A stretch of 64,000 nt of DNA, taken from positions 19,096,001 to 19,160,000 of the forward strand of contig NC_088807.1 of the NCBI RefSeq assembly GCF_011386835.1, read 5' to 3'. The notes below the pieces were generated by a model that saw only the letters and a list, made by a program, of their open reading frames with translations, was not told the origin of the DNA and did no database searches. Shown here one piece after another: positions 1-64,000 of this stretch. Position numbers and translations under genes: made by a program. This DNA is from Chrysemys picta bellii (taxonomy: Eukaryota). Numbering within the stretch: position 1 is the stretch's first letter; every line of letters starts with the position of its first letter.

Positions 1-85
1 CCCTCTATCTATCTATCTATCTATCTACATCCACCCCTCTATCTAATCCACCCATCTATCTATCCCCATCCACCCCATCCACCCC

Positions 86-160
<75 letters not shown>

Positions 161-944
161 CCCATCCACCCCATCTAATCTATNNNNNNNNNNNNNNNNN
201 NNNNNNNNNNNNNNNNNNNNNNNNNNNNNNNNNNNNNNNNNNNNNNNNNNNNNNNNNNNNNNNNNNNNNNNNNNNNNNNNNNNNNNNNNNNNNNNNNNNN
301 NNNNNNNNNNNNNNNNNNNNNNNNNNNNNNNNNNNNNNNNNNNNNNNNNNNNNNNNNNNNNNNNNNNNNNNNNNNNNNNNNNNNNNNNNNNNNNNNNNNN
401 NNNNNNNNNNNNNNNNNNNNNNNNNNNNNNNNNNNNNNNNNNNNNNNNNNNNNNNNNNNNNNNNNNNNNNNNNNNNNNNNNNNNNNNNNNCTATCTATCT
501 ACATCCACCCCTCTATCTAATCCACCCATCTATCTNNNNNNNNNNNNNNNNNNNNNNNNNNNNNNNNNNNNNNNNNNNNNNNNNNNNNNNNNNNNNNNNN
601 NNNNNNNNNNNNNNNNNNNNNNNNNNNNNNNNNNNNNNNNNNNNNNNNNNNNNNNNNNNNNNNNNNNNNNNNNNNNNNNNATCTATCTATCTATCCCCAT
701 CCACCCCATCTATCTATCTATCTACATCCACCCCTCTATCTAATCCACCCATCTATCTATCCCCATCCACCCCATCTATCTATCTATCTACATCCACCCC
801 TCTATCTAATCCACCCATCTATCTATCCCCATCCACCCCATCTAATCTAATCTAATCTATTTATCTATCTATCTATCTATCTATCCCCATCCATCATCTA
901 TCTACATCCCGCTCCTCTATCTATCTAATCTCTCTACCCCCATC
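1..944. repeat. (TCTA)n/CCATC-rich microsatellite region containing two assembly gaps (N at 184-490 and 536-680)
   Basis: Directly visible TCTA tandem repeats and N runs. Confidence 0.95.
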
Positions 945-1064
945 GAGGGTGACCAAATGTCCCGATTTTATAGGGACAGTCCCAATTTTGGGGTTTTTCT
1001 TATATAGGCTCCTATTACCCCCCACCCCGTCTCAATTTTTCACACTTGCTGTCTGGTCATCCTA
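945..1064. mobile_element. hAT-type MITE (~120 bp)
   Basis: Terminal inverted repeats GAGGGTGACCA...TGGTCATCCTA; 8-bp flanks cccccatc (937-944) / tccccatc (1065-1072), 7/8 match. Confidence 0.75.
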
Positions 1065-2479
1065 TCCCCATCAACCCCATCTATCTATCCCCATCCACCT
1101 CATCCACCCCATCCATCTAATCTATCTATCTATCTATCTATCTAACATAGCCCCCAAAAATTATTTTAAACTTTTCTTATGTCAAAAAGACTCTCCTCCC
1201 AGATTTAACAGAAAAGCATGAAGTGCAGACTCCATTACCAGAGCCTGAAGAAAATTAAATGTTTAAAAAAAATTGGTAAAAATGTACAAGAAGGTTTTGT
1301 TGCTTTGGTTTTCGAGCTGGACCTATTCACACATACACCCCTCCATTTTCTACTGATTTTCTTTTGAAAAGCAAACATACATCTGTATTTTTTTAAAATG
1401 AGATCTTCCTTTAGAAAATGATTTTTTAAAAGTTGGACAAATTCAAATGCCATCCGAGGAGTTAAGTGCCATGTGCCCAAACTGAGCAACCCAAAGCGGA
1501 GAATGAAAGAAAAAAAACAGTAGCAACTTTGAAGAGATTTCTTTTAAATCAAAACTCTTGTGGTTGCCAAAAATGTAAATTTTGCAAATTGGAAAATTAG
1601 CTATTAAAAAATTTTGGACCGATTTTTTGGGGGAAAATGGGCTACCATGTGACAAAACTGACCAATCCAACATGGCAATGAGGAAACAACAAAAACCAAT
1701 CAACAAAAAACCTTGAGTTGATTTTTTTTAAATAAAAAATTTTGGAGGTGCAAAAAATTGTAATTTTTCAAAATGGGGTTTTCTAAAACAAATAATTTTA
1801 TTAGAAATGTGGAACATATGCCACAGAGACATTAAACTGACCAACTTCAAACTGCCAAGAGAAGAAAATATAACAACCATGAACTCATTTTTTTTTATTG
1901 TTTCTTTACCAAAAATTGTAATTTTGGAAAATAAAAATGTTATGTTTATTTTACTTTTTTTTAGAAAATGATCTTTACATTTTGGACCAACGCTTCCCTG
2001 GGACCACACTGGCCGATCTGAACTGGCAATAAGAACGAATAAATAAATAAATAACCCCACCTTGAAGAGAGCTTTTTTTTTGGTCAACAATTTTTCCATT
2101 TGCAAAAATTGTAATTTTTACACAGAAAAGAATTTATCTGAACATTTTGGAGACTCAACGGAGCAACATAAAGTGGCAACGAACTGGAGATCATAATAAT
2201 TATTGTATAGCACCAGTAGATTGCAAAGCGCTTCACAAAAGAGAGACTTTGGCAGAGGGAGAAACTGAGGCACAACAGGTTTGCTGCAGCCCAGTTTGGC
2301 AGGGCTCTACCCACTAGGTCGGATTGCTCTGAAGAGAGTCCACTGTAAGACATGAAGCTGAAGGGGTCAGCATGGGGGTTGTGGGTTGGATCTTAGATCT
2401 TTATTTCTCTTTTCCTTTCTGTTTAATAATTCTAATATTTCTGGGTTCTGACCTACCAGCTTCTACTACCTTGTCGTTA

Positions 2480-3150
2480 AAAAAGGGAACAAAATCTAAA
2501 TTTTTAAATTAAAAATATTCAATTTAAAATATATTTGTAATTTTATTTCATTCACTTTTAAATGATTAATATTTTAAATCATATTATTCTATTTTACTTT
2601 TAAAATGTGAACGTTTTAAATGTTCAATTTTTTATTTTCACTTTTATGTTACATTTAAAATGGTTACAATTTTAAATTGTATTTTATTTTTAATTTTTTA
2701 ATTTTAATGTAAAAATTACAATTTTACATCTTATTTGATTTCCATTTTTCATTTTCATTTTCTTTTAAAATTATTAAAATGTAAATCTGATTTTAATTTT
2801 TAATTGAGATCATTTACTTTAAAATTTATTAAAATTTTAAATCTGATTTTATTTTAACATTCATGGTTTTATTTTATTCTATGTTCATTTACTTTACAGT
2901 TATTAAAAGGTTAAACTTTCAATCATATTTCATTGTAATGTTTCATTGTGGCTAGTTTAATTTAGTTTAAAAATATTAACATTTTAAATCTTACTTAATT
3001 TTTAGTTTAATTTTACTGTCCTGTACATATAAAATATTTTATTTTTGATGTAACCATTATTTTAAAAGGGATTTTCTTTTGTTAGAACCTCAATTCTATC
3101 TTAAAGAAGTATTTTTTGGTCTGGGAATCTCCTTAATTAATTAATTAAAT
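2480..3150. repeat. AT-rich low-complexity tract
   Basis: TTTTAAAT-rich, very low GC, no credible ORF. Confidence 0.7.
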
Positions 3151-3840
3151 GGTTTATGCCCATAAATCCAACTTCACAAAGTTTTTTGGCTGGGAATTCC
3201 CTTGCTTCTTGTGTCTCTCCCTGGGATGTACCATGTGTAATGAGTTGGGGTGGGGGGTCTCAGCCTTGCCATGGTGTGGCTCCTTGCCATGGGATCTACC
3301 ATGTGCGGTGAGTTGGGTGAGATCTCAGCCCCGCCCTGGGGTGTGGGTCTCTTCCAGTCATTCCTGGGGGCTGTCAGTGTCCCCCGATTGCACAATGGGG
3401 CTAACTGGGGGCTGGTTCAGGGTCAGCTTCATGTTCCCCGGAGCTTGATCCCTCGGTGCATTTCCAGAAGCGGCGCCACAGCTGGACGAGTCGCCCCCCA
3501 ATCCCCAACCACACAGCGCCCCTCCCCTTACCACATATCCCCCTTCCCCAAAATGAACCATCATTCTCCTGCCTTCTCTTATTACCCCTCCCCACCCCTC
3601 TGATCAGACCCATGGACCCATCTCCCCTGGATCAGACCCAGAGGCCCATCTACCCTAGTATCCTGCCCCCTCTCTGCACCCCGGATCAGACCCACGGGCC
3701 CATCTACCCTGGTATCCTGTCCCCCAGATCAAACCCACAGACCCATCTACTCTGGTATCCGGCCCACCCCCCCAAATGGGCACCCCCTGCTCCCTCCGCC
3801 CCCCAAAGGAGTTTGCAGACGGCCATACAGAGCCAACATC

Positions 3841-3846
3841 TTTATT
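3841..3846 (-). terminator. Putative poly(A) signal of ZNF524
   Basis: TTTATT on + strand (AATAAA on -), about 480 nt downstream of the stop codon. Confidence 0.5.
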
Positions 3847-4320
3847 GAGTCCGCTGGGTGAGCGCCTGGGACAGCATCTTAGTATGACAATGTGCGCCCC
3901 CCCAGACACAGTCATTCCCTTCATGTGCCTCCGCCCCCCCAGACACAGTTGTTCCCTCCTCCCCACATCCCCGGAGGGATAGTGCCTGGTGGGGCGGTGG
4001 CTCCTTGCCCCGCCCACTGAATCCCCAGGGGTCATGGCATCATGCAGGACAGTCAGTAGGGGCAGCAGCCCTGACCCCCAGCCTCACTCCATCCCCCCGG
4101 GACCTGGCACGATCCAGGGGTCCCTGCCCCCTTCTCCCTGGGATCCCAGTGCAGCTGGGGTGGGGCTGAACCTCAGCCTTGCTCCATCCCCAGTGACCCC
4201 ATCTCCCAGGGACCCCCAACTTCATTCCATCCCCAATGCCCCCCATCCCCAGGGAGCCCAGTGCAGTTGAGGGGGCTTCACCCCCCGCCTCGCTTCATCC
4301 CCCCCGGGCCGCCAGTGCTC

Positions 4321-5283
4321 TCAGGGGGGCCCCACCTCCTGGCTGCCCTCCCCTGCCCACCCGGGCCGGCCCTCGCCCCCGTCGGCCCAGGCGCCCGGCC
4401 CGGCACCCTGGTAGCAGGCCTCGCGGGCGTGTTTGCGCTTGGCGTGCCGCCGGAGGGTGTTGCGCTCGGTGAAGCGCAGACGGCAGAGTGGGCACTGGTA
4501 GGGCTTCTCGCCCGTGTGCACCCGCTGGTGCCGCAGCAGCTCGCCCGACTCCCGGAAGCCCTTCTGGCAGACGGCGCAGCGGAAAGGGCGCTCGCCGGTG
4601 TGGATGTGCCGGTGCCGCTGGAGGTGGGAGGCCCGCTTGAAGGACTTGCCGCAGGCCCGGCACAGGTGGGGCTTGTGCTCTGAGTGGCTGATGCGGTGCC
4701 GCTCCAGGTCCGAGAGGTACAGGAAGGCCCGCCGGCACACGGGACAGCAGTGCGCCCGCCGGGGGGCCGGGGCCGGCCCCGCCTCCAAGTCCCGCCGGGA
4801 CACCGTGTAGGGCACACCCTGGGCGTCGATCAGCAGCAGGTTGTCCTCCGGTTGGCCCTCATGGGGCGATGGTGGGACGCCCGCTCCTGCTGCCTCCGGG
4901 GGGAGGAGCCAGCCGGGGCCGGCCAGCCGGCTGCGATAGGGGCCCCGTGGCTTCGGGGGCGGGGCTCGTGGGGGGTCCCCAGCCCGGGGCCACCCTGTCA
5001 GGGCCGAGTGCAGCTTGGGACCCCACGTCGCCCTCGGGCCTGGCTTGGGGGGCTCCGGCTGGGCCCGCGACACCCCCGGGCACTCCGGCCGCCTGCCCCG
5101 GGCTGCAGCCTCGCCCCATTTGGGCGTGGGCTGGGCGTAGCGGGCACTGGCTGGCCAGATCCCCGTCACCTCCAGGTCCTGCCAGGCGTGGCTGCCAGGG
5201 TGGCCCTCGCCTCCCTCTGCCGTCTTCGAGGGTGGGCTGCCCCGCTGCGCGCCGTCCCACTCCCTCCGCTGGGCTGGCTCCAT
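4321..5283 (-). CDS. ZNF524: Zinc finger protein 524 orthologue, 320 aa, 4 C2H2 fingers, single coding exon
   Basis: Motif [13 protein letters not shown] followed by [29 protein letters not shown]...[16 protein letters not shown] matches recalled human ZNF524; splice acceptor at 5326-5327 (exon begins 5325); neighbours FIZ1 and ZNF579 as in mammals. Confidence 0.88.
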
Positions 5284-5454
5284 CCGGTGGCTGTGTCGGC
5301 ACTCCGTTCGCCTACCTGGCCATCGCTGCGGGGCAAGGGGACAGGTTGAGAGCCGGAGACGCCCCAGCGGGTCCCATCTACCCTGGAGCCAGGGCGGGAT
5401 CGTTCCGTCATCTACTCCCCGCCCCCGACACTGTCAGTGATGGAGAATCCACCT

Positions 5455-5605
5455 GTGGTTAATTACTCCCACCGTTAAAAAGGGACGCCTCGTTTCCAGT
5501 CGGAATTTGTCTAGCGTTAGCTTCCAGCCATTGGATGGTGTTAGACCTTCCTCTGCTAGACTGAAGAGCCAGTTAGTATATATTTGTTCCCCAGGGAGGT
5601 ACTGA
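5455..5605 (-). mobile_element. CR1 LINE fragment (ORF2 C-terminus)
   Basis: Translates to LFSLAEEGLTPSNGWKLTLDKFRLETRRPFLTVGVINH, a CR1 ORF2 C-terminal signature. Confidence 0.8.
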
Positions 5606-6114
5606 TAGCCGGAGAGGAGGAGCGTGGCAGGGGAGGGCGCCGAGCCCGGCCGCGGCCCCGCTCTTCCCGGCCGGCCTGAGCGCCAGGGGAGGGCAGCGAG
5701 CCCACCGTGGCTCCGCTCTCCCCGGCGTCCGGAGCACCAGGAGGAGGGCGGAGAGCCCGGGCAGGGCCCCGCTCTCCCCAGGTGAGCACCGCCCCCCTCC
5801 AGGTGCCGCCCCAAGCACATGCTTGGAGGGCTGGTGCTTGGAGGGCTGGTGCCTGGAGCCAGCCCTGGCTGCAGGACCAGATCCAGGGGTAAAATAACCT
5901 TTCTGCGCTTACTCGAGATTCCCGTTTCCCATGATTGTATTAGGTCTTTTGGCCACAGCATGGCACCGGGCTCCTGTTCTGCTGATTATCCACCACGCCC
6001 CCCCACAAATCTTTGTCAGAGTCGCTGCTCCCCAGGAGAGAGTCCCCCAGCCCGCACGCACGGCCGACATCTCTGTTCCTAGCTGGATACATTGGCATTT
6101 AGCCGTATTAAAAC

Positions 6115-7771
6115 TAGGGCTGTCAAACGATTAAAAACATTATTTGCAGTTTTAATCGCACTGTTAAACAATAATAGAATACCAATTGAAATGTGTTATA
6201 AATATTTGTCGGTGTTTTTCTACTTTTTCAAATATGCTGATTTCAATTACAACACAGAATACAAAGTGTACAGTGCTTACTTTATATTATTATATTTTAT
6301 TACAACTATTTGCACTGTAAAAGAGATAAAAGAAATAGTATTTTTCAGTTCAGCTCCTACAAGTACTGTAGTGCAATCTCTTCATCGGAAAAGTGCAACT
6401 TACAAATGTAGATTTTGTTGTTGTTACATAACTGCACTCAAAAACAGAACAATGTAAAACTTCAGAGCCTACAAGTCCACTCAGTCCTACTTCTTGTTCA
6501 GCCAATCGCTCAGACAAACAAGTTTCTTTACATTTGCAGGAGATAATGCTGCCCGCTTATATTGCACCAGAAAGTGAGAACAGGCGTTCGCATGGCACTG
6601 TTGTAGCCGGCATCGCAAGATATTTACGTACCAAATGCGCTAAAGATTCATATGTCCCTTCATGCTTCAGCCACCATTCCAGAGGACATGCGGCCATGCT
6701 GCTGACGGGTTCTGCTCGAGAACGAGCCAAAGCAGAGCGGCCCGACGCATGTTCATTTTCACCATCCGAGTCAGATGCCACCAGCAGAAGGTTGATTTTC
6801 TTTTTTGGTGGTTCGGGTTCTGTAGTTTCCACATCGGAGTGTTGCTCTTTTAAGCCTTCTGAAAGCATGCTCCACCTCGTTCCTCTCAGATTTTGGACGG
6901 CACTTCAGAGTCTTAAACCTTGGGTCGAGTGCTGTAGCTATCTTTTGAAATCTCAAATTGGTACCTTCTTTGCGTTTTGTCAAATCTGCAATGAAAGTGT
7001 CCTTAAAACGGACAGCATGTGCTGGGTCGTCATCCGAGACTGCTATAACATGAAATATATGGCAGAATGCAGGTAAAACAGAGCAGGGGACATAGAATTC
7101 TCCCCCAAGGAGTGCAGCCACAAATTTAATTAATACATTATTTTTTAACAGCATCATCAGCATGGAAGCATGTCCTCTGGAATGGTGGCTGAAGCATGAA
7201 CGGGCCTATGAATGTTTACCATATCTGGCACATAAATACCTTGTACCGCCGGCTACAAAAGTGCCATGCGAACGCCTGTTCTGACTTTCAGGTGACATTG
7301 TAAATAAGAAGCGGGCAGCATTATCTCCCGTAAATGTAAACAAACTTGTTTGTCTGAGCGATTGGCTGAACAAGAAGTAGGACTGAGTGGACTTGTAGGC
7401 TCTAAAGTTTTACAGCATTTTGGTTCTGCGTGCAGTTACGTAACAAAAAAAATCTACATTTGTAAATTGCACTTTCTGGTGAGAAGATTGCACTACAGGA
7501 CTTGTCTGAGGCGAACCGAAAAATACTATTTCTTTTATCATTTTTACAGTGCAAATATTTGTAATCAAAAATAAAAATATGAAGCGAGCACTGTGCACTT
7601 TGTATTCGGTGTTGAAATGGATGTTTGAAAATGTAGAAAAACATCCAAAAATATTCATAATAAATTTCAATTGATATTCTATTGTTTAACAGTGCAATTA
7701 AAACTGCGATTGATCACGATTAATTTTTTGCGTTAATCGCGTGAGTTAACTGCGATGAATTGCCAGCCCTA
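6115..7771. mobile_element. Non-autonomous hAT DNA transposon (1657 bp) with transposase C-terminal remnants
   Basis: TIRs TAGGGCTGTCAA / TTGCCAGCCCTA; perfect 8-bp TSD ATTAAAAC (6107-6114, 7772-7779); hAT dimerisation-domain remnant CPLEWWLKHEGTYESLAHLVRKYLAMPATTVPCERLFSLSG on - strand. Confidence 0.92.
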
Positions 7772-7809
7772 ATTAAAACGCACCGTTTGCTTGCGCCCAG
7801 TTTTCCAAG

Positions 7810-8200
7810 AGACCAGATTGCTCTGAGTCAGTGACCTGGCCTCTGTGTTATTTCCCAGGCCCTCAGTCTTTGTGTCATCTGCAAACCTGAGCAGTGATTT
7901 TATGTTTTCTGCCAGGCCATTGATAAAAACATTAAATCACGTAGGGCCAAGAACCGTAGGGACCCCACTAGAAATCACGTACGGACCCCACTAGAAACAC
8001 GTGATGATTCCCTGCTAAGAGTTACATTTTGAGCCCTCTCAGTTGGCCAGGGTTTTTTTAAGCCATTTATTGTGGGCCACGTTCATTTGGTATCGTTCTA
8101 GTTTCTTAATCAAAATGTCGTGCGGTACCAAGTCAAATAACTTGCAGAAGTCTAAGGCTATTAAATTGGCATTATTATCTTTAGCAACCACTAGACGACA
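7810..8200 (-). mobile_element. CR1 LINE reverse transcriptase fragment
   Basis: Translates to NLIALDFCKLFDLVPHDILIKKL (CR1 RT-like). Confidence 0.75.
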
Positions 8201-8764
8201 CTCCCCTTGCAAAGCTGGAGAGAGAACCCAGGAGTCCTGGCTCCCAGCCCCCCTGCTGTAACCAGCAGATCCCACTCCCCTCCCAGAGCAGGGGATAGAA
8301 CCCAGGAGTCCTGAGTCCCACTCCCAACAGCTTCCTGCTCCTGTCCCCCAATCCACCTTCCTTCTCATCCCTCCTTTCTCCCTCTGGCCCCCCACCAATT
8401 CCCCCTTCTCCCCTCTCCATAACAGTGCCCCCCACACCTGCCCTCCCCAGCTCTCTCCATTCCCTGCACTGCTCCCTCTGGGCACCTGTCCCTCCAGGGC
8501 ACAGATACCCCCCCGTCCCTAGCCAGTGTCCACTGCCTGCACCTAGGAAGGTGATCAGGAATGTGCAGCGCCTTGCACCTCCTGACATGCTGTGCCGCCC
8601 TGATAGGGGCCAGGAGGGGCGCCTCTCCCGTGGCAGCAGGGCTGGATGCAGGCAGCTTCTGAGACAGCTGTATCAGGCGGAGGGAGAGCGGTGGGTGTAG
8701 GGCATCAGAGCCAGGGCCCTGCCCGCCTGCCAGATAGGGAGGGGGCGGAGATGGAATGGGCATG

Positions 8765-9650
8765 GGTGTGTCTGTCTGTGTGTCCTGTGTGTCCTCTATC
8801 TATGTGTCCCTGTGTCTGTCTGTGCAACCCTGTGTCTGTCTCGGTGTGTCCTGTGTCTGTCTGTGTGTGCATCCCTGTGTCTATCTGCCTGCCTATGTCT
8901 GTCTGTGTGTCCTCTGTCTGTGCATCTGTGTGTGTCTGTCTGTTTGTGCATACCTGTGTGTGTCCTGTGTCTCTGTCTGTGTGTCCCTCTGTCTGTGCGT
9001 CCTTGTGTCTATCTTTCTGTGTGTCCTGTGTCCGTCTGTATGTCCCTGTGTCTGTGCATCCCAGTGTGTGTCTGTCTGTGTGTCCTGTATCTGTCAGTGC
9101 ATCCCAGTGTCTGTCTGTCTGCGTGTCCTGTGTCTGTTTGTGCATCCTGGTATCTGTCTGTCTGTGCATCCCTGTGTCCGTCTGTATGTCCCTGTCTCTG
9201 TCTGTGCATCCCAGTGTCTGTCTGTCTGCGTGTCCTGTGTCTGTTTGTGCATCCTGGTATCTGTCTGTCTGTACCTCCCGGTGTCTGTCTGTATGTCCCT
9301 GTGTCTGTCTGTGCATCCCACTGTGTGTCTGTCTGTGTGTCTCGTATCTGTCAGTGCATCCCAGTGTCTGTCTGTGTGTCCTGTGTCTGTCTGTGCATCC
9401 TGGTATCTGTCTGTCTCTGCATCCCGGTGTCTGTCTGTGTATCCTGTGTCTGTCTGTGTGTCCTGTGTCTGTTTGTCTGTGTGTCCCTATGTCCATCTGT
9501 CTGTGCATCCCGGTTTCTTCCTGTCTGTCTATGTGTCCTGTGTCTATCTGTGTATCCCTGTCATGTCTGTCTGACTGTGTGTCTTGTGTCTGTCGGTGCG
9601 TCCCTGTGTCCATCTGCGTGTGTGTCCCTGTGTCTGTCGGTGTCCCGGTG
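8765..9650. repeat. TGTC/TGTG-rich composite low-complexity repeat
   Basis: Degenerate units such as tgtctgtctgtgcatccc; accounts for the long Cys/Val- and Thr/Asp-rich spurious ORFs. Confidence 0.9.
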
Positions 9651-9739
9651 TCTCTCCTCTCCCCCCCACTCCCGTCCTCACGCACAGCCCAGACCCCCTC
9701 CCCAGGCTGCCCCAGACCCCTCCCCTGACATTCGCCTCC

Positions 9740-10065
9740 CCCCCGGGCAGGCCGCTGCGGTGCCGGGCGGCGGAGTCGGGGCGGCCGGAGCCCGCCAGCC
9801 CGTGCGGCTCCCCATGCCGGAGCCGGCTGCTGCCCGGGGCGCGGGCGAGTCGGTACCTGCTTCTCGTTCTCATCCCCGCAGCTGGGCGCAAGGGGCGGGC
9901 GCGCTGCGCTCTGCGTCCGGCAGGAAACCGCTCCAGGCCCGCTCCCAGCAGCCGGAGCCGGGCCGGGGCACCGGGACCCAGCAGAGCCCCCGGCCGAGAG
10001 CAGGAACCCAGCCCCGGCTCCGGAGTCTGCTGGGTCCCAGTGCCCGGCCGGACCATGGCACTAAG
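9740..10065 (-). promoter_or_regulatory. CpG island, probable ZNF524 promoter and non-coding first exon (donor CAG|GTACCG at 9857/9856)
   Basis: Dense CpGs, GC boxes (GGGGCGGGC) and a minus-strand splice donor upstream of the ZNF524 coding exon. Confidence 0.5.
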
Positions 10066-10067
10066 GG

Positions 10068-10880
10068 TCCCCCCTCCCCGGACACAGAGTCGCCGAGATC
10101 GGGGCCCCGTCGGGCCGGGCGCTGCCCAGACACGGAGTCACCAAGATCGGGGCCCCGTCGGGCCGGGCGCTGCCCGGACACACAGTCCCCGAGATCAGGG
10201 CCCCGTCGGGCCGGGCGCTGCCCGGGCACAGAGTCACCGAGATCGGGGCCCCGTCAGGTCGGGCGCTGCCCAGACACAGAGTCACCGAGATCGGAGCCCG
10301 TCGGGCCGGGCGCTGCCCAGACACAGAGTCACCGAGATCGGGGCCCCGTCGGGCCGGGCGCTGCCCAGACACAGAGTCACCGAGATCGGGGCCCCGTCGG
10401 GCCGGGCGCTGCCCAGACACAGAGTCACCGAGATCGGGGCCCGTCGGGCCGGGCGCTGCCCAGACACAGAGTCACCGAGATCGGGGCCCGTTGGGCCGGG
10501 CGCTGCCCAGACACAGAGTCACCGAGATCGGGGCCCGTCGGGCCGGGCGCTGCCCAGACACAGAGTCACCGAGATCGGGCCCCGTCGGGCCGGGCGCTGC
10601 CCACACACAGAGTCACCGAGATCGGGCCCCGTCAGGTCGGGCGCTGCCCAGACACAGAGTCACCGAGATCGGGGCCCCGTCGGGCCGGGCGCTGCCCGGA
10701 CACACAGTCCCCGAGATCGGGGCCCGTCGGGCCGGGCGCTGCCCGGACACAGAGTCACCGAGATCGGGGCCCCGTTGGGCCGGGCGCTGCCCAGACACAG
10801 AGTCACTGAGATCGGGGCCCCGTCAGGTCGGGCGCTGCCCAGACACAGAGTCACCGAGATCCGGGCCCCGACGGGCCGGG
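10068..10880 (+). repeat. ~49-50 bp GC-rich minisatellite, about 16 copies
   Basis: Unit cccagacacagagtcaccgagatcggggccccgtcgggccgggcgctg. Confidence 0.95.
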
Positions 10881-11202
10881 TGCTGCCCCCCACTTTCACG
10901 CCACCCCTTGTCCTGAGGCTCTGCCCTCACACTGTCTCTTGTCCCCACCCTCGCACCACCGCTTCCCCCAAGACCTCACCCCCATTCGTTCCTCTCTGGC
11001 CCCTCCTTTCCCCCTCGGTTGCTCGCCCTCCTGGCCAGTAACAAGTGATGGGGCCTTGGTCCCCTGGCCTCCCCTGTTCTGGCACCCCTAGCTGGGCATC
11101 CCTGTAAGTTCTTCCCTACCCCTGATCCTGTCCAAATTCTTCTTTCTTGGGCATGGGGGAGCAGCCTGGTACGCCACGAGGGCTCAGCCGGGCTGAGGGG
11201 GG

Positions 11203-11510
11203 ATATAATCGAGGTCTATAAAATCATGACTGATGTGGAGAAAGTGAATAGAGAAGTGTTATTTACTCCTTCCCATAACACAAGAACCAGGGGTCACCCA
11301 ATGAAATTAACAGGCAGCAGGATTAAAACAAACCACAGGAAGTATTTCTTCACCCAACACACAGTCAGCCTGTGGAACTCCTCGCCAGGGGATGTTGTGG
11401 AGGCCAAAAGTATAACTGGGTACAAAAAAGAGCTGGCTAAGTTCCTGGAGGATCGGTCCATCAATGGCTATTAGCCAGGATGGGCAGGGTTGCAATCCCA
11501 TTTCTTCTGT
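11203..11510 (+). mobile_element. CR1 LINE 3' end
   Basis: ORF 11226-11474 ([10 protein letters not shown]...[13 protein letters not shown]...GY*) is a CR1 ORF2 C-terminus. Confidence 0.85.
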
Positions 11511-11847
11511 CACTCCAGCCTTCAGGGCCGTCCAAATCTTCCTGTATAATCTTCCGATGTTGCCCAGCAGATTCCGTTAGCGCACCCCTAGGGGCCTTTT
11601 GCGCCAAAGTCAGGAATGAAGATCTTGAGTAAGATTGGTCCCAAGACCGATCTTTGAGGGACTCCACTCATAGCCAACCTCCCGTCCGATAATTCACCTT
11701 CCAGCATGGCCCGCTGCAGTCACCCCGCTGGACAGTTCCTCACCCACCTCCCAGTTCCCCATCTTCTCTCATGTAACTACGATTTCCCCAGGTGGCATCA
11801 TGTCAACTGCTGCCCTGAAGTCCAAGGATATCTAATCTCTATCTGTG

Positions 11848-12011
11848 GGGGAGGGATAGCTCAGTGGTTTGAGTATTGGCCTGCTAAACCCAGGGTTGTG
11901 AGTTCAGTCCTTGGGGGGGGCATTTAGGAAACTAGGGTAAAAATCTGTCTGGGGATTGGTCCTGCAGGGGTTGGACTAGATGACCTCCTGAGGTCCTTGC
12001 CAACCCTATAA
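11848..12011 (+). mobile_element. tRNA-derived turtle-type SINE with CR1-like tail
   Basis: A box GATAGCTCAGTGG, B box GTGAGTTCAGTCC, tail ggttggactagatgacctcctgaggtcc. Confidence 0.85.
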
Positions 12012-12759
12012 TTTTACTGCACTTCTCTTATCTAAAGCATCAGTTATTGTCACAAAGCAGGAAGTCTGGCAAGTCTGGCATAATGCCCCTTGGGTTTACA
12101 TCCCCTCTTCCATTTACCTCCAGGAATTTGATCATACTCGTCTTCACATTTCGTTCTTAAGCCTCGGCTCCAACTGAGATTGGACTAACAGGCCTGCAGT
12201 TGACCGGGTCACTTTTTCCACCTTTCTGAAACATAACTACGACGCTTCTCCAGTCACACGGCGATCGGTCACCAACCTTCGCACACGCGTTCTTTCCGTA
12301 TCATGGGGCAGAAAGTGCAGGCTTCACCCCTAGCGCTCTCGCTGGCATGTTGCCCAATAATATGATGGATTCATTATAAAAAGAACTGAGCCAGAAATGA
12401 TCTCTCAGTTGAGATAGATTGCTTAAAAATACCTGGTCCGAAGGCACGGCTGCTGTCTGCCCGTATGCAGATGCCCAGCTTTAAGCTGGTGAATGAAGTC
12501 ACCAAAGTCAATCGGACTATTCAGGCTTAAAGATCAGCACAAATCTATTGTTGTTGTTATTTATTAGGTGGATTACGGTAGCGCGTTGGAGCCCCAGTTA
12601 TGGCCCAGGGCCCAGTGCTAGGTGCTGTACGTTATTTATTAGGTGTATTACGGTAGCACTAGAACAATGGTCCATGAGCCGCACACACGGATCAGAGAGT
12701 CCCTGCCCCAGAGAGTGGACAATCAGGGCCTAAGAATGGACTCGCACTGCAAATATGAA

Positions 12760-14245
12760 TGGAATGGTAATCTGCTGTTTATTAATTAGTCTAAAAATAA
12801 CACATGAATTTTGGTCAATGATATAATGTTAATAACACTGAACTAATGCTGAGTTCCTGTTGGCTGCAATATTAAGAAATGTGTTGGTGTTTTGGGTGAC
12901 TGGTTAAAATAAACCCTAAAGCAAGGATTATTATGATGATTAATGATTCATTATGGACACGTGATTAATATCTAGTGGATAATAAATGTCTTTATTGATC
13001 AGTGGTAATGAAAACTGATATCAACTGATTTTTATTAGTAGTTACCAACTGTTCAATTTCTTAATGAGTTCGTAATAATGAAATATGAAGCTGTGTTATT
13101 AATTGGCGATCAGTTATTTAGTAAATAATCAATAACTTCAATCAATTATAATAATGACATTAATCTACTATGACTAATTATTACTGACTAATCAACGCCT
13201 TTGTTTATAGTTTATAATAATGGTTAATAACGATATATGATAGGCTGTTTATAATAGCTAATTATCAATACTTTTAATCAATTGTTAATATTAATAAATT
13301 ATTTACCAATGACTAATTATTATGACTTACTAATCCATGCCATTGTTTATAGTTTATAATAATGGTTAATAATGATATATGATTGGCTGTCTATACTAAT
13401 TAGTTACTTATCAATATATTATTTACTGATAATTAATTATTATGAGTCACTAATCAATGCCTTTGTTGGTCAGGGATATTACTAATTGATATTATCATAA
13501 TAAGGACTGATGACTGATTATTAATGACTAATCATTGCCATTATTGATCATTTGCCATAATGATCAGTAAAACTCTATTACGGATTGATAGTTAATTATT
13601 AGTGACTAATCAATCAACTTGTTAGTTATAATAATGATTGATACAGATGTATTAGTGCTAGAGGGCTAGTTATTGGTAGCTAATCAATACCTTCATCGAT
13701 CAGTTGCAACAGTGAGTGAAAAAGTTGTATTAATGGTTAATTATTTGTAACTAATGTGTACCTTCATTGATTGGTTACAATAGGGAATAATAAAGTTATC
13801 TTAATTGTTAATTATTAGTAACTAATCAGTTTGCTATAAGTTATAATAATGGTTAATAAAGATAGAATTGATGGTAAGTACTTAGCAATTAATCAATACC
13901 TTTATTAATCAATAATAATATTGACTAATAACAATGTATTATCTATTGTCCTTATCAGTACCAATTTATTGTTTATTAATCATCATTATCTATATATTTA
14001 TTGGTGCTTTATTATTAGCCATTCATCAATTTAGTGAGTAATCAATACCTTTACTGGTCGATTATAAAAATGATTAATAGCACTGTATTATCTATTGATC
14101 ATTGATTATTAGTGGCCAGCTCAGAGTGTCATTGATCCGTGATAATGCTGATGAAGAGCAATGTGTCATGTATTAATAACTATTAATATCAATGTATCAT
14201 TTATTGGTGGTTCATTATCAGCGGTTAATCAATACCGTTAACGAT
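12760..14245. repeat. AT-rich degenerate tandem-repeat island
   Basis: Recurrent TAATCAATACCTT and GTTTATAGTTTATAATAATGGTTAATAA motifs; two units about 140 bp apart at 13180 and 13320. Confidence 0.6.
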
Positions 14246-14840
14246 CAGTTCCTGTACTGGTCGCTGTGGCGGATGGTAAATGACTCCTGACTCTGGTGTT
14301 CTCTCTGTGGCAGGGGAATAACGTCTGCCCCATGGGACAGGGCAGGTGAGGCCCCCGGTGTTCTCTGTGGCAAAGCTGGCACCGACCGGACCCTGTCGGC
14401 AGGGCCGGGGCGGTGGGGCACGGTGCTACAAGTGCGAGTCATGCGGCCGGGCCTTTCTCCGACCCGTCCAACCGGCAGCACCACAAGAACATCCACACGG
14501 GCCGGCGGCCCTTTAGCTGCGGCGTCTGTGGCATCAGCGTCCGGCAGAAATCCCGCTTTCCCACCGGCGGCAACGCCTGGCTTCCACGGCTCCTTCTGTG
14601 GCCAGCGCTTCGAGAACAAGGCGGCGCTAGATTCCCACCGCCCCCAGCACCTCAAGCTGGGCCCAGCCGGGCAGCATCTCCACCAGCACGGCCAACGCAA
14701 GAAATGCTTCAGCAACTCCTCCAACCTGTGCAAACATGCCGGGATCCACCTGGGCGCCAGGCCCTTCGCCTGCCCCCAACGCCAGCGACCTGCTGACGCA
14801 CCAGCGGCTGCACACGGGAGAGAGGTCCTACCAGTGCCCG

Positions 14841-15463
14841 TGTAACCCACACACCTCCTGGGTGTGGGGTTCTGTCCCATCTAGTGGCACCGAGACCAAC
14901 TAGAGAGAGATTAACGAGTTTCCTCTACAGCCTTGGCTAATGACCAGTTGGCTTTTAGTTCATGCAGTAGAGCAGGGGTGGCCAACCTGAGCCTGAGAAG
15001 GAGCCGGAATTTACCAATGTACATTGCCAAAGAGCCACAGGAATACATCAGCAGCCCCCATCAGCTCCCCCCACCCCACTCCCAGCACCTCCCACCCACC
15101 CGCCGATCAGCGCCTCCGCCACCCTCCCTGTCTCTTGGTGTGCAGGAAGCTGGGGGGGGGGGGAGGGAGGAGCAAGGGCACGGCAGGCTCAGGGGAGGGG
15201 GAGGGAAGGGCTGGAGTGGGGGCAGGACCTGTGGCAGAGCCAGGGGTTGAGCAGTGAGCACCCCCCCGGCACACTGGAAAGTTGGCACCTGTAGCTCCAG
15301 CCCCAGAGTCGGTGCCTATACAAGGAGCCGCTTATTAACTTCTGAAGAGCCGCATGTGGCTCCAGAGACACAGGTTGGCCACCTCTGCAGCAGAGGCTCA
15401 TGCACTAAGCAAGGTCCTAGGTTTGATCCCACCCGCCGACGACCGGGGTCTGTCGGTGTTAAA
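14841..15463 (+). mobile_element. ~200-bp LTR-like element (TGTAAC...GTTAAA) interrupted by a MITE
   Basis: Near-inverted termini; 4-bp TSD CCCG on both sides; removing it restores the zinc-finger reading frame. Confidence 0.65.
14973..15387. mobile_element. hAT-type MITE nested in the LTR-like element
   Basis: TIRs CAGGGGTGGCCAACCTG / CAGGTTGGCCACCTCTG (16/17); TSD CAGTAGAG / CAGCAGAG. Confidence 0.88.
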
Positions 15464-15809
15464 CCCGCTCTGCCACGAGAGGTTCAAGCACCTGCATGAT
15501 GCCCGGGTGCTGGTGCACCAGCAGCAGCACCACCTCGCGGGCGCAGCAGAGACCTTAGTGACGTGCCTGTGTGCGGACGGGGTCCCGCCCCTCCCCGAAC
15601 ACCCCAGCCCCTCATGAGATAAACGAGATGTGAATACAGTGTCTGTGCCTGTCTTCAAACGAGGGGGGGAAGGGGGCGGTTGGTTCAGGGGGGCAGGGAC
15701 TGGGGATTGGGGCCTTTCTCCTCTAGGGGCACCGGCTCATCCGGCCCCAGGGCAGGGACTGGCTGGCTCAGGGGGGTGGGGACTGGGGCACTGGGCCCCT
15801 CCCCTCTTT

Positions 15810-16311
15810 GCCCACAGTCAAGATGGCGCCTCTCTGCCTGCCCCTCCTGTGGCCCACAAGGGCACCTCCAAGGGAGCCTCTTGGAATGTTTTACTTCCCT
15901 GCCCACAGTAAAGATGTTGCCTCCCCTCGGCCCCCCCTTTTGCCCACAGTAAAGATGGCTCCTTGCCCGCCACACATCCCCTTGCCCACACTCAAGATGG
16001 CACCCCTCTGATTACACCTTCGCTGCCCACAGTCAAGATGGCGCCTGTCCTAGTCCCCACCCCTTTGCCCACAGTCAAGATGGCGGTAGGGGGCTGGGCC
16101 TCGGAAGGAAGTGGAGTTGTGGGGGGAGCGAGGGTCCCATTGGGTCTGTCTGTGGCCAATCAGGGCGCTGGGGGCGGGCAGTGGGGGAGGGGGCGACGAG
16201 GGGCACAGCCTACGCCCCCCTCTTCCCGTGGGGCCGGCACCGGCGACCCCCGCCCGGGGCGGAAGTGACGAGCCCTGGCTCATGCCAAAATGTCGGCGCC
16301 CAGGGGGAGCT
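15810..16311 (+). promoter_or_regulatory. FIZ1 promoter and first exon: YY1-motif array, CCAAT, GC box, ETS (CGGAAGT); donor GCT|GTAAGT at 16311/16312
   Basis: Six GCCCAC-N4-AAGATG units at 15810-16087, CCAATCA ~16157, CGGAAGTGACG ~16260, canonical donor. Confidence 0.7.
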
Positions 16312-16429
16312 GTAAGTATTGGGGGGCGCCCCCCCCTCCACCGGGGACTGGGGGAGCACAAGGGGCCAGGAGTGGGGAACCCCCGGCTCTGGCTCCAGCC
16401 CCCCTGCTCTGACCACTGGCCCCCACGCC

Positions 16430-16765
16430 CCTGCCAGAGCCGGGGAGAGAACCCAGGAGTCCTGACTCCCAGTCCCCCTCCTCTAACCACTAGCCCCCCA
16501 CTACCCTGCCAGAGCCAGGGAGAGAACCCAGGAGTCCTGACTCCCAGCCCCCCTCCTCTAACCACTAGCCCCCCACTACCCTGCCAGAGCCAGGGAGAGA
16601 ACCCAGGAGTCCTGACTCCCAGCCCCCCTCCTCTAACCACTAGCCCCCCACTACCCTGCCAGAGCCAGGGAGAGAACCCAGGAGTCCTGACTCCCAGCCC
16701 CCCTCCTCTAACCACTAGCCCCCCACTCCCCTGCTAGAGCCGGGGAGAGAACCCAGGAGTCCTGC
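16430..16765 (+). repeat. ~62-bp tandem repeat (GAGAACCCAGGAGTCCTG family) in FIZ1 intron 1
   Basis: Five to six head-to-tail copies. Confidence 0.9.
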
Positions 16766-17135
16766 CCTGCCCCGGCCAGTCACAGGAGGTTCCCGCTGGC
16801 TGGTGGCCCGAGCGGTTATAAATAGAGGGGCAGAGCCAGGGCTTTGGAATTAATCTGCTTCCTCGGCCCGGGGCGCCAAGAACCAGGCAATGGGGATCAG
16901 GAGATTAACGAGGCCTGCGGGTTTATAACGGTCTGCAGGTAATTACCAGTCCCCTGAGCCAGGGATCGAGGCCAGCGCCCCCTAGAGGGGACAAGCCCCG
17001 TGCCCCATTCCCTGCCCCCCTGAGCCAGCCAGTCCCTGCCCTGGGGCGGGATCAGGGCCAGGGCCCCCTAGAGGGAGCATCACTGACTCGGCTCCTGTTT
17101 GCGATTCCCAGAGGCGTCGGTGGGACTCGGCGGGG

Positions 17136-18554
17136 ATGGAGCGCTATGGCACTGATCTGCCCGGGGGACTGGGCACCGGCTGGGCAGAGGAGCCCGGGCA
17201 GCCCCCCGGCCGGGCACCTGGCACCATCGAGCGCATGGTGCCGTGCTTGGACCCAGAGGACAGCCCCAACGGGCTGGCGCCAACCCCGCTGATGGACAAT
17301 GGGGCGGGCGCCCGGGTGCCCTTCCACTGCTCCGAGTGCGACAAGAGCTTCCGGTACCGCTCGGACCTGCGGCGCCACTTCGCCCGGCACACGGAACTCA
17401 AACCCTTCCAGTGCCCGCACTGCAGCAAGAGCTTCAAGCACTCCTTCAACCTGGTCAACCACATCCGCAGCCACACCGGCGAACGCCCCTACCGCTGCAC
17501 CGTCTGCCCCAAGGGCTTCCGCGACTCCACCGGCCTGCTCCACCACCAGGTGGTGCACACGGGCGAGAAACCCTACTGCTGCCACGTCTGCGAGCTCCGC
17601 TTCTCCTCCCGCAGCAGCCTGGGCCGGCACCTCAAGCGCCAGCACCGACCGCCCCCCGGAGGGGGCGCCCCCGAGCCGCCCAGCGCCACCCGCTGCCTGG
17701 AGCGCCTGTGTGGCCAGGGGCGGGCGGCCCCCTATGGCTGCGGGGCCTGCGGGCGTCACTTCCGCCTGGCACCCGAGCTGGGGAAGCACTGGTTGGCTCA
17801 CACCGACATCAAGCCCTTCAAGTGCCCCGACTGCGAGCGCGACTTTAACGCCCCCTCCCTGCTGGAGCGCCACAAACTCACCCACGCCAAGGACCGACCG
17901 CTGCTCCTACCCTGCCAAGGCTGCGCGGGCAAGGGGGCCCCGGGGCAGCAGGAGCTGCAGGGGCCGGGCTGCCCGGTCTGCAAGCCCCAGGACACCCGCC
18001 CCCTGGACAGCCTGTACCAGTGCGAGTGTGGTACCTTCTTTGCCAACGCTGGCGCCCTGGCCGCTCATCTGGCGGCGCACACGGGCGAGGCCTCCTTCGC
18101 CTGCGGCATCTGTGGCATGAGCTTCGGGGCCCTGCCGCCCCTGGAGTCCCACCAGCTGAGCCACGCCATGCTGCTGCCCCCGGAGGGTGCCCCCCAGCCG
18201 GTGGCGACAGGGCCTGTGCCGCCGGCTGGCGGGGAGCTGGAGCGCCACCTGCTGCCGCGGCTGGAGCTGCGGGCTTTCCCCGCCCGCCCCGGCAAGAAGC
18301 TCTACAAGTGCACGGAGTGCGAGAAGTTCTTCCGCAGCCCGCGGGACCTGGACCGGCACGTGCTGGTGCACACAGGCGAGAAACCCTACCAGTGCACCGA
18401 GTGCGGCAAGTTCTTCCGGCACGAGTGCTACCTGAAACGGCACCGGCTGCTCCACAGTGGGGAGCGCCCCTTCCAGTGCAGCGTCTGCCACAAGGGTTTC
18501 ATCACCTTCAGCAACCTCTCCCGCCACCTCAAACTGCACCGTGGCATCGACTAG
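17136..18554 (+). CDS. FIZ1: FLT3-interacting zinc finger 1 orthologue, 472 aa, 11 C2H2 fingers
   Basis: RVPFHCSEC.KSFRYRSDLRRHFARH...[23 protein letters not shown]...FSSRSSLGRHLKRQH and C-terminal FRSPRDL.RHVLVH...NLSRHLKLHRG.D match recalled FIZ1; acceptor CAG at 17109-17111. Confidence 0.95.
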   Translation: MERYGTDLPGGLGTGWAEEPGQPPGRAPGTIERMVPCLDPEDSPNGLAPTPLMDNGAGARVPFHCSECDKSFRYRSDLRRHFARHTELKPFQCPHCSKSFKHSFNLVNHIRSHTGERPYRCTVCPKGFRDSTGLLHHQVVHTGEKPYCCHVCELRFSSRSSLGRHLKRQHRPPPGGGAPEPPSATRCLERLCGQGRAAPYGCGACGRHFRLAPELGKHWLAHTDIKPFKCPDCERDFNAPSLLERHKLTHAKDRPLLLPCQGCAGKGAPGQQELQGPGCPVCKPQDTRPLDSLYQCECGTFFANAGALAAHLAAHTGEASFACGICGMSFGALPPLESHQLSHAMLLPPEGAPQPVATGPVPPAGGELERHLLPRLELRAFPARPGKKLYKCTECEKFFRSPRDLDRHVLVHTGEKPYQCTECGKFFRHECYLKRHRLLHSGERPFQCSVCHKGFITFSNLSRHLKLHRGID

Positions 18555-19320
18555 CCGGGCGGGGCTCCTGGCAGTCCCGGCCGGCCTGCGCGTCCTGCCT
18601 CCCACCTCCGGCTCTCCCTGCTGGCGTAGCCACAGGCCGGCATGTTCTGCTCGGGTGCCCTCTTGGTGTTGGGCCGCGCACACCGGTTTGTTATTGCAGG
18701 GTCTCTGGCACATGTCAGTTTGTTATTGTAGGGTCACTCATGAGCGCTGGGCTGGACAGATCGGTTTGTTATCGTAGGGTCTCTCTGCATATGCTGGCTT
18801 GTTTTTGTAGGATCACTCGAGCACTGGGCTGCACAGATCGGTTTGTTATTGTAGGGTCTTTCTGCACCTGCCGGCTTGTTATTGGAAGGTCTCATTGCAC
18901 ATGCTGGTTTGTTTCTGTAGGGTCTAATTACAAATGGCAATCTATTGCTGTAGGGTTACTCATGAGCGCAAGCCAGTTTGTTTATTGCAGGATCACTCAT
19001 TAGTGCTGGGTTGTACACAATGGTTTGTTATTCTAGGGTCTCATTGTACACGCTGGTTTGTTATTGTAGGGTCTCACTACGTATGCTGGCTCGTCATTGT
19101 ACGGTCCCTCATAAGCTTGGGACTGCACCGAGAAATGTTATTAGAGGGCGTTGGGACTGTGTGGGCCAGTCTGTTGTTGCAGGGTCTTTTGAAAGTGCTC
19201 ACGCCGCTGTGTGCCCTAGGCTAGTTATCAGGAGGTTGGGTTCAGCCCTGCCTCGCTTCCAAGGGACAGAAGACCCAGCAGTCACTTAGAATGAATATAT
19301 TCTACGGGGGGAGCTATCAG

Positions 19321-19486
19321 GGGAGGGATAGCTCAGTGGTTTGAGCATTGGCCTCCTAAACCCAGGGTTGTGAGTTCAGTCCTTGAGGGGGGCCATTTAG
19401 GGATCTGGGGCAAAATCAGTACTTGGTCCTGCTAGTGAAGGCAGGGGGCTGGACTCAATGACCAAGGTCCCTTCCAGTTCTATGAG
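19321..19486 (+). mobile_element. tRNA-derived turtle-type SINE
   Basis: GGGAGGGATAGCTCAGTGGTTTGAGCATTGGCC...GTGAGTTCAGTCC with CR1-type 3' end ccttccagttctatga. Confidence 0.88.
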
Positions 19487-20177
19487 ATAGGTATATCATA
19501 TATATATATATATATATATATATAGGGATCCTGCACTGCCCAGCATCCCCACTAGGGGTCTCTGTACATCCAGGGCCATAGTGTCTCCTGGACACTATCC
19601 CTTCCTGCATTGCTCTGCTCAGTGGTTTTGCCCCATGTGCCCCCATCTCTGCCCTGTGACCCCCTGTCAGGGACCCTCTCTCATCAGTTCACACCAGCTC
19701 CATGGACTCAATGGAGCTACGTCCAATTTATTCCAGTTTATGAATCTATCATCTAGGGAGAGCAGAATATTGGAGCCACGGGGGGGATTTTAAGGCCGAG
19801 GCTTGAGGCTGCCCCAGAGACTAGGCGGGGCCTTTAACATACAGACTCAGACCCAATTGGACCAGAAGGAATCTCCAGATTCTTCCCTGCACCGCGGTCC
19901 GTGCGATACCGACCCAGGCAGCCTCAGCTGCCACACTGCCATCCAGCCCGTGTGGAGGCGTCGGCTTGGATCCCACCGCTAACACCAAATCCTTAGTGAT
20001 GGCCAAGACTCCTTCACATGCACACACATCCTAGTCCGCACTGGTGACTGGAGAACCAGCAAGCCTGTGAGCTAGGATCTAGCCCTGCCTGTCTTTTTGA
20101 CTGCAGGATGTGGGGGTGTCACTCAGGCGCCCCTCCTCTAACCTTCCACATGCCCTCTCACCCAGCTACATCATGGG

Positions 20178-20355
20178 GCGAGGGATAGCTCAGTGCTTTG
20201 AGCATTGGCCTGATAAACCCTGAGTTGTGAGTTCAATCCTTGAGAGGGCCATTTAGGGAACTGCGGTAAAAATCTGTCTCAGGATTGGTCCTGCTTTGAG
20301 CAGGGGGTTGGATTAAATGACCACCTGAGGTCCCTTCCAACCCTGATATTCTATG
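20178..20355 (+). mobile_element. tRNA-derived turtle-type SINE
   Basis: Same head; tail ggtcccttccaaccctgatattctatga. Confidence 0.85.
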
Positions 20356-22719
20356 AAAAGATGCTTCTCTCCCATTGCACGCTGGTGTGTTATTGTAGGG
20401 TCTCTCAGTTGTGTGTTCCACACCCTTTGGTTATTGTAGGGTCTCTAAGAAATGCCCAAGGTCTTGCTTGTTATTATAGATTCTCTCAGGAGTGCTGGGG
20501 CTGCACACACCCCTTTGTTATTGTAGGGTCTCTCATAATGCCAAGGGTCACACTTGTTATTGTAGGGTCATTTGCAGACATTGCCAGTTCAGTACCACAG
20601 AGAAACTCCTGTGCTGCAGATGCTGGTTTATTATTGTAGGATCCCTCGTAAACACATGATTGCCCACACTGGTTTGCAGTTGTGGGATCTCTGCTGGACA
20701 CTAGGCTGCAGCCGCTAGGGTTTGTTATTGTAGGGTCTTCTCAATGCTGGGCCGCACACATCAGCTTGTTATTGTGAGGTCTCCCAGGAGTTCAGATCTG
20801 CGGACGCTTTGCTCAGCTGCAGAAGGGACACGGCGCTGGTTTTGAGGGGAGGGGAGACAGACGCCGGAGCCGGAGGTGGGAAGAGAGCGAATCTCAGATT
20901 TTGGATTGACTGGGCCTTCCCTGTCCCTTGGCATGTGATACCCTGCCGTGGCGCCTACTCTAGTTCCCAAGAGCCAGGTCCCCGTTTTTTGGTTTCAAAT
21001 AGTTTAGTGTTGTTTTTTTTCTCTCCCTTTGTTTGTAAAGAATCCCCCGAACTCCCCTGCTGAGAAGCTCGACACTGAAAAACCAGGAAATAAAAAAACT
21101 CTTTCCCTCTCCTGACCAAGCCCCGGCTTTTATTTCTTCTGGATGCCAAAAACTGGCGGGGAGGGTGTGGGGGATGGGGACAGGCCCCAAGTTTGGGCAG
21201 GACTCCCTAGGGCGTCTGCTCCTTGTTCTTCGGGTCAGCAAATCCAGTCAGTTCACCCCTTTCGGAAACTGATCAAAACCCATCTTCAAACCAGAGAGGC
21301 CGTTTGCCCCTGCTTCTCCTATGGGAAGGCTGCTCCGGAACCTCACTCGGTTCCTGGTTAAAAACCACCTTTGAAATGTAACCCACGGCCCATTTGCGTT
21401 AGGCCTATGCTGTCCTGCAGCTTCGCTTCCTCTTCTCCCTGCCCGGTGGCGACGGCCGGCGGTTTAGGCTTAACACGCCGAGCTCTTTCAGTCTCTGCTG
21501 CTGAGATCAGCTCTCCCGTCGCCCGATCAGCGCGTGGGTTTTCCGAACAAACCCAACTTCAGTTCGAACGGCAGCTCCTCAAATGAAATTGCAGTGGTTA
21601 GGTACAACATTTGATATATATATATATTTTTTACCTTTGATTATGATCTAGTTGTGGATCCACCAACCATCTCGCTGGTTAGCTTACCGAAAAGAAGATT
21701 GAGCGGTGATTTGGTTACGGTTACCTTCTGGGAGAAACACTGCCCATGTAACGGGGTGATCTGGGGCACAGCCCAATCCCCTGTTCAATGGCATGGCTGA
21801 AGGAATTTTGATTTCCTTACCCCTTCTCGACCTGAGCTGCTGGTCACAGTTCAGGGCGCAGGGCATGTTCCTGGTGGAAGTAGAAATCGATGGAGTTTGC
21901 TGTCATCTTGTTTATTTACAAAGTCAGGGAGGACCATGAACGAGAGTGGTTTCTAAGCGTACTGCCCCTCGACAACAGACCCCACAGCGCGCTCTCTAGC
22001 TTTTCCCACGTCCTGTGCCGTGCTCACGGGCTGCTGCTTGGCTGTCTTGCATTTCTGCCTTCGAGGCCTCTCTGTTGCCAGGGTCCGTGGCCACATCTAC
22101 GCTACAGGCTTTGGCCGACGCCCCCGGTCCGGCGGCATACAGCCAACGGTTGCATACCACTCGGGCGCTCGGCTGCTGGCGTCGGCACTGAGGATATGCA
22201 CTAGGACCCCATGCCTAATGTGCCGCAGAGAGGTGGCACGGGGGTGCCGCACGCTACTGTCCGGCTCGGTGCCTCTTGGGAACCTACCCAGAGATCTCAA
22301 CTTTCTCCGTCTCACAGTAACAATATAGGCAAGGGTCTAGGATGGGGGGGAAAGAAGCAATGTCAGAAGGAGGGCTGGGGGGGGAGGCTCCTGATCTCAG
22401 CCCAGAAAACCCCAAAGACACCCCATTAGGAGGGCTAGACTTGAGGGACTAAAGCAGAGATTTGAGCTCTGTAAAAGACCCCGCAAATGAGGACCTTGTT
22501 CTCAGGCTGGGGAGGAAATTCTTGCAAGAACCAGAGAGAGCTGGGGGCGTGTTTTTTGGGAAGAACACATAAGTTATTGGTCTCAAAAGCCAACTGGGTG
22601 ATATTTAATGCTGTTTGCTATACAGGAGGTCAGATGGATGCTTTAAACTAGTAATCTCTTATCTGCCGTCATCCATCTCTACACATTCCTGTTCTGCGTT
22701 TGGAAAGAAGCTGGATGAC

Positions 22720-22890
22720 GAATTCACATGTGACAGTGCTAGGGAACTGTTTGCTATTCCCTCAGTAACCAGCATTTTAAATGACAACTAGTAAAGTCAA
22801 CCCATTTGCAATCAGCAGGCCCAGACAACTTGCACCCAAGAGTGTGCAAAGAATTGGCCGAGGCGCTCTCTGACCCATTAATGTTGTGCC
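22720..22890 (+). mobile_element. Old CR1 ORF2 fragment
   Basis: gcaggcccagacaacttgcacccaagagtg...gaattggccgagg (GPDNLHPRV..ELAE-like). Confidence 0.6.
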
Positions 22891-23019
22891 ATTGTTTGAA
22901 ATGGTCAATGGAATGAACTGGGTACATGTAGGCTGGTTACCTTGATATTGGTTCTGGGTAAAATCATGGGGAGGCCAATATAGGACGTGGTCAGTAGAGA
23001 ACGACAGGATGCTAAGAGC

Positions 23020-23225
23020 CTAGCTCTTGTAGAGTACTTTCCATCAGCAGAGCTCAAAGCGTTTAACCAAGGAGGGCAGCATTAGCATCTCCATTTTACA
23101 GAGGGGGGAAACTGAGGCACAGCGAGGGGGACCGTGACTTGGCCAAAGTCACCCAGCCGGCCAGTGGCAGAGCCAAGATCTGCTGAATGTCAGTCCAGCA
23201 TCTCGTCCGCTAGGCCACGCCGCCT
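23020..23225. mobile_element. MIR/CORE-type SINE remnant
   Basis: ccattttacagagggggaaactgaggcacag...gacttggccaaagtcacccag core. Confidence 0.7.
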
Positions 23226-24089
23226 GCCCCAATTAACGTCAGCCACGGTGGTTTTAGGGAAATAGCGAATCCAGTTCCCCGAGAGGCGGTGCCCCAGCCT
23301 CTGCCCAACATTAAAGGGTTAAACGAGGTTTGGTAGCCAGAGCACTCAGCCCTGGCCAACACCCCATTCAAAATCCTTTTACCCTTTGATTGAAAGCTCC
23401 AGGAACCAAGGAGAGACAGGTTGAAATGTCAACTATTAAATGAGGCTTCCATCTGCACAACCTCCTTCGTTCCTTGTGGCCAGCCCGAGCCTGGAGAAGG
23501 AAAAGCCACCTCGCCTGACCATCTCTTCGAGGGTAGTAACGGCCCTTTTGGGGAAAGAGAAGTGAGCTCAGCTGGGTCGGAGCTGGGCTTGCTAAAGTCC
23601 AATCCTGTTTCATCCCAGGCGGACTTGGGGTACAGCTGGAGCTGGTGGAGATGTCGTCTGGATTTCTGGCCTCGTTCGGTCGGGACAGCTCTCAGGATTA
23701 AGACAAAGAAGGTCTGGGGTCCCAGGAGTCCGGGGGGTTGGGTGGGGGAAGCCGTGATGGTGAAGCTTGCTCACGTTGCCAATTTTTCTCCCACTCCCCC
23801 AAATTTCTTTCTATAACGACCCCAAAAGGGAGTGATGGGCGGAACAGCCCATCCCCATATTTGTCCACCGTTCAGGGCTAGTTCCTGACCCCACCTATTT
23901 CTCATCCACACTTCCGTTTACTAAGCATGATGTTAACACAGTCCCTGGTCTGGACTAATTCAGTCTTTCCCTGTCCCTTTCCTACCTTTTCCCATCAGCC
24001 TTCGTTAGTAGAGGTTATTGTGGCATCTCATGAACCGTCACGGATGTTTTATAGTTGATCTCTCAATTAGGGGAAAGCTGTAGGCCCAG

Positions 24090-35000: not shown

Positions 35001-35993
35001 GGGCTGGGCCCCGGGGGTACGTGCTGGGGGAAGGGCTGGAGGGGGGGGCTGGGCCCCGGGGGTACGTGCCGGGGGAGGGGCTGGAGGGGGGGGCTGGGCC
35101 CCGGGGGTACGTGCCGGGGGAGGAGCTGGAGGGGGGGGCTGGGCCCCGGGGGTATGTGCCGGGGGAGGGGCTGGAGGGGGGGCTGGGCCCCGGGGGTACG
35201 TGCCGGGGGAGGGGCTGCGGGAGAGCAATGGGCTCAGGCTCTCAGCAAACTCTGGCAGAGTCGCATTTTGGGGCTTTTCTCCCCACCCACAGGGGCTAGA
35301 AACCGAATTTGATTTGACCCGAGAGCCGAGGCTCCGCCTCACCCCCTCCCCCCGCCCCGGCCCCAGAGCCGCACCTTGGCCTTGGACCGGAAGAAGGACT
35401 TGGCGAAGAGCTGGATGGGCAGGTGGGAGCTGATGAGCCGGGGCGGCCGGTTGCTCCGCGCGGTCTGGAGGCCCATGACGGTCTCGTACCAGGGCCCGCG
35501 GTTCCAGTTAGGGACTGTGCGGCACTGGCTGGGGTCCCCGTTGCTGTGGATGAGGCTCAGGATCTCCAGCATCCAGACAGTCCCTATGGTGACAGCCTCC
35601 CCGTGGTGAGCGTTGCTACGGACAACGGGGAACCAGCCCCCCCCGCCCAGTGCTGTGTGGTCCTTAGAATCCCCAGCCCCCATCCCTCAGGCTGCAAAGG
35701 CCTCTGGGGAGCAGAGGAGGTAACTAAATAGAACCCAGGAGTCCCAGAGCCAGGGAGAGAACCCCGGAGTCCTGGCTCCCAGCCCCCCCCCCCCCCCGCT
35801 CTAACCACTAGCCCCCACTCCCAGAGCTCTAGCCCTGGCTCCGGGGCCCCACGGTACCTGATTTCTGGTAGGTGACGTTAAAGACGTCGTCATCCCGGAC
35901 TTGGAATTCGTTCTCCACCTCCCGCAGCCCCCGCTCCGAGTAGATCAGCCTGGGGAAGCTAATCCCCTTGTACTGGAAATATTCCTTGAACAT
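32087..35993 (-). CDS. SULT2B1: Cytosolic sulfotransferase family 2B member 1-like, 306 aa from ATG 35993; exons 35858-35993, 35375-35583, 34382-34508, 34205-34299, 32539-32719, 32087-32259
   Basis: All introns GT-AG; internal exon sizes 209/127/95/181 typical of SULT genes; motifs [62 protein letters not shown]. May be a paralogue, and an upstream exon is possible (acceptor at 35995-35996). Confidence 0.88.
33141..33620 (-). repeat. ~49-50 bp minisatellite, same unit as 10068-10880 in inverted orientation, about 10 copies
   Basis: Unit cagcgcccggcccgacggggccccgatctcggcgactctg(t/a)gtctggg inside a SULT intron. Confidence 0.92.
34530..35220. repeat. ~36-bp G-rich minisatellite in SULT intron
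   Basis: Unit gggccccgggggtacgtgccgggggaggggctggagggggggct. Confidence 0.9.
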
Positions 35994-36064
35994 CCTGGGG
36001 CTGGGAATGGGGGAGACACGAGGGTCATTAGGACACAGCGGGAGCCCTCGGAGTTACCCCTCAG

Positions 36065-36373
36065 CCCCTGGGGGTGGGGTGTCGCCCCCTGCTGGAGGAG
36101 CCAGGCCCTGCAGTGTGTGTGGTGTGTGTGTGTCGCCCCCTGCTGGAGGGGCTGGGCCCTGCCCCCTGTGTGTGTGTGTCGCCCCCTGCTGGAGGAGATG
36201 GGCCCTGCCCCCTGTGTGTGTGTGTGTGTGTGTTGCCCCCTGCTGGAGGAGATGGGCCCTGCACTGTGTGTGTGTGTGTGTGTCGCCCCCTGCTGGAGGG
36301 GCTGGGCCCTGCACTGTGTGTGTGTGTGTCGCCCCCTGCTGTGTGTGTGTGTGTGTGTGTGTGTCGCCCCCTG

Positions 36374-36422
<49 letters not shown>

Positions 36423-37255
36423 ACACCTGCTGGAGGAGATGGGCCCTGCTCTGTGTGTGTGTGTGTGTGTCCCTGCTGCCCCTTGCTGGAGAGGCTGAGC
36501 CCTGCAGTGTGTGTGTGTGTGTCCATCCAGCCCTGCCGTGTGTGTGTGTGTGTGTCCCTGCTGCCCCTTGCTGGAGAGGCTGAGCCCTGCAGTGTGTGTG
36601 TGTGTGTCCATCCAGCCCTGCCGTGTGTTTGTGTGTGTGTGTGTCGCTCCCTGCTGGAAATGGGCCCTGCACTGTGTGTGTGTGTGTCCATCCAGCTCTG
36701 CCGTGTGTGTGTGTGTGTGTGTGGTGTGTGTCGCGTCGCCCCCTGCTGGAAATGGGCCCTGCACTGCGTGTGTGTGTGTCCCTCCTGCCCCCTGCTGGAG
36801 AGGCTGGGCCCTGCACAGTGTGTGTGTGTGTGTGTCCCTGTCGCCCCCTGCTGGAGTGACTGGGCCCTCCTCTGTGTGTGTGTGTGTCCCTGCTGCCCCC
36901 TGCTGGAGGAGATGTGCCCTGCACTGTGTGTGTGTCCCTGTCGCCCCCTGCTGGAGATGGGCCCTGCACTGTGTGTGTGTGTGTCCATCCAGCTCTGCCG
37001 TGTGTGTGTGTGTGTGTGTGTGTCGCCCCCTGCTGGAAATGGGCCCTGCACTGCGTGTGTGTGTGTCCCTCCTGCCCCCTGCTGGAGAGGCTGGGCCCCT
37101 GCACTGTGTGTGTGTGTGTGTGTCCCTGTCGCCCCCTGCTGGAGTGACTGGGCCCTCCTCTGTGTGTGTGTGTGTCCCTGCTGCCCCCTGCTGGAGGAGA
37201 TGTGCCCTGCACTGTGTGTGTGTCCCTGTCGCCCCCTGCTGGAGATGGGCCCTGC

Positions 37256-37308
<53 letters not shown>

Positions 37309-37420
37309 GCTGCCCCCTGCTGGAGGAGATGTGCCCTGCTCTGTATGTGTATGTCCCTGCTGCCCCCTGCTGGAGAGGCAGGACCCTGCACTGTGTGTGT
37401 GTCTGCGTGTGTGTGAGCCA
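36065..37420. repeat. Composite (GT)n plus gccccctgctgga minisatellite
   Basis: Directly visible; source of the long Cys/Val and His/Thr spurious ORFs. Confidence 0.92.
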
Positions 37421-39509
37421 TGCCCCTGGCATGCGTCCCATGACACACCCCCCACCCCCACAGTAGTGGCCAGGCCGCCCAGTGATTCATGAGGCTGCTC
37501 CAGCCTCAGCCCACGAGCCGGGTTGAATCTCCGCGTTGGGATCCCAGCTGCGTTCCCCATGGCTGCCGGCCCCCCCCCCGGGGCGCCTGCGCTGGCTGCT
37601 GGAGCAGAGCCAACGCTCAGCGCCAGGCCCCATGCCAGTGGATTCGGATCACAACCCCGGCCTTCGCTTTAATGCCTTTTTGAGATTTGCTCCGATTTCC
37701 ACATTCACAGCGGCGCAGCCCTAGGGTGGCGGAGGATGGGAGGGGGGCAATCGGTCAATTAGTCACTAATTATCCCATGAGGGCAGACACCGGGAGCCCG
37801 AGCGTTAACACTTGCTCCCCCTTACAACCGAACGCCCGCAGGAAGAGACCCAGCGAAAGTCCGATCACACACGAGCAGCGTTTTCCTGACTTGGCCTCTC
37901 GGTGATTTCCAGGGTAATGGCCATCGTGTTCGAAATGGACGCTTCAAACCCGACTCCTTCCCACCCTGCCTGAGATACCTGCGGACAGGCCCACGCTGGG
38001 AGGGGTCTGAGAAACTGGCGAACGGGGCTGAAATCAGTGAGACGGACCAGCACAGAGAACGGCGCGTGAGAAGGAAAAATCAGTTGCCCGGGGGGAACAG
38101 CTGGCTAGGCAGGGGTGCCGCAAAACAGCACACGGGGATGGGGGGGGTCTAGTGGATCACAAACCGGATCACTTGTGCCTTGTGAACGGGAGGGTCGGGG
38201 GTGAGCCATGGGAGGGGCTTGTTTGCCCGGGTACGGGGGGGGAAGCGCCGTTTCGGGCACCGCACTTTCAGAGAGATGCGGCCACATTTGGAGAGAGCCC
38301 GCAGGAGTGGAGCTGAATGGGTGAGTGGGAGGATTAGACAACCCAGACAATGGGGAAAAGGTGGAAGAACTGGGGCCTGGTCCATCCAGAGACGAGCTGG
38401 CTGAGGGGGGCCAATAGCAGCCCACGGAGGCATACCAGGCTGGTCTAAGGAGGCTGGGGATCAGTCGCTAAGTTTCCGGCAACGGAGATCCCGGTAAGCG
38501 ATCAGGGGATTCAGCTATGGACCCGGCTCCCTGGGATAGCTGCGGGCTCCCCATCCACGGGCGTTTGCAAGACCACATTGCACAAACCCTGCCAGGGATG
38601 ATCTAGGTGGATTTGGTCCTGCCTCGGCGCAGGAGGCTGGGCCAAACACCCCCTCGAGGCCCCTTCCAGCCTCACGTGGCCGGGTGTCGAGGCTTTTCAA
38701 TTTACAGCAACCAGAATCTAGGCCATTCCCACGCCTCTCACTGTGGTGCCTTCCTCTCCTGCCGTCCGCAATGTGAAGACACATCTGTCAAAAACTGCCT
38801 GTTCCCTCTGCCTCACCTGGGGGTGGAGTGGCTTGTTCTGGTAGGACAGGTGTGGAACATGCAGGTTGCTCTGTGTCGATGGTGAAACTCGCCTGGCTCT
38901 TGGAGCCGGAGGCAGGGAGGCTGGAAGGTCGGGGGAACCAGCCTCAGATGAAGCCCTGTCCTGCCAATCCAAGTGGTGTCTTTAGTATAGAGCATCCCAC
39001 CTGGGCCTGGCCTGCAGCTACAGGTTCTTTTAGAGACACTGCGACCAGGCCAGGGAGACAAGGGCAAAACGCCCGAACTTGATCCATGGTTCTGTGGGAA
39101 GTCGAGGGGCAGACGACGGCCTCAGTTGCTTGTGGGGAGACATATGAAGATCAGATGCTCAGGAGGTTTCCCGTAGAGAAAGGTCACTAATCCAGGGCTA
39201 AACGTCACCGTAGCCACCTGGGAATAAAGGACACTGGCCGTACTGCCAGGGTGGGGGAATATCTCGTGGGAAGCCGGGACCCTGTAGAAACCTGGGAGGG
39301 CATGGCGGGTATTCGCCATGCGCTCCCTGTGCGAGGCTGGGGCACATCAACAGGGGAATCTTAAGACGGAGCAGAGGCCGTTTGACCTCTGGATTTGGTG
39401 CGACCCGCTGCTGGGAGCCTGTGTCTAGCTCTGGTGCATGCCATTCAGGAAGGACGGTAATCAATCGGAGAGGGGCCAGAGAAGTGCCAGGAGATCGGTT
39501 CAAGGGTGA

Positions 39510-39790
39510 GAAAACCCACCTGAGAGGGAGAGACTCCGGGACTCAGTCTATTTAGCTTGATGAAGAGGTTCAGGGCTGACTTGATCCCAGTCTATCCTCT
39601 ATCCGTGGGGAACAGCTATTTCATCACGGGCTCTTCAGTCTAACCAAAGAAGGTCAAACACCATCCAACGGCGGGAAGTTGAAGCGAGACACATTCAGCC
39701 TGGAAATGAGGCCTATGTTTGGAACGGGTCAGAGTAACAAACCGGGGGACAATTCACCACGGGCGTCACTGCCCATTTTAAAATCAAGAT
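39510..39790 (+). mobile_element. Old CR1 fragment
   Basis: CR1 ORF2 3' signature (gtctatttagcttgatgaagagg..., gaagttgaagcgagacacattcagcctggaaatgagg). Confidence 0.6.
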
Positions 39791-41589
39791 TGGCTGGTTT
39801 TCGAACAGATCTGCTCTGTTATTGCGGGGCCATTCTCTGGCCGGTGCTAGACAGGAGGGCAGACTAGGGTCTGGCTTTAGAATTGATGAACTTACACATG
39901 GGGCAAACCTGGATTTTTTTGGTTCTGTTTTAGAGTTTTCAGCAAAATCGGACATCTGGGGGCATTTTCGTTTCGGGCCAGTGGCAAGCGGGATTTCAAA
40001 TACACTTTTGCCTTTAAAAAGATCATATAAAATGGGTGGAAGTTCCTCGCAGCAAAGCAGCATGAATCCCCTGCCCCTAAAAATCAAACCGTTTGACTTT
40101 TCCCAAATCGTTTTTCCCCTGACCGAAAAAACTGTGTCAAAATCGCTGGCAAGTTGGTGCAAGGTCTCAATCACTCCACATCTGGAGCCACCCCCAGCAA
40201 ACGATTTCATCTGGAAAGTTTTTGCCCAGCTGCTGTTCCATGCCCAGGTCCGTGGCAAGGCTGGAATCCAGCCAACGAGGGACAGTGGGATGAATAACTG
40301 ATGATGGCTCATCCTCTGCTGGCGCCCAAAGCTACTGACTGATGCATAATGTTGCTGCCCGATTTGGCTGGTGGTGGTCCGTCGATGTCGTCCGACGTTG
40401 GAGGAGAAACTGGCTGGTAGGACGTCCTGTGTCATCTGGGGTGACCAAGAATGGATACAAAGGCCTAGTTCCCTGAATGCACTAGGATCAAGCAGCAGCA
40501 GGCAGGTTTCTTGTTCAGAAATCCAGGCCTGCGTTCAGACAGTCCTGTGCCCCAAACAGCTTTGTCTCACTGCTTTCTTCCAGGGCCGCTGCATCTCTGG
40601 CTAAGCCACCCCATGATATGTGTAAAGAGATGGGGTCAGTTATCCTCATGATGAAGGTGAGGCCTAGAGCAATCAACATGACTTGGAGCTGCCTAGATGC
40701 AGAGGCAGGAGTAGAAACCAAATGTCCTCTATCCTAGTTCCAGCCTCCTGGGTAAACCCCCCTTCACCTCCCTGGGTTAGCTTTTTGTTGTTTTTGCTCA
40801 GGCCTTGCCTTTTGGCTCCATGCCTTGGGTGGTGGCTTCTGTCGTTTCCCACTCTCATTACATACCAGCACCTTAATTGATCCTTCTAGGTAATCCAACA
40901 GATTACACCCATCACTTTAAAGTGATTCATGGTAACCATTAAGGCCCTCCCTCATAACATCACGTGTGCACAAGTGCATGTATTTTAATGTTGCATTATA
41001 AACAGAGAGATGTTCTGAATGATTATCGGTGTTATTGTAACGTTGGAGAGGCCGGGCAGAGCTCCCTGCTCCCAACTTGTGAAAAGCCGTCTTACGCAAT
41101 TCCAACGCAACTGCAGCTATCAGAGTAAACAAACTTGACTCTATTTACTGCTGCTCTAGCCCTGGGGCGGGGTGGGGGGAGAGTTGAAAACGTGGCGTCC
41201 CCAGTGACCTGCGTCGCCAGGGGAAATCACAGCACCTGGGTTCGTTTCTTCTCCTCCGATTGTTCACATTATTATTATGTGTCTTAGATGCTCTTGTTGC
41301 TACCCTAATGGAGAGTGGGACCCCACTGCTGCCCAGGGGCCGAGAGCGGGACCCCGTCGGGCTGGGCGCTGCCCCCACGCAGGGAGACTGTCCTGCCCTG
41401 TGCAGCTCGCAGGCTGAAAGATTGTAAAGATGGGGAAACTGAGGTCCCGCAAGACGAGTCACCCAGCTGGCCACACGCAGAGCCAGGAGCCAAGTGTCCA
41501 CAGCTGCACCCAAACCTGATGCGTGGGGCGGCCATGCCCATCGCCTGCCATGTGTCAGTACTGCCATCCACCCAGCCTCGACTCCTCTA

Positions 41590-43500
41590 CGCAGCCCCAT
41601 GGGAACCCCTCCTCCTCACACCCCCTCCATCCCCCCTCCTGTAGCCAGCCCCACGGGAACCCCTCCTCCCTCACACCCCCTCCATCCCCCCTCCTCTATC
41701 CAGCCCCACGGGAACCCCTCCTCCCTCACACCCCCTCCATCCCCCCTCCTCTATCCAGCCCCACGGGAACCCCTCCTCCCTCACACCCCCTCCATCCCCC
41801 CTCCTCTATCCAGCCCCACGGGAACCCCTCCTCCCTCACACCCCCTCCATCCCCCCTCCTCTATCCAGCCCCACGGGAACCCCTCCTCCCTCACACCCCC
41901 TCCATCCCCCCTCCTCTATCCAGCCCCACGGGAACCCCTCCTCCCTCACACCCCCTCCATCCCCCGTCCTGTAGCCAGCCCCACGGAACCCCTCCTCCCT
42001 CACACCCCCTCATCCCCCCTCCTCTATCCAGCCCCACGGGAACCCCTCCTCCCTCACACACCCCCTCCTGTAGCCAGCCCCACGGGAACCCCTCCTCCCT
42101 CACACCCCCTCCATCTTCCCTCCTGTAGCCAGCCCCACGGGAACCCCTCCTCCCCCACACTCCCTCCATCCCCCCTCCTGTAGCCAGCCCCACGGGAACC
42201 CCTCCTCCCCCACACCCCCTCCATCTTCTCTCCTGTAGCCAGCCCCACGGGAACCCCTCCTCCCTCACACCCTCTCCATCCCCCCTCCTGTAGCCAGCCC
42301 CACGGGAACCCCTCCTCCCTCACACCCCCTCCATCCCCCCTCCTGTAGCCAGCCCCACGGGAACCCCTCCACCCCCACACCCCCTCCATCTTCCCTCCTG
42401 TAGCCAGCCCCACGGGAACCCCTCCTCCCTCACACCCCCTCCATCTTCCCTCCTGTAGCCAGCCCCACGGGAACCCCTCCTCCCTCACACCCTCTCCATC
42501 CTCCCTCCTGTAGCCAGCCCCATGGGAATACCTCCTCCCTCACACCCCCTCCATCCTCCCTCCTGTAGCCAGCCCCACAGGAACTCCTCCACCCCCACAC
42601 CCGCTCCATCCCCCCTCCTGTACCCAGCCCCACGGGAACCCCTCCTCCCTCACACCCCCTCCATCCCCCCTCCTGTAGCCAGCCCCACGGGAACCCCTCC
42701 ACCCCCACACCCTCTCCATCTTCCCTCCTGTAGCCAGCCCCACGGGAACCCCTCCTCCCTCACACCCCCTCCATCTTCCCTCCTGTAGCCAGCCCCACGG
42801 GAACCCCTCCTCCCTTACACCCCCTCCATCCCCCCTCCTCTATCCAGTCCCATGGGAACCCCTCCTCCCTCACACCCTCTCCATCCTCCCTCCTGTAGCC
42901 AGCCCCATGGAACCCCTCCTCCCTCACACCCCCTCATCCCCCCTCCTGTAGCCAGCCCCACGGGAATACCTCCTCCCTCACACCCCCTCCATCCTCCCTC
43001 CTGTAGCCAGCCCCACAGGAACTCCTCCACCCCCACACCCGCTCCATCCCCCCTCCTGTACCCAGCCCCACGGGAACCCCTCCTCCCTTACACCCCCTCC
43101 ATCCTCCCTCCTGTACCCAGCTCCACAGGAACCCCTCCACCCCCACACCTCCTCCATCCCCCCTCCTGTACCCAGCCCCACGGGAACCCCTCCTCCCTTA
43201 CACCCCCTCCATCCCCCCTCCTGTACCCAGCCCCACGGGAACCCCTCCACCCCCACACCCGCTCCATCCTCCATGCTCTACCTAGTCCCATGGGAACCTC
43301 TTCACCTCCACAGCCTCTCCATCTCCCCAACTCCTTTACCCAGCCCCACAGGAAGCCCTCCACCCCCACACTCCCGCCATCCCCCACTCCTCTACCCAGC
43401 CCCACGGGAACCCCTCCTCCCTCACACCCCCTCCATCCCCCCTCCTCTACCCAGCCCCACGGGAACCCCTCCACCCCCACACTCCTCTACCCTCCCACAC
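41590..43500. repeat. ~43-bp C-rich minisatellite, about 40 copies
   Basis: Unit cccacgggaacccctcctccctcacaccccctccatccccctcctgtagccagc. Confidence 0.95.
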
Positions 43501-44574
43501 CCCTTCTCTCCATCCCACCCCCAGTGTGCATTTCGTCCCCCCGCCGCACTCCCCTAGCTGGCTCTGCTCCACACCCATTGGCTGGCACCGGGGCTGCTCC
43601 AGGCAAGGGAAGAACCTGACCCTGGAGCTGCTCGGAGCGAAGGACGGAGCCAGCCCAGAGCCGTTGGGGGCCCCTCGGGCCAGACTTCCCAGCCGGACTG
43701 TGCACACAGGGGGAGCCCCCACCCACTCTCTTACCTGCCCTAGGGCGGGAGGCAGTACCTGGCTGGCTCAGCGGCTGTGGGAGCAATGCAGGGATCCCCT
43801 GGGTCCAGGGCTGGGAACCGCCTACACAGCGAGTGAGAGAGGCTGGCTCAGAGCAGCCCATGGCAGGGGAACGAGAAACACCCCCCGCCATGGGACAGAG
43901 CCACCCACCCCTGGGCTGGATCTGGAGTCACTCCTGATTGCACTGGGGGCAGGGAAGGCCGGGTTCTGATCTCAGCTCCCCGGGATCAATCCGGAGTCAC
44001 CCCGATCTCAGCTCCCGCAGGGTCAATCCAGAGTCACCGCTGACTGCATTGGGGGCAGGGCCGGGTTCTGATCTCAGCTCCCTAGGGTCAATCTCACCCC
44101 CACATAAAGATCAAAACGAACGATGCTGCGGATCTCCGAGCCCGTCTCCCGATTGCTGGTTTTGCTAACAATTCCTGCCCTCCCGCACCCGTCACCTGCT
44201 GCCAGGCCTGGCCCAGAGCCAGGGACGCTGGGAGGAAAACAAGCCTCCTTAAGGAGCTTGCTCAGCTGCCAGCAGCCCTGTGATTAGACTAATAAGTGGG
44301 TGAGCGGCATCTCCCACCTGGATGCCTGGGTTCCACCAGCGCACCTGTTAGAGAGAAATCCGCGGCGCTGCCAATTGGCAGGGTTTGGGGTGTTTTGCAT
44401 AGAGCAGCTGGAGTTATGGGAAAACACAGGAGAAAGTCAGTTCCCGTTGAACCCGCCGGGACTTTTGTGGGGTCCCAAGGCCAAATTCTGGCCACAAAGA
44501 CACAAAAAGCTAAAGGTCATGAAAATGGCATGAATGGGTCAGAGAGAGTCACTGACACAGCTGTTTGGATAACT

Positions 44575-44880
44575 CCCAGCCCCCTGCTCTAACCACTCAC
44601 CCCCACTCCCCTCCCAGAGCCAGGGAGAGAACCCAGGAGTCCTGGCTCCCAGCCCCCCGCTCTAAACACCAGACCCCACTCCCCTCCCAGAGCCAGGGAG
44701 AGAACCCAGGAGTCCTGGCTCCCAGCCCCCCGCTCTAAACACCAGACCCCACTCCCCTCCCAGAGCCAGGGAGAGAACCCAGGAGTCCTGGCTCCCAGCC
44801 CCCCGCTCTAAACACCAGACCCCACTCCCCTCCCAGAGCCAGGGAGAGAACCCAGGAGTCCTGGCTCCCAGCCCCTCTCG
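44575..44880 (+). repeat. ~62-bp tandem repeat (GAGAACCCAGGAGTCCTG family)
   Basis: About 5 head-to-tail copies. Confidence 0.9.
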
Positions 44881-45424
44881 CCAGGTAATGACAGGATACT
44901 CACTGCACAGATGCTAATGACAAAGCCCCAGACACTGTGAGCAGCTCCTGCTTCCCTGACAGATGCCTGGCCTCTGCCCCACAGGGGCCTGAGCTCGCCA
45001 GGGCGTGAATCACCCAGGGCAGCGTTCCTGACAGCTGCAGGGGCAGAGCTGGGGAGGGGCTGGGAGCCAGGACTCCTGGGTTCCATCCCTGTGTCTCAAA
45101 GGGGAGGGGGGTCTAGTGGTTAGAGCAGGCGAGCAGGAGCTGGGAGCCAGGATGCCTGGGTTTTATCCCCGAGTGGTTGGATGGGGGGCTAGGAGCCAGG
45201 ACTCCTGGGTTCTCTCCTGGCTCTGGGAGGGGAGGGGAGTCTAGTGGTTAGAGCAGGGGGGGGCTGGGAGCCAGGACTCCTGGGATCTCTCCTGGCTCTG
45301 GGAGGGGAGGGGGGTCTAGTGGTTAGAGCAGGGGGAATGGGAGCCGGTTCTCTCCCCAACTCTGGCAGGGAAAAAGCCATGAGCCCTGCCCCCTTTCTCC
45401 CATCTCTCTCCCCCTCCCCAAGAT

Positions 45425-45611
45425 CCAGCTTCTGGCGGAAGCTTGGCTCCACTCCGTGCTTCACACGTGACCGCCGCCATCTTTGTCCCTGGCACATCCC
45501 CCGCCCCCGGCTGGGCCCGAATAGGGCAGACTCAGATCAGCCGCCATCTTCGATCCAGAGCGAGGCTCAGGGGCCAGAATGTTGCAGCCCAGCCCCCATC
45601 CAGCGCTGCAG
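45425..45611 (+). promoter_or_regulatory. CpG-island promoter and first exon of the transposase-derived gene
   Basis: GCGGAAG (ETS) 45435-45441, CACGTG 45464-45469, two CCGCCATCTT (YY1) at 45474 and 45541, donor CAG|GTACCA at 45611/45612. Confidence 0.6.
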
Positions 45612-48600
45612 GTACCAGCCCTGGCGGTGCCCCTCACTCCCGACCCGCAGCCCCCCCCGGTGCCCCTCACTCCCGACCTACAGCCCCCCCCCAGCCTGGC
45701 CGGTCCCCACCCCCGGGACCCGCAGCCCCCCCCCCGGTGCCCCTTACTCCCGACCTGCAGCCCTCCCCCCCCCGTATTCCCCACTCCCTACCTGCAGCCC
45801 CCCCCCCCGGCCCAGCCGGTCCCCGCCCGGTGCCCCTCACTCCCGATCTACAGCCCCCCCCCCCCAGCCCGGCCGGTCCCCACCCCTGGGACCCGCAGCC
45901 CCCCACTCCCGAACCACAGCCCGACCAGCCCCCCTGTTGCCCCTTACTTCTGACCCACAGCCCCCCGTGCTCCCCACTCCCGACCTGCAGCCTCCCCCAG
46001 TGCTCCTCACTCCCAACCTGCAACCCCCCCCGCCCGGCCGATCCCCCCCCGACCCGCAGCCCCCCCCGGCCCGGCCAGTCGCCCCTCGGTGCCCCTTACT
46101 CCCGACCCGCAGCCCCCCCCAGCCCGACTGCTGCCCCTCACTCCCGACCTGCAGTCGCCTCTCCGCGCTGGGCAAGAAAATGGACCTGGTAGCGGAACCC
46201 AGGAGTCCTGGGTACAAGGGGTCGGGTAGGACTGGCCTATTACCTGACTGTCCCGCCCCCTGAGCATCTCACAGTGTTTGTACCCTCCCGACACCCCCTG
46301 TGTGAGAGGCCGGGGCTCGTTATCCCCTCCTATAGAGAGGGAAACCGAGGCACGGAGACCCAGAGGACGCGCCTTTCCCAGGGCCTGTGCCAGGGCCTGC
46401 AATAGAAGTTGGGCTCCTCAGGCCCTGGACCAGCACCCACTAATGCCCACCCAGAGAGCCTGAAGAATTGGCTCCATGAGCTGGCAGCAGTAGTAGGTTG
46501 TTATCCTGTTCCAGCTGGGATGGCTGTGAAGGGAAGGGTGGGGGGAGGTAGGAGGAAATGTGGGATTGTGGGTAAATTCAGGGCTGAAGGAATGGGGAAG
46601 TGCAGCTCCCTCGAATATCAGGGTTGGAAGAGACCTCAGGATGTTCTAGTCCAACCCCCTGTTCAAAGCAGGACCAATCCCCAACTAAATCATCCCAGCC
46701 AGGGCTTTGTCAAGCTGGGCCTTAAAAACCGCTACGGATGGAGATTTCACCACCTCCCTAGGGAACCCATTCCAGTGCTTCGCCACCCTCCTATTAGGAA
46801 ATAGTGTTTCCTAATATCCAACCTGGACCTCCCCCACTGCAATGTCAGAGCATTGCTCCTTTTCTGTCATCTGCCCCCACTGAGAACAGCCGAGCTCCAT
46901 CCTCTTTGGAATCCCCCTTCAGGTAGTTGAAGGCTGCTATCAAATTCCCCCTCATTCTTCTCTTCTGTAGACTAAACAATCCCAGTTCCCTCAGCCTCTC
47001 CTCGTAAGTCATGTGCTCCAGCCCCCTGATCATTTTCGTTGCCCTCTGCCAGACTCTCTCCAATTTGTCCACATCCTTTCTGTAGTGGGGGGCCCAAAAC
47101 TGGATGCAATACTCCAGATGCGGCCTCACTAGTGACAAACAGAGGGGAATAATCACTTCCCTCGATCTGCTGGCAATGCCCCTACTTATACAGCCCAATA
47201 TGCCATTGGCCTTCTTCACAACAAGGGCACACTGCTGACTCATATCCAGCTTCTTGTCCACTGTAATCCCCAGGTCCTTTTCTGCAGAACAGCCGCTTAG
47301 CCATTCGGACCCCAGCCTGTAGCGGTGCCTGGGATTCTTCCATCCTAAGTGCAGGACTCTGCACTCGTCCTTGTTGAACCTTATCAGATTTCTTTTGGCC
47401 CAATCCTCCAATTTGTCTAGGTCCCTCTGTATCCGATCCCTACCCTCCTGCGTATCTACCACTCCTCCCAACTTAGTGTCATCCGCGAACTTGCTGATGG
47501 TGCAATTCATCCCATCCTCCAGATCATTAATAAAGATGTGAACAAAACCAGGACCGACCCTTGGGGCACTCCGCTTGATACCGGCTGCCAACTAGACATG
47601 GAGCCGTTGATCACTACCCGTTGAGCCCGACGATCTAGCCAGCTTTCTATCCACCTTATAGTCCATTCATCCAGCCCATACTTCTTTAACTTGCTGGCAA
47701 GAATACTGTGGGAGACCGTATCAAAAGCTTTGTTAAAGTCAAGATATATCACGTCCACTGCTTTCCCCATATCCACAGAGCCAGTTATCTCGTCATAGAA
47801 GGCAATCAGGGCATGACTTGCCCTTAGTGAATCTATCCCCCACCGCCCCCAATTTATCCATCCCCGCCCAAGGAGTATCATGAACCCACCCACGTTGTTC
47901 CCCGGGGTTCTTTCAACCCAAAGCTCTTGGTAATTTTTACTCAGTGCGAGGTGGTGTCAAGAAATAAATCAGGGGAGACACGGCCATCCGACCGATAGAT
48001 GGCTGGCACACACAGGACAACACTTAAACTTAAAGCTAAACGTTACTTAATCTCAAGCACTCACACACGTCCGCAACAGGTTAGTAAAACACCCCCAACC
48101 CTTGATAATTACCAAAGCTGAGTGTCGCTCTCGAATGGCACAACGGCAGGCTTCGTCAGCCAAATCTTCCGTCTGCCAGTGGGGACCCCTGAGATGCGTC
48201 CCGAGGGAGCGTCCCTGAAGAAAGCCTCCCGAACAGTCCAACTAACGCAAACTTCCTCCCCTTATTTATACATTAGCACTAGGATGACATGTCACTTAAA
48301 GAAAACTTGCTAGGCAAGTGATTTTTAAGAGTCAATCAAGAGGTTTCCTTCTGAGCATTAATTTAACCAGATGTGGGGGTTTTTAGAGGGCACATGCCTT
48401 CATGCCCTGATAGACAGATTCCTGTTTTTCTAAAATACAAGTCTCAGCAATTTCAACGTTCTTAGCAGGAAGGGCGGAGGGTGAAGCCGCCCTTTCCATG
48501 GTACCCAAAACCCCCTCCCCTCCTGCCTTGGTTAAGCTAAGCCTGCTGACTTGGCTACTGTTAGCAATAAGCCATAGTGATTCGGGCACTTTACTGGTTT

Positions 48601-50905
48601 GCCAAGATCTCCCCGAACGACGTCTCCGGCGCCCACTATGGGCCGGAGCAGGAAGTGCAGAACGAGGCGCCTGGCAGAGCTCGGAGAGGCGCCCGGAGGA
48701 ACCTGCTGGAGCCCCAAAGAAGGAGAATCCGCCCGGGCTGCCGGCTGCCAGGAGAGACGTCTGAGGACAAAGGTACCGTCCTGCAGAGGGGCAGGACTTT
48801 TGGGTTCTCCCCCTGGCTCAGGGAGGGGAGTGGGGTCTAGTGGTTAGAGCAGGGGGAGGAGGCGCTGGGAGCCAGGACTCCTGGGTTCTCTCCCCCAGTG
48901 ACCCCGTGCCCTGTCCCTGCAGCGGAAGCCCCGTCTGGCATCGGGGACCTGGTTCTGGCAGCTGAACTGATGGAGATGGCCGGGGTGTCCCCCTGCTATG
49001 CCCAGCACCGGGGCGGGACCCAGCCGGCCGTGCAGCACGACCATGGGGCCTACGGCGTCCCCCAGGAGCCGGCTGCGCTGCACCGCATGGTGCGGGAGCT
49101 GCAGGAGACGGTGCATCGGCAGAACCAGCTGCTGCAGAGCTCGCAGGAGGCCCTGGCCGCCAGCCAGGAGCGCTGCCAGGAGCTGCAGGTGAGGGGCGAG
49201 GCACTAGGGGGCGCAGTGCTGCAAGGCGAGGGCATCATTCCCATACCCCACCCCAGAGTCAGCCGCATCCCAGCGCCGGGCAAGGGATCCCCGGATCCCC
49301 AGCACCCCCCCCCCAGATGGGCAGGGCGAGGGGTCCCCGAATCCCCAGCCCCTGCGCCCCACCCCAGATGGGCTGGGCGAGGGGTCCCTGGATACCCAGC
49401 CCCTGCGCCCCACTCCAGATGGGCTGGGCGAGGGGGCCCCGGATCCCCAGCCCCTGCGCCCCACTCCAGATGGGCTGGGCGAGGGGGCCCCGGATCCCCA
49501 GCCCCTGCGCCCCACCCCAGATGGGCTGGGCGAGGGGCCCCCGGATCCCCAGCCGCGTCTCTGGCTCTGCGTGCCGTAGGAGAGGTCGGAGAGCGAGTGC
49601 TGGGCGCTGGCGTCGGAGCTGGGCCAGCGGATCGCGGCGCTGGAGGCGGAGAACCGGAACCTGCGGTGCGAGCGGGACCAGCTGGAGAGCCAGACGCAGG
49701 GGCTGCGGGAGGAGCTGGAGCGGAGCCGCAGCACGGTGCTGCACATCAGCCAGAAGCTGAAGGAGCAGGGGGGCCGGGCCGGGCCGGGCCGGTTCTGCCT
49801 GGCCAGCGTCCGGGACGACGGCAAGTGGCTGCGGTTCTACACCGGCTTCGGCAGCGCCCAGCGCCTGGCCGCGTTCCTGGCCTTCCTGACGGAGGGGGAG
49901 CCGCAGCGGGGGGCCGAGCCGGGCCCCCCCAGCGCCCTGGGCCCCGAGGACCAGCTCTTCCTGGTGCTGGTGCGGCTGCGGCTGGGGCTGCTCCTGCAGG
50001 ATCTGGCCTTTCGCTTCCACCTTTCCGAGGCCACCGTCTCCCGCTACTGGCTCGGCTGGACCCAGCTCATGGAGACCCGGCTGGCCCAGGTGAGCCCCCA
50101 CCCTGGGGCCGGCGCCCCCTAGGGGGACAGGCCCCGGGCCCCATTCCCCACCCCCTGAGCCAGCCAGTCCCTGTCCTGGGGCCGGATGGGGCTGGCGCCC
50201 CCTAGAGGGGAGCAGGGGAGAATCTGTGTGCAGAACAGATTGGAGGGACTGGTCCACCCCTCACATGGGGAGGGGGCATTGCTTGGAGGGGTGCCCCCCC
50301 CAGGGGCAGGGGTTGCCTGGAGGGACTGGTCAGCCCCCCCATATGGGGATCACATGGGAAGGGGGTGTGACCTGGAGGGACAGTCCCCCACCTGGGAAGG
50401 GGGAGTGGCCTGGAGCCCCCCCACCTCCCAGCAGGGCCTGACTCTCCCGCCCCCTCTCCCGCAGGTGCCGGTGCGGTGCAGCCCGCGCTACGTGGAGCGG
50501 TTCGAGCCGCAGCGGGCGGCGCGGGTTGGGGGCGTCCCGCTGGTGGTGCTGGACTGCGCCCAGCTCTGCTTCGAGGGCCGGGGCCGGCAGCTCTACGCCC
50601 TGCAGGGCTGCGCCCTGGCCGCCCCCAGCGGCTTCCTGGCCTTCTGCTGCAGCGCCGCCTTGCGGGGCAGGGAAGGGGGGCCGGGGCTGCCCCCCTTCCT
50701 GCGGGACGGCCCCGTGGCCCTCAGCGCCCAGCAGGGGGAGGCCAGCCGGCAGGTGCTCAGCCTGGCCAGCCTGGCCGACAAGGCCCTGCGCTTCCGCTTC
50801 CTGCGGGGGGTCCAGCCCCCTGCCATGGAGGGCCAGGTGGGGCGGGCCTGGGCCATCTGCTGCTACCTGGCCTGCCTGCTGCATGAGCCCATGGGGCTGG
50901 CCTAG
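45579..50905 (+). CDS. Uncharacterised transposase-derived protein (coiled coil + HTH_Tnp_4 + degenerate DDE_Tnp_4), ~463-471 aa; exons 45579-45611 (or 46180-46188), 48607-48772, 48923-49188, 49580-50089, 50465-50905
   Basis: GT-AG introns join into one stop-free frame (phases 0,1,0,0); motifs FCLASVRDD...[43 protein letters not shown]...E, P.G...F, LPPFL. The last three exons are solid; the start exon is uncertain. Confidence 0.78.
46612..47815 (-). mobile_element. 5'-truncated CR1 LINE (RT region plus 3' end) in the intron of the transposase-derived gene
   Basis: [19 protein letters not shown]...SGVPQGSVL / FINDLEDG...[11 protein letters not shown]...RPHLEYC.QFWAP; one frameshift near 47590. 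Confidence 0.93.
47955..48604 (-). mobile_element. Probable solo LTR (~650 bp)
   Basis: Ends TGTCAA...TTGCCA; minus-strand TATAAATA ~48265; no TSD found. Confidence 0.4.
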
Positions 50906-51704
50906 GCAGGGGGGTCTGCCTCTGCCCCCAGGGGGAGGTGGGCCTTGGGGATTCCCCGCCTCCCCCCATAGCTGGCAGGTGTGGGGCTGGTATAGGGGCC
51001 CTGGATTCCCCCCTGCCAGTGACTGGGGGGAAGGGAGATCTGGGGGTCATCCAAGGGGGCTCACTGGGGGTCCTGCTCTCAGCTGTAGCTGATCTATGTG
51101 GCAGCCTGGATAGGGCATTTGGCCCCGCAATGCCCCCTCTTGGGGGGGTCCACACTGGGAGGGGGCTATGGGTGGGGGAGGGGCCGAGCCCTCCCCCTGA
51201 TTCCAGCCCACGAAGGCAGGAGGATGGGATAGTATCGGGGCGCTGGAGGCAGCTGGATCCCTCTCATTCCCCCTTCCACACAGGGGCGGGTAAAGCGAGG
51301 CACAGAAAGACCATGCTCAGCCCAGGGTGGAGGCAGGGATAGAACCCAGGAGTCCTGACTCCCAGGACCCCACCCCCCCCTTGCTCTAACCACTAGTCCA
51401 GATTCCCCTCCTAGAGTCAGGGAGAGAAATGGTGTCAAGTGGTTAGAGCACACTGGGGCTGGGAGCCAGGACTCCCGGGTTCTGTCCTCAGCTTTGCTGC
51501 TTCTGTTTCCCACTTTTTCTCCCCCTCCTGCCCAGCTGGTCCTGTCCCTGGGCTCAAGCCATTTGGGGGTGCCTGGAGAGGGGAGGCAATTCCCCACCTT
51601 TGCCAAATGGGGGGGGGGCTGCAGGGCCACTGGCCCCAACCCTGCTGCTCTATGTCTGGGTGGGTTCGTGGATTATTTGTAACCTGTCCCTGCTTTTGGT
51701 TGGA

Positions 51705-51710
51705 AATAAA
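51705..51710 (+). terminator. Putative poly(A) signal of the transposase-derived gene
   Basis: AATAAA about 800 nt after the TAG at 50903-50905, followed by T-rich sequence. Confidence 0.55.
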
Positions 51711-52595
51711 CCATTTGTTCCTGGGAACGGCGGTGAGGAGACATCCGTGAGCAGGGCCCCCCCCTCCAATAAGCCACCTGTATTGCAACCTATGCCCTCC
51801 CTGGGGGGACAGCCCTGCCCCACAGCCATGGGGAGCAGGAGAAAGCCCTGGGCCCCTCCCTTGAGAGAGCGGGATTGTGGGTTCTCTCTCTCCCAGGCTC
51901 TGGGAGGGGAGTGGGGTCTAGTGGTTAGAGCATGTCCTGGCCCCAGCTCTCCCCAGGGGGAAGTTGGCTGGAGGGACAGGGCACTGGCCACTTGCAGCAT
52001 AAGTGAGGCACCTGCTGGGCTCTTCTCTGCCCCACTGACTCCAGCAGAGCCCTGGGGCCAAACAGATGGGGGGGAGGGGGGGTGTGAGAGAGAGCACACA
52101 CGCGCGACACAGCCCACAGCCCCCCGGGAGGAGCCTGAGCCCCATTGGAAAGGCAGCTGCCCCCCAAACCTAGCCCTGCCCCCCTCACAGCTGTTGTCTG
52201 TAGAAGAGGGACAGGGGCAAATACAGACACTATTGCAACCTGGGGCGGCCCAGGGGCTACTTATCCAGGGACCCCTCCCCTGGTGCTGAGACGCAGCCCC
52301 AAGGCAGTGGAGCTGGTTATCCAGGGATTCCTCATCTGCTGAGATGGGGCAGGGCCCAGGGGCTGGGTATATGGGGACCCCTCCCCTGGCGCTGAGACAT
52401 GGCCCCTCTGGGGCAAGGGGGGGCTGGGTATATGGGGGTCCCCCCGGGACATGGCCCCTCTGGAATGGGGTGTGGGGGCTGGGTGTAACGGGGACCCCTC
52501 GCCCTGCACTGGGACATGGCCCCTGTGGGTTAGTGGGGGGAAGGGCACTGCCCCGCAAGCAAACACAGCAGACGCCAGCCCACGGTTCTGACCCA

Positions 52596-52601
52596 TTTAT
52601 T
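52596..52601 (-). terminator. RPL18 poly(A) signal
   Basis: TTTATT on + strand, 28 nt beyond the stop codon. Confidence 0.85.
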
Positions 52602-52629
52602 GGACACAGGCAGGTGCGGGCCGGCGCCC

Positions 52630-57898
<5,269 letters not shown>

Positions 57899-57899
57899 G

Positions 57900-58040
57900 G
57901 CGGCGGCGGCGGCTCGGCCTGGGAAGGAAGGAGGCGGGGCCGCGCGGGGGCTGATGGGAGCGGGCGCTCCGCTCTATGGCAGCGCGGCGGCAGGCAGAGC
58001 CCCGCTGGGGCCAGACGTGCGACGCTCCGGCCGGCGGGCT
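57900..58040 (-). promoter_or_regulatory. RPL18 CpG-island promoter with 5' TOP-like pyrimidine tract
   Basis: Minus strand CTCCTTCCTTCCC at ~57921-57934 just upstream of GCCGCCGCCATG. Confidence 0.8.
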
Positions 58041-58968
58041 CGATGGTGCTGGAGGACTCCGAACTATGATAGAGCAGCTGATAGAGTTTATGGAGTCCAG
58101 CCAGATCAGTTATCACGGAGATTGGGGCTAGACTAGGCTGGGCCGGGGATACTAGAGCAGAACAGAATGTGGCTATTGGAGTTAACTAGAGTACATGGTC
58201 AATATACATGGTCACTAGACTGGAAGAGAGCAGAACAGATCCGAATTTGGTGACTGGACAGACTAGACTAGCCGGACTAGACTAGTTTGGACACTAGACT
58301 AGACCACAGTGACTGCGCCTCAGATCCACGGGGAATTCTAACATGTTGCAATTTCGTTTCCTCCCTCAAGTGGAAATCTCACCTGTTTGGGCAAAATAAT
58401 TCATCCCGAGTTGCTTCCTTTCGGCCTCATGGACACCTTTAAGCGTTTCTATTGTGTTGCCTTATCACGGAGAACATCAAAGTCCAAAGGAAGCGGCCGA
58501 AAGGAAACCTTTGGCCCGTATTGAAAGGAAACGTTTTCTGCAGAACGTTTACAAGACATTGACACATGCCTGCGTTTTGATGTTACCAGATATTCATTTT
58601 CCAATGGAAAACTTCTTCCATCCGTTCATTTTCAGGTCTCTCTGGTTGCCATTAATACACAATTACTTGTACATTTTAATCTTGGGGGGTAAGAGGAGGG
58701 GAAGAATTGGTTACCACACAGATGGGACAAAAAATCTATATACCAATATGGGAGGAATAGACTAGAATAATAGTGTGTGTCTCATTATTAAAAATAATAC
58801 ATAGAGTCTGATTGATGCCTTTAAGTATTAGCACAATGCAAATAATTTGTTGTTTTTTATTACAAATTATTATTTATTAATTTATTAATTTGTTACTTAT
58901 AATAAACTTAAACCACTGTGGGTGCTTAGATTGTGAGCTCTTGGGCGGCACCGTATTAACACCTGGTA

Positions 58969-59866
58969 TAGGGTTACCATATGTCTGGATTTTCCCGGAC
59001 ATGTCCGGCTTTTTGGGCCTCAAATCCCTGTCAGGGGGAAAATCCCAAAAAGCCAGACATGTCCGGGAAAATAGGGAGGGAGGGCCCGGCGGTGCGGGGC
59101 CGGGGGCCGGCGCGGTGCTCGGCAAGGGCTGGGGCGGTGGGTGTGTGGCCGGGGGCCGGCGCGGTGCTCGGCTGGAGCCGGGGCCGGGGGCGCGAGCACT
59201 TAGCCGGGGGCCGGCGCGGTGCTCGGCCGGGGTCGGGGGTGTGGTGCTCGGCCGGAGCCGGGGCCGGCAGTGCGGGCACTTGGCTGGGGGCCGGGGCCGG
59301 CGCGGTGCTCGGCCGGGGCTGGGGTTGCGGTGCTCGGCCGAGGGCGCGGTGCTCAGCCGGGGCCGGGGCCGGCGGTGCGGGCACTTGGCTGGGGGCCAGG
59401 GCTTGTGCGGTGCTTGGCCGGGGCCGGGGCCGGGGGCGTGGTGCTCGGCCGGAGGCGGGGGCGGGGGCAGGGGCGCGGGCATTTGGCCGGGGGGCTGGCG
59501 CGGTGCTCGGCCGGGGGTGCAGGCAATTGGGCGGGGGCCAGCGCCCCAGGGCCCAAGCCGGGCGGGAGACGCCAGGGCCAGAGCCTCTTGGCCTGGGCCG
59601 GCCAGCCGGCCACCGGAGGGAGCCACTCGGCCAGGGGGCCTGGACTGGGCCGCGCTGCACCCCGCCCCAGCCCCAGCTTACCTGCTGCCTCCCTGTTTCA
59701 GGCTTCCCGCGAACATTTGATTCGCGGGAAGCAGGGGAAGGGGAGGAGCAGGGGGCGGAGCGTTCAGGGGAGGGGGCAGAGTTGGGGGGGCTGGGGGCGG
59801 AGTTGGGGCGGGGCCAAGGCCCCATGGAGTGTCCTCCTTTTTAAAAATTAAAATATGGTAACCCTA
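58969..59866. mobile_element. hAT-type MITE (898 bp) with an internal GC-rich minisatellite
   Basis: TIRs TAGGGTTACCATA / TATGGTAACCCTA; perfect TSD ACCTGGTA (58961-58968, 59867-59874). Confidence 0.92.
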
Positions 59867-60009
59867 ACCTGGTAGAAATAATAATGTACAGCTCCTAGCG
59901 CAATGTGGTCCTGGGCCGTGATTGGAGCTCCTAGGTGCTACCGTAATACCCCTAATAACTGATGTGCAGCTCCTAGCACAATGGGAGTCCAGCTCTGCAT
60001 ATCCCCTAC

Positions 60010-60520
60010 TAAATATGGCCGCCATCTGCATTAGCTGTTATGGAGGGAGAAGCAATTTTCTTTGCCCACATCCAAGATGGCTGTAATGCCCATTTGATTT
60101 CTATGGGAGGGCTGGGAATAAAGGCAGGGCCTAGTTCCCAGAACAAAGATGGCCGCCCCACTGCGTCGGTAAGTGGGCTGTAGTCCACGAAAGCTTATGC
60201 TCTAATAAATTTGTTAGTCTCTAAGGTGCCACAAGTACTCCTGTTCTTTTAGGGAGGAAACTATCTCCCTTGCCCACACTCAAAAGGGCCGCCACATCCC
60301 ATTGAATCGCAGGGAGGAGGGTGGAGCCAGACCTTTCCGCCCACAACAAAGATGGCCGCCACAGGGGCTTTCGGAAGGAGGGCGAAGCCGGCGGGGCTGG
60401 TGCTGCCCACCACAAAGGTGGCCGCCGCCTGGTCCGGGAGTAGGAGTGGAGGTGGGGGTGGGAGTCGAGCGCCCTGATTGGTGAGACTGGAAGGGCAGCT
60501 CTGTGATTGGCTGGAGCCAG
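60010..60520 (+). promoter_or_regulatory. Probable SPHK2 promoter region with YY1-motif cluster and CCAAT boxes
   Basis: AAGATGGC(C)GCC copies at ~60074, 60146, 60349; GATTGG at ~60477 and ~60506; CpG-rich. Confidence 0.55.
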
Positions 60521-61429
60521 CCACTCCTCCCCATTTATGGGGCCGGCTAGCGCCTGCTGGAAGCACTTCCTGGAGGGAGGGAGGGAAGCAGGTCCAGGGG
60601 CAGGGGGGCCAGAGGGAAGGGGGGCGAGGGACGAAGAGGGGGGGCGAGGGGAAGCACCTGCTGCCGGGGGCAGGTGATGGTGGCAGGTGTCAGCCCTGTG
60701 GGGGGGGCCCATTTCCCAGCCCCCCTGCCCTAGAGCGCGGGGCCAGGCTGCTCCCCGCCTGCGTCCCTAGCTGGGGGGGTCTGGATCGGTTCCAACCCCC
60801 CCGTTTCCCCGGGCCCCATTGCGGGCCGGTGGGAGGGGGGTGGTGGAAAGAAACTTTCTAAGTGTCTTTAAAAATCCTAGCGGCTCCTGGCTCCCTCCTG
60901 CCTAGCCGGGCACCCCACCCCCCGCCAAGCAAAGGCAGACATCGGGGAGGGGGGAGAGGGCTGGACCCAACTCAGCTCCCCCCTCCCCGCTGGGCCCCTC
61001 GGGAGGGGAAAGGCTAAAGCCGGCTTCTGGATCCCTGCGGGGCCCATCCCCCTGCTGAGCCGCTTAGTCAGGCCGGTTCTCATTCCTCGGCTGCTTGAGA
61101 TTCCCCAAGATTCCTGCCCTGGGGCGCTCCCCTCCGGGATGGGGCATCTTGGGGTGTGACGATCTCACCGGAGTCTGGGTGGGCCAGAGGCAGCAGAACA
61201 GACTTGGGGGTTGGGTCTGGACACTTCTCCTAGCGGGGTTAGTTGTTCCCTGGCCCGCCGGCCCGGTGCTGATCCACCCCCCTGCCCAGGAGCGGGCCAT
61301 ATCCTAGTGGCGGTTTGGGCGGGGTGGGGTGGGGAACTGGGGGAGAGTGGATGGGGCTGGAAGGACCCACCTGAGGTGCGGCTTGAGCCTGCTGGGGAAG
61401 GCTGGGTGGGCCACGGCACCGCCGGGAAG

Positions 61430-61856
61430 ATGAGCCTCGTCCTGGGCCCGTACGGCGAGGGTGCAGAGACGCTGCTTCACGGGGGAGTTTGGGGCTTACC
61501 CATCCAAGGGCTCCCGCTACGCCCTCAGCCTGACCCAGACGGCGCTGCACATCCAGCGGCTGGTGCCCAAGCCGGAGACGGACCAGCGAACCGTGGTGCC
61601 CCCTGGCCGAGGTGGTGGGCTGCCACACACTGCGCAGCCGGGCGCCAGCCGACCGGGCGGCGTATTTCTCGGTCTACGCCTACCCGCTGAAGAAGAGGAA
61701 GGTGGCGGTGGGGTCGGGGCGCGGGCGGCAGAGAGCGGCACGGACCTTCCAGGTGGATGGGGCCGACGACTACGAGAAGAACCAAGCGGTGGCGGAGAAA
61801 TGGGGCGGCTGCCATCAAGTGCCTGGTGCTGGGTATCCCCATCTCCAGTGACACAG
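61430..61856 (+). CDS. SPHK2: Sphingosine kinase 2, first large coding exon (partial gene; three +1 homopolymer frameshifts as assembled)
   Basis: Across frames: LLHGEFGAYPSKGSRYALSLTQTALHIQRLVPKP..., VPLAEVVGCHTLRSRAP.DRAAYF..YAYP, RTFQVDGADDYEKN...AEKWAAAIKCL; donor ACAG|GTAAG at 61856/61857; head-to-head with RPL18 as in human. Confidence 0.9.
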
Positions 61857-63179
61857 GTAAGGCCGTCGCTGTGCCATCTGCCCTGCTCCCTTCTCGGAAC
61901 TGGGGTGAGAACCCAGGAGTCCTGGCTCCCAGCCCCCACCCCTATCGCCCTCACCCGCTAGACCGCACTTTCAGAGCTAGAAATAGAACCCAGGAGTCCT
62001 GGCTCCCAGCAGCCCCCACCTCTAACCACTAGACCCCACTCCCCTCCCAGAGCAGGGGATGGAACCCAGGAGTCCTGGCTCCCAGAACCCGAGACTAAGT
62101 TCTGTCCGGTTCGACCCACCGTAACAATAATAAAACAGATGCTGTTGTGGAGACCCAGAGATGGTTCCACCTGGAGGTGGGACGTCAGCCCCCCTCAGAC
62201 GTTTCACTGCCCCGGCCCTGAATGTGTGCCCGGGACAGGGGGTTGCAGCCAGCGATGGCTCCGTGATCTCTGCTGCTGGAGAGCCCCAAAACCAGACCCG
62301 GTGAAGAGGGGACCCCCTGCCCCCTCTAGCTTCGCCTGCCATGCTGAACCGCCCTTGGTGGGTTTTACAGGCACAGGATGGGGGCCCGGATGCCTGGGTT
62401 CTCTCCCCGGTCCTGGGAGAGGGGTCCAGCCCCTAGAGTATGGGGCAGCTGGGAGGCAGGCTATCTGGATTGTGTGTGCCCGCAGGTGGGGCTGGGGAAC
62501 CAGTACCCGGGTGGTGCCTGGCATGCTTGGGGCCCGGATGGCAACGCCTCAGTTCAGGGAACTTGCAGGCCGGGTGCGGCCCCGTCCTTTCCTTGTCCTG
62601 GGCTGGGCTCCTTTGTCTTCCACAGCGTGGCCAAAGGTCAATGGATTGTCTTGAAGGTGGGGCTGTCGGATTCCTTGTCCTCCATCCCCTAGGCTTCCCT
62701 TGGGGGCCCCATCTCTCCCCCCCACACACTTGGTCTAACCCCTCCCACATCAGGGCCTCTCAAGGAGCCTCCCAAACCCTGGGGGGGGGGCAGGATCCCT
62801 CCTGGAGGGACTGGGAGTTGCCTTTAGCACTGGCTCCCCACCTCTCTGCACCTGCTGAGGGATGGGGGGTGCTGAAGGCGGGGCTGGCTGGGGGGCAGAT
62901 GCCATGGTGGCATGGGGGTTGGCTCCAGGGGGTGCCTAGGGACAGGGTGGGGGGGCTCTGGCAGGGGTGTGCATGGGTGCAGTGGAGGTGCATGAGTGGA
63001 GCACGCTGGGCAGAGGGTGTATTGGGGGGGGGGGTATCAGCGCTGCCTCTCTGGGCTGGGGACCCTGCAGAACCTGCCCCACTATCAGCCCTGGGTGTAA
63101 AGTGCACCCGTCTCCGCCTGGTACGATAACCGGGGAACTTTTGACTTGGAGTGAGGAGCATCCACCCCCCTCCAACCAC

Positions 63180-63645
63180 TTGATTCCATGCCCCTCCCAG
63201 AGCCAGGGTTAGAACCCAGGAGTCCTGGCTCCCGCTCTAACCACTAGACCCTGCTACCCTCCCAGAGCCAGGGTTAGAACCCAGGAGTCCTGGCTCCCGC
63301 TCTAACCACTAGACCCTGCTACCCTCCCAGAGCCAGGGTTAGAACCCAGGAGTCCTGGCTCCCGCTCTAACCACTAGACCCTGCTCCCCTCCCAGAGCTG
63401 GGATAGAACCCAGGAGTCCTGGTTCCCTGCTGTAACCACTATACCCCACTCCCCTCCCAGAGCCAGGGTTAGAACCCAGGAGTCCTGGCTCCCAGCCCCC
63501 CCCTCCTCCCGCTCTAACCACTAGACCCTGCTCCCCTCCCAGAGCTGGGGATAGAACCCAGGAGTCCTGGTTCCCTGCTGTAACCACTATACCCCACTCC
63601 CCTCCCAGAGCCAGGGAGAGAACCCAAGAGTCCTGGCTCCCAGGC
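63180..63645 (+). repeat. ~57-62 bp tandem repeat (GAACCCAGGAGTCCTG family) in SPHK2 intron
   Basis: About 8 copies. Confidence 0.9.
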
Positions 63646-64000
63646 CCCAGTGGGCAGGCACTAGGAAATGGATGAGTGTTTGCGTGCCCCAGCATTCCTT
63701 CTGCAGTGTGTGGTGGTGGTGCTGGGTTAATCTTTCCTCCCCGCACATCCTCCGGGCTCACTTATCTACTTCCCTCACCCTGTCGGGCAGGGTGCTCTCC
63801 CCTGGCAGTCTGTGCTGGGCCCTAGGGGGGCGCTATGCAGCCTGGAGTGGGGTGGGGGGCTCAGTAAAGGGCCCTCTTCCTATGCCTCCATGCCAGGCGA
63901 GGAGTCCATGTATAACCAGCCCCCACGTCCCACCGTCCTGCCACTGTCACGCTGGCTCAGAAGCTCAGGGCGGATCAGTCTAATATTGTCCTGGGTTCCT

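Follow-up and report, generated by a model that had tools for sequence, protein, structure and literature searches.

We found that the locus 45579-50905 (+) of Chrysemys picta bellii, which lies in a window of 64,000 nucleotides (the whole stretch of DNA analysed), is a genuine single-copy host gene, spliced and expressed, with five coding exons that encode a 471-aa protein. The reading that we favour, at a probability of roughly 80%, is that this host gene derives from an ISL2EU transposase, that its catalytic core has decayed and that its product would serve as a non-catalytic scaffold. The gene belongs to a known class, the domesticated transposases, which in vertebrates have given rise to important genes such as RAG1, HARBI1, THAP9 and the PGBD genes. 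The original prediction, made from the letters alone, had proposed an undescribed domestication of an ISL2EU/Harbinger-group transposase, to be checked by synteny, splice junctions, dN/dS and a tree. In full-text searches of the literature we came across no paper that describes the gene; RefSeq already lists it, but only as the uncharacterised LOC112060730.

A spliced and expressed gene with an upstream start exon

The four exons that had been predicted (exons 2 to 5 below) form a single frame without stops once joined, with AG preceding each of the four exons and GT following the three internal donors. Taken alone, they contain no in-frame ATG upstream of the 48923-49188 exon, and the gene model needs an added start: the ATG lies in a separate upstream mini-exon (ATG...CAG|GT, phase 0), an 11-codon first exon also found in Mauremys and Chelonia. 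In RefSeq, the Chrysemys picta bellii “uncharacterized protein LOC112060730” is 100% identical to the product of the five exons. RNA contigs from four runs and four studies in two turtle species (three runs from three studies in one species, one run in the second) splice exactly at the GT-AG sites, and the contig junctions 48770|48921, 49186|49578 and 50086|50462 correspond to the three introns between the four exons, within 2-3 nt of alignment ambiguity. The predicted stop-free frame and its GT-AG sites are thus borne out by the sequence itself, by the RefSeq identity and by spliced RNA. At the 3′ end, RNA contigs cover 50589-51378 and 51078-51480. The parts of the locus, and the RPL18 exons downstream, are as follows.

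45425..45578, +, putative promoter and 5′ UTR (motif scan)
45579..45611, +, start exon, 11 codons, donor GT at 45612 (same as the RefSeq N-terminus)
48607..48772, +, exon 2 of 5 (spliced contigs, tblastn of fish THAP domains, alignment)
48622-48654, +, THAP relic in exon 2, from the last zinc-ligand stretch, 11 residues (compared with coelacanth VCSAHFLPEQE)
within exon 2, +, basic patch of 17 residues, NLS-like, with a putative NLS role (alignment)
48923..49188, +, exon 3 of 5 (spliced contigs, alignment, AF2)
48940-48978, +, conserved 13-residue motif in exon 3
49039-49062, +, invariant D106-H107...P113 motif in exon 3
from 49069, +, start of the long helix in exon 3
49580..50089, +, exon 4 of 5 (Pfam, AF2, spliced contigs)
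to 49768, +, remainder of the helix of about 100 residues, in exon 4
ahead of HTH_Tnp_4, +, KWLRFYTGF block in exon 4
49934-50086, +, HTH_Tnp_4 domain in exon 4 (Pfam E = 1.9e-16)
50465..50905, +, last exon, 5 of 5, compacted DDE/RNase H-like remnant (hhalign, Foldseek, dN/dS)
50552-50554, +, first acidic site, D355
50651-50686, +, site of the missing second-Asp block, occupied by 12 residues
50777-50779, +, D430, at the catalytic Glu position
within the last exon, +, invariant C-terminus, 14 residues
50903-50905, +, stop codon TAG
50906..51725, +, 3′ UTR with AATAAA at 51705-51710 (RNA contigs; predicted poly(A) site)
55001..56094, -, RPL18 exons, downstream neighbour, tail-to-tail (Pfam Ribosomal_L18, E = 1e-7 to 7e-18)

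The RPL18 exons lie outside the gene and serve as a synteny anchor, in a region collinear with the Chelonia locus where RPL18 is annotated.

Flanking signals and absence of transposon ends

A CpG/YY1/ETS promoter had been proposed at 45425-45611, and its motifs are present. The YY1-type 11-mer GCCGCCATCTT occurs at 45473 and 45540 and nowhere else in the 64 kb (motif scan), and an ETS-like CGGAAG is present at 45436, together with an E-box at 45464 and a GC box at 45501; the CpG component, however, amounts to at most a weak island (45350-45650, GC 0.65, CpG o/e 0.51). RNA contigs extend 33-92 letters 5′ of the 48607-48772 exon, a length that would fit a transcript start at or before about 45520. 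The motif scan also recovered the expected AATAAA at 51705, the sole such signal in 50906-52000, and the expected GC3-rich codons are reflected in a GC3 of 0.93.

An inverted-repeat search over 44000-53000 found no TIRs around the gene, in keeping with what had been noticed from the letters, and all inverted repeats in this interval are copies of a dispersed SINE-like unit of about 75 nt. Transposons of the ISL2EU group carry a second ORF with a YqaJ exonuclease, TIRs and a 2-bp TSD; no such YqaJ ORF is annotated beside the gene in the loci fetched, where annotation places SULT2B1-like and RPL18 next to it.

Conserved synteny and vertical descent

We found one copy per species, each an “uncharacterized LOC”, in turtles, squamates, anurans, lungfish and coelacanth, in sharks and rays, and in gar, bowfin, sturgeon, bichir and early-branching teleosts. 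No orthologue was found in the predicted proteomes of mammals, birds and crocodilians. In Chelonia and Gopherus the order reads SULT2B1-like / gene / RPL18 / SPHK2-like, in Mauremys the first three of these are seen, and in frog the order is SULT / gene / RPL18; in gecko the gene adjoins RPL18, and in manta ray the two are about 600 bp apart. The window itself holds RPL18 exons and is collinear with these loci, and the arrangement is tail-to-tail in turtles, gecko, frog and manta ray. The synteny check thus returned single-copy orthologues beside RPL18 in three turtles, gecko, frog and manta ray, with gar as the exception, its copy being placed away from RPL18 among other neighbours.

The intron positions, after aa 66, 155 and 325, are common to turtle, gecko, frog and gar. 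In a tree from a quick search, with SH-aLRT support only, the host genes form a clade (support 100) separate from that of the transposases (support 100), and the inner groups match vertebrate phylogeny, with actinopterygians, chondrichthyans, frogs, squamates and turtles each recovered. Because the gene tree tracks the species tree and the three introns are common from gar to turtle, we conclude that the gene descended vertically. Judged by the distribution of its orthologous sequences, the gene is older than the split between cartilaginous and bony vertebrates, far beyond reptiles.

Selection on the coding sequence is purifying. Among four turtles, NG86 dN/dS over the whole gene is 0.31-0.49, and no bootstrap interval reaches 1 (upper bounds 0.88 or less); at a GC3 of 0.93 these are rough estimates, and the values against frog and gar, saturated or distorted by a common extreme GC3, were set aside. 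Among the turtles, dN/dS is lowest, 0.04-0.21, in the C-terminal remnant with the dead DDE core, and the N-terminal and coiled-coil parts show no more than moderately low values. Over 41 species there are 53 invariant columns, including D430, K431, C356, C458, C462 and H465, and the HTH and the C-terminus are near-invariant from sharks and rays to turtles. The domestication that had been proposed is therefore a reading on which synteny, splicing, dN/dS below 1, the absence of TIRs and the separate tree clade all agree.

Domain content and the decayed catalytic core

The layout that had been recognised in the letters, HTH_Tnp_4 followed by DDE_Tnp_4, held for its first half: HTH_Tnp_4 was confirmed by Pfam at residues 274-324 of the LOC112060730 protein, but DDE_Tnp_4 (PF13359) gave no Pfam match at E <= 1 with either the last exon or the whole protein in five orthologues. 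What is left of the DDE domain is a remnant invisible to Pfam and detectable only by profile-profile and fold comparison. The segment with the GSxSD and ADRGF motifs, home of the second catalytic Asp, has been deleted or has given way to unrelated sequence that differs between lineages, and turtles show an additional 12-residue deletion. An invariant Asp (D430) occupies the position of the catalytic Glu, and the first catalytic position carries either Asp or Glu (D/E355). We therefore consider the gene a descendant of ISL2EU rather than a working member, because PF13359 has no match, the second-Asp block is gone and the Glu has become Asp.

Across the orthologues, Pfam finds HTH_Tnp_4 only, with the addition of THAP in fishes (found in ray, gar and herring). 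The turtle protein has no THAP domain by Pfam, and the sole trace that tblastn of fish THAP domains revealed in 37000-49000 of the window was the 11-residue relic, not a THAP exon; the proteins examined from tetrapods and lungfish have lost the finger. AF2 predicts a helix at 116-218 and an HTH, the mean pLDDT of 10-residue blocks being mostly 81-95, and conservation is poor in the N-terminal third, which is predicted to be disordered. A homodimer prediction with two copies of residues 105-330 scored 0.54, compared with 0.43 for the best control, a margin that we count neither for nor against dimerisation.

Two side observations concern the C-terminal part. The best ESM Atlas scores for the last exon, 0.88, are to unnamed clusters and carry no information. 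In the annotated proteins of sea turtles, a +1 frameshift at the G run of exon 5 alters the C-terminus; if real, it would make the C-terminus dispensable in that lineage.

Probable origin from an ISL2EU-type transposase

A single protein with THAP, HTH and DDE, arranged in this order, is the architecture published for ISL2EU transposases (PMC4482050). Comparing profiles of 41 orthologues and 18 transposases with hhalign, we found a match with probability 100 and E = 2.4e-55 over 443 columns, collinear from THAP to the C-terminus, and the next-best sequence matches are proteins with THAP+HTH_Tnp_4+DDE_Tnp_4 at 25-30% identity. Foldseek with residues ~212-461 matched HARBI1, ALP1 and IS5-family transposases with probability 1.00. 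Against the PDB, Foldseek gave no match at E <= 1e-3 (best, the ISCth4 transposase, E = 0.13), and searching PDB sequences with the profile brought up nothing but coiled-coil noise. We assign the gene to ISL2EU, in preference to classical Harbinger or HARBI1, because fish orthologues keep THAP and the nearest transposases share the ISL2EU architecture.

Accounting for these observations, we propose that the ancestor was an ISL2EU-type transposase with a THAP zinc finger, a coiled coil, HTH_Tnp_4 and DDE, that it was immobilised and gained introns before cartilaginous and bony vertebrates split, and that it has passed down vertically ever since, mostly tail-to-tail with RPL18.

Possible functions

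The protein would no longer cut DNA and would instead act in the nucleus, where it would bind DNA or chromatin and recruit partners. Its working parts would be the coiled coil, the well conserved HTH, the C-terminal remnant, which is under strong constraint, and two motifs newly fixed near the N-terminus; the THAP domain of fishes would provide additional, sequence-specific contact with DNA. Such a non-catalytic nuclear DNA- or chromatin-binding scaffold is probably the role of the gene, by analogy with HARBI1 and ALP1, which are thought to act in this way. Since two of the three catalytic positions are still acidic, one of them invariantly, the protein may retain some metal-dependent activity. 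That it is still an active nuclease or recombinase with a rearranged active site, as THAP9 is, would be suggested by the acidic D/E355, the invariant D430 and the invariant Cys and His nearby, but this is very unlikely given the deletion or replacement of the ADRGF and GSxSD segment, the 12 more residues that turtles lose, the failure to match Pfam DDE_Tnp_4 even at E <= 1 and the lack of TIRs. The locus could also be a decaying transposon fossil or a functionless transcribed pseudogene, with its open frame a by-product of GC richness, and indeed GC-rich DNA does yield long chance ORFs in this window and the N-terminal third, as noted above, is poorly conserved and predicted to be disordered; this reading is refuted, however, by an open spliced frame that has syntenic orthologues in cartilaginous and bony vertebrates, by dN/dS well under 1, by the 53 invariant columns and by the conserved intron positions.

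A different role for a protein that has stopped cutting DNA is that of a host-encoded repressor of ISL2EU transposons, retained only in lineages still meeting them. Catalytically dead but still equipped for DNA binding and multimerisation, it would poison active transposases or compete with them, for which the KP repressor of P elements is a precedent. In line with such a role, the protein has lost the catalytic block and kept the coiled coil, the HTH and, in fishes, THAP, and the LEAEN motif of the coiled coil is common to the gene and the transposases. The distribution points the same way, the gene being present in fishes, frogs, squamates and turtles and not found in mammals or birds, and the human genome lacks any ISL2EU trace (PMC5753468). 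Against this, the HTH and the C-terminus are near-invariant from sharks and rays to turtles, where an arms race with changing transposons should speed change, and recognition of transposon ends would fall to the THAP finger, which is gone from the proteins examined from tetrapods and lungfish. Thus we regard a repressor as unlikely and retain the scaffold as the preferred role.

Significance

With some hesitation, we lean towards a broader account in which no vertebrate host gene of ISL2EU origin has been described before this one, a second Harbinger-like domestication, independent of HARBI1 and of jawed-vertebrate age, which underwent stepwise losses (of the THAP finger in the proteins examined from tetrapods and lungfish, and by further compaction of the dead core in turtles), was lost in mammals and birds, and acts as a scaffold or an ISL2EU repressor. 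Most catalogues of domesticated transposases were built from the human gene set and so readily overlook genes that mammals and birds no longer have. It would add ISL2EU to the transposon sources of vertebrate genes and provide a dated domestication, of at least jawed-vertebrate age, as well as an example of stepwise domain loss, THAP first and then the catalytic core. Its product is a conserved, unstudied and predicted DNA-binding protein that is open to study in Xenopus, gar and turtle. Mammals and birds are two lineages with little DNA-transposon activity, and the absence of the gene from both makes a link between a domesticated transposase and transposon control testable.

Comparison with known systems

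The closest relatives are the ISL2EU (IS4EU) transposases of the PHIS/Harbinger-like superfamily, which have the same order of THAP, coiled coil, RFYTGF block, HTH_Tnp_4 and RNase H-like part with a C-terminal helix, and whose coiled coil likewise carries LEAEN. The turtle gene differs from these transposases in having neither a Pfam DDE_Tnp_4 match nor the second-Asp block, and from their transposons in having no TIRs or target-site duplication, being instead single copy, with introns and fixed synteny. The host gene adds a 12-residue motif, HDHGxY..P and a longer coiled coil, and the two conserved N-terminal motifs of exon 3 have no counterpart in the transposase profile.

To our knowledge, no human THAP protein combines HTH_Tnp_4 with a Harbinger-type remnant. 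Fish orthologues resemble the cellular THAP proteins (THAP1-THAP11) in having a THAP finger, a short Asp-His motif and a coiled coil, and an HCF-1-binding motif close to a coiled coil, canonically [DE]-H-x-Y, is typical of THAP proteins (PMC13631171). We rejected membership of the cellular THAP family, as the turtle protein has no C2CH THAP finger, nor do the proteins examined from tetrapods and lungfish. The canonical HCF-1-binding motif was rejected as well, D106-H107 being followed by Y/L at +4 and not +3 (DHGAY); that the DH-x-x-Y/L motif might bind HCF-1 is a guess.

HARBI1 is likewise an ancient domesticated transposase of the PIF/Harbinger superfamily, with a similar fold over the HTH and RNase H-like part, and is reported to be conserved in all jawed vertebrates (PMC5753468). 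The gene is not a HARBI1 orthologue: consistent with the non-resemblance that had been noted, the relation is at the level of the fold only, with 13-18% identity in the fold alignment, and Xenopus laevis has both HARBI1 (Q5U538) and the orthologue LOC108696677; the Xenopus tropicalis copy is LOC101732849. HARBI1, named “putative nuclease”, lacks both a THAP ancestry and a long coiled coil; it persists in mammals, where the turtle-type gene was not found. The fold of the vertebrate gene also matches, with probability 1.00, that of ALP1/ALP1-like of Arabidopsis, an independent plant domestication from Harbinger and not from ISL2EU, whose products are described, in a passage of PMC9179366 that cites its refs 54 and 56, as transposase-derived components of chromatin complexes.

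Gene structure and expression

The gene, LOC112060730, comprises five coding exons set among several repeats.

Features of the locus (window positions)
16390-16770, 44580-45335, 48783-48895, 51345-51500, 51887-51932 and 63165-63650: SINE-like unit of ~75 nt
41580-43520: long tandem array, period ~55 nt, between the SULT2B1-like gene and the gene
45579-45611 (+): mini-exon with the start codon
45625-46154: C-rich tandem repeats, periods 33-37, 56 and 170 nt, starting directly past the start-exon donor
46620-47800 (-): LINE-like fragment inside the first intron
48607-48772, 48923-49188, 49580-50089 and 50465-50905 (+): the four exons originally predicted
49306-49554: 51-nt tandem repeat, 4.9 copies, 94% matches, most of intron 3
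55001-56094 (-): RPL18 exons

The original prediction of four exons joined through GT-AG sites into a stop-free frame is borne out: AG precedes each exon, GT follows all three internal donors, and together they form one open frame of 1383 nt ending in TAG. No ATG lies upstream of the second of these exons in this frame, and translation starts in the mini-exon (ATG to CAG before a GT donor, phase 0), whose first base is the start position proposed for the gene. The five-exon product of 471 residues shows 100% identity across its full length with the RefSeq 'uncharacterized protein LOC112060730' of Chrysemys picta bellii (P0200); the gene is already annotated in RefSeq, without a name.

RNA runs X1-X5 contain 0.70 of the sampled words from 49580-50905, an interval of which the two exons make up 0.72. 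Aligned to 45550-51549, contigs from X1, X5 and X6 (three studies of one turtle species, organism A) and X12 (a second, organism B) join 48770 to 48921, 49186 to 49578 and 50086 to 50462, all three introns being spliced out at the predicted sites. Four introns had been predicted; for the upstream one, what is seen is that the same contigs extend 33-92 letters further 5' of the first of the four exons. Some RNA contigs keep intron 2 or part of intron 3 and look like unspliced precursor. Several Gopherus RefSeq isoforms retain the equivalent of intron 3, translated as a Pro/Gly-rich insert, and a Gopherus alternative first coding exon (15 residues) matches window DNA starting at an ATG near 46181.

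A YY1-type 11-mer, GCCGCCATCTT, has just two sites in the whole window (45473 and 45540), and by inspection a putative E-box and ETS-like site lie just 5' of them. The predicted AATAAA at 51705 is, by inspection, the sole such signal in the 3' region, and the codons are GC3-rich as proposed (GC3 0.93 versus intron GC of 0.56-0.75).

The dispersed SINE-like unit (...GGGTCTAGTGGTTAGAGCAGGGG...GGGAGCCAGGACTCCTGGGTTC...) forms tandem arrays 5' of the gene, in intron 2 and in the 3' UTR, with very deep RNA contig coverage at its sites. Contig depth is also very high, from many diverged copies, over the LINE-like fragment, whose ORF at 46845-47591 (-) has a weak RVT_1 match (E = 0.0095). The 41580-43520 array gives many offset blastn matches to Gopherus (L005:6328-7530), and overlapping 52-residue ORFs at 56969-57500 (+), with an identical Pro-rich translation in 53-nt steps, are a tandem repeat near the RPL18 5' end.

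Orthologues and descent

We searched for relatives by exhaustive phmmer with exon 49580-50089 and by a word-indexed search with the gecko protein, with concordant results. Many squamates, turtles, anurans, a lungfish, coelacanth, sharks and rays have an 'uncharacterized LOC', one per species, as do gar, bowfin, sturgeon, paddlefish, bichirs and early-branching teleosts (eels, bonefish, arowana, herring, characins). Every orthologue match contains HTH_Tnp_4 and none DDE_Tnp_4; fish proteins additionally contain THAP. Among the matches of both searches of predicted proteomes there were zero proteins from mammals, birds or crocodilians, even though a manta ray protein reached E = 1e-90.

Neighbourhoods of the orthologues
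Chelonia: SULT2B1-like (-), gene (+), RPL18 (-), SPHK2-like (+)
Gopherus: SULT2B1-like (-), gene (+), RPL18 (-), SPHK2-like (+)
Mauremys: SULT2B1-like (-), gene (+), RPL18 (-)
Eublepharis: gene, RPL18
Nanorana: SULT, gene, RPL18
Mobula birostris: gene, then RPL18 ~600 bp on, opposite strand
Lepisosteus oculatus (gar, L004:10001-23645): among Lectin_C and SPRY genes, not beside RPL18

The window is collinear with the turtle loci. The expected syntenic orthologues beside RPL18 are thus present in turtles, gecko, frog and manta ray; predicted proteomes of birds and crocodilians yielded no protein, and the gar copy has other neighbours; the gene may have relocated in ray-finned fishes. Introns after residues 66, 155 and 325 are common to turtle, gecko, frog and gar. 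A quick maximum-likelihood tree divides into a clade of 45 vertebrate proteins and a clade of 18 transposases, with support of 100 each, as expected of a host gene; within the former, ray-finned fishes, cartilaginous fishes, frogs, squamates and turtles each come out as a group, in a sensible order. We conclude that this is one gene, vertically descended since before cartilaginous and bony vertebrates diverged.

The gar orthologue has a tandem pair of THAP domains (two Pfam stretches) and one extra intron. In Mauremys mutica (L006:1-12752) the annotated SULT2B1-like gene (-) extends into the first intron of the gene, and the two divergent neighbours may have overlapping 5' ends or a promoter region in common. 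In Chelonia mydas (L001:15496-15943, around window 50640-50700) a G run has a 7-nt insert, versus 6 nt in Gopherus and Mauremys, and this +1 frameshift gives the annotated protein an out-of-frame tail and a length of 431 aa, which the Natator protein shares. Chelonia DNA 3' of the frameshift is still ~96% identical and, read in the old frame, reaches TAG at an unchanged position. The cause is either an assembly error in the homopolymer or, in sea turtles, a recent truncation.

Origin from an ISL2EU transposase

Beyond orthologues, the next-best matches are THAP + HTH_Tnp_4 + DDE_Tnp_4 proteins (E ~1e-23, 25-30% identity), in which a short coiled coil is frequent. ISL2EU transposases have this single-ORF architecture, whereas classical Harbinger elements have a separate Myb-like protein (PMC4482050, PMC9179366). 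A profile of 41 orthologues aligned with one of 18 such transposases at probability 100 and E = 2.4e-55 over 443 columns, from THAP finger through C-terminal helix. These relatives and this collinearity uphold the proposed ISL2EU assignment.

The predicted HTH_Tnp_4 plus DDE_Tnp_4 layout holds in its first half: HTH_Tnp_4 (E = 4e-16, residues 274-324) is the sole significant Pfam match of the turtle protein, and DDE_Tnp_4 has none even at E <= 1, its remnant being seen by profile and fold comparison. The AlphaFold2 model (41 orthologues, mean pLDDT 73.9) has pLDDT < 50 up to residue 106 except for a short helix (74-84), followed by one helix of ~100 residues (116-218), a confident helical HTH module (229-323) and a C-terminal alpha/beta domain (328-464). 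In Foldseek against AlphaFold/Swiss-Prot, residues ~212-461 match IS5-family transposases, HARBI1 from six vertebrates, and Arabidopsis ALP1 and ALP1-like (probability 1.00 for all, E = 6e-7 to 2e-5); searches of the PDB by fold and by sequence gave no clear relative.

The gene shares the coiled-coil motif LEAEN and the RFYTGF block with ISL2EU-type transposases, but has an extra conserved insertion (12-residue motif...HDHGxY.vP.DP) and a longer helix without counterpart in them. Conversely, it lacks their ~50-residue GSISD...MADRGF segment with the second catalytic Asp, in place of which turtles have 12 unrelated residues; the replacements in frogs and fishes are longer, partly acidic and lineage-specific. 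At the catalytic Glu position an Asp (D430) is invariant, the first catalytic position (residue 355) is Asp or Glu, and turtles have a further 12-residue deletion in the remnant. Ray, gar, herring and coelacanth proteins still score for the THAP finger, which the lungfish and tetrapod proteins examined lack; of its CxxHF stretch the turtle keeps a relic of 11 residues (48622-48654), and positions 37000-49000 yielded no THAP exon.

Selection

Nei-Gojobori dN/dS for the whole gene among four turtle genera was 0.31-0.49 with all bootstrap intervals < 1, estimates that are rough at GC3 0.93, deep comparisons being saturated. These values agree with the proposed domestication. The N-terminal part gave 0.33-0.51, and the coiled coil and HTH were noisy because few changes were available. 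The C-terminal remnant gave 0.04-0.21, which makes the 'dead' domain the part under most constraint. The alignment of 41 species has 53 invariant columns, many within the HTH and the final 50 residues.

Discussion

The locus is a host gene that is both conserved and expressed; it is collinear with an ISL2EU transposase minus one catalytic block. The observation behind the original prediction is confirmed and its interpretation as a domestication supported; we put the probability of domestication from an ISL2EU element above 0.9.

With moderate confidence, we propose that the product has no transposase activity and would be nuclear, since a conserved basic patch stands before the first motif. 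It could multimerise via the long helix, bind DNA or chromatin via the HTH (in fishes via THAP too), and may hold partners through the constrained remnant and the new N-terminal motifs, by analogy with HARBI1, for which such a role has been proposed, and plant ALP1, for which it has been shown. As a function, the strongest alternative is a KP-type transposon repressor, whose sole attraction is that the gene was not found in lineages presumed to lack ISL2EU elements. The extreme conservation of the DNA-binding part speaks against an arms race.

RefSeq and UniProt names go no further than uncharacterised or 'Transposase Helix-turn-helix domain-containing', and a full-text literature search, including by LOC identifiers, found no paper on the gene. 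For the human genome, a Repbase-based review records no ISL2EU trace, neither repeat nor domesticated gene (PMC5753468). THAP proteins have an HCF-1-binding motif (PMC13631171), which the Asp-His motif just ahead of the coiled coil resembles; its spacing is non-canonical, and the HCF-1 link is therefore at most a lead. The gene is relevant to transposon domestication and vertebrate gene loss and brings no new principle. Domesticated transposases are a well-known kind, with HARBI1 as the precedent out of the sister group.

Follow-up and report, generated by a model that had tools for sequence, protein, structure and literature searches.

Vertebrates have repeatedly gained regulators by domesticating transposases; RAG1, the THAP proteins and HARBI1/NAIF1 are examples. 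HARBI1 descends from Harbinger proper, possesses a full DDE_Tnp_4 domain with its catalytic triad, carries neither a THAP domain nor a coiled coil, and is present in mammals. In the account of vertebrate Harbinger-superfamily domestications given in PMC9392472, HARBI1 is derived from a Harbinger transposase and NAIF1 and MSANTD1-4 from the Myb-like gene, and nothing from the ISL2EU branch is listed. ISL2EU elements have a two-ORF layout consisting of a transposase and a YqaJ gene (PMC4482050, PMC9179366). Harbinger, PIF and ISL2EU are unmentioned in the main text of the Cosby et al. 2021 preprint, and a literature search on the locus identifiers found no paper describing the family reported here. 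Outside the vertebrates, the cited passages of PMC4671723 and PMC7282668 describe ALP1 as an accessory component of PRC2, and the cited passage of PMC9710019 describes the Drosophila DPLG genes as PIF-like transposases that were repeatedly domesticated, often together with a partner protein.

The gene analysed here lies in a 64,000-nt stretch of the Chrysemys picta bellii genome (assembly GCF_011386835.1, contig NC_088807.1, 19,096,001 to 19,160,000), called the window below, in whose coordinates all features are given. LOC112060730 has five exons on the + strand and is present in one copy within the window. Its exons were searched one by one with the NCBI model P0134 ("uncharacterized protein", 471 aa) as the full-length reference, and identity to this model is the basis for transcription and splicing in the painted turtle. 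Coding exon 1 (45579-45611, donor GT at 45612) comprises 11 codons beginning with the ATG, which match the first 11 residues of P0134 exactly in six-frame translation. Coding exon 2 (48607-48772; 55 codons and 1 nt) encodes a poorly conserved N-terminal region and was located by tblastn of P0134, with splice sites read from the sequence. Coding exon 3 (48923-49188, donor GT at 49189), found by tblastn of P0134 and of the frog, gecko and gar orthologues, encodes a conserved 13-residue motif, the HDHGAY motif and the beginning of a coiled-coil-like region. A 51-bp tandem repeat of 4.9 copies (49306-49554, Tandem Repeats Finder) lies within intron 3 (49189-49579). Coding exon 4 (49580-50089, ending in phase 0, 100% identity to P0134) carries the coiled-coil-like region, an LRFYTGF motif and, at about 49934-50086, an HTH_Tnp_4 domain (Pfam, E 5.9e-17). 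The last coding exon (50465-50905) is preceded directly by an acceptor AG (50463-50464) and is open as far as the TAG at 50903-50905; translated, it gives 146 aa that match the C-terminus of P0134 with 100% identity. A likely polyadenylation signal, AATAAA, was found by pattern search at 51705-51710. Pfam gives HTH_Tnp_4 alone for the protein, which rules out identity with a CCDC106-like or zinc-finger neighbour gene. The gene region is GC-rich and repeat-rich, runs of N occur in the window at 184-490 and 536-680, and for sea turtles several of the database gene models contain frameshifts.

Pfam recognises no family in the last exon, DDE_Tnp_4 (PF13359) included, even at E 10; the whale shark orthologue reaches 20.3 bits against DDE_Tnp_4, below the cut-off of 24.8, and the family profile matched no PDB sequence at E 10. 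The ancestry of the domain emerges from profile comparisons. The family profile retrieved only 62 proteins among 1.84 billion, namely the orthologue family and then intact proteins of the THAP-HTH_Tnp_4-DDE_Tnp_4 type, the latter at E 1e-14 to 1e-4 and with strong Pfam DDE_Tnp_4 matches of their own. The family profile and that of 16 intact relatives were aligned by hhalign with a probability of 99.6% and E 4.5e-24 over 166 columns, and an HMM built from intact domains matches the last exon at E 7e-8. The closest intact relatives found include tick proteins, with an identity in the domain of only 18-28%; one of these, P0037, is adjoined by a YqaJ ORF at the one locus examined. On this profile evidence the exon encodes a degenerate, compacted domain that is descended from a DDE domain of PIF/Harbinger/ISL2EU type, and chance resemblance is excluded.

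Motif positions were checked in two ways, by hhalign against the 16 intact relatives and by MAFFT, in a family of 74 proteins drawn from sharks, rays, bichir, gar, teleosts, coelacanth, lungfish, frogs, squamates and turtles. The Asp of the first catalytic position, proposed as retained when the sequence alone was read, is indeed kept: both methods align D30 of VVLDCAQ (codon 50552-50554) to the D of IIDCTE (I-I/L-D-C-T-E). Of the 74 rows, 58 have D here, 11 have E, 2 have H and 1 has R, with His in Astyanax and Arg in Alosa. The third position had been matched by eye, RIHVER to ASLADK, and hhalign column mapping agrees, placing the catalytic E of HVER on D105 of SLADK (codon 50777-50779), a change of Glu to Asp; a 4-residue deletion follows directly after K106. 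Here the rows have D (69), G (3), N (1) and E (1); the Gly residues belong to three frog sequences, two of which are hylid, and the Asn to Alosa. No sauropsid departs from D30 or D105, those three frog sequences are the exceptions in tetrapods, and the residues at both positions are conservative in the majority of lineages. A use of the two residues in metal or ligand binding is conceivable.

The second Asp is missing together with its surroundings. About 36 profile columns, comprising the MADRGF block and the helix that precedes it, are absent between residues 71 and 72 (about 50677/50678), where MAFFT likewise puts the column of the second Asp, and a short linker (about residues 62-74; 50648-50686) occupies the place of alpha1, beta4 with the second Asp, and alpha2 of intact transposases. 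The block is deleted in 74/74 family proteins, and the pattern AD[RK]GF occurs in none of them, versus 28 of 29 intact relatives. The sequence-only reading had noted the absence of this motif and of the SxYK segment, and both are lacking, but it had placed both losses between APSGFLAFC and LPPFL, whereas the S-x-Y-K segment of intact transposases precedes the APSGF strand. The 12-residue loop with the S-x-Y of SxYK was lost in a separate, turtle-specific deletion at the G40/R41 junction (50582-50587; hhalign gap at about 50584/50585), and is kept in squamates, frogs and fishes (as P-Y-R). An extra exon, suggested earlier as a possible source of the missing motif, was sought with the intact-domain HMM in all frames within 44000-53000; no match to that part was obtained, which rules out a hidden exon in this interval, and the domain is a single contiguous tblastn match in the turtle, lizard, gecko and frog loci.

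Judging from these alignments, a complete D-D-E triad is absent and the canonical triad cannot be formed. With the second-Asp segment lost and Glu replaced by Asp, the domain cannot coordinate the metal-ion pair of a DDE active site. The earlier description of the domain as catalytically dead and compacted therefore stands, the second-Asp block being absent throughout the family and the remaining acidic positions being replaced in some lineages. The C-terminal helix and tail (residues 119-146, with a 20-residue motif; 50819-50902) are the best-conserved part of the domain, and the columns of W129, C133, Y134, L135, C137 and P142-L145 are invariant across gnathostomes. The terminal CxxLxN helix had been reported as kept, and a 15-residue segment does align to iCc.L.NF..PLL of intact domains.

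AlphaFold models were built from 43-55 sequences. The model of the window domain (pLDDT 85.2, pTM 0.82) has its lowest pLDDT in the linker, the last residues aside, and its highly scored C-terminal block (pLDDT about 92-94) includes a helix spanning residues 119-139. The beta1-beta3 meander is retained, as are the C-terminal helices, but alpha1, beta4, alpha2 and beta5 are lacking. The best match of this model among solved structures (VIA) was the ISCth4 transposase at Z 3.8, and a Foldseek search against the PDB gave nothing below E 0.26, whereas the control model of an intact relative (pLDDT 92) matched integrases, Tn5, TnsB and Mu at Z 8.8 to 7, and integrases and transposases as a whole at Z 8.8 to 6. 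In the predicted structure, the five-stranded RNase H-like fold thus appears to be no longer recognisable. The notion of a nuclease-dead RNase H-like scaffold is supported as regards the loss of the triad, but 'RNase H-like scaffold' claims too much, beta1-beta3 and the C-terminal helices being what is left. From sequence and model together we infer that the domain is neither a nuclease nor a transposase.

The surroundings of the gene are those of a host gene. It lies on the + strand tail-to-tail with RPL18 on the - strand in the window and in Gopherus, Pelodiscus, Lacerta, Eublepharis, Nanorana and Mobula, the adjacency to RPL18 being absent in gar, and a sulfotransferase gene is located upstream in the Gopherus, Pelodiscus and Nanorana loci. 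The annotated neighbours in the loci examined are the sulfotransferase gene and RPL18, with no YqaJ gene. The lizard and turtle genes have an identical exon structure. Nei-Gojobori dN/dS, for pairs with unsaturated dS, is 0.15-0.38 in the last exon and 0.17-0.44 in the HTH exon. In a quick maximum-likelihood tree with midpoint rooting and SH-aLRT as the sole support measure, a single branch (SH-aLRT 100) splits the family from the intact proteins, and the groups within the family largely track vertebrate taxonomy. A THAP domain is present in the ray, gar, Astyanax, coelacanth, herring and bowfin orthologues; queries with the coelacanth, gar, ray and Astyanax THAP regions found nothing credible in the window or in the 10-kb flanks of the sauropsid loci, and THAP is absent from the frog loci too. 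Family searches of protein databases found no mammalian, bird or crocodilian member. Taken together, the locus looks like an ancient domesticated transposon gene and not a decaying transposon. An intact, syntenic gene that evolves under purifying selection is most naturally read as serving the host in a non-catalytic role, as ALP1 does, and this is what had been suggested from the sequence alone.

The explanation that we consider strongly favoured is that 50465-50905 forms the final exon of a host gene present in single copy and derived from a domesticated ISL2EU-type transposase, with a non-catalytic DDE remnant kept as a structural or interaction module. The source would have been a transposase with the THAP / coiled coil / HTH_Tnp_4 / DDE_Tnp_4 organisation, domesticated before cartilaginous and bony vertebrates diverged. 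The family ancestor would then have lost alpha1, beta4 with the second catalytic Asp, and alpha2 while retaining the beta1-beta2-beta3 sheet and the C-terminal helices; the catalytic Glu would have changed to Asp, and turtles would have lost the further 12-residue loop. Purifying selection on the domain is strongest at the extreme C-terminus. The exon product would fold into a module, structural or for protein interaction, that terminates a dimeric DNA-binding protein; the latter might dimerise via the coiled coil and bind DNA via HTH_Tnp_4 and, in fishes, also via THAP. The whole protein would be a transposase-derived DNA-binding regulator or adaptor, a role suggested by its domain content and by analogy with other domesticated transposases.

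Set beside the known systems, the gene resembles the ISL2EU transposases of the PHIS superfamily (PIF/Harbinger, ISL2EU, Spy) in the order of THAP (in fish orthologues), coiled-coil-like region, HTH_Tnp_4 and a C-terminus homologous to DDE_Tnp_4. It differs from ISL2EU elements in being single-copy and syntenic without an adjoining YqaJ gene, in the deletion of the second-Asp block, the Glu to Asp change and the truncated fold, and in the loss of THAP in tetrapods. Like HARBI1, it belongs to the host genes that jawed vertebrates derived long ago from a transposase of this superfamily; set against the established description of HARBI1, the family reported here is not recognised as DDE_Tnp_4 by Pfam, has an incomplete triad and yielded no mammalian, bird or crocodilian member in our searches. 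It is similar to Arabidopsis ALP1 and HDP1, Harbinger-derived proteins whose catalytic cores have degenerated, in being a domesticated PIF/Harbinger-superfamily transposase that lost catalytic residues and was retained by the host. This is a resemblance in kind and not membership, since the animal domestication was independent, took place in the ISL2EU branch and involved deletion of a whole segment versus point substitutions only. The Drosophila DPLG genes differ from it in both lineage and source element.

For P elements and others it is established that truncated transposases can act as repressors, and the product might similarly be a dead, DNA-binding and dimerising copy with a dominant-negative effect on active ISL2EU transposases, serving genome defence and not host regulation. 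The retained HTH, the coiled-coil-like region and the THAP of fishes could allow it to bind transposon ends or to heterodimerise with a transposase. We regard this as unlikely: purifying selection has acted on a single locus from a time before sharks and bony vertebrates separated, far beyond the usual active life of a single transposon family, the closest intact relatives found, ticks among them, are as distant in the domain as stated above, and the loss of THAP in tetrapods would be odd if THAP recognition of ISL2EU ends were the function. Activity as a nuclease or transposase, with D30 and D105 completed by a third carboxylate from the linker or from a partner subunit in trans, seems highly improbable. 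The near-invariance of both residues in tetrapods speaks for it, as do the acidic low-complexity linkers found at the deletion site in fish and frog orthologues, but the Asp and Glu in these linkers have no conserved context, and in sauropsids the linker measures only about 10 residues and is unconserved. No family member has the second-Asp strand or the helices on either side of it, both remaining positions are replaced in Astyanax, Alosa or frogs as described, and the model is unlike RNase H-like enzymes, whereas the intact control matches them.

Least probable of all, by a small step, is that the exon belongs to a decaying transposon fossil or pseudogene whose frame is open by chance, or that the missing motif is an artefact of annotation or assembly. 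The failure of Pfam on the domain, the GC- and repeat-rich region and the frameshifted sea turtle models would fit such an origin, but the frame is intact, exon-intron structure is alike in lizard and turtle, the neighbours are constant from ray to turtle, dN/dS is well under 1, the deletion is common to the 74 family members and the missing piece is nowhere nearby in any frame. This reading is thus largely refuted. A more far-reaching form of the domestication hypothesis is offered tentatively, at somewhat less than even chances: the gene would be the first host gene known from an ISL2EU transposon, domesticated before crown jawed vertebrates arose and subsequently lost from the mammalian, bird and crocodilian lineages; the alpha1-beta4-alpha2 deletion would have created a new compact fold, and an invariant C-terminal peptide of 13 residues would dock a conserved partner, so that the protein would act as a dimeric, DNA-binding adaptor bringing in a complex of chromatin or transcription proteins.

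As a domesticated transposase gene, the family would count as an ancient addition to this group; model mammals and birds are without it, which is probably why its names stay 'uncharacterized LOC'. It would also provide a clean natural case of a DDE/RNase H-like core that lacks a whole segment and has been selected for several hundred million years, and bears on how parts of the transposase fold are reused for non-catalytic functions. Orthologues in Xenopus (LOC101732849 in X. tropicalis), herring, Astyanax and gar make the family experimentally tractable.

The gene whose last exon carries the degenerate DDE domain was resolved into five coding exons by mapping the full-length reference protein P0134 (471 aa, annotated in Chrysemys picta bellii as 'uncharacterized protein LOC112060730') on the window: 45579-45611, 48607-48772, 48923-49188, 49580-50089 and 50465-50905, with an AATAAA at 51705. 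The last exon follows an acceptor AG (50463-50464), is open from 50465 for 146 codons and ends with TAG, and its translation matches the P0134 C-terminus at 100% identity; exon 49580-50089 joins it in phase 0. When exons were searched singly, the product of this upstream exon matched Pfam HTH_Tnp_4 (E 5.9e-17), and the last exon gave no Pfam match even at E 10. In PIF/Harbinger/ISL2EU transposases, HTH_Tnp_4 normally directly precedes the DDE_Tnp_4 catalytic domain.

Word searching with the exon recovered proteins annotated as 'uncharacterized' in turtles, squamates and one frog, and their C-terminal domains were aligned. When 1.84 billion representative proteins were searched exhaustively with a profile, only 62 matched at E <= 1e-3. 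The top ~30 belong to the same family: they have HTH_Tnp_4, some also THAP, none DDE_Tnp_4; the remaining matches (E 1e-14 to 1e-3) are intact THAP/HTH_Tnp_4/DDE_Tnp_4 proteins with strong Pfam DDE_Tnp_4 scores, the named ones being from ticks. At the locus of one tick relative, in Ornithodoros turicata (11170-12675 and 14494-18078 of the locus sequence, minus strand), an unannotated 501-aa YqaJ-domain ORF comes after the intact THAP-HTH-DDE gene and adjoins it, so the locus is a complete ISL2EU-type element; the layout of a transposase plus a YqaJ ORF has been described for ISL2EU elements (PMC4482050, PMC9179366). A reverse-transcriptase ORF of an unrelated retroelement lies past the YqaJ ORF. 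Profile-profile alignment of the family with 16 intact domains gave 99.6% probability (E 4.5e-24, 166 columns). Descent of the turtle gene from an ISL2EU element is clear.

In the profile-profile and multiple alignments, the first catalytic Asp corresponds to D30 of the exon, the Glu of the HVER motif to D105 in ASLADK, and the terminal iCc.L.NF helix of intact domains to ICCYLACL, all as the sequence-only reading had placed them. Three gaps separate the exon from intact domains. The first, found in turtles only, removes 12 residues before R41 and with them the S-x-Y part of SxYK; other members retain P-Y-R. The second lies between residues 71 and 72 and is ~36 columns long; it spans the GRxSDK helix, the strand that holds the second catalytic Asp in its terminal MADRGF, and the next helix; the third removes four residues immediately past D105-K106. 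The absence of both YSxYK and the second-Asp motif, as first read, is therefore correct, the sole error being that YSxYK belongs upstream of APSGF and not downstream.

The loss of the second-Asp segment is conserved in orthologues, as had been proposed for checking. A further word search added many turtles, ~20 squamates, ~25 frogs (both Xenopus species among them), lungfish, sturgeons, bowfin, herring and one shark, and the motif AD[RK]GF occurred nowhere in the protein in any of the 74 family rows. At the position of the first Asp these rows have D (58), E (11), H (2) or R (1), and at that of the Glu D (69), G (3), N (1) or E (1, a low-quality model); among intact relatives the second Asp and the Glu are each present in 28/29. 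The deletion site holds an acidic low-complexity linker in fishes and frogs, and almost nothing in sauropsids. An extra exon supplying the missing motif was also sought. An HMM built from intact domains, run over window 44000-53000 in all six frames, matched the last exon only (HMM positions 1-38 and 124-195), positions 80-123 having no match in any frame, and tblastn recovers the domain as one uninterrupted match at the Gopherus, Pelodiscus, Lacerta, Eublepharis and Gastrophryne loci; thus no extra exon provides the motif. With both remaining triad positions variable and the second-Asp motif found in no row, residual catalysis by the domain appears very unlikely, and the domain is presumably non-catalytic. 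A Gly at the former Glu (SVIGK) was seen in three frog sequences, P0165, P0172 and P0174, two of them from hylids (Dendropsophus and Hyla), nearly all others having Asp. The Acipenser sinensis protein P0169 (877 aa, flagged UNVERIFIED_CONTAM) combines p53-family and fibronectin Pfam matches with the family's C-terminal domain and looks like a mis-merged gene prediction.

The AlphaFold2 model of the exon (55-sequence alignment, pLDDT 85.2, pTM 0.82) has strands at 17-21, 24-37 (with D30 inside), 43-52 and 57-62, then a poorly ordered linker, short helices near D105 and a long C-terminal helix at 119-139. The model of an intact relative (P0038:260-456, pLDDT 92) shows the complete order of beta1, beta2, beta3, alpha1, beta4, alpha2, beta5, the Glu-bearing long helix and the C-terminal helix. 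Both were searched alike against 48,161 PDB representatives. The intact model yielded a coherently RNase H-like list: foamy virus integrase (Z 8.8), Tn5 (8.6), HIV integrase (8.5), TnsB (7.8), Mu (7.3), ISCth4 (6.8), piggyBac (6.4) and Mos1 (6.2), as well as Argonautes. The exon model had no match reaching Z 5 among these representatives, the best being ISCth4 transposase (Z 3.8, rmsd 5.4 A, 106 residues), and Foldseek returned no match for it. For these predicted structures, a best Z of 3.8 against 8.8 for the intact control suggests that the exon keeps a truncated remnant of the fold and not a complete RNase H-like scaffold. Of the sequence-only reading, the dead and compacted DDE domain is supported (second-Asp segment lost family-wide, Glu replaced by Asp), and the RNase H-like scaffold is weakened.

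The host gene lies immediately upstream of, and tail-to-tail with, RPL18 (eL18; exons ~52630-56409, minus strand of the window). RPL18 is likewise the tail-to-tail neighbour in Lacerta, Eublepharis, Gopherus, Pelodiscus, the frog Nanorana and the manta ray Mobula. On the upstream side, the Gopherus, Pelodiscus and Nanorana loci have a sulfotransferase gene; in Gopherus, a sphingosine-kinase-like gene is found past RPL18. The neighbours at the gar locus are not those of the RPL18-linked loci. Lizard and turtle exon boundaries coincide. Pairwise comparison by the Nei-Gojobori method gave dN/dS of 0.15-0.38 over the last exon and 0.17-0.44 over the HTH exon, which shows purifying selection. In a quick ML tree one branch (SH-aLRT 100) separates all family members, within which turtles, squamates, frogs and ray-finned fishes each cluster and the ray stands apart from sharks. 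A decaying transposon is rejected on the RPL18 synteny, shared exon boundaries, low dN/dS and tree; the gene is a domesticated one, and these results date the domestication to before the cartilaginous/bony vertebrate divergence. The locus of Pelodiscus sinensis has two tandem copies of the gene together with RPL18 (2717-4901 and 10001-11448 of the locus sequence); dS between them is about 0.015, and the pair reflects either recent segmental duplication or a duplication in the assembly.

Protein searches (word searches together spanning ~131-1137 residues, the profile search without length limit) found no family protein in birds, crocodilians or mammals, which concerns predicted proteomes only and does not establish that the gene was lost. 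Fish orthologues retain an N-terminal THAP zinc finger in the ray, gar (two copies), Astyanax, coelacanth, herring and bowfin (proteins P0024, P0030, P0117, P0019, P0175, P0176). Among tetrapods, no THAP was found in frog, squamate or turtle proteins, nor in the sequence flanking these loci; this suggests that the domain was lost in the tetrapod stem.

The gene is not itself an ISL2EU element, from which it differs in being single-copy, syntenic and without a YqaJ neighbour. Nor is it HARBI1, in which the full domain is retained and which is found in mammals. ALP1 and HDP1 of plants and the DPLGs of flies are of the same kind, namely domesticated, catalytically degenerate PIF/Harbinger-superfamily transposases. 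The literature searched contained no account of a vertebrate gene derived from ISL2EU and none of these locus identifiers, and the Harbinger-derived vertebrate genes listed in PMC9392472 are only HARBI1, NAIF1 and MSANTD1-4.

Conservation is strongest in the C-terminal helix and tail (W129, C133, Y134, L135, C137 and P142-L145), and the domain is most likely a folded module, with a structural or interaction role, in a dimerising protein. Dimerisation would occur via the coiled-coil-like middle part, which has weak matches to coiled-coil families, and DNA would be bound through HTH_Tnp_4, plus THAP where it is kept. The protein may act in host-gene regulation, in recruitment of a chromatin complex, as ALP1 does in plants, or in repression of ISL2EU elements, the group from which the gene descends, although this last role is judged unlikely.

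A 51-bp tandem repeat (49306-49554, 4.9 copies, 94% matches) occupies most of intron 3, and one of its frames stays open. Gopherus evgoodei NCBI isoforms of 650-660 aa translate the equivalent repeat as coding, which is probably intron retention or a model artefact. Two N runs (184-490 and 536-680, 452 bases in total) lie near the window start. Short stretches resembling tRNA-derived SINE heads (48833-48897, 51338-51402 and 51431-51490), with motifs such as ...tggttagagc...gggagccaggactcc.gggttc..., flank the exons of the gene in both orientations.
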